Assembly: GCA_002418005.1 (NCBI GenBank)
Contig: DIDF01000056.1
Coordinates: 4,174-68,173 of the forward strand
Length of the DNA: 64,000 bases
Reading direction: 5' to 3'
DNA from: Lactobacillaceae bacterium UBA5807
Lineage (GTDB): Bacteria; Bacillota; Bacilli; Lactobacillales; Lactobacillaceae
The position numbers and the translations under genes were made by a program. The notes beneath the pieces were generated by a model. It was not told the DNA's origin. It ran no database searches and saw nothing but the letters and a program-made list of their open reading frames with translations. Position 1 is the first letter of the stretch. Each line of letters begins with the position of its first letter. Below are positions 1 through 64,000 of the stretch, one piece after another.

Positions 1-8843: not shown

Positions 8844-9781
8844 TTGTGTACTAGTTTAACCATTTTTACAAAAAACAATAAAAGTTTGCTAGGCCGAACA
8901 ATGGACTTCCCTTCCAAAGGGATTTGGGATCCGGTAGTTGTTATTCAGCCAACCTATGAAATGTCTTTTGGTCAAAAACGGCCTATCAAGTATCCGTATG
9001 TTGGCGGTGGCCGCCGTTTTCCTGCCAATCACTTTTTGGTAGCTGATGGAATCAACGTTGAAGGATTGGCCTGCGCTGAGTTAATGTTTCCGCTCAAAGC
9101 AAATTACCTCGATAATAAAGTCCCTGGAAAACTCAACATGGCACCTCAAGACTTTATCCACTGGGTCTTATCAGAACATAAATCAGTCAGTGAAGTGCGC
9201 CAAGATATGAAAAATATCGTCATGGTAGCTAAAAGTTGGCTTTATGAAAATAAAGTTTCCTACCTTCACTGGACCTTAACTGATCGGACGGGTGATTCGA
9301 TGATAGTTGAACCAACCATCCCAGCAGACCCACAAATTTACAACAATTCTTTGGGAGTAATGACCAATTCACCAACATTCCCTGAACACCAAGCAAATTT
9401 TCGAAACTACCCTAAAGTTGGTGGCTCACTTCAAAACCAAGTTAAGCGAGCAAAAGAGCTTTATAGCAAAAATGATGTAATGAAAGCAACTAATGTGCCG
9501 ACAACCCGATTTATCCACGCCGCAACTTTGAAACTCGCAGAAGGAACCCAGAGGACCAGAATGAGGGAAAAGATGAACTATTTAACATTTTAAGTGATGT
9601 TGCCATTCCCTTTGACGAAAGTAAAAAGGAACATTTGAATTTTAACTTTACTCACTACACAGCTGTAATGAACGCAACCGACCTAATTTATTATTTCAAA
9701 CGCCGAGAAACCAACCAAATTGAAGAATTCAATTTAAATAAATTGCTCGACAAATATTCTAAGAGTACCGTTTTAGATTAA
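8844..9781 (+). pseudogene. linear amide C-N hydrolase (choloylglycine hydrolase / penicillin V acylase family), frameshifted near 9547-9549
   Basis: TTG-Cys-Thr-Ser start, GRTMDF, DGINVEGL and GVMTNSP. The C-terminus (LFNILSDVAIP...THYTAVMN...YYF) continues in another frame to TAA at 9779-9781. Confidence 0.8.
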
Positions 9782-9791
9782 TTGAGGAAAC

Positions 9792-10601
9792 CTATTTTAG
9801 GTATTCCTCAATTTTTTCTTGAACGGCAGCCTGATTATTGCTTAAATCTAATTGATTGTCGACAATATTTGATAGATCTTTGGCGGCATTTTGGACAGCA
9901 TATCCTTCTTTAACGCCGTTTATTAAGTCAAAATCATTACCATTATCACCAAAAGCAGCAGCATTTTCTGCAGTTAAATCCCATTGATCTAATAACTGAT
10001 TTAAAGCAGTCATTTTATTAAGACCACTAGCATTAATATCAACACCGCCTAAACCGCTGGAAAAAATATTTAAGTCGCGATTAAATTTATTCTGAAGTTC
10101 AGCCTGCTGCTCGGAAACATCCTTATCATCGTTCCAATAAAGATCAATTTTATAAACTTGATTGAAAACTAGTTTAATATCTGGAACAGACTGAAGATTT
10201 TCGTAAAAATATTGGGAAGCTTTAAATTTCTTTGAATCAGCTTTAAGGTTGGTATAATCACCATCACGACTAGAAATAACAATTTGAACGCCAGCAAACT
10301 TTGGACTGCTCAACACAAAGGAAACAGCTTTTTGGACCATCAATGGATCAATCGTTGTTTCAGAAACAATCACGCCACGTTCATCAAAAACCGCTGCACC
10401 GTTATTGCAGATATAAGAAATTGGGCCATCGACATCCTTAAATAATTTCAATAAGTGGCTGTATGGATCACTGCTGGCAACAACAAAGTGCATCCCCTTA
10501 TTCTTCATTCGATTTAGTTGATCTTGAAACTGCTTAGCATCAAACGTTCCCTGGTCATTAAGAAAAGTCCCGTCCATATCACTAGCAATTACTTTAATCA
10601 T
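9792..10601 (-). CDS. Cof-type HAD hydrolase
   Basis: Motifs DMDGTFL, NNGA and FGDNGND. Confidence 0.9.
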   Translation of the reverse strand: MIKVIASDMDGTFLNDQGTFDAKQFQDQLNRMKNKGMHFVVASSDPYSHLLKLFKDVDGPISYICNNGAAVFDERGVIVSETTIDPLMVQKAVSFVLSSPKFAGVQIVISSRDGDYTNLKADSKKFKASQYFYENLQSVPDIKLVFNQVYKIDLYWNDDKDVSEQQAELQNKFNRDLNIFSSGLGGVDINASGLNKMTALNQLLDQWDLTAENAAAFGDNGNDFDLINGVKEGYAVQNAAKDLSNIVDNQLDLSNNQAAVQEKIEEYLK

Positions 10602-10727
10602 GAAAAAACCTCCGTTATTAGTTATGGATTAATTGAATTTTACAGCTATTAATTATAATCCAATGGTCAAACAGAAACAGCCCTACTTGCCTCATACCAT
10701 TCAATTAGGTATACTCAAGGTGTCAAT

Positions 10728-10808
10728 AAAACATCTGGGGTGTCACGCAAACGTGGCTGAGAAAAACCCATCGAACCTGATCTGGACAATTCCAGCGTAG
10801 GGAGCATA
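10728..10808 (+). promoter_or_regulatory. TPP riboswitch
   Basis: GGGGTG...GCTGAGA..ACCC..GAACCTGATCTGGACAATTCCAGCGTAGGGA. A terminator hairpin CACCCAGGAAA/TTTTCTGGGTG + T follows at about 10846-10880. Upstream of a thiamine ECF operon. Confidence 0.93.
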
Positions 10809-10918
10809 ATTTTTTCGTGCAGTCTTATGACTAAGATGAGTGCAACACCCAGGAAATTCATTTTCTGGGTGCTTTTATTTTTCGAATACTCAGAAACAAA
10901 AAAATTGGAGGTATTGAC

Positions 10919-11500
10919 ATGGATAAGAAGAAAAGTAGAGATACTTGGTCTTTACGAAATATTATTTTGGTTGCATTAATTGCTATTTTTTGTGGAGTCA
11001 TTTTTTGGGGAGTTGACTTTATATATAATGCATTAACCGCATTACTTACCCCAATTGGTTTAGGACCCGCTGCTAACGATATCTTGATGGGATTATGGAC
11101 AATGGCCGGTCCTTTAGCAGGATACATTATTCATAAACCAGGTGCCGCTTTCTTGGCTGAATTCTTAGGTTCTGGGGTTGAAGCATTTTTAGGCGGCCAA
11201 TGGGGCGCTGCAACATTTATCTCCGGGCTAGTTCAAGGAATTCCTTCTGAGCTTGGATTTGCAGTAACCGGATATAAACGATACGATTGGGTTTCTTTAA
11301 ACCTTTCCATCTTCTTCACCGTTGTTATCACATTTGGCTGGGATATGATCCGAAATGGCTACAGTAAGTATCACTTTGGCTTACTGATTGCTTTATTTGT
11401 AATTCGTTATGTCTCAACGTTCATTTTTGGAGGCCTTTTAACTCGAGCAATATCCAAGATGCTTGATCGCAGCCAAATTTTGCCAAATACTGCCGCTTAA
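10919..11500 (+). CDS. ykoE: ECF transporter S component (thiamine/HMP precursor)
   Basis: W.LRNIILVALI, GLWTMAGPLA, KPGAA.LAE and GLVQG..ELGF; under TPP riboswitch control. Confidence 0.85.
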   Translation: MDKKKSRDTWSLRNIILVALIAIFCGVIFWGVDFIYNALTALLTPIGLGPAANDILMGLWTMAGPLAGYIIHKPGAAFLAEFLGSGVEAFLGGQWGAATFISGLVQGIPSELGFAVTGYKRYDWVSLNLSIFFTVVITFGWDMIRNGYSKYHFGLLIALFVIRYVSTFIFGGLLTRAISKMLDRSQILPNTAA

Positions 11501-11530
11501 TTAAAACTTTTGAATCGGGGTTCAATACAA

Positions 11531-12958
11531 ATGGCTGAAGTTGCTGTCAACAACTTTACATTTTCATATGCTAAAAGTAACTTTATGGTCCTAAATTACG
11601 TCAACGTAACTTTTCCAGCAAATCATTTTTCTCTTTTAACTGGACCTTCAGGAAGTGGTAAATCCACCTTACTAATGTTTATTGCTGGACTATACCCAAG
11701 CTTCACCGAAGGAAAATCAAAAGGAACCATTACTTTTGATGGCAAAAATATCACTGAAACACAACCACAGGAAAAAAATAAAATGGTTTCGATGATGTTT
11801 CAAAATCCTAACCAACAATTTGCCATGGACACAGTTTTTAACGAATTAGTTTTCGTTTTGGAAAACATCAACGCTGATCCTGCAAAGATGGATCAAACTG
11901 TCGATAACGCCTTGAATTTCGTAGGAATTTCTAAGCTAAAAAATCGCAAAATTAATACTTTATCCGGTGGTGAAAAACAGCGACTGGCCTTAGCTTCAAT
12001 TGTTGCAATGGATGCAGACGTTATTGTTTTGGATGAGCCATTTGCCAGCATTGATCCTGCTTCGCGAGTTGATTTGATAAATAAATTAAAGTTACTTCGT
12101 GATGAACACGGCAAAACAATAATTTTAGCCGACCATGATCTTAGCGATTATCAAAATGTTATCGATGATTTCTTTTTCCTTGACCCAGCTACTCACAAAA
12201 TCAACCTACAAAATCAAGATCAACAAAAGAAATTTTACGCTAATTTTGAGGACGCGCAGCACATCACTACCAAAGTTAAATTACCCGAAAAAACCGAAAA
12301 AGAAATTTTAAATATTCGTGATTTTACATTAGATCCTCACGGTGACGTTTTACTTAAATTAGCTAACTTCTCCTTTTATAAGGGCAAAACTACCTTGGTA
12401 ACCGGCCACAATGGAATTGGTAAATCCACTTTATTTGATGCCTTAACCAAGTTATTAAAGTATGAAGGAACAATAACTTACAATGGTCAAGATATCAAAA
12501 AGATTAAACCACTAAAATACGCTCAATCAGTAACGTTACTTTTTCAGGATGCTGAAAGTCAGTTTTTAAATATTACCGTTAAAGAAGAATTAGATTTATC
12601 AATGAAGAATCGTTTCTCTGCTCAATATTCTGATGATGAGGTCAAAAAAATGCTCGCAGAAATTGATCTCGCAAATCGTGGGGAACGAATTGTTTATTCT
12701 TTGAGTGAAGGGCAAAAAAAGAAGCTGCAAATTATTGAAATGTTAGTAATGGCACCTCCTGTTTTACTAATGGATGAACCATTCAAAGGTCTAGACTACC
12801 ACTCACTACTTGTAGTCGGCAATCTGTTAAATGAAGCCAAAACCAAATTTGGCCAAACTCAGATTATAATCAGCCACCAACTCAACGGGTTGGAAAATTT
12901 AGTTGATTATCACACTCACTTTGCTAATCAGACTATGAAATACCAGGAGGTGCTGTAA
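11531..12958 (+). CDS. ykoD: ECF transporter duplicated ATPase
   Basis: Two ABC domains (GPSGSGKS / LSGGEKQ and GHNGIGKS / LSEGQK). Likely start is ATG 11531. Confidence 0.85.
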   Translation: MAEVAVNNFTFSYAKSNFMVLNYVNVTFPANHFSLLTGPSGSGKSTLLMFIAGLYPSFTEGKSKGTITFDGKNITETQPQEKNKMVSMMFQNPNQQFAMDTVFNELVFVLENINADPAKMDQTVDNALNFVGISKLKNRKINTLSGGEKQRLALASIVAMDADVIVLDEPFASIDPASRVDLINKLKLLRDEHGKTIILADHDLSDYQNVIDDFFFLDPATHKINLQNQDQQKKFYANFEDAQHITTKVKLPEKTEKEILNIRDFTLDPHGDVLLKLANFSFYKGKTTLVTGHNGIGKSTLFDALTKLLKYEGTITYNGQDIKKIKPLKYAQSVTLLFQDAESQFLNITVKEELDLSMKNRFSAQYSDDEVKKMLAEIDLANRGERIVYSLSEGQKKKLQIIEMLVMAPPVLLMDEPFKGLDYHSLLVVGNLLNEAKTKFGQTQIIISHQLNGLENLVDYHTHFANQTMKYQEVL

Positions 12959-13612
12959 ATGAATCCTGGAATGAAATTGTTCTTGGTAATTTTAATTGCT
13001 TTGGAAATATCCTTTACCGAAAATTTAGTGGTTAACTTAATCTTAATTGCCGTCAGCTTTATTTATATTATTTTTCAAAAGATCAGTTTCAAGGCATTTT
13101 TGGCTTTGATCTTTGTGCCACTGTTACCTGCCGTAGCAATGTTCGTTTCTCAGCTGATGTACGGAACCGCAGGAATCGGTTTTGCCTGGATTCTGTTTAC
13201 TCGAATTTATGCCTACGTATTTTTAGGCGCAACATTTACCTTAACTTCAAACATCACCGACCTGGCATTAGCTTTGGAACAAGACTTTCGCTTGCCCTCA
13301 AAATTTGCCTATGGAGTTTTAGCGACTTTTAATTTAGTCCCTAAAATTCGCCAACAAGTAAAAATTATCAAGACTTCTGCTTTAATGCGCGGTGAGGTCC
13401 TTCACGTTTGGTCAGCTAAACTATACTTTAAAGCGATCCTTTCTTCTATCCAATGGTCGCAAAATTTGGCTGAGGCAATGACCTCTCACGGATTCGTTGA
13501 AGATGCCCCAAGAACTCATTACAAGGTCATCAAGATCACCTGGCAGGATTGGTCGTTATTTATTGGATCAATTGTGGCCGTTCAATTATTACTGTTTTTC
13601 ATTCGAAATTAA
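12959..13612 (+). CDS. ykoC: ECF transporter T component
   Basis: Hydrophobic, with MRG and AMTSHGF EcfT motifs. Confidence 0.85.
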   Translation: MNPGMKLFLVILIALEISFTENLVVNLILIAVSFIYIIFQKISFKAFLALIFVPLLPAVAMFVSQLMYGTAGIGFAWILFTRIYAYVFLGATFTLTSNITDLALALEQDFRLPSKFAYGVLATFNLVPKIRQQVKIIKTSALMRGEVLHVWSAKLYFKAILSSIQWSQNLAEAMTSHGFVEDAPRTHYKVIKITWQDWSLFIGSIVAVQLLLFFIRN

Positions 13613-13678
13613 CATCTAAACAACCTCCTCCTCGGATTTTGCCTTATAATTATTAGTAAGACAAAAGAGAGAAGGACA

Positions 13679-13999
13679 TTGCTTATGCGAGCCAACAAGT
13701 TTGCCTTTGCATTTGGAATATTTGCGTTAATTATGGGAATTGTCATTGATATTGTCGCCTTATTTTCCGGTTGGGCCAGCCAAATCAGTACAGAAGAAGC
13801 CCTAGTCGGAAGTATTGTTATTTTAATTGGCTTAGCTTTTCTTTCGATTGCTCGACCAATTTATCGTTGGCTTTTTCTAGCTGTGGTATTCTGTGGCTTT
13901 CTTTATTATTTCTACTTTCAAAGTCGCCAAATTATTACAGCTTTACTAATTTCCTTGTTGATTGTTGGGGTTAGTGAATACGGATTAAGGCACAGATAA
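13679..13999 (+). CDS. small hypothetical membrane protein (about 4 TM)
   Basis: Hydrophobic ORF with AAGGA RBS. Confidence 0.65.
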   Translation: MLMRANKFAFAFGIFALIMGIVIDIVALFSGWASQISTEEALVGSIVILIGLAFLSIARPIYRWLFLAVVFCGFLYYFYFQSRQIITALLISLLIVGVSEYGLRHR

Positions 14000-14069
14000 T
14001 TTACCCATAATCGTTATTATTGTTATAATAAAAACATAGGTTGTTTAGAAAGGCGAATGGAGGAATATC

Positions 14070-14252
14070 ATGGCAGAAGAGTTTAGCAGTTTAGCAGAGG
14101 AAATAATCAATTATCAAAAAAAGCATGATATGCCAGATACCTTACTTGCATTTAATTTACACATCTCCGTTGAACGTCTCCATGATATTAAATCCATGGA
14201 ATCCGATCCAACAGCAGATGAAAGAAAGATTATCGAAGACTTTATTAGATAA
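14070..14252 (+). CDS. small conserved protein (LBP_cg2779-like, HTH-like)
   Basis: GGAGG RBS; sequence LAEEIINYQKKH..D..LAF.LHISVERLH.IKS. Confidence 0.7.
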   Translation: MAEEFSSLAEEIINYQKKHDMPDTLLAFNLHISVERLHDIKSMESDPTADERKIIEDFIR

Positions 14253-14273
14253 TTAAATAAAGGCAGCGGCATA

Positions 14274-14318
14274 CAAAATAGCGTAATCAGAAAATTTTAT
14301 TCTGATTACGCTATTTTG
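14274..14318. terminator. bidirectional intrinsic terminator
   Basis: CAAAATAGCGTAATCAGAA...TTCTGATTACGCTATTTTG between convergent genes. Confidence 0.8.
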
Positions 14319-14343
14319 TTTTGAATTTAATTAAAAATGTTTT

Positions 14344-14652
14344 TTAATATAACTCAACTAACCAAGTATTTTCCTTACCTTTTTCATCTAATTTTTCTGG
14401 GTGATCCATTAACTCAGTGTTAACTTTAGCAATCTTGCCTGCAACCGGTGAATGAAGATCAGAAACGGCTTTGGCTCCCTCAACGGACACGAAGGAATCA
14501 CCTTCCTTAACTTCAGTCATCCCTTTTGGAAAAGCAACAAAGGATATTTCGCCAATTTCATCTTGGCCAGCTTCATTAATTCCTACTCTGGTATGGCCAT
14601 TTGATTGTTTTTCTTCCCAGTAATACTGCTTTTCATCTTCGTATTTATTCAT
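14344..14652 (-). CDS. GcvH-like lipoyl-carrier protein (short, lacks the C-terminal helix)
   Basis: RVGI...QDEIGEISFV, lipoyl-lysine motif VEGAKAVSDLHSPVAG, N..L...P and WL. Confidence 0.85.
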   Translation of the reverse strand: MNKYEDEKQYYWEEKQSNGHTRVGINEAGQDEIGEISFVAFPKGMTEVKEGDSFVSVEGAKAVSDLHSPVAGKIAKVNTELMDHPEKLDEKGKENTWLVELY

Positions 14653-14653
14653 T

Positions 14654-16039
14654 TTATTTTTCCTCCCAGTGAATCTCTGGATGATGTTTACTAAATAAAG
14701 TCAAAATTTTGTTAACTTTAAAATCAGCATTTTTAACTTTCTCGGCATTTGGTGTCATAAGCTCTTTAAGTTGTTCATTAGTTAAATACTTTCCTAATTC
14801 GCTGTCAGCCAGCATTACATCTTTAAGCTGCTGGTGCTCGTTATCAGCCTTAACCCGTAAGCGATACATCAAATCATGGGCATTCTCTCTGCCCATTTTT
14901 TTAGACAAGACCATCATAATTGAACCTGAGAACATCGTTCCGTCATCCAAAGCTAAATTTTTCTTCATTTGTTTGGTATCAAAATATCCGTTCTTTAAAA
15001 CATTAACTGCATAATTTAACGAACCAGAAAGATACATTGTCATTTCTGGCAACGCAACATAAAGATCACGCCAAACTGTGGTATCTTTTTCACCACTAAC
15101 CTGCATTTGGTCGTACATTAAAGACATTTCGTTGCGAATAACAGTGCTCAAATTAACCATAGCTTCACACATGTACGGTTCTCGTGATGTTGGAATCACT
15201 GTTGACCCTTGCCTACCAGGAGCATATGGTTCGTAAAATTCCTTAACTTGCGTTTGGCTCATATAAAGTAGTTCTTTTCCTAACCGGCCAAGCGACTGAG
15301 AAATTTCGGTAACCACGTGTAAATAATCGGCAAATCTTTCCCTTTGAGTGTGCCAATACATTTCTGGAGTAGCTAAACCAAGGTAGTCACAAAATTTGCT
15401 TTCAACTTCGTCACTATGATCGCCAATCATTGAAGATAATCCCTCGACATTTGCCAAACTACCAGCCAAAGAGAACGATTCTAACTTCTCAAGATTAGTT
15501 AGTAAGTGCTCTTGTTCATTTAAAAATATTCCCAACTTAAAACCTAAGGTTGTTAAAGATGCATAAGTTCGATGAGCAATTGCTGCGGTGAGGTCATCAC
15601 GGTGTTCTTTGGTTAGTTTAGCTAAAACTGCCAAAAGATCTTTCATGTATTCCTTAATGATTGCATGGGCTTCTTTTAGCTGTAAAACATAGCAGGTATC
15701 TTCGATATCCTCACTGGCAGCGCCATAATGCACAAATTGGCCAGAGTCATCATCGAAAAACTGTTGAACGTACTGGACAAAACCAGCCAAGAAGTGGCCA
15801 GTTCGTCCCGTAACTAATCTAAGAGCTCGCATATCAATTTTCTCTGGTTTAAGTTTTTCGGCAATTTCTTTATATGCGGATTCAGGGATCTTGCCATAAT
15901 CCGCCATTGCGTGAGCCAAAGCAATTTCTGCCTGACAAACAACTTTAAGTCGGTTTTCGTCAGTCCAAACCGCTCTCATCCTAGCAGTTGAATATTGATT
16001 TTGATTATAAAGTGAACCTAAAACCTCGCCGCTGCTCAT
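14654..16039 (-). CDS. fumarase/aspartase-superfamily lyase (adenylosuccinate lyase / CMLE-like) with a divergent active site
   Basis: HYGAASEDIEDT, H..ASLTTLGFKL, GSTVIPTSREPYMCE and MGRENAH. Confidence 0.8.
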   Translation of the reverse strand: MSSGEVLGSLYNQNQYSTARMRAVWTDENRLKVVCQAEIALAHAMADYGKIPESAYKEIAEKLKPEKIDMRALRLVTGRTGHFLAGFVQYVQQFFDDDSGQFVHYGAASEDIEDTCYVLQLKEAHAIIKEYMKDLLAVLAKLTKEHRDDLTAAIAHRTYASLTTLGFKLGIFLNEQEHLLTNLEKLESFSLAGSLANVEGLSSMIGDHSDEVESKFCDYLGLATPEMYWHTQRERFADYLHVVTEISQSLGRLGKELLYMSQTQVKEFYEPYAPGRQGSTVIPTSREPYMCEAMVNLSTVIRNEMSLMYDQMQVSGEKDTTVWRDLYVALPEMTMYLSGSLNYAVNVLKNGYFDTKQMKKNLALDDGTMFSGSIMMVLSKKMGRENAHDLMYRLRVKADNEHQQLKDVMLADSELGKYLTNEQLKELMTPNAEKVKNADFKVNKILTLFSKHHPEIHWEEK

Positions 16040-17091
16040 GAATTAATCACCTCTGATTTATTTGGATCCAAAATCATCTTAGCTATTGCATCGGCAGAAA
16101 CCTTGCCAATATTTTTTTCGAGATGACTGTTATGAAGAGCTTCTTTTAGGCTGTCATAGTTCATTGGCACACCTTTAAGATTATCTTCAATTTCACCTAA
16201 ATTACCTGACATTAATGAAAAATCACCGTAAATTTTTGGATGAACTAAAAAGCCATTTTGCACGGAAAATCCAATGCCGACAGTGCCAATTCCTTCAAAG
16301 TGCTGATCGTGATAAGTTTGATCATCCTCACTTGGACCATAAATCCATTCTTTAGAGCCATATTTTTCTTGATCAATTGCGTTTAAATCTTTAAAATCCT
16401 GATCTGTCAGCTTATAAGTGGGAATATCAGCCAAAGAGTCTGTCTTAAATACTTCTTTTAACATCATGTCCTGTATTTCATCAAAAGTAATATCCTTATA
16501 TTCTGGTTTGAAGTACTGTCGAATATTAGTAACTCGACTATGAACAGATTTAACTCCCTTAGAGGCTAACTTTGCCTTAGTTGGATGAAGAACTTTGCTA
16601 GCAGCATCCAAATCAACATCAATCATCAAAGTGCCTCCGCACGAAAATCTACTACCAATCTTTAAGGAGGACATCCCAGAGAATTTTTTCCCATTGACGG
16701 TCAGATCATTGCGCCCACCAAAAATAGCGTCTACTCCAAGTTTATGGAGAACTTTCAACGCTGGTTGAGCATAAAGCTGAAAGTTTTGATAATTGGTGCC
16801 ATTATCAGTATCAATAAAGCAATACGTTAGATTGCCGGGATCAACATAGACCGCTCCGCCACCAGCACCTCTTCTAGCCAATCGAATATTATGCTTTTTT
16901 AAATATTCCAAATTTACTTCTGCATAAACATTTTGATTAACACCACAAATGACAATTGGTGTCTGTGGGTGGAAAAAGTAAAATAAAGTATCATTAAGTT
17001 TTGGATGCTGCTCCAAGAATTCCGAGATTGCCTGATTTACTGCAGGGTCTTTTAAATAATTTAACCCGTTTGAAAAATCTACATAAATGAT
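16036..17091 (-). CDS. lplA: lipoate-protein ligase A
   Basis: N.A..E, ICGVNQN, RRGAGGGAVYVDPGNL, GRNDL..NGKKFSG, KGVKSVHSRVTNI and IYGDF. Start uncertain: the RBS fits ATC at 17091. Confidence 0.9.
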   Translation of the reverse strand: MIYVDFSNGLNYLKDPAVNQAISEFLEQHPKLNDTLFYFFHPQTPIVICGVNQNVYAEVNLEYLKKHNIRLARRGAGGGAVYVDPGNLTYCFIDTDNGTNYQNFQLYAQPALKVLHKLGVDAIFGGRNDLTVNGKKFSGMSSLKIGSRFSCGGTLMIDVDLDAASKVLHPTKAKLASKGVKSVHSRVTNIRQYFKPEYKDITFDEIQDMMLKEVFKTDSLADIPTYKLTDQDFKDLNAIDQEKYGSKEWIYGPSEDDQTYHDQHFEGIGTVGIGFSVQNGFLVHPKIYGDFSLMSGNLGEIEDNLKGVPMNYDSLKEALHNSHLEKNIGKVSADAIAKMILDPNKSEVINS

Positions 17092-17167
17092 AGTTATCAC
17101 CTCTAGTAAAAATATTTTACTAACCAAATTCAGTCTAGCACGCTCAAGGTGCTATTTGAGCATAATA

Positions 17168-17181
17168 TGAAAGCGAAATCA
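17168..17181. promoter_or_regulatory. putative cre (CcpA) site upstream of the lplA operon
   Basis: TGAAAGCGAAATCA matches TGNAANCGNWNNCW. Confidence 0.45.
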
Positions 17182-17387
17182 TATTAAAACCTTCTACAAA
17201 GAAAAAAATTATTCACCAATCATTCTTTAACTTTTCGGTTAGTTTAACACCAATCCCAATGGATAAAATTTAACGGTTTTGTAATGACATCATTTGCATA
17301 AAAAATATGTAATAAAAAAGTTACTGGAAAGGTATTTCATTCCAGTAACATTATTTTCTACGTATAAATTCAAAAAAATTATTATAC

Positions 17388-18557
17388 TTAATCGATATTA
17401 TTTTCGAGTAAAAATGATTTGAAGTAATCAAATGCCATTTCTCTAATGCTTTCGATACCGATCTTTCGGACAATATCGTCATTTTCGTCATCAAGGTCAA
17501 TCATTTCAAAAGTGAGAATGCCAGTTCGAGTTTCAAAACCCAAGGGGTAGCCCATGATACTTTTGCCACTAGTTAACTGCAGTCTAAGCAATTTCTTAAA
17601 CTTAATAGATGGCAGTAATATCTCCATCAAAATGTTGTCATTGTCATCAAAGGCCCGATCTGCATTAAGAACCGGCAGAGTAAATTCTTTGGTTGCCTTA
17701 TTATAATTAACAAATCTGCGCATGACAAAAAGATAGTCAGATTCAGTGACAATTCTATAAACATTATCGTACCGCATCCAAACGTAGCCACCAAAGTGAC
17801 CATTCATATCAATTACCATCATGACTAACTCGTTGTCGTTACTGGCAATTGCCTTGCCAACGTAAAAATACTTGCGGTCATCATTTGTATCAATGATGAT
17901 CATTTGATTCTTTAACTCTGCATGTTTAATGACTGCAGCAAACTTATCTTTATGGTCTCTGGTTAAATATTCATCGTCAACATGATTGTCAGCAATGATC
18001 GTTGGCAATATCTGTTCCAAAAGATTCAACTCAGTCCCACCAAATTCGATGGCAGAAATATCATCATTTTTGATTTTGGTTTGGTTTTTGTGCGTAAAGT
18101 TAAATTTATCAACGATGGAGAAAGTAACCTCATCGTGGTCAAAGTCGGTTATGATTCCTTCATGATACTGCATTTTTTTGGCCTTTTCCGTGACAATTAA
18201 GACCATTTGTTTGTTTTGTTTAACATGCGCAACTAATTTATCAAAAATTGAATCACTGATGTTAAATGGCATATTAAATTCAGTTTTGTTAGCCAAATCA
18301 TTTTTTTCGTCAAAAGCAATTCGATCTTTCATATTTGCAAGATCATAACTGTCTGTTTCAACCTTTTGAACCGAATCAATCTTCAGATAGACTTCACCAT
18401 CTTGAATCCCATAATCATTAAACGTCATGAGAATAAAGTCTTTATCGCTTAAATACTGAACAATTCCGGTATAGACAATCTCACTATCTTGTTGATAGAT
18501 ATTAATTAATTTTTCGTCGATCGGTGCAGATCTTAATTTATCATAATAAGTGTTCAA
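17388..18557 (-). CDS. conserved hypothetical protein with four tandem beta-rich (Sm/SH3-like) repeats
   Basis: TTG start at 18557 after AAGGAAAGG; internal repeats visible in the translation. Confidence 0.7.
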   Translation of the reverse strand: MNTYYDKLRSAPIDEKLINIYQQDSEIVYTGIVQYLSDKDFILMTFNDYGIQDGEVYLKIDSVQKVETDSYDLANMKDRIAFDEKNDLANKTEFNMPFNISDSIFDKLVAHVKQNKQMVLIVTEKAKKMQYHEGIITDFDHDEVTFSIVDKFNFTHKNQTKIKNDDISAIEFGGTELNLLEQILPTIIADNHVDDEYLTRDHKDKFAAVIKHAELKNQMIIIDTNDDRKYFYVGKAIASNDNELVMMVIDMNGHFGGYVWMRYDNVYRIVTESDYLFVMRRFVNYNKATKEFTLPVLNADRAFDDNDNILMEILLPSIKFKKLLRLQLTSGKSIMGYPLGFETRTGILTFEMIDLDDENDDIVRKIGIESIREMAFDYFKSFLLENNID

Positions 18558-18573
18558 AGCTACCCTTTCCTTT

Positions 18574-19548
18574 TTAAGAAACCGCATCCTTAACAAACTT
18601 GGTAAGTTCGTCACCCTTTTTGCCTGCGCTTAATCCTACAAGTAGTTTAATCCTGGCCTTCTGACCATTCAAGCCTTGGCACAGAGTTATTCCCATCTTT
18701 TTAAGCTGAATTCCGCCGCCCTCATAGTCATAAATTTCTTGAGCAACGCCGTTATAACACCGCGAGACCAACACAATTGGAATGTCATCATCGAGTATTT
18801 TTTGAATTCCGGGTAAAGTTTGGGGTGGTAAATTGCCGGCACCCAAGCCCTCAATAACCAAACCATTGGTATCTGGGTTATCAATTGCTTCAAATAAAGT
18901 ACTTTCCATGCCAGAATAAGCCTTTAAAAGATAAACATGATCAACAACTTGATCAATGTTACATACTTCGCCCGTAATCAATTTCTGGAAATAATATGGG
19001 CGATCTTTACTAATGACTCCAATTGGGCCAAAAGTCGGAGTCCTAAAGGTGGCAACATTAGTGGTATGAGTTTTGGTAACATATCTAGCAGTGTGAATCT
19101 CATCATTCATCACTACTAAGACCCCTTTGCCATATGACTCATCAGCTGCGGCCACCGAAATTGCCGAAGTAAAGTTATATAAACCATCTGAGCCAATTTC
19201 ATTTGAAGATCTCATTGCCCCGGTCACCACAATCGGCACAGTGTTAGGAAGAGTCAGATCCAAAAAATAAGCTGTTTCTTCAAGCGTGTCGGTCCCGTGC
19301 GTGACAACGACCCCATCTACGCCATCAGCAATTGCTTTTTTAATCCGTTTCATTATCTTTAACATTATTTCTGGTGTAACATGAGGGGACGGCAAATTAA
19401 ACATCTCATCTGTAACCAGATTTATTTTACCCTTTAAAATCACTTGCTTTTGGGCAATCGGATTTGTAGCATTTGGAACAACTTCACCTTCAGAATTTTG
19501 AGACATTGATATCGTTCCGCCGGTGTGAATTGCCAAAATTGTTTTCAT
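18574..19548 (-). CDS. ansA: L-asparaginase
   Basis: Motifs HTGGTISM, THGTDTLEETAY, TGAMRS and GLGAGN. Confidence 0.93.
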   Translation of the reverse strand: MKTILAIHTGGTISMSQNSEGEVVPNATNPIAQKQVILKGKINLVTDEMFNLPSPHVTPEIMLKIMKRIKKAIADGVDGVVVTHGTDTLEETAYFLDLTLPNTVPIVVTGAMRSSNEIGSDGLYNFTSAISVAAADESYGKGVLVVMNDEIHTARYVTKTHTTNVATFRTPTFGPIGVISKDRPYYFQKLITGEVCNIDQVVDHVYLLKAYSGMESTLFEAIDNPDTNGLVIEGLGAGNLPPQTLPGIQKILDDDIPIVLVSRCYNGVAQEIYDYEGGGIQLKKMGITLCQGLNGQKARIKLLVGLSAGKKGDELTKFVKDAVS

Positions 19549-19678
19549 TTGTCCATCTCCTCGAAAAAAGATTCTTTCAGTAATTTTAACCTAAATGAAT
19601 CAAATTGTAACTAATGTCGTACTATACTATATAGCAATTTTCTAATAATTATTGAACATAAAAAAAGGAAGCTTTAAA

Positions 19679-20053
19679 GTGGCTAAGCATAAAAAAAGAT
19701 TTTACCAGCCAACAAATTCAAAAGATGCAATGCGTGAGATCGAAAAGCTATTTAATCAATATAAGGATGCACCTTTAACCAAAGAATTATTGGATTATCA
19801 TCAAAATTTGATCAACCGCCTAAATTCCGATATTTTAGCGGCAGCGAAAAAAGAAAATATTCCTCAAAGAATTAAAGCTATTCAGTCAATGACCGAGGTA
19901 ATGCAACATTGGGCTCAGGTAAAACTTGCTGGCAAGCCTTATGAAGGAAAAATGGAACACTTTCATTTTGTTGCTGATTCTGAAGAAATGAAGTTTAAGC
20001 GCCACGTTACCAAAATAAATGGCAATAATTCTATGAGATCAACTCGACATTAA
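19679..20053 (+). CDS. hypothetical basic protein
   Basis: GTG start after AAAGGA. Confidence 0.65.
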   Translation: MAKHKKRFYQPTNSKDAMREIEKLFNQYKDAPLTKELLDYHQNLINRLNSDILAAAKKENIPQRIKAIQSMTEVMQHWAQVKLAGKPYEGKMEHFHFVADSEEMKFKRHVTKINGNNSMRSTRH

Positions 20054-20163
20054 TCGACTAAATTATCAAACAAAAATCTTTAGATTGATTTTGTTGGAAA
20101 TTTATTCAATACCAGATATACTTTTTAAGGAATTTATTTTACGAACAAAAGGAGGCAGCAACA

Positions 20164-21249
20164 TTGGAAAAACCAATCATTGAGTTGCAACACGTGTATA
20201 AGAAATATGACGACCAATACGCATTAAAAGATATCAGCTTCAAACTCAATGAAGGTGAATTTTATACCCTGCTGGGACCTTCAGGATGCGGAAAAACGAC
20301 AATTCTTCGTTCAATCGCCGGCTTTACTGAAGTAACGTCCGGCAAAGTATTCTTTGATGGCAAAGAAATTAACAATTTACCAGCAAATAAACGAAAATTA
20401 AACACTGTCTTTCAAGATTATGCATTATTTCCCAATATGAACGTGTATGAAAACGTTGCTTTTGGATTAGTTGTCGCCGGAGTTGCCAAAGAAGAAATTA
20501 AGGATAGAGTTCACAACGCTTTAAAAATGGTCCAACTGGAGAAATACGTAGATCGAGAAATTTCTGAGCTTTCTGGCGGCCAACAGCAGCGAATTGCTAT
20601 TGCTCGGGCGATCATTAATGAACCAAAAGTTTTATTGTTGGACGAACCATTGTCAGCTCTGGATGCAAAGCTGAGAAAAGATATGCAGTATGAATTAAGA
20701 GACCTTCAGCAGCGACTAGGAATTACTTTTTTATTTGTCACCCATGACCAAGAGGAAGCTTTGGCAATGAGCGATAAGATTTTTGTAATGAACCAGGGTC
20801 AAATTCTACAGCAAGGAACTCCGGTGGATATTTATGACGAACCTATCAACCATTTTGTTGCCGACTTTATCGGCGAAAGCAACATAATCAAAGGGAAAAT
20901 GATTAAAGATTATTTAATTTCCTTCTTAGGCCATGAATTTGAATGTGCTGATGCCGGAATGCAACCAAATGAACCTGTTGAAGTTGTCATAAGACCTGAA
21001 GATTTAGTAATTACTTCGTCACAAAAAGGAAAGCTCCAGGTTAAAGTTGACACCCAACTTTTTCGCGGCGACTATTACGAAATTGTAGCCGTTGACGATC
21101 AAGGCAACGAATGGTTAATTCATTCGACAAATCCAACGAAGGATGATGCCATGGTTGGGCTAACTTTCGGTCCAAGTGATATGCATGTCATGAGATATAA
21201 CGAATCGGAAAGCAAATTTAATAATCGACTGGGAACCTACGAAGATTGA
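20164..21249 (+). CDS. potA: spermidine/putrescine ABC transporter ATPase
   Basis: [27 protein letters not shown] and a TOBE domain. Confidence 0.93.
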
Positions 21250-21250
21250 G

Positions 21251-22075
21251 GTGAAAACTTTGACCAAACAATTAAAAGCATTATTTTATACCCCTTACTT
21301 TGTCTGGCTGGGATTATTTGTAATTGCCCCAGTGGGACTGATAGTTTACTACTCATTTTTTAATATTAATCATCAACTAACATTAGCAAACTACCAAACA
21401 TTTTTTGGGTCAGGGACTTATCTCATCATGACCGCAAATTCAGTTTTGTATGCTTTTCTAATCACCTTAATTGCGTTATTAATCAGCTACCCCATGGCTT
21501 ATTACATCAGTAAATTAAAACACCGGGATTTTTGGATTCTTTTAGTTATTCTGCCAACCTGGATTAATTTACTTTTAAAAGCTTATGCCTTTATTGGTCT
21601 TTTAAGTCAGGATGGATTGGTAAACAAATGTTTTGAATTATTTGGATTTGGGCCTCAACAAATTCTTTTTACTAACACCAGTTTTATCTTAGTTGCAGCC
21701 TATATTGAAATTCCTTTCATGATTCTGCCAATTTATAATTCACTTACGGATATTAGCAGCTCCTATATCAGGGCTAGCCATGATCTAGGAGCCACTACTT
21801 GGCAGACAATTCAAAAAATCATCATTCCGATGACTCTTCCGGGAGTTAAATCAGGAGTTCAAATTGTTTTTATCCCCTCACTGTCTTTATTTATGCTTTC
21901 TCGTTTAATCGGCGGCAACAAAGTTATCACTCTAGGAACTGCCGTTGAGGAACATTTCTTGACGACCATGAACTGGGGAATGGGTTCAACAATTGGCGTG
22001 GTTTTAATTATTTCAATGGTTGTTGTTATGGCACTCACTAACACCAAGAAGAAGCGAAGGCAGACAATATGGTAA
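21251..22075 (+). CDS. potB: spermidine/putrescine ABC permease
   Basis: LPTWINLLLKAYA, PFMILPIY and ASHDLGA. Confidence 0.92.
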   Translation: MKTLTKQLKALFYTPYFVWLGLFVIAPVGLIVYYSFFNINHQLTLANYQTFFGSGTYLIMTANSVLYAFLITLIALLISYPMAYYISKLKHRDFWILLVILPTWINLLLKAYAFIGLLSQDGLVNKCFELFGFGPQQILFTNTSFILVAAYIEIPFMILPIYNSLTDISSSYIRASHDLGATTWQTIQKIIIPMTLPGVKSGVQIVFIPSLSLFMLSRLIGGNKVITLGTAVEEHFLTTMNWGMGSTIGVVLIISMVVVMALTNTKKKRRQTIW

Positions 22076-22875
22076 AGGGTACTACTTCTAAAATGGGTAA
22101 AATGTACTTAGTTCTGGTATTTTTACTGCTTTATATTCCAATTGTCTTCTTGATTATCTATTCATTTAACCAAGGAACTACAATGGATAAATTTACTGGT
22201 TGGTCAATGGTTCATTATCAGGAATTGTTTTCTGATAAACGATTGTTGGCAATCTTTTTGAATACCATTTTAATTGCTTTGCTTTCATCAGTATTTTCTA
22301 CCTTTGTCGGGACAATGGGTGCCCTTTTGGTTGATAATGCCAAACGGCGCCGGACTAAAGAAACATACCTTTATTTGAACAGTATCTTGTTGGTTTCACC
22401 TGACGTTATCATTGGAGCAAGCTTTTTAATCTTCTTCACTGCTCTAGGTTTACCACTTGGATTTTGGTCGGTGCTTTTAAGTCATATTGCTTTTGAAATT
22501 CCGATTGTCGTTTTGATGGTTTTGCCACGGTTAAATGAAATGAGTTCTTCGATGGTTAATGCCGCCCGCGATTTGGGTGCTTCAAACTGGCAAACAATGA
22601 GTCAAATTGTCATCCCGTTTATTCAACCCGGAATTATTGCTGGATTTTTTATGGCAATCACCTACTCATTAGACGATTTTGCCGTTACCTTTTTCGTTAC
22701 TGGCAACGGCTTCACCACTCTTTCAGTAGAGATCTACTCAAGAGCTCGGCAGGGCATCAGTTTGGAAATTAATGCCTTATCCGGCATAATGTTCATCTTT
22801 TCTTTGATTTTGGTTACGGTTTATTACTTCATTGAAAACCGCAGTCAAGGGAAACGAAAAGTGATGGAGGCCTAA
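22069..22875 (+). CDS. potC: spermidine/putrescine ABC permease
   Basis: SPDVIIG, AARDLGA and SLDDFAVTFF. Confidence 0.92.
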   Translation: MVKGTTSKMGKMYLVLVFLLLYIPIVFLIIYSFNQGTTMDKFTGWSMVHYQELFSDKRLLAIFLNTILIALLSSVFSTFVGTMGALLVDNAKRRRTKETYLYLNSILLVSPDVIIGASFLIFFTALGLPLGFWSVLLSHIAFEIPIVVLMVLPRLNEMSSSMVNAARDLGASNWQTMSQIVIPFIQPGIIAGFFMAITYSLDDFAVTFFVTGNGFTTLSVEIYSRARQGISLEINALSGIMFIFSLILVTVYYFIENRSQGKRKVMEA

Positions 22876-22877
22876 TC

Positions 22878-23948
22878 ATGAAGAAATTATTTGCCATCAT
22901 TATTGGGATCTTTATTATTTGCATTGGATTAGCTTACGGCAGCCAGCAGCTCCAAAAATCTACCGGCGATACTGGAAACAAAGTCTTGAATCTTTACAAC
23001 TGGGGAGATTATATCGACCCTGCATTGCTTAGCAAATTTCAAAAACAAACTGGAATTCACGTTAACCTTGAGACCTTTGACAGCAATGAAGCAATGTTCA
23101 CCAAAATCCAACAGGGTGGTACCAGTTATGATCTAACTGTACCTAGTGAGTATATGGTCGAAAAAATGAAACGCAGTCATTTACTAGTTCCATTAGACAA
23201 ATCAAAGCTTACTGGATTAAATCATTATGGTTCTTCGTTTATGAACAAGAGTTTTGATCCGAAAAACAAATATTCCATTCCTTATTTCTGGGGAACTTTG
23301 GGAATTATTTATAACGACAAAATGGTGAAGCCAGGATCTCTTCTACATTGGAATCAGCTTTGGAGTAAAAAATATCGCGACGATATCATGTTGGTAGATT
23401 CCGCCAGAGATACAATGGGATTTTCACTGATTTCAATGGGAAAGTCAGTCAATACAACAAATTCCAACACTTTGTTAGCTGCCCGCAATAAATTAGTCAA
23501 GTTAGCCCCTAACGTTAAAGCAATCGTGGCCGATGAAATTAAAATGTATATGGCTCAAGACGAAGCAGCAATTGCCGTAGATTGGTCCGGAGAAGCGTCA
23601 GAAATGATGGGCAATAATTCTCATTTGCACTACGTTGTCCCAACAGAAGGAAGCAATATGTGGTTTGACAACTGGGTCATTCCAAAAACTGCTAAACATT
23701 ACAAAGCAATCTACGAATTTTTGAATTTTATGTCTGAGCCAAAAAACGCCGCTCAAAACGCTCAATATGTCGGTTACTCAACCCCAAACATTTCCGCTTT
23801 AAAGCTTTTACCAAAATCAGTTCAGAATGATAAACAGTTTTATCCAACTCAAAAAGTTATTGACCGCCTCGAAGTTTATTCCGATCTAAGTCCAGCCAAA
23901 GTCCAGCAGTATAATGATTTGTACCTTGAATTTAAGATGCATCATTAG
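22878..23948 (+). CDS. potD: spermidine/putrescine-binding protein
   Basis: YNWGDYID, FDSNEAM, PYFWGT and EGSNMWFD. Confidence 0.92.
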   Translation: MKKLFAIIIGIFIICIGLAYGSQQLQKSTGDTGNKVLNLYNWGDYIDPALLSKFQKQTGIHVNLETFDSNEAMFTKIQQGGTSYDLTVPSEYMVEKMKRSHLLVPLDKSKLTGLNHYGSSFMNKSFDPKNKYSIPYFWGTLGIIYNDKMVKPGSLLHWNQLWSKKYRDDIMLVDSARDTMGFSLISMGKSVNTTNSNTLLAARNKLVKLAPNVKAIVADEIKMYMAQDEAAIAVDWSGEASEMMGNNSHLHYVVPTEGSNMWFDNWVIPKTAKHYKAIYEFLNFMSEPKNAAQNAQYVGYSTPNISALKLLPKSVQNDKQFYPTQKVIDRLEVYSDLSPAKVQQYNDLYLEFKMHH

Positions 23949-24029
23949 ATGATTTGAAAAAGAAATTAGGCACAAAGGCAAAAAAGCATTACACTATGAT
24001 TGTCAGACATTATTTATGAGGTGAAAAAA

Positions 24030-24365
24030 ATGGCAAATAAGGAAAAACAGATGCGCCAAGAAGTTATTATTGATATGAATGAATTCTTAGTAACTTACGC
24101 GGCAACAATTCTCGATCCTAAAAAGAATATCTCTCAAATCGTTTATAATACGGGAAAAGATGATTTAACCAAATTGGACGATTTATTTAAGGATAATGGG
24201 TTCGGAAGAACTAACAAGTTCGTTAATATTGGCGAAGGATTTTTAGTTGATGCTGAACACACCGTTGAGGACGCCGTTAAAGACGAAGCCCAAAGGTTAG
24301 CAAAAGACGCAATGTCATACTTGGGATCTCATATTGATTTCTTTGAGACTTGGCGAACAGATTAA
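24030..24365 (+). CDS. hypothetical protein
   Basis: ATG at 24030 after GAGGTG. Confidence 0.65.
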   Translation: MANKEKQMRQEVIIDMNEFLVTYAATILDPKKNISQIVYNTGKDDLTKLDDLFKDNGFGRTNKFVNIGEGFLVDAEHTVEDAVKDEAQRLAKDAMSYLGSHIDFFETWRTD

Positions 24366-24379
24366 AGCTGATATAATTT

Positions 24380-24419
24380 AAAAGCGTGGAACAAATTAGA
24401 CTTTGTTCCACGCTTTTTT
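24380..24419 (+). terminator. intrinsic terminator
   Basis: AAAAGCGTGGAACAAA...TTTGTTCCACGCTTTTTT. Confidence 0.8.
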
Positions 24420-24541
24420 ATTTAAAGAAAATATTCTTTTGATTTTTTTCAGACAGGCGTTAGTATATCCTCCCAAATTAACTAGAAATGGTATGCTTAT
24501 AGATGTACCAAATGATTAGTAATTTTGGGGAGGTTACAATT

Positions 24542-25552
24542 TTGAATTTAAAGAAAACATTATTAATTTCAGCTGCCACATTAGGATTATTTGCTGCCGC
24601 ACAAGCAAATATCAATGCTCAAGCTGCATCCGCCAAATGGCAATTTAACAGAACATTAACTACGGCTGCCAATACTAGAAACGTTACTTTCACCGGATCA
24701 AATGCATTATATAATCTACCAGATGGTTTTAAAAGTGCCAAGGTTGTTGCTGGCCGAGCAACTTTGAAAAAACTGGCAAGTTCAAAAGTTTCTTCTGTCG
24801 GTAACGTCCGAGCTTATAAAGTTGCCAAACTAAACAATGGCAAAGTTTACTACAAAGTCGTTACTTTTAATGGCAAATACCGTGGCTGGATTTACGGTGG
24901 CCAAAGCACCTCTAAATTTGCTGGCGGAATTAAGAGTTACAACACATTTACTTCAGAAAAGTTAACTCAATCAATGGCCAATTCGTACTATGAACTAGCT
25001 CAAGATCCAAAAGTTTCTCAAACTATTTGGACAAACCCTAAAGATACTCAATATCAAGTTGGATCCCGTGTTATGAATTCAGCTCCACTAAATGTTTATC
25101 ATGATAGTATGTTTAAGATTACTGCCATTGGTAAGCGAACTCGTGAAGGTGACACTTGGGTTAAAATCCAAAACTTCAACTCAAATTCAACTGGTGCTAA
25201 TGGCTGGATATTATTTGATGCCCTAGAACTTGCCAAGGATCAAAGCCCAGTTCAAGAAGATGCAATCAGGATTGCTTTGGTTGATAGCAATAACCCATCT
25301 AGTGTTATTAAGACAATCGATTATACTGTTCCTGGAGTAGCAAAGTATCAATTATTAGGATCATATACAAACTCTAATTGGAATATTTCCGATGCCGATG
25401 CTCAAGCAATTTCTAAAGAAATTAATACTGCACTTGCTGGTACTGGTTATTCTTTGACTAATAGCACTTTAAGCGCTGGCCAAAGATCCTTCTTAGGACC
25501 GGCTGCGTTTGGTTTACAGAGAGTTGTCAAAGTTCCAGTAAGTAAAAATTAA
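24542..25552 (+). CDS. secreted S-layer (SlpA-like) surface protein
   Basis: TTG start after GGGGAGG and a signal peptide. NV..TGSNALY, AKVVA, VYYKVVTFNGKYRGWIYGG and TREGD.W resemble Levilactobacillus/Lentilactobacillus SlpA. Confidence 0.7.
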   Translation: MNLKKTLLISAATLGLFAAAQANINAQAASAKWQFNRTLTTAANTRNVTFTGSNALYNLPDGFKSAKVVAGRATLKKLASSKVSSVGNVRAYKVAKLNNGKVYYKVVTFNGKYRGWIYGGQSTSKFAGGIKSYNTFTSEKLTQSMANSYYELAQDPKVSQTIWTNPKDTQYQVGSRVMNSAPLNVYHDSMFKITAIGKRTREGDTWVKIQNFNSNSTGANGWILFDALELAKDQSPVQEDAIRIALVDSNNPSSVIKTIDYTVPGVAKYQLLGSYTNSNWNISDADAQAISKEINTALAGTGYSLTNSTLSAGQRSFLGPAAFGLQRVVKVPVSKN

Positions 25553-25583
25553 TTTCAATGCTAACAATTAATTAAGTTCTACT

Positions 25584-25623
25584 AAAAAAAGTCGAAATGG
25601 ATTAATTCCATTTCGACTTTTTT
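25584..25623. terminator. bidirectional intrinsic terminator
   Basis: AAAAAAAGTCGAAATGGA...TCCATTTCGACTTTTTT. Confidence 0.8.
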
Positions 25624-25711
25624 GTCTTCATAAATTCCAAGATTTTAAATTCATTTCTAGGGCTAATTCCCACAAATCATATGCATGCGGTAATCAGTTT
25701 CCCAGGTTTCC

Positions 25712-26740
25712 TTAATTTTTATTGCTAACTTCTGACCTTCTGTAGCTGATTTCATGGTCGCTATGTCTACCTTCAATTACTGTTAAAGCATCATCAAGTG
25801 ACTGCTTGACCATATTTTCAACCGCAATATCAGTAAAGAAAGCAATATGAGGAGTCAACAAAACATTAGGAATCTTTTTTAAATGATTATATAGGGGAAC
25901 TGGAGTTTCGTTTTTAAATTGATGATTAAATATCTTAGTTTCGCCCTCAACAACATCTAATGCCGCCCCAGCCAGCCTTTTTTGAGTTAATGCATCAATT
26001 AGCGCTTGAGTATCTACAACTGGCCCGCGAGAATCATTAATAAAAAATGCGGATGGCTTCATTAAAGCAAATTGTTTTTCACCAATTAAATGAAAATTAT
26101 TTTGATCGTAATAAACATGACTCGTCACAATGTCGGATCGACGATAAAGCTCGTCTTTAGAAACATAAGTCAGAATATTTTGCTTCTCCAAATCCTCTCT
26201 AGGATTCAAATCATTTCCTAAAACAGTAGCTCCAAAAAAGTGAAAGATCTTTGCCACGGTGCTGCCAATCCTACCCACACCAACTATTCCAATGGTTAAT
26301 TCTGACAATTCTCTGGATCTCAACCCATTTACGACATAATTATTATTCTTCAATCGATTATTAAACTGAGGAATATGTCGGACTAACTGCATGACTTGAG
26401 TCAAAACAAGTTGAGCAACTGCTGATGGTGAATAGGAAAGGACATTTGTGATTGTAATATTATTCTTATCCGCCCATTCCAAATTAACGGGATCAATTCC
26501 GGCTGAACGACAAGCTAACTGTTTAATTCCCAGACTTTTTAGTCTCTCATAAAATTCTGGCTTTTCACTAATCACAGTTCGCTGCTTAAAACTAACCCCA
26601 TCATATCCTTTCGCCATTTCAACAGTGTCATCATGAAGTTCCTCTGAAACACTGTCTACTTGAACATTATTTTTCTTTGCCCACTCATCAATAAATGGCT
26701 GCTCATCGTCTCGAACTTGATAGGCTAAAATTTTTGTCAT
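25712..26740 (-). CDS. D-2-hydroxyacid dehydrogenase (D-LDH/D-HicDH family)
   Basis: GVGRIG, INDSRG, ALDVVEGE and TPHIAFFT. Confidence 0.9.
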   Translation of the reverse strand: MTKILAYQVRDDEQPFIDEWAKKNNVQVDSVSEELHDDTVEMAKGYDGVSFKQRTVISEKPEFYERLKSLGIKQLACRSAGIDPVNLEWADKNNITITNVLSYSPSAVAQLVLTQVMQLVRHIPQFNNRLKNNNYVVNGLRSRELSELTIGIVGVGRIGSTVAKIFHFFGATVLGNDLNPREDLEKQNILTYVSKDELYRRSDIVTSHVYYDQNNFHLIGEKQFALMKPSAFFINDSRGPVVDTQALIDALTQKRLAGAALDVVEGETKIFNHQFKNETPVPLYNHLKKIPNVLLTPHIAFFTDIAVENMVKQSLDDALTVIEGRHSDHEISYRRSEVSNKN

Positions 26741-27004
26741 AAATTAATATCTCCCAAAACTTTTTAATTGAATAAACTTAAACTAACGCTTTTTATTTTA
26801 TTAGTACAGTAAAATTTTAGCACCTTGAATAAAGTAATCAATTCCATCCAGAATGATTTTATCTTTTTGGGATTTAAGTAAACAAAAATCCCTAAGAATA
26901 GGGACTTTCAACATTATAAATTTAAAAGACCGATAATTATGTGTTCGTTATTAACGAAAACATAATCTGTCTAAAGTTATAAGCAACTTGGGAAGTTTTG
27001 ATTT

Positions 27005-29737
27005 TTATTTAAACACTCCAATAGTTTTTGTCTGCTTTTTTCGATACCAGATCCGAATCAATTTAACAATCTCGGTAACTATCAAGACGATAAAACCAGC
27101 AATTGCCGGTACTACCCATCCATAGAAGAAGTTAATACTTCTGGTATGGAAAATATCCTGCATAAATGGGACGTAGGTGAATGCAACCTGCAAGAGCAAC
27201 AAAATGCCAATAATCACAAAGGACATCTTATTTTCAAAGAAATGTTTGGAAATAACTGGATAAGAATTCCGAATGTTAAACAGATAGAAAATCTTCCCAA
27301 AAAGAATGATATTAACCGTCATCGTGCTGGCATATAAAGGCTCCAAGGTTTTGTTTCCCACTAAAAGGTCAAACATGTAAATCCCAAGTCCAGCAATTAA
27401 TACCGACACATAGGCTATTTCTAAGACATCAACTTTTCCTAGGATTCCTTTGGCAACATTACGCGGCCCTCTAATCATAATTGATTCTTCAGCTGGCTCA
27501 AAGATAAATGCCAGCTGGATCGTTAAAGCAGAAACGGTATTGATCCAAAGAAGTTGAGTTGGATAAAGCGGCAGTTCCTGACCCATAATCATGCTAATTA
27601 AGACAACCAACCCTTCTGCAAAACTAGTAGGTAGTAAAAATCTAATTGTCTTGCGAATGTTATCAAAAACATGGCGGCCTTCTTTTACCGCATCAACGAT
27701 TGTAATAAAACTATCATTGACCAAAACCATATCAGCAGCTTCCTTTGCGACATCCGTTCCCTTAACTCCCATGGCAACGCCAATATTTGCCTGCTTGAGG
27801 GCAGCCGCGTCATTAACTCCATCACCAGTCATCGCAACGATCTTATCGTTAGCCTGCTGGGCTTTGACAATTCTTAATTTGTTTGCCGGAGTTGTTCTGG
27901 CAAAAACATTATATTTCCCAATATTTTTTTGCAATTCATCGTCAGACATTTCATCAAGTTGCGGACCGGTTATAGAAGTTATGGTTTCATCCAAATGAAG
28001 TTTTTCAGCAATTGCTGAAGCGGTATCAGGATGATCCCCGGTAATCATATTAACCTGCACACCAGCTTTTCTTAGCCGCTGAATTGCCGGGATAACTTCT
28101 TCTCTTGGTGGATCAATAATTCCAACAATGCCACTAAGTTGAAGTCCTTGAGCAATTTTATCTTTGTCAATTTGTTTGGTATCTAAAGAAACTTCTTTAA
28201 ATCCCAAAGCCACTACCCTAAGTCCCTGAGAGGTCAATTTATCAACTTTACCGTTCCAATAAGTGTCGTTGAAATGAGGATCGGATTCCTTAATCATATT
28301 AAAGATTGTTCCCGGAGCCCCTTTTAACATCAGGACCTTTTCGTCCTCAAAATTAACCAATCTTGCACTAAAACGATAAGCAGAATCAAAAGGTAAAGTG
28401 TCAACTTCATCAACCTCAGGGGCTCGACCTTTTAATTTATGAAATAAAGCTGTTAAAGCTCCGTCAGTTGGCTCACCGGTAATTGACCAAGCTCCTTGAT
28501 CGTAAATCAATTCAGCATCTGTGGTAACTCCGGCAATATTTACTAAATTTGCCAAATCAGAGTCTTTTTGCCAATCAAACTGTTTTCCGTTAAGTTCGAT
28601 ATTCCCAGATATTCCGGTTTGCTTGTCACCAAAACCAACTCCAGTAACTTTATAATGATTTCCTGAAGTTATAACGTCAGTAACCGTCATTTCATTCTTG
28701 GTTAACGTCCCAGTTTTATCAGTATCAACAATTTGGACAGCACCCAAAGTCTCGACTGCAGGTAACGTTTTAACAATCGCGCCCTTTTTGGTCATCTGCT
28801 GAACACCACGGGCAAGGACAACTGAAGTAGAAGCCGGCAATCCTTCAGGAACTGAGCCAACCACCATCGTAATAATCGCAATCGTCAAGGTTGGTAGACT
28901 ATATATTTTAGTAAATAACCCCACCACAAAGAGGATAATTGCGATTACCACAATGAATATTGAAAGATTAATGCCTAACTTGTTAAGATTCTGCATTAAA
29001 GGAGTAACTTGTTCCTTAACTTCAGAAACGCTCTTTTGAATTGTCCCAATTTCGGTGTTGGACCCAGTAGTAACAACGATCCCGACCCCTGAGCCCTGAG
29101 TAACTGAAGTTGACGCAAATGCCATATTTGCGCGTTCTGCCAAGGGAACCGTTTTTGAATCAATTGATTCTTCGATTTTTTCCACCGAATCACTTTCACC
29201 AGTTAAAGTTGACTCTTGAATTTTTAAATTATCGGCAGATATCAAGCGCAGATCTGCTGGGACAGCATCCCCTGCTTCAAGATTTACGATATCGCCAACC
29301 ACTAATTCTCTAGCCGGAATTGTGATTTTCTGTTTGTCACGGACAACGACAGCTTCCGAAACCAATAATTCTTTAATTTTGGTAAGGGCATTATCAGCTT
29401 GAAGCTCTTGGAAGAAACCAATAAACGCATTAGCAATAATGACAACCGCAATTACCGCGGAATCCGAATAGTGCTTCATGAAAAGAGTAATAACCGCTGC
29501 CACAATTAAAATATAAATAATACTGTTATTAAATTGCTTTAAAAACTGTAAAATTCGACTTTTCTTTTTGGCGGTTAATTCGTTATAACCATTTTCTTGA
29601 AGCCTTCTTTCAGCTTCTTTTTGGGCAAGACCGTTTTCTTCGTTACTTTTAAATCGGTTTAAAAGCTCTACTGTGCTTAACTGCCACAAATTATGGCTAG
29701 GAGGGTTAGCCTTTGTTTTAACCTCTTTTTCATTCAT
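27005..29737 (-). CDS. cation-transporting P-type ATPase (type II)
   Basis: TGES, PEGLP, DKTGT, MITGD and TGDGVND. Confidence 0.93.
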   Translation of the reverse strand: MNEKEVKTKANPPSHNLWQLSTVELLNRFKSNEENGLAQKEAERRLQENGYNELTAKKKSRILQFLKQFNNSIIYILIVAAVITLFMKHYSDSAVIAVVIIANAFIGFFQELQADNALTKIKELLVSEAVVVRDKQKITIPARELVVGDIVNLEAGDAVPADLRLISADNLKIQESTLTGESDSVEKIEESIDSKTVPLAERANMAFASTSVTQGSGVGIVVTTGSNTEIGTIQKSVSEVKEQVTPLMQNLNKLGINLSIFIVVIAIILFVVGLFTKIYSLPTLTIAIITMVVGSVPEGLPASTSVVLARGVQQMTKKGAIVKTLPAVETLGAVQIVDTDKTGTLTKNEMTVTDVITSGNHYKVTGVGFGDKQTGISGNIELNGKQFDWQKDSDLANLVNIAGVTTDAELIYDQGAWSITGEPTDGALTALFHKLKGRAPEVDEVDTLPFDSAYRFSARLVNFEDEKVLMLKGAPGTIFNMIKESDPHFNDTYWNGKVDKLTSQGLRVVALGFKEVSLDTKQIDKDKIAQGLQLSGIVGIIDPPREEVIPAIQRLRKAGVQVNMITGDHPDTASAIAEKLHLDETITSITGPQLDEMSDDELQKNIGKYNVFARTTPANKLRIVKAQQANDKIVAMTGDGVNDAAALKQANIGVAMGVKGTDVAKEAADMVLVNDSFITIVDAVKEGRHVFDNIRKTIRFLLPTSFAEGLVVLISMIMGQELPLYPTQLLWINTVSALTIQLAFIFEPAEESIMIRGPRNVAKGILGKVDVLEIAYVSVLIAGLGIYMFDLLVGNKTLEPLYASTMTVNIILFGKIFYLFNIRNSYPVISKHFFENKMSFVIIGILLLLQVAFTYVPFMQDIFHTRSINFFYGWVVPAIAGFIVLIVTEIVKLIRIWYRKKQTKTIGVFK

Positions 29738-29897
29738 TGAATCACCAATCCTTCTTAAAATTTGTCATATTTATTAGTATGATATCTAAATCTGTGGGTT
29801 TAGTAAACTTATATAATTCCAAATACCAAAATATTTTTGGCAGCAGTTTGAATATAAAATAAAAGCTAAAAATTAAGTTAATTTTTTGAGCACAAAT

Positions 29898-29944
29898 AAA
29901 GCGAATGATCCAAGGAAATATTTTCTTGGATCATTCGCTTTTTT
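29898..29944. terminator. intrinsic terminator of the suf operon
   Basis: AAAGCGAATGATCCAAG...CTTGGATCATTCGCTTT. Confidence 0.75.
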
Positions 29945-30006
29945 CTTAAACATTATTAAAGTTAAAAACTGGTTAGACTAAGTTTGATTTTGACCATCTA
30001 ATCAGC

Positions 30007-30321
30007 CTAAGCCAAACCAAGTTCCATTCGGGTCTCCAAAGACATCCGATCCATTGTCCATTTTGGCTCCCAAACCAAATTAATTTTCACTTTTTTCACT
30101 TCATCAAATCCCATTAATTCGTCTTCAATGGATTGGTTAAGATATTCCGTTAGCGGACAGCCGGCAATTGTCAATGTCATCGTAACCGTACATAATCCCT
30201 TATCATCAAGTTCAATGTTGTAAATGAGTCCAAGATTAACTAAGTCAATTCCCAGTTCAGGATCAATGACATTTTCCAAAGCAGCCATTGCTTTTTGTTT
30301 AAACGGTACTTTTTCACTCAT
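30007..30321 (-). CDS. sufT: SufT/PaaD (DUF59) Fe-S assembly protein
   Basis: VIDPELGIDLVNLGL, MTLT..GCP and WEP.W. Confidence 0.88.
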   Translation of the reverse strand: MSEKVPFKQKAMAALENVIDPELGIDLVNLGLIYNIELDDKGLCTVTMTLTIAGCPLTEYLNQSIEDELMGFDEVKKVKINLVWEPKWTMDRMSLETRMELGLA

Positions 30322-30332
30322 ATAAAGGCCTC

Positions 30333-31736
30333 CTAACCAATTGCGCCTTCCATTTCAAAACTAATCAGCCGATTTAATTCAACCGCATACTCCATTGGTA
30401 ACTGTTTAGTAAATGGTTCAACGAAGCTCATAACGGTCATTTCTGTCGCTTTTCTTTCCGAAATCCCTCTGCTCATCAAATAATAAAGCTGTTCTTCGGA
30501 AATCTTCGAAACTTTGGCTTCATGTTCCATGGCAACATTGTTATTCAAAATCTCGTTATATGGGATAGTATCACTAGTTGACTTATCGTCCATAATAATC
30601 GTGTCGCATTCCACATGGGCAAATGATCCATCTGAATTTCTGGCAAATTTAACTTTGCCCCGATAATCAACCGCGCCACCGTCTTTAGAAATAGATTTAG
30701 AAACGACTGATGAAGAAGTATTTGGGGCGTTATGAATCATTTGGGCCCCAGTATCGGAATCAATTCCCTTACCAGCAACGGCAATCGACAGCATTGTTCC
30801 TCTGGCACCCTCACCATTCAAGTAAACAGATGGATATTTCATGGTGACTTTAGAGCCTAAATTACCATCCACCCATTCCATAACTGCATGATCCAAAGCT
30901 TGGGCTCGTTTAGTTTCCAAACTATAAACGTTGGTCGACCAATTTTGAATTGTAGTATATCGACAATAAGCATTTGGCAAGACGTTAACCTCAACAACCG
31001 CTGCATGCAAGCTGTCTGCTTTATACGTAGGAGCCGTGCAGCCTTCAACATATTCCAGATGAGCACCTTCATCAACGATGATAAGGGTTCTCTCAAATTG
31101 ACCTGAAAGTTCAGCGTTAATCCGGAAATATGCTTGAATTGGCGTACTGACAGTTACACCCTTAGGAACGTAAATGAAGGTACCGCCAGACCAAACTGCC
31201 GAATTCAAAGCAGCATATTTGTTATTAGTTGGTTTAACTAATTTGCCAAACCACTTTTTAAATAATTCAGGATACTTTTGCAGAGCGGTATCAGTATCAG
31301 TAAAAATAATACCTAACTTTTCAAATTGGTCGCGCATATTGTGGTATACAACTTCGGATTCATATTGAGCTGAGGATCCCGCCAAATATTTTCTTTCAGC
31401 TTGAGGAACACCCAAACGATCAAAAGTCTGTTTGATCTTATCAGGAACATCATCCCAATCTCGGTACTTTTTATCAGTTGCTCGTTGGAAAAAGCTCAGA
31501 TTATCCAAATCAAGTTTAGATAAATCCGGTCCAAAATCTGGATCGGGCATTTTTAAGAAAGTTTGATAGGCCTTCAGCCGATAATCCAGCATCCATTGCG
31601 GTTCGTGTTTGGCTTTGGAAATCTCTCGAATAATGTCCTCATTTAACCCGCGGCCAGTTGAATATACTGGCTTGACATCGTCATGAAAACCATATTCGTA
31701 ATTATCATCACCAATAATTTCTGAAGCTTCAGTCAT
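30333..31736 (-). CDS. sufB: Fe-S cluster assembly protein SufB
   Basis: [31 protein letters not shown] and LPMEYAVE. Confidence 0.95.
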
Positions 31737-32178
31737 CTTTGCCACCTTCTTTATTAAGTAATTCATCAGCAGCGTGCCAAGCTAAAGCCGCACACTTAAT
31801 TCTTGCCGGAAACTCAGCCACAACGCCAATAACGGCAGCATCCCCAAGTTCATCCATGGCTTTATCACTAATTTTCTTGCCCTGAATCAACTGCGAAAAA
31901 TCACTAATTAATTGGCGAGCTTTTTTAATTTTTTTACCCTTGATAACTGTGGTCATGATACTTGCCGAAGCCTGAGAAATTGTGCATCCCGAGCCGGTAA
32001 AAGCAATATCATCAATCACTCCATCCGAGACTTTAGAAAAAACGTCAATTGAATCACCACAAGTCGGGTTATCCATGTGAAACTTTGGAACATTCTCAAT
32101 TTCCCGCTTATTTTGCGGATAGTTGGCGTTATCCAAAATCACTGCTTTATATAGTTCATTTAGTTTCGCTAACCCCAT
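31729..32178 (-). CDS. sufU: SufU scaffold / sulfur-transfer protein
   Basis: [16 protein letters not shown] and RIKCA. Confidence 0.93.
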
Positions 32179-33403
32179 TTGAGAAAAACTCCTTTACTTG
32201 TTCTAGTGAATCAACCAACTTATTTCCTTCATCAACAGTATTGTAAAAGTAAAAACTGGCTCGCGCAGTTGCGGTCAAATTTAAATAATCCATCAAAGGT
32301 TGGGCACAGTGGTGACCGGCCCGAACAGCAATCCCATTCATGTCCAAAGCAGTTGCGACGTCGTGAGGATGGATTCCCTTTAAATTAAAGGCAAAAGTTG
32401 CGGTGTGCTTGTTCGGATCTTGTGGACCATAAACCTTAATTCCGTCAATTTTTAAAAGCTTCGGCAAAATTTCTTCAGTCAAATCATGTTCATAAGCCTG
32501 GATATTTTTCATACCAATTTTATTTAAATAGTCAATGGCAGCGCCTAAAGCAATTGCCCCACTTATGTTGGGAGTGCCTGCTTCGAACTTCCAAGGAGAC
32601 TCTTTAAATTCAGCAGTTTGTTCATGAACTGATGAGATCATTTCTCCACCAAACTGAGCAGGTCTCATAATTTTTAATAATTCTGGTTTGCCATAAAGAA
32701 TGCCAATGCCAGTTGGGGCCAACATCTTATGCCCAGAAAAAGCATAAAAGTCAACATCTAAGTCACTCACATCAATAGGCATATGGGGAGCGGCTTGAGC
32801 ACCATCGGCAATCAAATATGCACCATTTTTATGAGCCAGCTTTGCCAGTTCCTTGATTGGATTAACTACTCCTAAGACATTAGAAGCATGAGCAATCGAA
32901 ACAATCTTAGTTTTTGCCGTAATAGTGTCTTCAGCACTTTGCAGGTCCAATTCGCCATCAGAGGTAAGTTGAATGTATTTTAGAACAGCATGTTTTCTTT
33001 TGGCTAATTGTTGCCAAGGAACAATGTTACTGTGGTGTTCCATTTCCGAGATGACAATTTCATCACCTTCATTGACAACTTGATCTGCGAAAGTTGAAGC
33101 AATCCAATTTAAACTTTCTGTAGTTGACCTGGTATAAACAATTGAATGTTGGTCAGAAGCATTAATAAATTTAGCAACCTTGTCTCTGGCCTCTTCAAAC
33201 TGTTTGGTTGCCCGTTCTGCTAAGGTATGCACGCCGCGATGGACATTAGCATTATCGTTTAGATAATAATGGGAAATTTTATCGATTACTTGAATCGGTT
33301 TTTGAGTTGTTGCGGCATTATCCAAATATACTAAATCTTCGCCGTTAACTTTTTGGTTTAATATAGGAAAGTCTTTGCGATACTCACTTAGATTCTGGGT
33401 CAT
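32156..33403 (-). CDS. sufS: cysteine desulfurase SufS
   Basis: YLDNAATTQKP, SGHKM and RAGHHCAQP. Confidence 0.95.
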   Translation of the reverse strand: MTQNLSEYRKDFPILNQKVNGEDLVYLDNAATTQKPIQVIDKISHYYLNDNANVHRGVHTLAERATKQFEEARDKVAKFINASDQHSIVYTRSTTESLNWIASTFADQVVNEGDEIVISEMEHHSNIVPWQQLAKRKHAVLKYIQLTSDGELDLQSAEDTITAKTKIVSIAHASNVLGVVNPIKELAKLAHKNGAYLIADGAQAAPHMPIDVSDLDVDFYAFSGHKMLAPTGIGILYGKPELLKIMRPAQFGGEMISSVHEQTAEFKESPWKFEAGTPNISGAIALGAAIDYLNKIGMKNIQAYEHDLTEEILPKLLKIDGIKVYGPQDPNKHTATFAFNLKGIHPHDVATALDMNGIAVRAGHHCAQPLMDYLNLTATARASFYFYNTVDEGNKLVDSLEQVKEFFSNGVSETK

Positions 33404-34679
33404 TTTGTAACTTCCTTTCAATCATTGCAACCATCTGCTCGCGAACTGCGGGAATTGGGACATTAGATAACACCACTCCTAGAAAACCCCTAACAACTAA
33501 CCTTTGGGCAACTTCTTTGGAAAGTCCCCGACTCATTAAATAATAAAGTTGTTTTTTATTTATTTGGCCAACACTGGCAGCATGACCGGCAATAACATCA
33601 TTTTCATCAATCAATAAGATTGGATTAGCATCGCCATGAGCTTTTGGTGATAGCATCAAAATCCGATTCTCTTGTTGAGCTTTTGATCCATGAGCACCAT
33701 GAATTATCTTACCAATCCCGTTAAAGATTAGAGTTGAACTATCGAGCAGAACTCCTATTTGTAAAATATTTCCTTCGGTATGGCGACCGTAGTTAGTTAC
33801 TTGGGTGTCAAGGCCCTGAGTTTGGCGGCCAGTAGAGATAGCAACAGTCTGCATTTCAGTATGAGAACCAACTCCATAAAGATCTGAGTCAAAATCAGCA
33901 ATCGTTGATCCATTATTAAAGATTCCCATTGCCCAATCAATTCGCGCATCCTCTTTAAGATGACCTTTGCGATTGAAGTACGCATAAGTTTTTGGTCCCA
34001 GACAATCTAGTGAATTGTATTGAACATGGCTGTCCTGATCAGCAATTATTTCAGCGGTTAGGTGAGCGGGATTGGCTATGTCGCCAATCGTTTCAGTCCT
34101 TTGAAAAACGTTAAACCGACTGTTTTTGCCAGCAACAATCAAAGTGTGGTCAATAAACATTTCTTCTTGACGACTATCTTGAATCGTCAGCAGCTTAATC
34201 GGGTCTTTTAATTGGACGTTATCAGGAACGTACAAAAACGTGCCATTATTCATTAGGGCTAAATTGATTGCTGTCAGACGATCTTCATTAGGGTCAATTG
34301 CAAATTGATAAAGGTATTTTTGAACCAGATCACCATAATTCTTGATGGCATCTGCCATGCTGCAAAGAATTACACCCTGAGACAAAAAGTTAGCAAGTTC
34401 ATTTTTGATATTTCTATTACCAAGATTAACAAAAGTATAATCTGCAAGCTGATCCTTAACTGATTTCGGAATTTCTAAGTCTGCTTGTTTTTTTGTAGAA
34501 AATTCCAAAAGCGGCCAGCTACTGTAATTTACCTTAGCAAAAACAGGTAAAGGTAAATCTTGGCTTTTTTCAAAAGCTTGGTTTCTCATTTCGGACAGCC
34601 AATCTGGCTCTTGATCAAATTTAGCAGCCGAAACAAATTTTGGGTCTAAAACCGCGTGTTTAATACCGTTCAACTTCAC
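33384..34679 (-). CDS. sufD: Fe-S cluster assembly protein SufD
   Basis: FNGIGKI, ANPILLIDENDV.AGHAAS and YYLMSRGL. Confidence 0.93.
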   Translation of the reverse strand: MKLNGIKHAVLDPKFVSAAKFDQEPDWLSEMRNQAFEKSQDLPLPVFAKVNYSSWPLLEFSTKKQADLEIPKSVKDQLADYTFVNLGNRNIKNELANFLSQGVILCSMADAIKNYGDLVQKYLYQFAIDPNEDRLTAINLALMNNGTFLYVPDNVQLKDPIKLLTIQDSRQEEMFIDHTLIVAGKNSRFNVFQRTETIGDIANPAHLTAEIIADQDSHVQYNSLDCLGPKTYAYFNRKGHLKEDARIDWAMGIFNNGSTIADFDSDLYGVGSHTEMQTVAISTGRQTQGLDTQVTNYGRHTEGNILQIGVLLDSSTLIFNGIGKIIHGAHGSKAQQENRILMLSPKAHGDANPILLIDENDVIAGHAASVGQINKKQLYYLMSRGLSKEVAQRLVVRGFLGVVLSNVPIPAVREQMVAMIERKLQNDPESK

Positions 34680-35494
34680 TCACCTCGATTGGTCGAAGCA
34701 ACATCATCGTCCACTAGAGAAACATTAATTCCTAATTCATCCCTTAATCCGGCATAGCCTTTTTCTTCAAGTTATTCGGCCAATGAAGCATCGCCAGTTT
34801 TAACGATCCGGCCATCCATCATAACGTGAACCTGGTCTGGATGAATATAATTTAGCAGTCGCTGATAATGAGTAATCATTAACACACCAAAGTTTGGGCT
34901 TAACATATGATTAACTCCCTTAGCAACAACTTGAAGGGCATCAATATCCAAGCCGGAATCAATTTCATCTAAAATCGCAAACTTAGGCTTAATCATCATC
35001 ATCTGCAGAATTTCGTTACGTTTTTTCTCACCGCCAGAAAATCCTTCATTTAAATAACGCTCAGTCATTTTGTCACTCATATTTAAGATTCCAAGGTTTT
35101 CCTTTAATTTATCAAGAAACTTTTTAATTGGCAGCGGTCCTTGTTCGTTTCTAGTAACGTTAACTGCCGTTCTAATAAATTCAAGATTAGTAATTCCTTT
35201 AATCTCAACCGGATATTGCATCGCTAAAAACAATCCGGCCCGAGCACGTTGATCAACGGTCATTGTCGAAAGATCCTGACCATCAAGTTCAATTGATCCT
35301 TTTGTTATATGATAATTTGGGTTACCCATAATTGTTTCAGATAAAGTCGATTTACCTGTTCCATTTGGCCCCATGATTGCGTGAGTTTCGCCGGTGTGCA
35401 TTTCAAGGTTGACACCTTTTAAAATTTCTTTGCTCTTCTTATCTTCTTCGTCGTTAACACTGACATGTAAATTAGATACCTTTAATGTGGCCAT
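34676..35494 (-). CDS. sufC: SufC ATPase interrupted by an in-frame TAA at 34772-34774; the conserved frame continues to 34676
   Basis: MGPNGTGKS, GFSGGEKKRNE and LDEIDSGLD. After the TAA it reads LEEKGYAGLRDELGI... ending in a TGA that overlaps the sufD GTG. Confidence 0.9.
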
Positions 35495-35534
35495 TAGCGA
35501 ACCCCTTTCAAATTTTGTAGTTAAAATTAGTCCA

Positions 35535-35636
35535 ATTATAGTCTTACTTCCATCTTCTTTTCAACACCGGATTTTAATTAAAAGCTCAAAATTGCCATTG
35601 AAACATTAGAAATATGAGAATATGATTAGAGCAATA
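35535..35636. promoter_or_regulatory. back-to-back sigma-70 promoters for suf (minus) and gltBD (plus)
   Basis: Minus strand TTGAAA-18-TATAAT (35535-35564); plus strand TTGAAA-17-TATGAT (35608-35636). Confidence 0.55.
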
Positions 35637-35663
35637 TCTGGATTTTTCTAAGGTGGGTGTCTT

Positions 35664-38600
35664 ATGACTGATTTACAAAAAGATAACAAGCTCATGTATT
35701 CGCCAAAGTTCGAACATGATGCTTGTGGAATGGGCTTCATTACTCAGATTCACGGAAAAGCCAGCCATTCGCTCGTTGAAAAAGCATTAACAATGCTTCA
35801 ACGAATGAACCATCGTGGTGGAACCGGAGCCGAACCAGACACCGGTGACGGTGCTGGAATTTTGATGGCGATGCCTGATGAATTCTTCCATGAACAGCTC
35901 AAATCTCAAGGAATCGCTTTACCTCAAAAGGGTGATTATGCTGTCGCACAATTATTTTTACCTCACGATAAAGAGAAAAAAGAAACAATGCTTAAGGCAG
36001 TTCTTGATAATATCGAGGCTGCCGGCAATTTAGTGATTGGAACCCGCGAAGTTCCTTTTGTTTACGAAAATTGTGGTCCGGCTGCTCAACATTCAATGCC
36101 AGGTTTTGTGCAAGTATTTATTCAGCGTTCAGTTGATGTCAAACCCGGCCAAGATTTTGAAGACAATCTCTATGTGTTACGACGCCACTTGGAAAAGACT
36201 TTTGATCGAACAGCGATGTACATATGCTCATTATCAAGTAGAACGGTTGTTTACAAGGGAATGCTTCATGCCTATCAAGTCGGCTTGTTCTACCCCGACC
36301 TTCATGATAAGCACATGAAGAGTGCAATTTGTTTAATTCACTCGCGTTTTTCAACTAATACATTTCCTAGCTGGGATCGGGCTCAACCTTTCCGATTCTT
36401 AGCTCACAATGGGGAAATAAATACTTTAAAGGGTGCCGAAAACTGGATGACCAGCCACGGCATTGAAATTTATGACGAAGATGATTCCGATTCTGCCAAA
36501 CTGGAAAACTGTATGGAATATCTTTATCGTCACGGACGAACTATCCCACAATCATTAATGATGATGGTTCCAGAAGCTTGGGGGTCAGGTGCAAGTCTTC
36601 CTCAGGCCCAACGATCATTTGATGAATATAACGCAACATTTATTGCTCCTTGGGACGGGCCGGCTGCGCTTTGTTTTACCGACGGGATTCAGGTTGGCGC
36701 CTTCTTGGACCGTAACGGCTTAAGACCTTCCAGATACACTTTGACAAATAACGATGAATTTATTGTTGCCTCCGAATCTGGCACTGTTGACGTTGAGCCT
36801 AAGGACATCGTCGATAAAGGAATTCTTTCACCGGCAGAAATGATTCTGGTGGACACATCTACCGGAAAGATCCATAAAACCAACGAATTAAAAGAAAAAT
36901 ACTCAAATTCACATCCTTATCAGCAGTGGTTAAGTGCTAACCGAATAAATCTGGACAATCTTCCTGATGTAAAAGTTGAAGACGGAATGTCTGACGCTGC
37001 CTTGAAAAAACTTTGGCTTAGAAATGGCTACACCCAAGAAGTCATTGAAACTGCATTGGTTCCGATGGCAGAAAATAGTGGTGAGCCAGTCATAGCCATG
37101 GGATTTGATTCTCCACTGGCAGTTTTAAGCAAAAAACCGCAATCACTTTTTACCTATTTTAAACAGGCCTTTGCGCAAGTTACTAACCCGCCAATCGACC
37201 CGTTAAGAGAAAAAATTGTTATTGGCACCACTGTCTTCTTGGGCAGAGACGCCGATTTTACAAAAGATATTCCGGAAAACTGTCAAAAACTAAAAATATC
37301 TTCGCCAATGTTAAGTGATCAAGATTATGCCAAAATTTTAAGCTTGGACTTACCAACTTTAAGAGTGGCAAAAATATCATTAGCATATGATTTAAATTCA
37401 ACCCCTGATCGGCTTGAACATGCTTTAAAAGAAATGTTCAACCAAGCAGAAGTCGCAATTGATAACGGCGCCACAATTTTGGTATTAAATGACGATGATG
37501 CCAAAGCTAACCAAATGACAATTCCAGCCTTATTAGCAGTTTCTGGATTGCATAATTACTTAGTCAAACAAGGGAAAGATATTAAGGCATCGATTGTCAT
37601 TAATACCGCTGAAGCCTGTGAAGTTCACCATTTTGCTTGTCTTTTAGGATATGGAGCTTCAGCAATTCATCCTTATGGTGCATACGCCACGCTTTCTAAG
37701 CGTGGGTATGGCAACAAGTTAGATAATTATCGTGAAGCTGCTACAAAGGGAATCATTAAGATTATGAGCCGAATGGGGATTTCGACAATTGCCGGGTACC
37801 AAGGAGCGCAGTTATTTGAGGCTGTCGGAATTTCTGATGAGGTTATCGATCAATACTTCACCGGAACGCCAACCAGACTTGGAGGAATTGATCTAAATCA
37901 AATTGAAGATGAATACCTCAAAAAGTATCAATTAGCATACAGTACTCATGCCATTGATGATTTACAATCTGGCGGCAGCTTCCAGTTTAAAGAGGACGGC
38001 GAAGCCCACCTTTATAACCCAGAAACAATTTACCAGTTTCAAAAAGCAGTTCGCAAAGGAAATTATTCAGAATACAAGAAATATACTAAAAAGATGGCCG
38101 AACAATCCAAAGAAAATCCGATTACTTTGCGATCAATGTGGGAAATTAAAAATAATGGCAATAATCCGGTGCCAATTAACGAAGTTGAACCGGTTTCTTC
38201 TATCGTTAAACGATTTAAATCCGGGGCAATGAGTTTTGGTGCTCTCTCTCAGGAAGCTCACGAAACAATCGCCATTGCTATGAACAGCCTTGGCGCTAGA
38301 AGCAACTCTGGTGAAGGTGGTGAAGATCGCCGCAGATTTAAAGTTGGTCCTGATGGACTGGATAGAAACAGCAAAATCAAACAAGTTTCTACCGCCCGCT
38401 TTGGGGTTAACGCTGAATATTTAATGAGTGCCGAGGAAATTCAAATCAAAATGGCCCAAGGAGCCAAGCCTGGTGAAGGCGGTCAGCTTCCTGCCGGCAA
38501 AGCCTATCCATGGGTTGCCAGCATTAGAGGCTCAATTGCCGGGGTGCAGTTGATTTCACCACCGCCTCATCATGATATTTATTCCATCGAAGATTTAGCT

Positions 38601-40127
38601 CAATTAATTTACGACTTAAAGCAAATTAATCCTTACGCCAAAATTAATGTTAAATTGGTTTCTTCGACTGGTGTTGGTACAATTGCGGCTGGTTGTGTTA
38701 AAGCTGGTGCAAATACCGTTGTCATTTGTGGCTATGATGGTGGAACCGGCGCCGCTCCAAGAAACTCAACCAGAGACTGTGGTCTTCCTTGGGAAATGGG
38801 CTTAGCCGATGCTCATCAGACTTTAGCTTTAAACCACTTACGTCAACGAACCACATTGGAAGTTGACGGTAAGTTAATGACTGGCAGAGACATTGCCATC
38901 GCAATCATGCTAGGGGCCGAAGAGTTTAGTTTTGCCACCCTGACAATGATTTCAATTGGCTGTGTCATGATGAGAAAATGTAACCTTAACACCTGTCCAG
39001 TCGGCGTGGCTACCCAAAATCCAGCTTTAAGAAAACTATTCTCAGGCAGACCAGAATATGTCGTCCACATGATGAAGTTTTTAGCTCAGGATTTAAGAGA
39101 AGAAATGGCCAAACTTGGGTACCGAACCGTTGACGAAATGGTTGGTCACGGCGAACACCTTTCCCCACGTTACGTTCCGTCGGGCAAAGCCAAGACTTTG
39201 AATTTTGACCGGATGTTAAATAAGGCAATTACTATCCAGCGAAAAAAGGCGAAACCTTTTGAACCTAAATATAAGTGGCCAGATTTGGATAGATTTGCTG
39301 AAACCAGTCTTAAAAATAACAACTCAACCACAATTAACCTGCCAATTGGTAATGTTGACCGAGCCGTGGGAACAAGACTTGGCGGCTGGATTGCCGCTCA
39401 CTTTGGCAATTATGGTTTAAAACCTGGCCAATTGAGGTTTAACTATCATGGAACTGCGGGCCAGAGCTTTGGGGCATTTATTACCCAAGGTTTGGAAATC
39501 AAACTTGTCGGCGAAGCAAATGATTATGTAGGCAAAGGTCTTTCTGGTGGCCGCCTAATCGTTGCCGCTCCTCAACAGGCTAAAGAAATTTACACTCACT
39601 CACCAATTGTCGGCAACGTTGCCTGTTTTGGGGCAACCGGAGGCGAGGCTTACTTTAATGGCCGCGCTGGTGAACGATTCTGTGTCAGAAATTCAGGTGC
39701 TGATGTCGTCGTTGAGGGTGTTGGGAACAACGGTTGTGAATATATGACAGGAGGAACCACCGTAATTTTAGGCAGAACCGGTCGGAATTTCGCGGCTGGA
39801 ATGTCTGGTGGAATCGCCTATATTTATGATTGGGACCACACCTTCAAATCAAAGTGCAATATGGATCTTGTTGATTTATTTGCCTTAAACGAAGCTGGCG
39901 ATGACAGTATTTTAGTAAAATTGCTAAAGAATCATGTCAAATATACCAGTTCAGAAACTGCAAAAATGATTTTGGATAATTGGGAAACCGAGAGCAAAAA
40001 GTTCATCAAAGTATATCCTCGTGATTTCCATAAGATGCAGAACTTAATCAAGAAATTCAGTAAACCAGGCCTCAAAAAAGACGATGTGATTCAAAAAGCC
40101 TTTGATGCCGCTACAAAAGAAGATTAG
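35664..40127 (+). CDS. gltB: glutamate synthase large subunit
   Basis: HDACG, HSRFSTNT, SNSGEGG, MAQGAKPGEGG, [3Fe-4S] motif GCVMMRKCNLNTCPVG and GXGXG repeats. Confidence 0.96.
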   Translation: MTDLQKDNKLMYSPKFEHDACGMGFITQIHGKASHSLVEKALTMLQRMNHRGGTGAEPDTGDGAGILMAMPDEFFHEQLKSQGIALPQKGDYAVAQLFLPHDKEKKETMLKAVLDNIEAAGNLVIGTREVPFVYENCGPAAQHSMPGFVQVFIQRSVDVKPGQDFEDNLYVLRRHLEKTFDRTAMYICSLSSRTVVYKGMLHAYQVGLFYPDLHDKHMKSAICLIHSRFSTNTFPSWDRAQPFRFLAHNGEINTLKGAENWMTSHGIEIYDEDDSDSAKLENCMEYLYRHGRTIPQSLMMMVPEAWGSGASLPQAQRSFDEYNATFIAPWDGPAALCFTDGIQVGAFLDRNGLRPSRYTLTNNDEFIVASESGTVDVEPKDIVDKGILSPAEMILVDTSTGKIHKTNELKEKYSNSHPYQQWLSANRINLDNLPDVKVEDGMSDAALKKLWLRNGYTQEVIETALVPMAENSGEPVIAMGFDSPLAVLSKKPQSLFTYFKQAFAQVTNPPIDPLREKIVIGTTVFLGRDADFTKDIPENCQKLKISSPMLSDQDYAKILSLDLPTLRVAKISLAYDLNSTPDRLEHALKEMFNQAEVAIDNGATILVLNDDDAKANQMTIPALLAVSGLHNYLVKQGKDIKASIVINTAEACEVHHFACLLGYGASAIHPYGAYATLSKRGYGNKLDNYREAATKGIIKIMSRMGISTIAGYQGAQLFEAVGISDEVIDQYFTGTPTRLGGIDLNQIEDEYLKKYQLAYSTHAIDDLQSGGSFQFKEDGEAHLYNPETIYQFQKAVRKGNYSEYKKYTKKMAEQSKENPITLRSMWEIKNNGNNPVPINEVEPVSSIVKRFKSGAMSFGALSQEAHETIAIAMNSLGARSNSGEGGEDRRRFKVGPDGLDRNSKIKQVSTARFGVNAEYLMSAEEIQIKMAQGAKPGEGGQLPAGKAYPWVASIRGSIAGVQLISPPPHHDIYSIEDLAQLIYDLKQINPYAKINVKLVSSTGVGTIAAGCVKAGANTVVICGYDGGTGAAPRNSTRDCGLPWEMGLADAHQTLALNHLRQRTTLEVDGKLMTGRDIAIAIMLGAEEFSFATLTMISIGCVMMRKCNLNTCPVGVATQNPALRKLFSGRPEYVVHMMKFLAQDLREEMAKLGYRTVDEMVGHGEHLSPRYVPSGKAKTLNFDRMLNKAITIQRKKAKPFEPKYKWPDLDRFAETSLKNNNSTTINLPIGNVDRAVGTRLGGWIAAHFGNYGLKPGQLRFNYHGTAGQSFGAFITQGLEIKLVGEANDYVGKGLSGGRLIVAAPQQAKEIYTHSPIVGNVACFGATGGEAYFNGRAGERFCVRNSGADVVVEGVGNNGCEYMTGGTTVILGRTGRNFAAGMSGGIAYIYDWDHTFKSKCNMDLVDLFALNEAGDDSILVKLLKNHVKYTSSETAKMILDNWETESKKFIKVYPRDFHKMQNLIKKFSKPGLKKDDVIQKAFDAATKED

Positions 40128-40138
40128 GAGGTTCAATA

Positions 40139-41560
40139 ATGCCAGATCCAAGAGGATTCATGAAATTTCCACGAAAAGATAATCCCATGAGACCCATCAT
40201 GCAGAGAATTAAAGATTTTGACGCTATGGAACTCAATCTTTCTGATGAGCAACGACGTCAACAAGCTGAGCGATGTATGAACTGTGGAACTCCATTTTGC
40301 CATCACGGCGTGTTCTTTGGCGGCAAAAAAGCCGTTAGTGGTTGTCCAAATGATAATTTAATTCCAGAATGGAATGATATGGTCTACCAAGACCGCGATT
40401 ATCAGGCTTTTCAAAGATTAACCAAAACAAATTATTTGCCGGATATGACCGGAAGAGTGTGCCCAGCCCCCTGTGAAGCTGCTTGTGTTCAAGCCTTAAA
40501 TGGTCCAGGAATAACAATTAGAAATAATGAGAAATTCATTATCGAAAAAGCCTTTGCCAACGGTTGGGTCGCCGATTCTGGTAAACCACTAAAACGAACT
40601 GGCAAGAAAATTGCCATTGTTGGTAGTGGCCCGGCTGGAATCTCCGCCGCTTGGCGATTAAACCAACTCGGACATTCAGTTACAATTTACGAACGTGACG
40701 ATAATTTCGGCGGTTTTTTGATGTACGGAATTCCAAACATGAAATTACCAAAGGATATCGTCAAGCGAAGAATTGATACTTTACGTGAAGTTGGTATCAA
40801 CCTGGTGGCCAACACTGAAGTCGGTAAAGATATTTCTGCCGAAGAGCTTCGCCAGAAATATGACCGGGTAATCATTGCCACCGGCGCAAGACAAGCACGA
40901 GAGCTTAATGTTCCAGGTCGGGATTTAAAGGGTATCTATCAAGCCACCGATTACTTGCGAGAAGCTACCAAAGAAGTACTAAAAAATGGAACTCAGGCAA
41001 CTAAAAAACTTAATGGCAAGCATGTTCTTGTTTTAGGTGGCGGCGATACTGGTAATGACTGTATTGGTACAATTATTCGCCAGGGCTGTGCAGGAATTAC
41101 TCAACTTGAAATCAACCCTGCTCTACCCGAAACAAGAGCTGAAGACAATCAGTGGCCGGAATGGCCGATGGTTTTAAAAACTGGCTATGGGCAAACGGAA
41201 GCCAAAACTTTGTTTGGCCCAATAACCACTTACGCTGCAACTGCCACCAAAATTTATGGAAAAGATGGTCACGTGGCTGCAGCAGAAATTAGCCAGGTAA
41301 AGAATCATAAACCAATCCCAGGAACCGGTAAAAAGGCCAATGTCGATATGGTAATTTTGGCAATGGGCTTTACGGGCCATGAGCAATGGCTGTTTGATTC
41401 ATTTGGAATCACTAAGCTAAATAAAAACTACACTACTAATGATAATCAGATTTTTGTGGCTGGCGATTGTCGCCGGGGGCCAAGTCTAGTTATTTGGGGC
41501 ATCTATGAAGGCCGCATGTGTGCAGAAAAAGTAGATGCATCACTTCAAGTTCTGAAGTAA
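40139..41560 (+). CDS. gltD: glutamate synthase small subunit
   Basis: RCMNCGTPFC, GRVCPAPCE, GSGPAG, GGGDTGNDC and AGDCRRG.SLV. Confidence 0.95.
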   Translation: MPDPRGFMKFPRKDNPMRPIMQRIKDFDAMELNLSDEQRRQQAERCMNCGTPFCHHGVFFGGKKAVSGCPNDNLIPEWNDMVYQDRDYQAFQRLTKTNYLPDMTGRVCPAPCEAACVQALNGPGITIRNNEKFIIEKAFANGWVADSGKPLKRTGKKIAIVGSGPAGISAAWRLNQLGHSVTIYERDDNFGGFLMYGIPNMKLPKDIVKRRIDTLREVGINLVANTEVGKDISAEELRQKYDRVIIATGARQARELNVPGRDLKGIYQATDYLREATKEVLKNGTQATKKLNGKHVLVLGGGDTGNDCIGTIIRQGCAGITQLEINPALPETRAEDNQWPEWPMVLKTGYGQTEAKTLFGPITTYAATATKIYGKDGHVAAAEISQVKNHKPIPGTGKKANVDMVILAMGFTGHEQWLFDSFGITKLNKNYTTNDNQIFVAGDCRRGPSLVIWGIYEGRMCAEKVDASLQVLK

Positions 41561-41597
41561 TAAAATCGTGCCACCATGTAATATGAAAAGGCATAAC

Positions 41598-41638
41598 AAA
41601 AAATACCATCATTCAATTAATGAATGATGGTATTTTTT
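41598..41638. terminator. bidirectional terminator between gltD and asd
   Basis: AAAAAATACCATCATTCA...TGAATGATGGTATTTTTT. Confidence 0.8.
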
Positions 41639-41667
41639 ATACTTAAGTTATTTAATTAACTACTAAA

Positions 41668-42753
41668 TTACTTATTTTCAGGAATGTATGGATTATCAGG
41701 AACGCGTACCAAATCACGCTTTACAAGCTCTTCGGCAATCTGAACGGCATTCCAGGCAGCCCCTTTAAGTAAGTTATCAGAAACAACCCACATATTAAAG
41801 GCACCTTTATTTTCAAGGTCTGGACGAATACGACCGACAAATGTGTCTCGTTTACCTTCAGCCAAAATTGATTGAGGATAAATTTGATGAGCAGGATCAT
41901 CCTGAACAACTACTCCAGGAGCCTTTTCCAAAAGATCTCTAATTTGATCAGCAGTTGCCGACTTATCCTCAACTTCAAAGTAAACAGTCTCACCATGAGC
42001 AATTCTGATTGGAACACGAACACAGGTAGCAGTAACTTTGATATCCTTGGCGTTCATGTCGTTAAGAAGAATCTTCTTTGTTTCGTGAATCATCTTCCAC
42101 TCTTCATGGGTATATCCATCATCATGGAATACATCAATTTGAGGAAGTAAATTAAATGCCATTTGATAATGCTTTTTATCACCCTTGGTTGGTAAAATCT
42201 TAGGATGAACCGGTTCCCCATTAAGAACTTGTTGAGATTCTTCCATCAATTCATTAAGAGCTGATTGACCAGCACCAGAAACAGCTTGGTAAGTGGAACA
42301 AATGACCTGTTTTAAACCAAACTTACGGTAAATTGGGCCAAGGGCCATAACCATTTGAATAGTTGAACAGTTGGGATCAGAAAGAATTCCTCTGTGTTCT
42401 TCGACTCTATCAGCATTAATTTCTGGGACAACCAAAGGAACTTCGGGATCCATTCTAAAGTGACTGGTATTATCAACACAAACCGCACCGCGTTTTACAG
42501 CTTCTGGAAGATACTTAGCAGAAACAGATCCCCCTGCAGAAGCGAGAACTAAATCAATGCCATTAAATGAATCAGGTGTGGTCTCTTCAACAGTAAGTTC
42601 TTTGCCTTTAAACTTTAGCTTTTTGCCTGCTGATCTTGAAGACGCCAGTAATTTAACACTCTTAGTTGGAATAGTTGATTGTTCCAATTGTTGAATCATT
42701 CTTGTTCCAACAGCACCCGTAGCACCTAAAATCGCAACGTTATATTCTCTCAT
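41668..42753 (-). CDS. asd: aspartate-semialdehyde dehydrogenase
   Basis: [24 protein letters not shown] and DNLLKGAA. Confidence 0.95.
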
Positions 42754-42784
42754 TTTGAACGAAATCCCCTTCTCTTATTTTTTA

Positions 42785-43972
42785 TTATTCTGTAACCATA
42801 GCTAAATATTTTTCCATTCGATCCATGCATAACTTGATGTCTTCATCAGAAGCTGCATAAGAAAGTCTGATGTAGCCTTCACCACCGGGTCCAAAAGCAG
42901 AACCTGGGGTTACACCAACTTTGCCTTTTTTAGCTAAATCTTTAGCAAATTCAAGCGAAGACATGTGAATGTGTTCAGGAATTTTAACAAAGATATAAAA
43001 TGCTCCATGGGGTTCCACAATATCAAATCCCATGTCTGCTAAACGACCAGCAATATAGTCACGTCGTTTTTGATAAATATCTTTCATAGCTTTAGGATCC
43101 TGCAATCCATTTTCAAGGGCTTCAGCTGCAGCATATTGAGCAGGATTTGAAGGAGCAGTGACAACAAAAGCATGAACTTTAGTTGCTTCTTTAACAAAGT
43201 CAGCCGGTGCAGCAATATAGCCAACTCGATACCCGGTCATTGCGTGAGACTTTGATAAGCCATTGATTAAAATAGTTTGTTCTGGAAGCATGCTGGCAAT
43301 GGAGTAATGTTGGACACCATAAGTCAGTTCTTTATAAATTTCATCGGCAATTACAAACATCTTGTGCTGAGAAATAATATCAGCCAAAGATTGTAATTGA
43401 TCTTTGCTGTATTCAACACCGGTGGGGTTACCTGGGTAATTAAGTAATACTGCTTTGACACTATCACCATACTTATCCAAAGCACCTTGAAGTTTTTCAG
43501 GAGTCAAAACAAAATCATCGGCTGAGGTATCAATTGTGATGATGTCAGCCCCAGTTAATCTAATGATTGGAAAATACAAAGCAAATGTTGGAGTTGGAAC
43601 AATAATCTTATCGCCGGGATTTAAAAGAGCGTTGATTGAATCATAAATTGCTTCGGTTGCACCGACAGTGACAATGATTTCTGATTCTGGATCATACTCA
43701 ACGCCAGTGCCATCTTGGAGATAATGACTAATTGCTTGGCGAAGTTCAATAATCCCTGGTTGAGCAGAATAATGGGATTTATTTTCTTTGATGCTTTCAA
43801 TTGCAGCTTGTTTTACATGTTCTGGAACATCAAAATCGGGTTCACCAATAGTCAACTTTACAATTCCAGGAATCGGTGAAATTTCTTGATCAAATTCCCG
43901 AATTCCGGATGGAGCAACTTCCTCAACTTTCCTGTTAACAATTCCTGAAAGCTTCTTATCTAACTGTGGCAT
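42785..43972 (-). CDS. PLP-dependent class I aminotransferase (PatA/DapX-type N-acetyl-diaminopimelate aminotransferase)
   Basis: IGEPDF, NYPGNPTG, DEIY and SKSHAMTGYRVG; located in the dap operon. Confidence 0.88.
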   Translation of the reverse strand: MPQLDKKLSGIVNRKVEEVAPSGIREFDQEISPIPGIVKLTIGEPDFDVPEHVKQAAIESIKENKSHYSAQPGIIELRQAISHYLQDGTGVEYDPESEIIVTVGATEAIYDSINALLNPGDKIIVPTPTFALYFPIIRLTGADIITIDTSADDFVLTPEKLQGALDKYGDSVKAVLLNYPGNPTGVEYSKDQLQSLADIISQHKMFVIADEIYKELTYGVQHYSIASMLPEQTILINGLSKSHAMTGYRVGYIAAPADFVKEATKVHAFVVTAPSNPAQYAAAEALENGLQDPKAMKDIYQKRRDYIAGRLADMGFDIVEPHGAFYIFVKIPEHIHMSSLEFAKDLAKKGKVGVTPGSAFGPGGEGYIRLSYAASDEDIKLCMDRMEKYLAMVTE

Positions 43973-43990
43973 AATATCCTCCCATTTTTC

Positions 43991-44764
43991 CTATAAAATA
44001 TTTTCCAATCCAACAATAAGTTCTTTTGCCTTTGCAGCAGCTGGAACCGCTAATTTGACTCCGCCCATAAAGGACTGACGGTCAAACGAATCTTGTCTAA
44101 TCGTCAATGCCTCACCAGTACTGCCAAACAAAACCTGTTCGTGGGCAATGTAGCCGGGTAAACGAACGGAATGAATTCTAACACCCTTATAATCGCCACC
44201 ACGAACACCAGGCACTGATTCCTCTGATTTGGATTCATCCACTGAACCTCTTGCCTGAGCGATCATTTTAGCCGTACTCAGAGCCGTCCCTGATGGAGCA
44301 TCCAGTTTATCTGCATGATGCATTTCAATAATTTCTGCGTGAGGCATGTATTTAGCAGCTTCTTTGGCAAACTTCATCAGCAAAACCGCTGAAATTCCAA
44401 AGTTTGGAGCTAAAATACCGCCAACACCTGTTTGTTTAGCCAACTTAACAAGTTCATTTTGCTGTTCATCGGACATCCCAGAAGTTCCAATTACCGGATG
44501 TATTCCGTGATTTATCGCAAATTTAGCATTATTAAACACTGCCGTTGGAACAGTAAAATCAATCCAAACATCTGCATTAACATTTATTTTATCAAAATTA
44601 TTAAAAATAGCTACATTATTTGCAAGATCGTAATCAGAAGGATTTGTTGTCTTCAAAGCCGGATTAAAAATTCCAACTAACTGAAAACTATCAGAATCAT
44701 TTACCATTTCAACAGTCTTTTTTGCCATTGATCCCGGAAAACCAGCGACAAGAATCTTAATCAT
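43991..44764 (-). CDS. dapB: 4-hydroxy-tetrahydrodipicolinate reductase
   Basis: DFT.P, APNF and EMHHADKLDAPSGTA. Confidence 0.95.
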   Translation of the reverse strand: MIKILVAGFPGSMAKKTVEMVNDSDSFQLVGIFNPALKTTNPSDYDLANNVAIFNNFDKINVNADVWIDFTVPTAVFNNAKFAINHGIHPVIGTSGMSDEQQNELVKLAKQTGVGGILAPNFGISAVLLMKFAKEAAKYMPHAEIIEMHHADKLDAPSGTALSTAKMIAQARGSVDESKSEESVPGVRGGDYKGVRIHSVRLPGYIAHEQVLFGSTGEALTIRQDSFDRQSFMGGVKLAVPAAAKAKELIVGLENIL

Positions 44765-44785
44765 TAGATTTGTTTCTCCTCTTTT

Positions 44786-45685
44786 TTAAGCTCTTAATTT
44801 TGGTAACAAAGCATCAGCCTTCATATCCAATTGGCCAGCCAAAGTCTTAAGCTCGTCATCATTAAGCGGCAAGATTGGCAAGCGACATGAACCAACAGGA
44901 TATCCAGTAGCATTAAGGACTGCCTTAACACATGATGGTGACGGATGAGAGAACAAAGCAGAAACTTTTGGTGTCAAGAAACGCATAAGCTGTCCAGCTC
45001 TTTGATAATCACCATTATCAAGTGAGTCATACATTTCGCGCATTTGTTTGCCATAAACATGACTGATAACAGAAACAACTCCATTGCCGCCAACAACTTT
45101 AGCAAACAATGCTTGGGCATCTTCACCGGTATATACGGCAAAATCATCATCAGTCCGTTCTACTAAGTCTTCGAAGTCAGCCATTGTAGTACACTGTTTT
45201 ACACCAGCAATGTTGGGGTTGTGTGAAAGTTCAACAACTGTGTCATTACTCATTGTGACGCCTGTTCGACCAGGAATGTTATAGATAAATAGTGGAATTT
45301 CAGAGGCCTTGGCAACTGTGGTGAAGTGAGCAATCATCCCACGTTGATCTGGCTTGTTGTAATAAGGAACCACAACAAGGGCATAATCGATGCCAGGAAT
45401 TTCGCTAACTTCTTTGGTAAAACTTGCAGTCTCGGCAGTGTTGTTGCTGCCAGTTCCAGCAATGATTTCGGCTCTTCCGTGAACTATTTTTGCAAATTCT
45501 GTATACAAATCGATCTTTTCATCATGGCTTAAAGTTGGAGTTTCACCAGTAGTACCACCAATAACAAATCCCTTTGAACCAGTTTCCAATAAATGATTGG
45601 TCAACTTATCCAAACGGGCAAAATCTAATTTACCGTCATCTCCAAAAGGTGTAACAATCGCAGTCATAATATCTGCTTGAATCAT
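44786..45685 (-). CDS. dapA: 4-hydroxy-tetrahydrodipicolinate synthase
   Basis: [26 protein letters not shown] and GVKQ. Confidence 0.95.
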
Positions 45686-45703
45686 AGTAATCATCCTTTC
45701 TAC

Positions 45704-46876
45704 CTATTTATAATCATTCATCCGATAATCCAAAAACTTGGTAATTGCTTGAACTCCGAGTTCAATTGATTCTTCTTTAGGGTTCAAAGTAGCTGAATGA
45801 AGTTGTGATTTATCTTCAACACCAAGCCAAAACATTGTTCCCTTAATTTTACTTAATAAGTATCCAAAGTCCTCACCAGTCATAGCCGGTTGAGTTTCGA
45901 TAAAGTTAACTTCTGGCTGGTTCTTCATAAAATCAATAAAGTGCCGAGTCAATTCAGGATTGTTCTCTACTGGAAGATAACCACCCTGATTAAATTCAAT
46001 GTTTACCTTTGCTCCGTAACTGGTAGCAATTCCTTGACCAACTTGTTTGATTCTTTGAACAATATGTTCAATCATCTTTTGAGTTAGCCCTCTAATTGTC
46101 CCTTCAATTCTGGCACGGCCGGCGATAACATTTCTAATTGTTCCAGCATCCATTTTGCCAAAAGTAATTACGCCGCCTTCAATTGGATCAACGCTTCTTG
46201 AAACAATTGTTTGAATCTGGTTGATAAATTGAGAAGCTGCAACAACCATATCATTTGCTAGTTGAGGATAAGCCGCATGACCACTTTTGCCAATCAAATC
46301 GACATTAACTTCTGTGGTCCCTGCAAAAAGGGTGCCCATCCGACAACCAATTGCTCCAGCGGGTAACTGTGGATTATCATGCAATCCATAAAACTCATCA
46401 GGCAGCCACTTACCTTTGAAAACTCCTAATTCGTATGCAACCTTACCGCCATTATCATTTTCTTCGGCAGGCTGAAAGAAAAATATCATATTATCTTTTG
46501 GTTGATGAGCCGCAAAATAACTTAATACCCCTAAAGCCACCGTCATATGAATATCATGCCCACAGGCATGCATTACACCTGGATGTTTAGAAGAAAATGG
46601 TAACCCAGTTTTTTCTTCAACTGGTAAAGCATCAATGTCAGTTCGATAACCAACAGTTAGTTGAGGATTGCTTCCTTTGACATAAACTAGAATGGCGGTA
46701 GGAAGCTTTTCAACTTCTCTAATTTCCAAAAATTCTTGATTAAAGCTTTTAATTATTTTTAAAAGGTAATCATGAGTTTGAACTTCATGCATTGCCAATT
46801 CTGGAATCTGGTGAAGATGCCGTCGAATTTCAATTAACTGCTTTTCTGTTAATTCTTGATCTAGTACCTGCGACAT
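45704..46876 (-). CDS. dapL: N-acetyldiaminopimelate deacetylase (M20)
   Basis: RRHLHQIPE, MHACGHD, FQPAEE and MTGEDFG; in the dap operon. Confidence 0.9.
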   Translation of the reverse strand: MSQVLDQELTEKQLIEIRRHLHQIPELAMHEVQTHDYLLKIIKSFNQEFLEIREVEKLPTAILVYVKGSNPQLTVGYRTDIDALPVEEKTGLPFSSKHPGVMHACGHDIHMTVALGVLSYFAAHQPKDNMIFFFQPAEENDNGGKVAYELGVFKGKWLPDEFYGLHDNPQLPAGAIGCRMGTLFAGTTEVNVDLIGKSGHAAYPQLANDMVVAASQFINQIQTIVSRSVDPIEGGVITFGKMDAGTIRNVIAGRARIEGTIRGLTQKMIEHIVQRIKQVGQGIATSYGAKVNIEFNQGGYLPVENNPELTRHFIDFMKNQPEVNFIETQPAMTGEDFGYLLSKIKGTMFWLGVEDKSQLHSATLNPKEESIELGVQAITKFLDYRMNDYK

Positions 46877-46882
46877 AGTTAA

Positions 46883-47593
46883 TCACAACTTTCTTAAAGC
46901 ATCTTCAAGGCCGGTTTTTGATTTAGTCTTGGCATCGATATCTTTAATCTTTCTTGCTGGTACTCCAGCAACTAGGGTATGAGCAGCAACATCTTTAGTA
47001 ACAATTGAACCGGCGGCAACCACCGCCCCATCCCCAACGGAGACGCCTTCAATAACAACGGCATTTGCGCCAACTAAAACATTATCTCCAATTTGAACTG
47101 GTTTTGCAGAAGCAGGCTCGACAACTCCGGCTAGAACTGCACCGGCACCAATATGTGAATGTTTACCAACAATTGCTCGACCACCCATAACAACACCCAT
47201 ATCTATCATGCTGTCATCACCGATCTCTGCGCCAATGTTAATAATTGCGCCCATCATCACAACAGCATTATTTCCTATTGTAACTTGGTCTCTAATTACT
47301 GCCCCTGGTTCAATTCTGGCATTAACATTTTTAATATCCAAAAGGGGAACGGCTGAATTTCTTGAATCATTTTCAATTTCAGTATTTTCAATTATTGATT
47401 TGTTCTTGTCCAAGAATGGTTTAACGTCTGTCCAGTCCCCAAAAAGGACTGCTGTCTTAGACTCAACAAATGCTTTAATTGCCTCAGGAATCTGAACTTG
47501 GTTTAAATTTCCTTTTACATAAACCTTGACTGGGGTTTTCTTTTTAGCATTTGCAATAAAATCAATAATTTCTTGAGCATCCATCTTTTTCAA
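46883..47593 (-). CDS. dapH: tetrahydrodipicolinate N-acetyltransferase
   Basis: [23 protein letters not shown], hexapeptide repeats and AGVVEPASA. Confidence 0.93.
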
Positions 47594-47607
47594 CTTTATT
47601 CCCTCAC

Positions 47608-48909
47608 TTATAATGTTTGATCTAATGAAACAATGTCATCTAACGTTTCTCTTCTAATTGCTAATTTGGATTTGCCATTTTCAACAAACACCACGGCAGG
47701 CCGCGGATTACGATTATAATTGGAAGCCATTGAATAACCGTATGCTCCGGTTGCTAACATTGCTAAGACATCCCCAGGTTTTGTCGCTGGCATTTCTTGA
47801 TCCTTAATAAGGATATCACCAGATTCACAGTATTTACCGGCAATTCGAACATCCTCCTTGATTGGAGCGTTCGGATTGTTAGCAAGTACCGCTTCATACT
47901 TGGCCTGGTATAAAGCGGGCCGAATATTATCACCCATGCCACCATCAACGGTGACATAAGGTTTAATGCCTGGAACATCTTTTCGCGAACCGATGGTATA
48001 TAAATTATACCCAGCAGGACCAACGATTGAACGACCAGGCTCAATCCAAACTGCTGGCATCTTTATTCCCAACTCAGCCGCTTTTGACTTAATTGTTTTA
48101 ACAATGGCATCCACAAACATCTCTGGCGCAATCGGATCATCGCCCTCAACGTATTTAATTCCAAAGCCACCGCCAACATTAACAACTTTGGCTTCATAGC
48201 CAAGTGATTTTTTCCAGTCGGCTAAAGTTTCAATTAGCTTGGCTGCTTCCATCTCAAATCCTTTAACTTCAAAAATCTGTGACCCAATATGAGCGTGAAT
48301 GCCGATCATATTCATTTCGGGAATTGCTAAGACTTCTTGTAAAGCCTTTTTACCTTGGCCGCTTTGAATATCGAAGCCAAACTTACTGTCAACTTGACCA
48401 GTTTGATCATATTCATGGGTATGGGCTGAAACTCCGGGGGTCAGGCGCAGCATAACGTCGATCTTACTATGACTTTCCTTTAAGATATCAGCGAGAAGAT
48501 CAATTTCATGAAAATTATCAAGCATTACAACACCGATATGATTTTTAACCGCCATTTCTAATTCTTCACGTGATTTATTATTGCCATGAAAGCTTACACG
48601 ATCCATCGGAAAGTGGGCTTTAATTGCGGTATAAAGTTCGCCGCCGGAAACCACATCAATATGAGCCTTTTCTTGTTCTACCAACTGAAACATTGCAATA
48701 CAAGCAAAAGCTTTGCTGGCGTAACTAACAGCGTAATCAACGCCGTTTTGTTCAAAAACCTTTTGGAAATGATGTATTTGATCTCGGATTGATTTGACAT
48801 CATAGACAACCAGTGGGGTTTTATATTGTTTAACTAAATTCAATGTATCCACACCGCCAATTTCCATATGGCCGGCTTGATTTGTATTAATTCCACTGTT
48901 TGTATCCAT
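47608..48909 (-). CDS. lysA: diaminopimelate decarboxylase
   Basis: YASKAF, HGNNKS, HIGSQ, EPGRS, CESGD and [15 protein letters not shown] at 48909 after GGAGG. Confidence 0.95.
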
Positions 48910-48947
48910 AATTTCCTCCAGAAATTTATTTTTAGATTTAGAGGCAT

Positions 48948-48988
48948 AAAAAAAGATCTTTTTGTTGGGCACTCAACAAAAAGATCTT
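48948..48988 (-). terminator. attenuator terminator of the lysine riboswitch
   Basis: AAGATCTTTTTGTTG...CAACAAAAAGATCTT + T tract on the minus strand. Confidence 0.75.
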
Positions 48989-49016
48989 AGAATTAAATTC
49001 TTATTCTAATTCATTA

Positions 49017-49190
49017 ATGTTAGCGCTCCGCAAACAACTTGTTGCCTGCGACAGTCCATAGCTTATTGAACTATGTCCCAGCGAGCTTCGTGCTACTTCA
49101 CGAAGTGCCTCGGCAACTTCCCCTTTCACTAGGTTCAAAGTTTAAGTAGAAACTCCACTAGCTAATTATGTCGGTTGCAACCTCTAATCT
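49017..49190 (-). promoter_or_regulatory. lysine riboswitch (L-box)
   Basis: Reverse complement AGAGGTTGC...GAAAGGGGAAGTTGCCGA...GCTGGG...GACTGTC...GGAGCGCTA, upstream of lysA. Confidence 0.92.
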
Positions 49191-49397
49191 ATATGTTTAA
49201 TTATTACAAAGTTTATAATTAATTCACAGATTCGTCAACCCTTGAAAGTTATAAAAACCAAATTTTTTCTTTATTTATCCCGGCTTAAAGCATTTTTCAT
49301 GAAAATAAATCAATTTTCAGCTTTGCTAATTACATTAAAAATGCTAAACTTTTGCTAATAATACAGAGAATTTTTGACATGGGAGTGGAAGTTAAGA

Positions 49398-50771
49398 ATG
49401 AAAGTCGTTAAGTTTGGTGGCAGTTCGCTTTCAAATGCGGATCAATTTAAGAAAGTTATTAATATTATTAAGGCCGACGATCAGCGAAAGGTTGTTGTCA
49501 CCTCAGCTCCAGGGAAAAGATTCAAAGGTGACATTAAAGTGACAGATCTTCTTATTTCGTATGCCAATGCGGTAATTTCAAAAAAGTCTTTTGAAAAAGT
49601 TTTGCAAAAGATAATCAACCGTTATGAAAGCACTGCTGATGTTTTTAACCTTAATCCATCTGTAATGGAAGATATCAAAAACAAACTGGTTAATTTACCA
49701 AATCATGATTACCCTAATAACCAGTACTTAATGGCGGCTTTCAAAGCTCATGGTGAAAGATTGAATGCCGAATTATTTGCGGAATGCCTAGAAAAATCTG
49801 GAATTCCCGCTCGATTTGTTGATCCAAGTGAAGCCGGGATCATTTTAACTGATGATCCAAACGGAGCATCAGTTGATGACGAAACTTATGTCAACCTAAG
49901 CAAAATTTCTGTTAGCAATCAACGACTGGTCTTTCCAGGATTCTTTGGCTTTACCAAAAAAGGCAATATCGTGACTTTTGCTCGTGGGGGATCAGATATT
50001 ACCGGCTCAATTTTAGCTCGTGGACTTTCGGCCGACCTGTACGAAAACTTTACCGATGTTAACGCAATTTATGCAGCCAACCCAAATATTGTTGACCACC
50101 CTAAAGCAATCAAGAAAATGACATACAGAGAGATGCGTGAACTTTCTTACGCTGGTTTCTCAGTGTTTAACGATGAAGCAATTATTCCTGCCATCGAAGG
50201 TCAAGTACCAATCAATGTTAAAAATACCAATCAGCCTGAACTTGATGGTACAATGATTGTTCCAGAGGATAGTTTTAAGCCAACTGAACCAGTTACTGGA
50301 ATTGCCGGTTCAAATAGATTTGCTGCGTTATATCTACACCGTTATCTATTAAATAAAGAAGCTGGCTTCACTTTAAAAATTCTCCAGGTTCTTTATAAAT
50401 ACGGGATTTCTTATGAACATATGCCTTCTGGAATTGATGATCTTACCATTATTTTTGATAAGAGTCAGATCCCTGATGCTACCATTCCAAAACTTTGTGC
50501 AGACATAAAAAAAGCCGTCCATCCTGATGAACTTCAATGGATCGATGATTACGCAATCATTATGGTTGTTGGTGAAGGAATGCGTTCAACTATTGGCACA
50601 ATCGAGAATATCATTCGTCCGTTGGCTGAACATAAAATTGGTGTTCATATGATTAACCAAGGTGCTTCGAGAATTTCAATTATGATTGGCACTCGCGAAT
50701 CAGATGCAAATAATGCGGTAAAATATATCTATACTCACTTCTTCAAATCAGCAAAACCTGTCCTATCATAA
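49398..50771 (+). CDS. lysC: aspartokinase (type III / YclM-like)
   Basis: VKFGGSSL, VTSAPGKR, RGGSDITG, ENFTDV and ACT domains. Confidence 0.93.
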   Translation: MKVVKFGGSSLSNADQFKKVINIIKADDQRKVVVTSAPGKRFKGDIKVTDLLISYANAVISKKSFEKVLQKIINRYESTADVFNLNPSVMEDIKNKLVNLPNHDYPNNQYLMAAFKAHGERLNAELFAECLEKSGIPARFVDPSEAGIILTDDPNGASVDDETYVNLSKISVSNQRLVFPGFFGFTKKGNIVTFARGGSDITGSILARGLSADLYENFTDVNAIYAANPNIVDHPKAIKKMTYREMRELSYAGFSVFNDEAIIPAIEGQVPINVKNTNQPELDGTMIVPEDSFKPTEPVTGIAGSNRFAALYLHRYLLNKEAGFTLKILQVLYKYGISYEHMPSGIDDLTIIFDKSQIPDATIPKLCADIKKAVHPDELQWIDDYAIIMVVGEGMRSTIGTIENIIRPLAEHKIGVHMINQGASRISIMIGTRESDANNAVKYIYTHFFKSAKPVLS

Positions 50772-50795
50772 GACAATTTATAGGAGGAACAAATC

Positions 50796-51788
50796 GTGGC
50801 AAATTTATTAAAGGTCCATGGATCTCAAAACAGTTTCTTTATCTTAGATCAGACTGAACTTAGCCAAAAATTGAGTCAACCTGAACTGGTTAACCTTGCA
50901 AAAAATATAACTGATGCCAATGAGGGACTATTAGGTGGTGCGGATGGCTTATTAGTAATCGACAAGTCCAACCATCCAAATGTCTTAGGCAGTATGGAAG
51001 TTATAAATGACGATGGCAGCTTAGCTTCAATGTGTGGGAATGGCTTGAGAACGGTCAGTCGTTATTTATCTGAAAAATTCGGGAAAACTTCCTTCAAAGT
51101 CGAAACGATGAAAGCTGATTTGCAAGTATCTAAAGAAAAAGACCTGGCATCAGGAGTTCCAACTTTTGCTTTAGAAATATCACCTGTTACTTTCAATAAA
51201 GAAAGTCTGCCATTTCAAAACTTAGGTGTAAATAAGCTAATTGATCAAGAAGTTCCAGTCTTCGCAGATGGTTTAAAGTTCACTGCAATCGCTGTTCCTA
51301 ATCCCCATTTAATTAGCTTTGTTGATGATTCAGTTTTGCAGTCTGACACCTTGGGTAGAGTTGGCAAAATGCTTAATCAGCCTAATAAATACTTCCCAGA
51401 TGGAGTAAATGTCAGTTTTGCCAAAATTGAAAGTAAAAATCAACTTTTTGTTCGAACTTATGAACGAGGAGTTGGTTTCACCAATGCTTGCGGAACTGGA
51501 ATGTCAGCAACCAGTCTGGCATTTTGTCTCACTCACCCCAACCAAGGATCATTTGAACAAACTATCAAAGTCTTCAACCCTGGTGGAATGGTTAAAACCA
51601 GAGTTCACGATCATGGCCAAGGTAATTACACTATTGATTTAATTGGCAACGCAACGTTCACCAATAAAATTGCCATCCCTGATAAAGATTTATTAAATGG
51701 TAATTTAGCTGCTGCCCGAATCTCAGAAACTGGGGAACAAAAAGACTACTTAAACTTTGTTAACGGTTTACAGCGACAAACAATATAA
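50796..51788 (+). CDS. dapF: diaminopimelate epimerase
   Basis: HGSQN, NDDGS.ASMCGNG, NPH and ERGVGFTNACGTG. Confidence 0.93.
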   Translation: MANLLKVHGSQNSFFILDQTELSQKLSQPELVNLAKNITDANEGLLGGADGLLVIDKSNHPNVLGSMEVINDDGSLASMCGNGLRTVSRYLSEKFGKTSFKVETMKADLQVSKEKDLASGVPTFALEISPVTFNKESLPFQNLGVNKLIDQEVPVFADGLKFTAIAVPNPHLISFVDDSVLQSDTLGRVGKMLNQPNKYFPDGVNVSFAKIESKNQLFVRTYERGVGFTNACGTGMSATSLAFCLTHPNQGSFEQTIKVFNPGGMVKTRVHDHGQGNYTIDLIGNATFTNKIAIPDKDLLNGNLAAARISETGEQKDYLNFVNGLQRQTI

Positions 51789-51914
51789 CTAGATCTTTTC
51801 ATTTTTCTGAAATAATAAAAGCTCTTTTTAATAACCACAAAAATTACCACCAATTCATTGTCTGGATTGGTGGTTTATTATTCCTTTAGCAAAAAACAGT
51901 CTCTTATTTTTAAA

Positions 51915-51965
51915 TGACGAAAAAGGCAGTCAACCCAATTAGTGGGCTGACTGACTTTTTCGTCA
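51915..51965. terminator. bidirectional terminator-like hairpin
   Basis: TGACGAAAAAG.CAGTCA...TGACTG.CTTTTTCGTCA. Confidence 0.6.
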
Positions 51966-51971
51966 CTTCAA

Positions 51972-52271
51972 CTACTCATCTAGTTCTTTAGCAATTTTTT
52001 GTCTAATCTCTTTAATTGATTGGTATATCAAAAGGTAGGTATAAAAACCACGATAAGACCCTATCCCATTAACCATTATCAAAGCTCCTAAAGCAAACGA
52101 AACCTGGCTGAAGGGTATTGTTAAAGCAAAATACGTAAATAGAGCTAACATTGAAAGTGTAAACACTTCAAAAACTGTCGCTGTTGCAACTGCCCAGTAC
52201 TCATCCATTAACTGACTTTGAAGAACGGCTAACTTTTCGTGCTGATCGTTTTTAAAATTAATCATTTTCAA
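51972..52271 (-). CDS. small hypothetical membrane protein (2 TM)
   Basis: AGGAGGGG RBS before the TTG at 52271. Confidence 0.6.
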   Translation of the reverse strand: MKMINFKNDQHEKLAVLQSQLMDEYWAVATATVFEVFTLSMLALFTYFALTIPFSQVSFALGALIMVNGIGSYRGFYTYLLIYQSIKEIRQKIAKELDE

Positions 52272-52345
52272 TACCCCTCCTTTCTCTTTAAGCAATATAT
52301 TATATTGTAGCACAAAACTCAACGCTAAATCCTTTTAAACATCTT

Positions 52346-52549
52346 TCAAAAGTCCCAACATTGCTTAATTATCTGCTGGGTTACCACATTACTGATTAAT
52401 TTAATCAATTGATCAGGCATATATGCTTTAGAATCTAAATCTACTTTAACTTGATCAATTCCAACAATGGTCATCCCAACGGTTTCAATTCTAATGTTAT
52501 ATTTAGAAAAAATTTTAACAATGCTGTTTAACATCTTTAAATCCATCAC
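52346..52549 (-). CDS. small hypothetical protein
   Basis: GGAGG RBS inside the end of the upstream gene, suggesting translational coupling. Confidence 0.6.
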   Translation of the reverse strand: MMDLKMLNSIVKIFSKYNIRIETVGMTIVGIDQVKVDLDSKAYMPDQLIKLISNVVTQQIIKQCWDF

Positions 52550-52551
52550 AA

Positions 52552-53139
52552 CTACTGTCCTCCAAGTTGGATCTTTAAGCGCCATTCATCCTGGCGAATC
52601 TTTTTTTCACTAATTCTAAGATCAGAATATGGGGCAACAATTAACAAAAAGTCCTTAACATCCTCATAATGTTGTTTACTAGAAAAGTAATGATTCTTTT
52701 TTCTTTGGGAAAGTTTGTTAATCGTTTTTTGAAGATCTAATACATATTTTTTAATTGCCTCGATTGCATTTTCTCTGATACTGGCCAAAAAAGCAATATT
52801 TTCGTCCGAATCAAGTTCTACTTCATCATCTAAACGATATTTACTGAAATTCTCATCTTCCGGATTGATCAGCTTAATTGCTTTATTTTGGATGGCGTTC
52901 ATAAATTCTTTCAACTCGGTTGCAGAAACGAATTTAGGGACCTTTTGAGATTTATTCAACTCCAAAAGCATGAACACTTTTCTAGAAATTCCGCCACTAT
53001 ATTTAATGTGGATAACAAAATTTTTCTTGCCAATATAATTCACGTTGTCTAAAACCAACTGGGGATTATTTTGAACAACTGGACCGATCACAAAATATTT
53101 ATTTTTACCATCCGTTGCTATTTGCCCAAACTTAAGCAC
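52552..53139 (-). CDS. conserved hypothetical protein
   Basis: 195-aa ORF divergent from the helicase. Confidence 0.7.
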   Translation of the reverse strand: MLKFGQIATDGKNKYFVIGPVVQNNPQLVLDNVNYIGKKNFVIHIKYSGGISRKVFMLLELNKSQKVPKFVSATELKEFMNAIQNKAIKLINPEDENFSKYRLDDEVELDSDENIAFLASIRENAIEAIKKYVLDLQKTINKLSQRKKNHYFSSKQHYEDVKDFLLIVAPYSDLRISEKKIRQDEWRLKIQLGGQ

Positions 53140-53241
53140 TTAAAAATCACTTCCAGACCATTTAAAGTTTTTCTCTTTTACAAGTATAATAAGTTTTAAT
53201 CAGAAATAAGTCGAAACCTCAGATTTAAAAAGGACGAATCA

Positions 53242-55620
53242 ATGAACACTCAACAAATTGGCATTCGTGAATTAGTTGAATTTCTTTTAAAAACTGGTGA
53301 TCTTTCCACCGTTTCTGGAAGTGAAAACAACCTTCTCGAAGGGGCCAAAATTCACAGAAAAATTCAGAAAAGTCGGCCCGAGAATTATGACTCAGAAGTT
53401 GGATTATCAACCCTATTTGAATTCTTAAACACTAAATACAAAATCAGTGGCCGAGCTGATGGTATTCTACGCGGCAAAAAAGTCTTAATTGAAGAAATCA
53501 AAACTTCTGATCTTGAATTTAAAGACGTCCCCAAATCAACCTTGACTCTTTATTGGGGTCAAGTAAAAGTCTATGCATACATTTTAATGAATCATGAAAA
53601 TCTTGAAAATGTGAATCTTCGATTAACCTATGTCCAAACGCCGGACGAAAAGATTACCCAAAAGGTTATTTCTTATTCAAAAGACGAAGCCGATAAGTTT
53701 TTTAATGATCTAATCGGGCAATTCAAAGATTGGCTGAAACTGCGCCATGACCTTGATGAAGCCAGGGTGTCCTCAGCCAAAGCATTAAAATTTCCATTTA
53801 AAAAGTACCGGACTGGCCAACATAAGCTTGCTGCCAATGTTTATAAAACAATCTTATTAAAAAAACATCTTTTTGTCGAAGCACCAACCGGAACGGGAAA
53901 AACAATATCTACCATGTTTCCTGCAGTTAAAGCGATGGGAGAAAAACTCATCAAACGAATTTTTTATCTGACAGCTAAGCAAAGTACTCGCCAAGTTGCA
54001 GAAGAAGCTGTTGGCTTAATGAGAAAAAATGGTTTGAATATAAAAAGCATTACCTTAACGGCAAAGGACAAAGTCATCTTTGACGAAGAAAGAGACCTTT
54101 CTCCAGAAGAAAATCCTTACATGCTTGGTTATTATGATCGCATTCGACCAGCAATCAAAGACATAATCGAAAACGAAAACCAAATTACTAAAGAAATAAT
54201 TCAAAAGTACGCTAAGAAACATCAAGTTGATCCATTTGAATTTTCGCTTGATGTCAGCCTTTTCTGTGATGTAATAATTTGTGACTATAATTATTTATTT
54301 GATCCCCAGGTTCACTTACAGAGATTTTTCTCAGTTCAAGATAAATCAAACTGTTTTTTGATTGACGAAGCCCACAACTTAGTTTCAAGGTCTCGCGAAA
54401 TGTACTCAGCAGATCTTAGTTCCGAACCAATCACGCAGTTAGCAAAAGACCTTTCAAAAAACAAAAAGAAAAACACCAAAGTCGTTCACGCACTCCAGGC
54501 ATTGAAACGTTCTTTCCAGCAAGACGGGAAACCGGCCCTTCAAACCAAAGATCTTGAGATTTCCCAGGAATCTCCTTTGGATGATTTTAATGACGCCCTT
54601 GAAAAATTAGTGGAGACAATCCACAAATGGCTAGTCAAAATTAAATCTGGTCCTGATGTTGATGAAATTTTAGACTACTATTTTGATTGCCGCCATTACT
54701 TGCTAATCAGCCAGTTCTTCGATCAAACCTATCGGATGCGGATCCTAAGTGACGGGACTAATTTTATTTTTCGCCAATTTTGTATGGACCCCAGCGCCTA
54801 CCTATGTGACACCTTAAGCTTGGGTAGAGCAGCAATTCTATTTTCTGCCACCCTTAGTCCGATGAATTATTATCAACAAGTTTTAGGAAATGAAGAAGAT
54901 AGTTTAAAGCTCAGTGCCCCATCAACATTTCCATCCCAAAATTGTGAAATCATCATTCAAAGTGACATTGTAACGACTTACACTCATCGAAAGGCAAGTA
55001 TCCAACCAATTATCACAACTATCAAAAATATGATTGATTCAAAGACCGGTCATTATCTAATCTTCTTTCCTTCAAATGAATATCTTAATGAAGTTTGCGA
55101 GGCTTTCAAAACCGAATATCCATCAACTAAGGTGATTGCTCAACAATCTGGAATGGATAGCAACCAACGAAAAAAATTTATTGATGAATTTAGAACTGAC
55201 CTGGATAAACCCAAACTGGGATTTGCTCTATTAGGAGGAATTTTCTCAGAAGGAATCGATTTGAAAGGTAGACAACTAATTGGGATTGGAATTGTGAGTG
55301 TTGGCCTGCAAGCAATTAACCCAGAATCAAATTTGATTCGCAAATACTTTGACCTGCAAAATGGTCATGGGTTTGAATTTGCCTACCAACTTCCTGGGTT
55401 TAATAACGTTACTCAAGCAGCCGGTCGACTAATTAGAACTAGTATGGACAAAGGAATTATCGTTTTGATGGACCAAAGATTTGTTCAAAGACGGTATCGT
55501 GAAATATTCCCTGCTCATTTGAAAAATATTCGCATTTCCAGTAATCAGAGTCATTTAAAGGACTTACTAACAAACTTTTGGACTCAACAAGAAGTTTCTG
55601 AACATATCCCAGAATCATGA
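53242..55620 (+). CDS. DinG/XPD (Rad3)-family ATP-dependent DNA helicase with an N-terminal PD-(D/E)xK (Cas4-like) nuclease domain
   Basis: ISGRADG..IEEIKT; Q motif, EAPTGTGKT, DEAHN, SATL, FFPS, FSEGID and QAAGRLIR. Confidence 0.9.
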   Translation: MNTQQIGIRELVEFLLKTGDLSTVSGSENNLLEGAKIHRKIQKSRPENYDSEVGLSTLFEFLNTKYKISGRADGILRGKKVLIEEIKTSDLEFKDVPKSTLTLYWGQVKVYAYILMNHENLENVNLRLTYVQTPDEKITQKVISYSKDEADKFFNDLIGQFKDWLKLRHDLDEARVSSAKALKFPFKKYRTGQHKLAANVYKTILLKKHLFVEAPTGTGKTISTMFPAVKAMGEKLIKRIFYLTAKQSTRQVAEEAVGLMRKNGLNIKSITLTAKDKVIFDEERDLSPEENPYMLGYYDRIRPAIKDIIENENQITKEIIQKYAKKHQVDPFEFSLDVSLFCDVIICDYNYLFDPQVHLQRFFSVQDKSNCFLIDEAHNLVSRSREMYSADLSSEPITQLAKDLSKNKKKNTKVVHALQALKRSFQQDGKPALQTKDLEISQESPLDDFNDALEKLVETIHKWLVKIKSGPDVDEILDYYFDCRHYLLISQFFDQTYRMRILSDGTNFIFRQFCMDPSAYLCDTLSLGRAAILFSATLSPMNYYQQVLGNEEDSLKLSAPSTFPSQNCEIIIQSDIVTTYTHRKASIQPIITTIKNMIDSKTGHYLIFFPSNEYLNEVCEAFKTEYPSTKVIAQQSGMDSNQRKKFIDEFRTDLDKPKLGFALLGGIFSEGIDLKGRQLIGIGIVSVGLQAINPESNLIRKYFDLQNGHGFEFAYQLPGFNNVTQAAGRLIRTSMDKGIIVLMDQRFVQRRYREIFPAHLKNIRISSNQSHLKDLLTNFWTQQEVSEHIPES

Positions 55621-55674
55621 TTTGGGTGTATAATTTCTGTTTGTAGCAACATTTATGTCCAGGAGGGGTTTTTA

Positions 55675-56526
55675 TTGAGAATAGCAATGTATCAAAACAA
55701 GCCAATATATGTGGCTCCCCAAAATGGTCAGTTATGGGGACTGGCAATTGAGGGATACCAATCCATTGACGAAATCCTAAACGACTGGCAGAATTTCACT
55801 GAAAATCAATTAGTTACCATGAGTGATAAATTAGTGGTTGGAAATGATAATTCAACAATTATTAAAGCTGAAAATTTCCAGCAACCAATCCTTTTGCCTA
55901 AACAAATTCCTGCAATTGGTTTCAATTATCCTAAGCATATGAAGGAAATGGCTGAAGATCTGCCTTCAAAACCAAATGTCTTTAATAAATTTGTCAGTTC
56001 TTTGGCCGGACCAGTAAATTCAATTCATTTAAGTGGCAATACAGATGACTGGGAATCAGAGTTAGTAATTGTTATTGGTAACGGCGGCCGCAATATCAGC
56101 AGAGAAGATGCTGAGGATGCAATCGCAGGATATATGGTTGGCCAAGACCTTTCTGATCGAACAATGCAGTCAATCGATGGACCATCAACCCAATTTGACT
56201 TGGCAAAATCATACCAAGGATATTCACCGATTGGCCCATATTTGACCACAGCAGATACCCTGGAAGATATCATTAATAGCAACGTTACGACTAAAGTTAA
56301 TGGCAAAGTTATGCAGCAAGCCAAGGTTGGTGAGATGGTGTTCGATATTCAAACCTTAATCTCATACATCTCCAGTGTTATCGAACTTTATCCAGGTGAT
56401 CTCTTATTCACTGGCACCCCAAGTGGAACCGGTGTTGGCAGAGATCCTCAGGTATTCTTACAATCGGGTGACGTTGTCACTAGTGAGGTTGATGGTTTGG
56501 GAACCATTTCCACAAAAGTAATTTAG
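55675..56526 (+). CDS. fumarylacetoacetate hydrolase family protein
   Basis: GFNY..H, DWESEL, QDLSDR, AKS and PGDLLFTGTP.G.G. Confidence 0.9.
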   Translation: MRIAMYQNKPIYVAPQNGQLWGLAIEGYQSIDEILNDWQNFTENQLVTMSDKLVVGNDNSTIIKAENFQQPILLPKQIPAIGFNYPKHMKEMAEDLPSKPNVFNKFVSSLAGPVNSIHLSGNTDDWESELVIVIGNGGRNISREDAEDAIAGYMVGQDLSDRTMQSIDGPSTQFDLAKSYQGYSPIGPYLTTADTLEDIINSNVTTKVNGKVMQQAKVGEMVFDIQTLISYISSVIELYPGDLLFTGTPSGTGVGRDPQVFLQSGDVVTSEVDGLGTISTKVI

Positions 56527-56531
56527 TAAAC

Positions 56532-56568
56532 AAAATGGAGTTTCGCCAAAAGGCGGAACTCCATTTTT
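56532..56568. terminator. bidirectional terminator
   Basis: AAAATGGAGTTTCGCC AAAA GGCGGAACTCCATTTT. Confidence 0.8.
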
Positions 56569-56610
56569 AAAACAGATCGAAAAATTTTAATAATTAATGA
56601 AAACAATTTT

Positions 56611-57666
56611 TTACTTCATTCTAGCAACACAAACTGGTTCCGGAACTTTAAAATCACTTGAAATCAGACTCAATTTTCCGGTCTTAGCATCACGATCATA
56701 CAAAACTAAATTATCTGAATTCTGATTTGAAGCAATTAACAATGACTGATCATCACTTAAATTGAAATCACGAGGGAAGTCGCCTTCCGTAGAAATTCTT
56801 TGAATCAATTCGAGCTCATCGTCATCACCAATCTTAAAGACAACAATTGAATTATTTCCTCGATTTGAAACATAAATAAATTTATCATCCTTGGAAATTC
56901 GAATTGCAGCGGCACCATTATGAGCTGTCCAGTCCGAAGGAATCGTCGACACAATCTGTTTAACAGAAAACTTAACGTTCTTTCGATCATAATCCAGCAC
57001 TGCAACATGACTGCTTAATTCACCGACAAGATAAGCGACATCTTTTGTGTGAGAAAAGACAATGTGCCGTGGCCCATAGCCATTATCCATCTGGAGTTCG
57101 GAAACTACGTCAAATTTGCCATCCTTGTCCACGTTGTACAAGTAAACCTTATCCACTCCTAAATCAACTGAAACAATATGATTATCAGGGGTAAGATCAA
57201 CGTAATGAGGATGTGGCCCATCTTGCTGTTCAGGACGATGGCCTAATGTTCCCTTATGCATGTCTTGATCTGCAATTTCAACTGAACCATTTTTTTGAAT
57301 TCGATAACTGCTTATATAACCGGCATGATAATTAGCGGTGTATACTAAATGCCGACCTTCATCAACAGAAATATAAGCGGGTGAAGGATGTTCGTCAATT
57401 GCTCGGCCAACTTCTTTGTAAGGAAGTTCTCCAGCGTTGGGATCCAAAGCCAAAACACCGCCAGAAACATCACCGGTTTTTTTATCGGTAATTTTATCGA
57501 CGGCATAAACAATTTTATTGTTTGATTCGGTAACATAGGTTGGATTTCCAGCCTTGCCAACTAAATGCAAATTCTGTAAAACTTTTTTATCAGTATCCAA
57601 ATCAACTGAGTAAACTCCTTGACTGGTCTTCTTGGTATACGTTCCAATTAAATAATGCTCAATCAT
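56611..57666 (-). CDS. pgl: 6-phosphogluconolactonase (lactonase beta-propeller)
   Basis: IGTYT, ANYH.G, PHPH, DLG.D, GPRH, SNRG and GDFPRDF. Confidence 0.88.
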   Translation of the reverse strand: MIEHYLIGTYTKKTSQGVYSVDLDTDKKVLQNLHLVGKAGNPTYVTESNNKIVYAVDKITDKKTGDVSGGVLALDPNAGELPYKEVGRAIDEHPSPAYISVDEGRHLVYTANYHAGYISSYRIQKNGSVEIADQDMHKGTLGHRPEQQDGPHPHYVDLTPDNHIVSVDLGVDKVYLYNVDKDGKFDVVSELQMDNGYGPRHIVFSHTKDVAYLVGELSSHVAVLDYDRKNVKFSVKQIVSTIPSDWTAHNGAAAIRISKDDKFIYVSNRGNNSIVVFKIGDDDELELIQRISTEGDFPRDFNLSDDQSLLIASNQNSDNLVLYDRDAKTGKLSLISSDFKVPEPVCVARMK

Positions 57667-57759
57667 TTTGCTACCTCCTATTTTGACATCTTTATTATGC
57701 CACATTAACCGTTTACAAACACAAAAAATGAAAATATTTTTCAAGAAAGGAACTTAATT

Positions 57760-58251
57760 TTGCCTTCTTTTGATCAATTTCACCCAATTTTAACCCCAAA
57801 TTTTACTTTAGATTGGCTAACTCAAAGCCCAATAAAAGACGTCGATAAATTGTTCGAATCACCAAAATCGATAAAATCGGCAGGATTTGGAACAAATCCC
57901 AGCACCATTTTACAAACAGTAAAAATCGTGAGTACAACAATGCAAAAAATAATGAACCAACAAGAACTATCCTGGGGAATTACCGCCACAAAGAGTGAGA
58001 AATTCATCGGTCAAATTTCAATTATTAATCCAAAAAATCCTCTGAAGGAATCAACAATCGAATTTATTTTGGACAAGCCGTCATCTTTAAATGAGCCACT
58101 TTCAAGAACCGTTTCTTTTATCAAAGATCATTTTGAAACTAAGAAGATTATCATCAATTTGATTTCTGAGAATGATCAGCTAACAGCAGCACTTTTAGAA
58201 AATAATTTCCAAAGTAGAAATAACTTAAGCTGGTTAAAGTATCTTGAATGA
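57760..58251 (+). CDS. degenerate RimJ/RimL-type GNAT-fold protein
   Basis: HPILTP.FTLDWL, WGI...FIGQI; TTG start after AAGGA. Confidence 0.55.
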   Translation: MPSFDQFHPILTPNFTLDWLTQSPIKDVDKLFESPKSIKSAGFGTNPSTILQTVKIVSTTMQKIMNQQELSWGITATKSEKFIGQISIINPKNPLKESTIEFILDKPSSLNEPLSRTVSFIKDHFETKKIIINLISENDQLTAALLENNFQSRNNLSWLKYLE

Positions 58252-58290
58252 TATTTCACTTCAATAATTTGAATTATTCTTCAAAACATA

Positions 58291-58305
58291 TTAGAATGGT
58301 TCTAA
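58291..58305. promoter_or_regulatory. Per box (7-1-7 inverted repeat), probable perR autoregulation
   Basis: TTAGAATGGTTCTAA, 33 nt upstream of the perR ATG. Confidence 0.65.
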
Positions 58306-58338
58306 ATTAGAACGTAAAAAGTATGGAGGCAACGCTTA

Positions 58339-58809
58339 ATGGATAATTTGAAGACCGAAAACACCCAACTAACTCATTCAATTAAAAAGATCAAAGCCAA
58401 TGGCGTGCGAATCACTCCTCAAAGAGAGATCATTTTGGAATACTTGATCACTCATCATATTCATCCGTCTGTGAAAACCATTCAAGCTGGTATTAGCTCT
58501 AAATTACCCAATTTAAGCACGGCGACAATCTACAATACTATTAAAATGCTTGTTGATAATGAACTTGTAATTGAACTTCCCAACAAAGATGGCGGCATTC
58601 GGTATGATTATTTTGGCGTTCCCCATTTTCACGCAATTTGTGAAAACTGCGGCAAAATAACTGACGTCTTTTTAGATGAATACCCTCAAATTGCAGAAGA
58701 GCTTGAAAAAGCCACCCGTGATAAATCGGGTTATTTAATCACAGGCACAAAAGTTGAAATTTCTGGTATTTGTCCTGAGTGTCAAAAAAAGTTGCACCTT
58801 GATAAATAG
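58339..58809 (+). CDS. perR: Fur-family peroxide regulator PerR
   Basis: RITPQR, HP, STATIYN, RYD, HFHAICENCG, ITD (Asp rather than the Glu of Fur) and CPEC. Confidence 0.8.
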   Translation: MDNLKTENTQLTHSIKKIKANGVRITPQREIILEYLITHHIHPSVKTIQAGISSKLPNLSTATIYNTIKMLVDNELVIELPNKDGGIRYDYFGVPHFHAICENCGKITDVFLDEYPQIAEELEKATRDKSGYLITGTKVEISGICPECQKKLHLDK

Positions 58810-58835
58810 TTTATTTTTAGATAATGGATTATTAC

Positions 58836-58877
58836 AGTCGGCAAAGCTTTATATAAAAGGCTTTGTCGGCTTTTTTT
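58836..58877 (+). terminator. intrinsic terminator
   Basis: AGTCGGCAAAGC...GCTTTGTCGGCT + T tract. Confidence 0.75.
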
Positions 58878-59073
58878 GTTGAATTGTCAAGAACTTTTAA
58901 TATTAATGATAATAAGCTTTCGAAAGCCGTTAAACCCACCTAGTTTGGCGATTTCAGAAGATTCGTGTAGGTTGAATCTAACTATTGCGCCCTATATATT
59001 AATTGGGTAAACAAAAATTAATTTATCCACTAAAAATCGTCTTAAATATTCTAAATACAAGGGGAAGTTTGCT

Positions 59074-60066
59074 TTGAAAAAACATATATTAACCGCAATC
59101 TGTGCTTTATCATTTGGAGCGCTCACTTTCTTTGCGGGTTCAAACACACCTGCTAAAGCTGAGAGTGTAAATTCATATATTTCAAATAACAATATTTCAC
59201 ATGCTAACGTTACCTCAGCTGTCTGGAGTGGCTTTCCAAAATATAAGTATCGCAATGGGGTTGGTAAACCAGAAGGCGTTGTCGTCCATGAGACTGGCAA
59301 CCCAAATTCGACAATCTATAATGAAATTTCTTTTATGAAGCGAAATTATCAAAATGCTTTTGTTCATACATTTGTTGATTCTGCTCGAATTATCAATATT
59401 GCCAACACCGATTACCTTGCTTGGGGAGTAGGTTATCCCGGTAACTCAAGGTTCGTCCAATTCGAACAAGTGGAAATGCACAGCAAAGATGCTTTCGCTC
59501 ATGAGGTTGCCAATGCAGCTTACTACACTGCATATATTCTAAAAAAATACAATTTACCTTTAAACGATGCCGCCTATGATGGCAACGGAACTGTTTGGTC
59601 CCATGCTGCAGTTGCCAAATTCTTGGGTGGATCAGATCATACCGACCCGGTCGGCTATTACGCAACCAGCGGCAAGAAATATTTTGGCCAGGCTTATACA
59701 ATGTCTGATTTTTATCAACTAGTAAAAGTCGTCTACAATAATCTTGGTTCAGGTTCTTCATTCAACAGTAATGCTAAGAGTAATGTCAGTTACGATAAAG
59801 TTACTTACCAATCATCAAATCAAACTGCAAAATTAGGCAGTCAGTATAGCTCATATCGATTATATGAACACGTGAAAAACACTCGTGCTTCAATCAATAA
59901 GTTTTCTTGGACGTCAGTTTCACCTTATGTTGGTGAAGAAGTTTATATAGATATGTCAGCAAAAAAAACTAATGCAAAACAAAATTGGTATCGAATTAGG
60001 TTCTCTTCTAACACAAATGCCAAGCGTTACTGGGTATACGGAACTGCCCTAGATTTTACAAAATAA
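59074..60066 (+). CDS. secreted N-acetylmuramoyl-L-alanine amidase (Amidase_2, Atl-type) with a C-terminal cell-wall-binding domain
   Basis: Signal peptide; GVGKPEGVVVHET, NAFVH, WSH and DHTDP. Confidence 0.9.
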   Translation: MKKHILTAICALSFGALTFFAGSNTPAKAESVNSYISNNNISHANVTSAVWSGFPKYKYRNGVGKPEGVVVHETGNPNSTIYNEISFMKRNYQNAFVHTFVDSARIINIANTDYLAWGVGYPGNSRFVQFEQVEMHSKDAFAHEVANAAYYTAYILKKYNLPLNDAAYDGNGTVWSHAAVAKFLGGSDHTDPVGYYATSGKKYFGQAYTMSDFYQLVKVVYNNLGSGSSFNSNAKSNVSYDKVTYQSSNQTAKLGSQYSSYRLYEHVKNTRASINKFSWTSVSPYVGEEVYIDMSAKKTNAKQNWYRIRFSSNTNAKRYWVYGTALDFTK

Positions 60067-60075
60067 ACAATTTGA

Positions 60076-60104
60076 TTGACTTATTGCAAAAGATTCTTTA
60101 TGCT
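60076..60104 (+). promoter_or_regulatory. sigma-70 promoter of the proBA leader
   Basis: TTGACT-17 nt-TATGCT. Confidence 0.6.
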
Positions 60105-60111
60105 TAGTGCA

Positions 60112-60311
60112 AATTTAAAGTTTAAGTAGTGTCACTTAGAGAGTTTGTAATTTGCTGAAATACAAACTAGTACACGAATCCTGGCTTTATCGATTTATGA
60201 TTTCAAAAGATCACGGTTTTGCCGCCGTTATTGGTATAAAAGAGTGAAGCGTTGCTTTGAAAGAGAATGGTACCGCCCAGATGGGTGTCTCAATCAAGCA
60301 ACGCTTTTTTT
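60112..60311 (+). promoter_or_regulatory. T-box riboswitch, Pro specifier
   Basis: AGAGA / GCTGAAA stem-I motifs and specifier GAAT-CCT (Pro, 60180-60182). T-box TGGTACC at 60268. Terminator AAGCGTTGCTT...AAGCAACGCTTTTTTT. Confidence 0.88.
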
Positions 60312-60331
60312 GGAAAAATTTAGAAGAGTAG

Positions 60332-61159
60332 GTGAAGTCATTGGCAGATAGTAGGGATATCAAAGCTAATCGAATTGTGGTTAAAGTTGGAACCAGTAGT
60401 TTGATTCACCCAAATGGGACTGTTAATCTAAAAACTTTTGATCAGTTGGCTTTCGTTTTAAGTGCTTTAAATAATCAAGGCAAGCAACTGATCCTGGTTT
60501 CTTCAGGAGCCATGGGAGTTGGGTTAAACAAAATGCATCTCAAAAATCGACCAGAGGAAATTGGTGCCCAACAAGCATTATCAGCAATTGGGCAATCAGA
60601 ACTGATGACTTTATTTACTCAAAGATTTGATCATTATCTAACTGATATTGCCCAAGTATTGCTTACCCATGACAATTTTGACTACCCAAAGAACAGCAAA
60701 TACATTATGAATACTTTTGATTGTCTTTTAGCCGAAAATGTTATTCCAATTGTAAACGAAAATGATACCGTTGCTATCGATGAATTGGATCACAAAACCA
60801 CTTTTGGTGATAATGACCAATTATCAGCCATTGTTGCCAGCCACGTTGATGCCGATTTATTAATTGTTTTATCCGATGTGAATGGATTTTTCGACTCTAA
60901 CCCCCACAAGAATGAAAATGCTAAATTGATTCCCGAATGTTCTCAAATTAATGAAAAAACATTTGAAATTGCCGAAGGTCGGGGAAGTCGTTTTGGAACT
61001 GGCGGCATGCATACTAAGTTACTTGCAGCAAAACGAATGATTGAAGAAGGCCGACAGATGGTTTTAGCCAATGGTAAGGATCCTAAAGTGATTTTTGATA
61101 TTTTAGCCGGCAAAAAAATTGGGACTTTATTTACTCCCGTTAAAACAAAGGAGAGATAG
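60332..61159 (+). CDS. proB: glutamate 5-kinase (no PUA domain)
   Basis: VVKVGTSSL, VSSGA, NENDTV, FGDNDQL and GTGGM.TK. Confidence 0.95.
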   Translation: MKSLADSRDIKANRIVVKVGTSSLIHPNGTVNLKTFDQLAFVLSALNNQGKQLILVSSGAMGVGLNKMHLKNRPEEIGAQQALSAIGQSELMTLFTQRFDHYLTDIAQVLLTHDNFDYPKNSKYIMNTFDCLLAENVIPIVNENDTVAIDELDHKTTFGDNDQLSAIVASHVDADLLIVLSDVNGFFDSNPHKNENAKLIPECSQINEKTFEIAEGRGSRFGTGGMHTKLLAAKRMIEEGRQMVLANGKDPKVIFDILAGKKIGTLFTPVKTKER

Positions 61160-61161
61160 TC

Positions 61162-62418
61162 ATGGACACTATTATGAATGATGAATTAGTAAAAATTGGT
61201 GAACAAGCAAAGAAAGCTTCGTTTGAGATTGGCCAATTAAAGACTTCTCAAAAAAATAGCATTCTCAAATCATTTGCTGATGCTTTGCTTGATAATAAAG
61301 AAGAGATCTTAGACGCTAATAAAAAAGATTTAAATACTGACAACAATGTCCCGCAAAAATTTGTTGACCGATTAACATTAAACGAACAACGAATTAATGA
61401 TATGGCAGAAGGCTTACGCCAAGTTGCCGGGCTCGCAGATCCAATCGGAAATATCGATAAAGGCTGGGTCAATAATTCAGGCTTAAACATTATGAAGAAA
61501 AGAGTTCCCCTTGGAGTTGTCGCCATAATTTTTGAATCTCGCCCTAACGTGACTGTAGATGCATCTGCGTTGACTTTTAAAAGCGGAAATGCAGTAATTC
61601 TTCGTGGTGGCAGTGAAGCAATCCAAAGTAACTTGGCTTTGGCCAAAGTTATGCGAGACGTCTTAAAGAAAAACGGCCTGGACGAAAATATTATCCAAAT
61701 TGTTCACGATACCAGCCATAAAGTTGCCAATGAATTAATGAATTTGACCAAATATGTAGACGTTTTAATTCCTAGAGGCGGTTCAGGTTTGATTCAAACT
61801 GTGGTCAAAAATTCCTCTGTTCCCGTAATTGAAACTGGTGCCGGAAATTGCCATATTTACGTTGATGAATATGCTGAAGAAAAAATGGCTGAAGATATTG
61901 TCGTGAACGCAAAAGTTCAACGTCCCAGTGTTTGTAATGCCGCTGAAAAGTTGGTTATCAATTCAAAGGTTGCCAAAGACTTTCTTCCAAAAATTGCCCA
62001 AGCCTTAGAAAATCGTGGTGTCCAATTACGTGGTGATAAAAGAGCTGTAGGAATTGTTCCCTCAATTCTGCCAGCAACTGAAGATGACTGGTCCACTGAA
62101 TATAATGATTTAATTATGGCAGTGAAGGTAGTAGATTCGGAAGAGGAGGCTATTGCTCACATTAATAAATATTCAACTGGTCATTCTGAGGCAATCATTA
62201 CTGACAATTACCAAAACAGTCAAAAATTCCTTCAACAGATTGATTCAGCCTGTGTTTACGTAAATGCTTCTACAAGATTTACCGATGGCTTTGAATTTGG
62301 TTTTGGCGCCGAAATCGGTATTAGTACGCAAAAGCTTCACGCAAGAGGTCCAATGGGCTTAAATGAATTGACCACCACCAAGTACGAAATCCAAGGCAAT
62401 GGCCAAATCAGAAAATAA
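61162..62418 (+). CDS. proA: gamma-glutamyl phosphate reductase
   Basis: FESRPNVT, IPRGG, GNCH, CNAAE and EIGISTQKLHARGP. Confidence 0.96.
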   Translation: MDTIMNDELVKIGEQAKKASFEIGQLKTSQKNSILKSFADALLDNKEEILDANKKDLNTDNNVPQKFVDRLTLNEQRINDMAEGLRQVAGLADPIGNIDKGWVNNSGLNIMKKRVPLGVVAIIFESRPNVTVDASALTFKSGNAVILRGGSEAIQSNLALAKVMRDVLKKNGLDENIIQIVHDTSHKVANELMNLTKYVDVLIPRGGSGLIQTVVKNSSVPVIETGAGNCHIYVDEYAEEKMAEDIVVNAKVQRPSVCNAAEKLVINSKVAKDFLPKIAQALENRGVQLRGDKRAVGIVPSILPATEDDWSTEYNDLIMAVKVVDSEEEAIAHINKYSTGHSEAIITDNYQNSQKFLQQIDSACVYVNASTRFTDGFEFGFGAEIGISTQKLHARGPMGLNELTTTKYEIQGNGQIRK

Positions 62419-62976
62419 TTATTGATTTTTTTCGAATAAAGTAAAATAAGTTACCGCCGAAATTGTTTGGGCGGTATTTATTTTGCCCTGTTTAATCCAA
62501 TCCATTACTTGGGAATAATCGACTAAACTGCTGGAAACAAATTCGTCATGATCAAAATGAGTCGAAACGCGATTCTTTGGATCAAATTTTACTAGCATCA
62601 AAGCACAGGTCTGATCCATAAACCCTTCTGAAGAAGTGATATTAATCATTTCTTTGACACTAGAAGCAACATAGCCAGTTTCTTCTTGCAGCTCTCGCTT
62701 TGCCGCAGCCAGACTATTTTCGCCAGGATTAATAATTCCTGCTGGAAGAGAAACTGATTCAGCATTTATCCCCACTCGATATTCACTATTCATCACAATT
62801 TTCTGATCAGAAGTCATCGCTAAAATTGTCACGGTCGGATCGCACTTAATTAAATCCCTTTCAACCGTCAAACCATCTGGCGTTTTAATATGTAATTTTT
62901 GGACCCCGTAAACCGGTCCTGAATATACTTGTTTTCTATCAAGGATTTCGCCTTTTTTATGCCAACGTTCAAACAT
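62419..62976 (-). CDS. Nudix hydrolase (ADP-ribose pyrophosphatase-like)
   Basis: Nudix box PAGIINPGENSLAAAKRELQEETG. Confidence 0.88.
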   Translation of the reverse strand: MFERWHKKGEILDRKQVYSGPVYGVQKLHIKTPDGLTVERDLIKCDPTVTILAMTSDQKIVMNSEYRVGINAESVSLPAGIINPGENSLAAAKRELQEETGYVASSVKEMINITSSEGFMDQTCALMLVKFDPKNRVSTHFDHDEFVSSSLVDYSQVMDWIKQGKINTAQTISAVTYFTLFEKNQ

Positions 62977-63033
62977 TTAACCACTCCATTTTAAAATAGT
63001 TTTATATTTATAATGATACCAAAAACGGAAGCC

Positions 63034-63501
63034 CTATAGCGGACTTCCGTTTTTATATGCTTGAGTGAGACCATCAAGTAATTTGATGACACCCTTGCGT
63101 TCTTTTTTACCTAATTTTTCTACTTCAACGCTATAAGTTTCTTTGACCTTGTCGTTCATATTGCTTCTAAAGGTAGCAAGCTTTTGAGCATCCTCGGTAA
63201 TTTCAAAATGTTTTTTTCGCTTATCAGTTTTAGAAGGTACCTGATTGATTAAATTCATTTCGGATAATCGCCGAATTGCTGCTGTAACAGCCGGTCTTGT
63301 TAACCCTAGTTGTGCTGCAATAAACGAGTTATTGGCTTCATCACCATACTTTGAAATTATTCCAATAATATGCACCTGGGTTGGAGTAACTGAATAACCA
63401 CTGTCCGAAACTGACTGGTAAAAGGACTCATTTCGATTAGGATCAGAGACAAGGTCAACGAATTCGATTAATTTATTTGCTAGTTTATCTGATTTACTCA
63501 T
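63034..63501 (-). CDS. MarR-family transcriptional regulator
   Basis: wHTH IAAQLGLTRPAVTAAIRRL and DKR. Confidence 0.85.
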   Translation of the reverse strand: MSKSDKLANKLIEFVDLVSDPNRNESFYQSVSDSGYSVTPTQVHIIGIISKYGDEANNSFIAAQLGLTRPAVTAAIRRLSEMNLINQVPSKTDKRKKHFEITEDAQKLATFRSNMNDKVKETYSVEVEKLGKKERKGVIKLLDGLTQAYKNGSPL

Positions 63502-63594
63502 AATACATCCCTCATTTGTTGACTGTGCACCTTTGTTTAATTATTCATTTAACTAATTTACCTTTATTATAACTAGATTAACCAGATTATAAAG

Positions 63595-64000
63595 CTATTT
63601 GACCTTTTGTTTGTTATGCAGACGAATGCTCATAATCAAGGTCGTGATTGGTATTGTCAAAACCACTCCAATAAAGGCCACCATAATCGCAATTAGTTCC
63701 CCCGCAAAAACTTTATCATTTATGATTGTGCCAAGTGAATAATTAAGTCCTTTAAACCACATAAATAACGCTAAAGAACTACCGAAGAATCCAAAGAATA
63801 AGGTGTTGACAGCTGTGCCAATAATTTGCCGCCCAATAATGGTTCCATCAAAAAATAATTGTTTGGGTAAAATTGCACTATGCTGAGAAATAATTTCGTC
63901 TAACCCAGAAGCAATTGCAATCGCGGCTTCCGCAATTGCGCCAAGAGAGCTTAAAATTGCCGTTGATACTGCTACTGCAGTAAAATCAATTCCAACTAAA
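63595..64000 (-). CDS. C-terminal part of a YibE/F-family membrane protein (start lies outside the window)
   Basis: Translation ...LSSLGAIAEAAIAIASGL...G..IGRQIIGTAVNTLFFGFFG...IGVVLTIPIT, ending in TAG at 63595. Confidence 0.8.
   Translation of the reverse strand, partial: LVGIDFTAVAVSTAILSSLGAIAEAAIAIASGLDEIISQHSAILPKQLFFDGTIIGRQIIGTAVNTLFFGFFGSSLALFMWFKGLNYSLGTIINDKVFAGELIAIMVAFIGVVLTIPITTLIMSIRLHNKQKVK

Follow-up and report, generated by a model that had tools for sequence, protein, structure and literature searches.

By sequence, a lipoate-protein ligase (LplA), a lyase of the fumarase/aspartase superfamily and a GcvH-like lipoyl carrier appear to form a conserved, self-contained three-gene unit that is new as a combination of known families. 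We identified this trio in a 64,000-nucleotide stretch of contig DIDF01000056.1 from Lactobacillaceae bacterium UBA5807 (hereafter the window). A preliminary description of the same DNA had held the architecture to be undescribed, and no description of it was found in the literature searched. The lyase is predicted to be a long-branch, fast-evolved offshoot of the S-(2-succino) lyases (2SL) encoded in scm/yxe loci for S-(2-succino)cysteine (2SC) salvage. We propose, with somewhat less than even confidence, that it makes or breaks a thioether between the reduced lipoyl arm of the carrier and fumarate or a related enoate.

Organization of the three-gene unit

The trio is encoded on the minus strand in the order lplA, lyase and carrier, with gene coordinates taken from the list of open reading frames. 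The features of the locus are:

14273-14319, no strand assigned: hairpin with a 20-bp stem, from a terminator scan, between convergent genes at the 3' end of the trio
14344-14652, minus strand: GcvH-like lipoyl carrier, 102 aa, GCV_H family, lipoyl-Lys61 in VEGAKAV
14654-16039, minus strand: lyase, 461 aa, fumarase/aspartase superfamily (ADSL/CMLE/2SL subgroup), Lyase_1 and ADSL_C domains, rewritten active site
16036-17091 (start approximate; longest open reading frame 16036-17127, TTG), minus strand: lplA, lipoate-protein ligase, TIGR00545, both LplA domains
17132-17140, minus strand: extended -10-like element TGCTAGACT, by consensus resemblance only
17168-17181, no strand assigned: cre-like palindrome TGATTTCGCTTTCA, one mismatch to TGWNANCGNTNWCA
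17314-17349, minus strand: predicted intrinsic terminator of the upstream 408-aa gene, GTTACTGGAA..TTCCAGTAAC then T6, from direct reading of the sequence

The genes are as tightly coupled as had been proposed. The lplA stop and the lyase start overlap by 4 nt, sharing ATGA, the gap between the lyase stop and the gcvH-like ATG is 1 nt, and a Shine-Dalgarno sequence, GGGAGG, sits within the 3' end of the lyase gene. The unit consists of three genes only, with neither a sirtuin (SirTM) nor a macrodomain gene, and is bounded by two terminator-like hairpins. On the upstream side, the predicted terminator at 17314-17349 sets the trio apart from the 408-aa gene. On the downstream side, the preliminary description had a terminator closing the unit, and a hairpin is indeed present there. 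Its T-run lies on the plus strand only, so that for the trio it is a plausible terminator at most; for the convergent gene it reads as a clear one. The window was correctly said to lack gcvP, gcvT, E1, E2 and E3 genes. No importer adjoins the trio in the window, where its neighbors are an asparaginase gene just upstream, a gene for a protein without a family match, and transporters.

The TTG of the longest lplA reading frame (17127) falls at or upstream of the extended -10-like element TGCTAGACT (17140-17132), which resembles TGCTATACT, a sequence at the equivalent position ahead of the trio genes at several Lentilactobacillus loci. The lplA start is likely the ATC at 17091-17089, or a GTG at 17100. 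We infer the ATC from alignment with the ATG of Bombilactobacillus homologs and from the Shine-Dalgarno sequence GAGGTG (17103-17098), 6 nt past which it stands. The cre-like palindrome is a possible CcpA site. Such sites, with at most one mismatch, occur in 6/11 promoter regions of the trio clade versus 1.6% of shuffled regions, a recurrence in other loci that we consider suggestive; the motif is not enriched across the window as a whole. The cre-like site of the window lies upstream of the -10-like box, whereas in most other loci it lies downstream. Neither a riboswitch nor a T-box was detected upstream of the trio by an Rfam scan.

The ligase, the carrier and their genomic context

The LplA scores 325 bits against TIGR00545 (cut-off 280), contains LplA-B_cat (PF21948) and Lip_prot_lig_C (PF10437) domains and carries the KKFSG lysine motif. 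In the LplA clade of the trio, GGGAVYVD replaces GGGAVYHD. The protein is predicted to be a ligase dedicated to the trio module. Its presumed substrate, the carrier, scores 77 bits against GCV_H (PF01597, cut-off 22) and 76.6 against TIGR00527, below the cut-off of 115.85. It shares the GCV_H fold and the lipoyl-lysine motif with the GcvH of glycine cleavage but falls under the equivalog cut-off, and no P or T partner was found in the host genome assembly, which is 87% complete. The lipoyl lysine previously noted in VEGAKAV is Lys61, which together with E58 is invariant among 16 relatives. The carrier had been noted to lack the C-terminal helix; the short C-terminus is no special trait of it, being common to all four GcvH-like proteins of the genome, the solo one included.

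Neither LipA, GcvT (GCV_T) nor GcvP (GDC-P) was found in the 87%-complete assembly. The genome does encode PDH E2 and E3 (contig C55), a LipL-like transferase (contig C28), and five LplA and four GcvH-like genes versus one E2, with a housekeeping-type LplA (426 bits) and the solo GcvH located away from the trio. The term 'orphan lipoyl module', used earlier for the trio, was thus overstated, and given the PDH E2/E3 and the LipL-like transferase, the carrier could simply relay lipoate.

Family and active site of the lyase

The lyase falls below every NCBIfam cut-off. Its best model is XcbD (NF052536), at 274 bits against a cut-off of 600, and its NCBIfam scores are about half those of the lyase from a Dickeya 2SL locus. 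All of the best matches outside its own clade (34-35% identity) are encoded in loci with GNAT, SBP, permease, ATPase and M20 genes, and PrpD genes join these in the loci of relatives at about 33% identity, an arrangement of the scm/yxe type. In our tree, the lyases linked to LplA and GcvH form one clade (SH-aLRT 100), and this clade groups with the 2SL lyases of scm/yxe loci (SH-aLRT 93), the inner order of the group being unresolved. The branch leading to the LplA/GcvH-linked lyases is very long, with stems of 1.37 and 1.32. The preliminary description had cited an S-(2-succino)cysteine lyase as a separate fact; it turns out to represent the nearest family of this lyase, which lends real weight to the idea of a thiol-enoate adduct.

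The lyase keeps H82, H156 and the serine of the GS(T) loop. The carboxylate-binding residues of the superfamily are altered, namely the Thr preceding the catalytic His, the Lys and Asn of the loop, and the TTQ triad. Lyases of the 2SL type carry HYGxTTQD, GRTHGxQA, GS[ST]TMP[HQ]KRNP and EHERD, and the lyase of the window reads HYGAASED, AIAHRTYA, GSTVIPTSREP and GEKD; the shifts run from TTQD to AASED, from THGMQA to AHRTYA and from MPHKRNP to IPTSREP. With these residues changed, the enoate may not be fumarate, and canonical beta-elimination may be impaired. Across 24 clade members, the rewritten motifs HYGAASEDIEDT, WHTQRERF, GRQGSTVIPT and GEKDT.VWR rank between the 93rd and 97th percentiles for conservation, which suggests that the site has been re-specified and has not decayed. 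Where the loop formerly had Lys and Asn, the residues vary inside the clade (S/V, E/N/C).

By sequence, the closest solved structure is Tad1 trans-aconitate decarboxylase (PDB 9h3i, E 3e-58), followed by ADSL and CMLE structures (~1e-51). These enzymes show how far the chemistry of the subgroup can diverge; unlike the lyase, which has lost it, they keep the GSSxMPxKxNP loop. The best-scoring model offers a further comparison. XcbD, the 3-sulfopropionylcysteine synthase of bacterial coenzyme M biosynthesis, adds a cysteine thiol to a non-fumarate enoate, sulfoacrylate. By its NCBIfam name it joins cysteine and a sulfopropionyl unit, giving a carbon-sulfur product, but the lyase scores far under the cut-off of that model and no other xcb genes are nearby. 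We also considered a nitrosuccinate lyase paired with the CreE-like gene at 5369-7249, and rejected it: none of the related loci contains the CreE-like gene, and the CreD and nitrosuccinate-lyase models score under the 2SL, ADSL and XcbD models.

Recurrence of the trio

A survey of gene neighborhoods, suggested in the preliminary description, covered 400 Lactobacillaceae genomes, 10 of which carry lyase genes of this clade, 12 genes in total. LplA lies directly upstream of the lyase in 12/12 cases and GcvH directly downstream in 10/12, leaving two LplA-lyase pairs without an adjacent GcvH. None of the 13 2SL-type lyases in the same survey has an adjacent LplA or GcvH. The trio is also present, at 39-41% identity, on Enterococcus-like contigs, all of which have the lyase beside an LplA; the lyase was never found alone. 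Recurrence across genera places this arrangement far from chance, and the occurrence of the same genes in two orders on the Enterococcus-like contigs argues for function and not for the inheritance of one arrangement. The flanks vary from genome to genome, suggesting that the trio behaves as a cassette.

In the genus of the host, nine pairs of a GcvH-like gene and an LplA gene from the trio's LplA clade have no lyase. These pairs suggest that the lyase acts as an add-on in an 'effector slot', the position that the preliminary description had assigned to it. The lyase needs the ligase; the ligase does not need the lyase. In the trees of LplA and GcvH, the lyase-linked proteins do not form one clade across both lyase subclades, and strict co-inheritance with the lyase was not seen.

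Comparison with known systems

Enzymes of the 2SL family reversibly cleave N-acetyl-2SC to fumarate and N-acetylcysteine (NAC) (Hillmann et al. 2022, PMC9706529). This C-S lyase chemistry extends to other small thiols without an amine, the dithiol DTT, mercaptoethanol and CoM among them, and not to GSH or CoA (PMC9706529). In sequence (30-35% identity), tree position, fold and retention of the catalytic His and Ser loop, 2SL is the nearest family to the lyase of the trio. The loci also resemble each other, with an amino-acid ABC importer still present in the Enterococcus-like trio loci and a Xi-class GST-like gene in common with some scm/yxe loci. They differ in that the trio has LplA and GcvH where scm/yxe loci have a GNAT acetyltransferase, an M20 deacetylase and a PrpD-like gene, and in the very long branch and rewritten substrate motifs of the trio lyase. 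No ScmL/YxeL-type acetyltransferase or ScmP/YxeP-type M20 deacetylase gene adjoins the lyase, either in the window or at any LplA/GcvH-linked locus. One such locus (L086) has a gene for an unrelated M42/M20-type peptidase about 4 kb downstream.

The LplA2/GcvH-L/SirTM/macrodomain operon of Staphylococcus aureus and Streptococcus pyogenes (PMC4518038; PMC12440151) likewise pairs a dedicated ligase with a stand-alone GcvH-like carrier outside glycine cleavage and joins them to an enzyme that could modify the carrier, a role for which the lyase is here a candidate; in both cases, the genome keeps a housekeeping LplA and GcvH as well. The partner in the trio is a fumarase-superfamily lyase, however, and not an ADP-ribosylating sirtuin with a macrodomain eraser, and the trio has no LLM oxidoreductase. 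A precedent for an enzyme dedicated to clearing an acyl or dicarboxylate adduct off protein-bound lipoyl thiols is mitochondrial ABHD11 (PMC12643935). ABHD11 has an unrelated, alpha/beta hydrolase fold and works by thioester hydrolysis rather than thioether elimination, making it an analogy only.

Proposed mechanism and alternatives

In the mechanism that we propose, the three genes would be transcribed as a single unit whose products make, and then use, a lipoyl carrier of their own. LplA would load scavenged lipoate onto Lys61 of the carrier, a step for which the family evidence is strong and which fits a genome assembly where no LipA was found. The reduced, dithiol form of the lipoyl arm may then be the thiol substrate of the lyase, which would reversibly form or cleave a lipoyl-sulfur thioether with fumarate or a related enoate. 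In evolutionary terms, LplA and GcvH would have replaced the acetyltransferase and the deacetylase, the pair that, in classical scm/yxe loci, generates N-acetylcysteine as the amine-free thiol substrate and converts it back.

The physiology is the least certain part. Besides the asparaginase, the genome encodes its own PurB (contig C85, 543 bits), ArgH, AspA and a FumC-like protein, and these enzymes could provide fumarate alongside a flavocytochrome-c fumarate reductase, which is non-discriminating, being present in 10/10 trio genomes yet also in 247/401 Lactobacillaceae. In a bacterium that presumably cannot make lipoate, the unit might strip succinate adducts from a scarce lipoyl cofactor; alternatively, the carrier thiols might be reversibly capped according to the fumarate level. 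Capping or clearing would parallel the ADP-ribosylation by SirTM/Macro that guards lipoyl-GcvH-L in S. aureus. A more specific version, for which we have only limited confidence, casts the lyase as a protein-directed thiol succinase/desuccinase, with reversible capping of both lipoyl sulfurs, set by the fumarate level, protecting or releasing a reserve of scavenged lipoate.

The Enterococcus-like versions of the locus point in another direction. They enclose the trio in an amino-acid ABC importer (SBP_bac_3, permease and ATPase) and add an Xi-class (YqjG-type) GST-like gene whose product keeps the catalytic cysteine in CPxA, a combination that suggests an imported small-molecule substrate and is unexplained by the lipoyl-adduct model. 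The lyase would then act on a free S-conjugate, imported or endogenous (2SC-like or another enoate adduct), with lipoyl-GcvH as a dithiol cofactor or reductant that might, for example, recycle the catalytic cysteine of the GST-like enzyme or pull an unfavorable lyase equilibrium; loci with the trio alone would then represent a trimmed form of this pathway. The same GST-like gene is present in two GNAT-type scm/yxe loci, the 2SL loop is better preserved in the importer-linked lyases (LPTKQNP) than in those of trio-only loci, and the known 2SL enzymes have small-molecule substrates only (PMC9706529; PMC12757645). Against this stand the genome of the window, in which no GST-like homolog was found and the trio has no adjacent importer, and Lentilactobacillus and Bombilactobacillus, in which the conserved unit is the trio alone. 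With 29-30% identity to YxeM-type proteins and 27% to generic binding proteins, the importer's binding protein also shows no closer tie to the former. We consider a free small-molecule substrate possible, but rather unlikely.

It is less likely still that the genes are merely co-located, with LplA and the GcvH-like carrier as one of several salvage or relay pairs that feed PDH E2 through the LipL-like protein and the lyase as an unrelated, co-regulated gene. Such a relay from GcvH-L to E2 is documented in S. aureus (PMC12440151), the genome has the E2/E3 and LipL-like genes that it would require, and nine pairs of the same LplA clade do without a lyase. However, the constant association of the lyase with LplA, its translationally coupled insertion between ligase and carrier, the shuffled gene order in one lineage and the placement of the housekeeping-type LplA and solo GcvH elsewhere all speak for a functional tie. 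We think it improbable that the lyase is a pseudoenzyme without catalytic activity, serving to bind, shield or regulate either the ligase or the carrier in its lipoylated form. The loss of several canonical carboxylate-binding residues, the variation at the former Lys/Asn positions and a Lyase_1 score of just 73 bits, where the genome's four other members of the family reach 220-310, would fit a pseudoenzyme, but neither the general-acid His nor the loop Ser varies, and few parts of the protein are as conserved as the rewritten motifs, as expected of a working pocket. Least of all do we expect an ordinary adenylosuccinate lyase or 3-carboxy-cis,cis-muconate cycloisomerase, even though homologs bear these names in public records and the general family models match. 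The TIGR00928 score of 224 is below the cut-off of 326.2, and the genome encodes a true PurB, and the housekeeping lyases ArgH, AspA and a FumC-like protein, separately; the pcaB models give 245.7 versus 595 and 169.5 versus 355.75, the signature loop (GSSAMPHKRNP in canonical PurB) has neither Lys nor Asn, and there are no aromatic-catabolism neighbors.

Implications

When fumarate succinates thiols, the result is viewed as damage that is chemically stable. The enzymatic routes known so far handle only the free, N-acetylated form of S-(2-succino)cysteine (PMC12757645), and the authors of PMC9706529 ask whether enzymes for protein-bound succination adducts exist. If it acts on the lipoyl arm of the carrier, as we favor, the lyase may be the first enzyme to write or erase fumarate-thiol adducts on a protein-bound cofactor. 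A succinase/desuccinase activity would make it the first known case of an enzyme that writes or erases succination on a protein-bound group, and a second, chemically unrelated guard of a lipoyl carrier after SirTM/Macro ADP-ribosylation. The trio is a concrete, testable candidate, consisting of three small soluble proteins whose reaction would be readable by mass spectrometry. It also broadens the picture of stand-alone LplA and GcvH-like pairs. In the genus of the host, these pairs have multiplied, with up to four ligase paralogs per genome and with differing partners, which suggests that lipoyl carriers may be general-purpose dithiol handles beyond the 2-oxoacid dehydrogenases and glycine cleavage.

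Three coupled genes and their boundaries

The three genes reported in the preliminary description, encoding a lipoate ligase (LplA), a lyase and a GcvH-like carrier, are confirmed and lie on the minus strand within these features:

14273-14319: 20-bp hairpin closing the trio, T-run on the other strand
14344-17127, minus: the three trio ORFs, from ORF calling
17088-17103: candidate non-AUG lplA start, with equivalent sites in loci L004, L005, L109, L110, L112 and L114
17168-17181: cre-like palindrome, trio promoter region
TGCTAGACT: extended -10-like element, trio promoter region
17314-17349: terminator of the upstream 408-aa gene, separating that gene from the trio

In profile searches, the ligase contains both LplA domains and exceeds the TIGR00545 cut-off (325 bits vs 280). 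The lyase (461 aa, domains Lyase_1 and ADSL_C) belongs to the fumarase/aspartase superfamily but falls under all curated NCBIfam cut-offs, with XcbD as its top match (274/600 bits) and purB at 224/326. The carrier is a 102-aa GcvH-like protein (GCV_H, 77 bits) whose lipoyl lysine, K61 within VEGAKAV, is invariant in 16 relatives. Coupling is tight: the ligase gene ends and the lyase gene begins within a shared ATGA, and the carrier ATG, preceded by a GGGAGG Shine-Dalgarno, lies one base past the lyase stop. The terminator said to close the unit is present as a hairpin, with its T-run on the opposite strand from that expected.

Six of 11 related loci have a site similar to the window's cre-like palindrome ahead of the trio, vs 1.6% of shuffled regions. 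The ligase probably starts at an ATC (17091) rather than at the TTG of the ORF. The codon aligned with the Bombilactobacillus lplA ATG is ATC or ATT in 8/11 loci, each with a good Shine-Dalgarno 6-10 nt ahead, which suggests that this ligase family uses a non-AUG start. In four loci, the window included, no canonical start codon lies between the Shine-Dalgarno and the aligned codon. Directly upstream on the same strand (17388-19548, minus) are an L-asparaginase gene and then the gene for the 408-aa soluble protein, for which a Pfam and NCBIfam search gave no match; the terminator cuts both off from the trio.

Elsewhere in the window we observed:

5369-7249, plus: 626-aa ORF, no NCBIfam match at E 1e-5 and no counterpart found in trio-carrying loci
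10726-10821: TPP riboswitch ahead of a three-gene transporter (region 10726-13612) with an ABC_cobalt-type permease, a double ATPase and a CbiQ-type component, which fits a thiamine-precursor uptake system
49013-49194, minus: lysine riboswitch, 78.6 bits

Conservation of the trio

The trio is conserved in Bombilactobacillus bombi, B. apium, Lentilactobacillus parafarraginis, L. parabuchneri and L. farraginis, while its flanking genes vary from genome to genome. The neighborhood survey proposed with the preliminary description, run on a sample of 400 Lactobacillaceae genomes, found 12 clade lyase genes in 10 genomes, with LplA directly upstream in all 12 and the carrier directly downstream in 10. 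The remaining two are extra copies, each from a genome with a complete trio as well. More distant lyases in these genomes had neither neighbor (0/13), and a clade lyase without a ligase was never found. The same three genes occur at 39-41% identity on Enterococcus willemsii and metagenome contigs, in the orders SBP-LplA-lyase-GcvH-permease-ATPase-GST-like and GcvH-LplA-SBP-permease-lyase-GST-like. The clade is rare and narrow: among 1.84 billion cluster representatives searched exhaustively, only two are members of it, the next match being at 31% identity.

The ligase-carrier pair is the base module

The organism, of the same genus as Lentilactobacillus genomes by GTDB kinship (2.04 Mb, 87% complete), is a lipoate auxotroph with a fumarate metabolism. 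LipA, GcvT and GcvP were not found in this 87% complete genome. It encodes one E2, with E3, in a PDH operon on contig C55, a LipL-like transferase, four GcvH-like genes and five LplA genes that exceed the equivalog cut-off (all of these on contigs C71, C77, C33, C76, C78, C28, C43 and C55), so the module is not an "orphan" as had been proposed; nor is its carrier marked out by a missing C-terminal helix. The housekeeping enzymes of fumarate metabolism, PurB (543 bits), ArgH, AspA and a FumC-like protein, whose gene adjoins one for a flavocytochrome-c fumarate reductase, are all present. With an asparaginase near the trio, this indicates that those roles are filled and that fumarate is a real metabolite.

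A second, lyase-less pair has 57% (ligase) and 48% (carrier) identity to the trio's and lies on contig C76 (locus L102, region 5028-7884):

5028-5591: Tpt1/KptA-family gene, divergent from the pair
5594-6355: 253-aa ORF, also divergent, no family match
6560-7540: LplA
7576-7884: GcvH-like protein

Members of the Tpt1/KptA family, which are RNA 2'-phosphotransferases, use NAD+ and transfer ADP-ribose; by analogy with SirTM/Macro, this neighbor may fill another "modifier slot". Among 25 trio-clade ligases of the genus, present in up to four copies per genome, about nine are followed by the lyase, nine directly by the carrier, and seven stand alone. By these counts the basic unit is the LplA/GcvH pair, with the lyase as an addition to it. 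Ligases of the trio and lyase-less pairs read GGGAVYVD at residues 88-96 (numbering of the window's LplA), and the other LplAs of this genome GGGAVYHD or GGGAVYQD.

The lyase descends from the 2SL group

Relatives at 30-35% identity occur in Dickeya, Pectobacterium, Brenneria, Gilliamella, Bacillus, Paenibacillus, Trichococcus and others; their loci also contain genes for a GNAT acetyltransferase, an M20 amidohydrolase and an amino-acid ABC importer, and in many cases a PrpD-like gene. It was in loci of this scm/yxe type that Hillmann et al. identified S-(2-succino) lyase (2SL; PMC9706529). In our tree, LplA/GcvH-linked lyases form a single clade (SH-aLRT 100, long stem of 1.37) that joins the 2SL-locus lyases with support of 93, and the Lactobacillaceae trio subclade has a second long stem (1.32). 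Where scm/yxe loci have an acetyltransferase and deacetylase, trio-type loci have LplA and GcvH. The module is akin to both scm/yxe-2SL salvage and LplA2/GcvH-L modules; the literature searched held no description of the trio architecture and no mention of a lipoate ligase or GcvH in a 2SL or scm/yxe context.

A GST-like gene of the Xi class (YqjG-type), with the catalytic CPxA cysteine preserved, recurs in both LplA/GcvH-type and acetyltransferase-type scm/yxe loci of Bacillota (L086 6387-7259; L089 5385-6275; L043 672-1787; L066 9087-10268), and the 2SC/2SL literature searched does not mention a role for it in 2SC metabolism.

The lyase retains the general-acid His (H156), H82 and the loop Ser (GST). 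Substrate-carboxylate-binding residues of the superfamily, a role known from structures of fumarase C, ASL and ADSL, are replaced in the motif alignment:

TTQD to AASED
GRTHGMQA to AIAHRTYA
MPHKRNP to IPTSREP
EHERD to GEKD

In a comparison of 24 different members of the clade, with a median identity of 66%, the replacement motifs rank in the 93rd-97th percentile of conservation and vary only at the former Lys and Asn positions. The pocket is altered but constrained, and with the kept His and Ser the site looks re-specified rather than dead; a pseudoenzyme is accordingly improbable. Because the carboxylate-binding residues are replaced by conserved motifs, the enoate may be one other than fumarate.

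A possible lipoyl-thioether chemistry

2SL reversibly splits N-acetyl-S-(2-succino)cysteine, yielding fumarate and N-acetylcysteine. Other thiols that it succinates are DTT, mercaptoethanol and CoM, whereas GSH and CoA are not used (PMC9706529). According to a 2025 publication of the group that identified 2SL, acetylation is crucial in all described cases and succinated proteins are not substrates of the known enzymes (PMC12757645). The preliminary interpretation is borne out in part: its suggestion that a lyase occupies the effector slot and handles a thiol adduct is strengthened by the 2SL ancestry. Our leading, still tentative, proposal is that the ligase would lipoylate the carrier, whose reduced lipoyl arm would serve the lyase as the thiol partner of fumarate, or of an enoate related to it, in a thioether that the lyase would form or cleave. 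Such an arm chemically resembles the DTT and N-acetylcysteine accepted by 2SL: it is a small dithiol that lacks an amine and is carried on a flexible tether.

The lyase could instead act on a free S-conjugate with the carrier as dithiol cofactor, an unlikely reading but the main alternative, to which the importer and YqjG-type GST-like gene of Enterococcus-like loci point. It seems doubtful that ligase and carrier do no more than relay lipoate while the lyase serves an unrelated function, and that the lyase is an ordinary ASL or CMLE, in a genome with a PurB of its own, is very improbable indeed. If the lipoylated carrier is the substrate of the lyase, the module may serve in adduct repair or in reversible capping of a lipoyl reserve.
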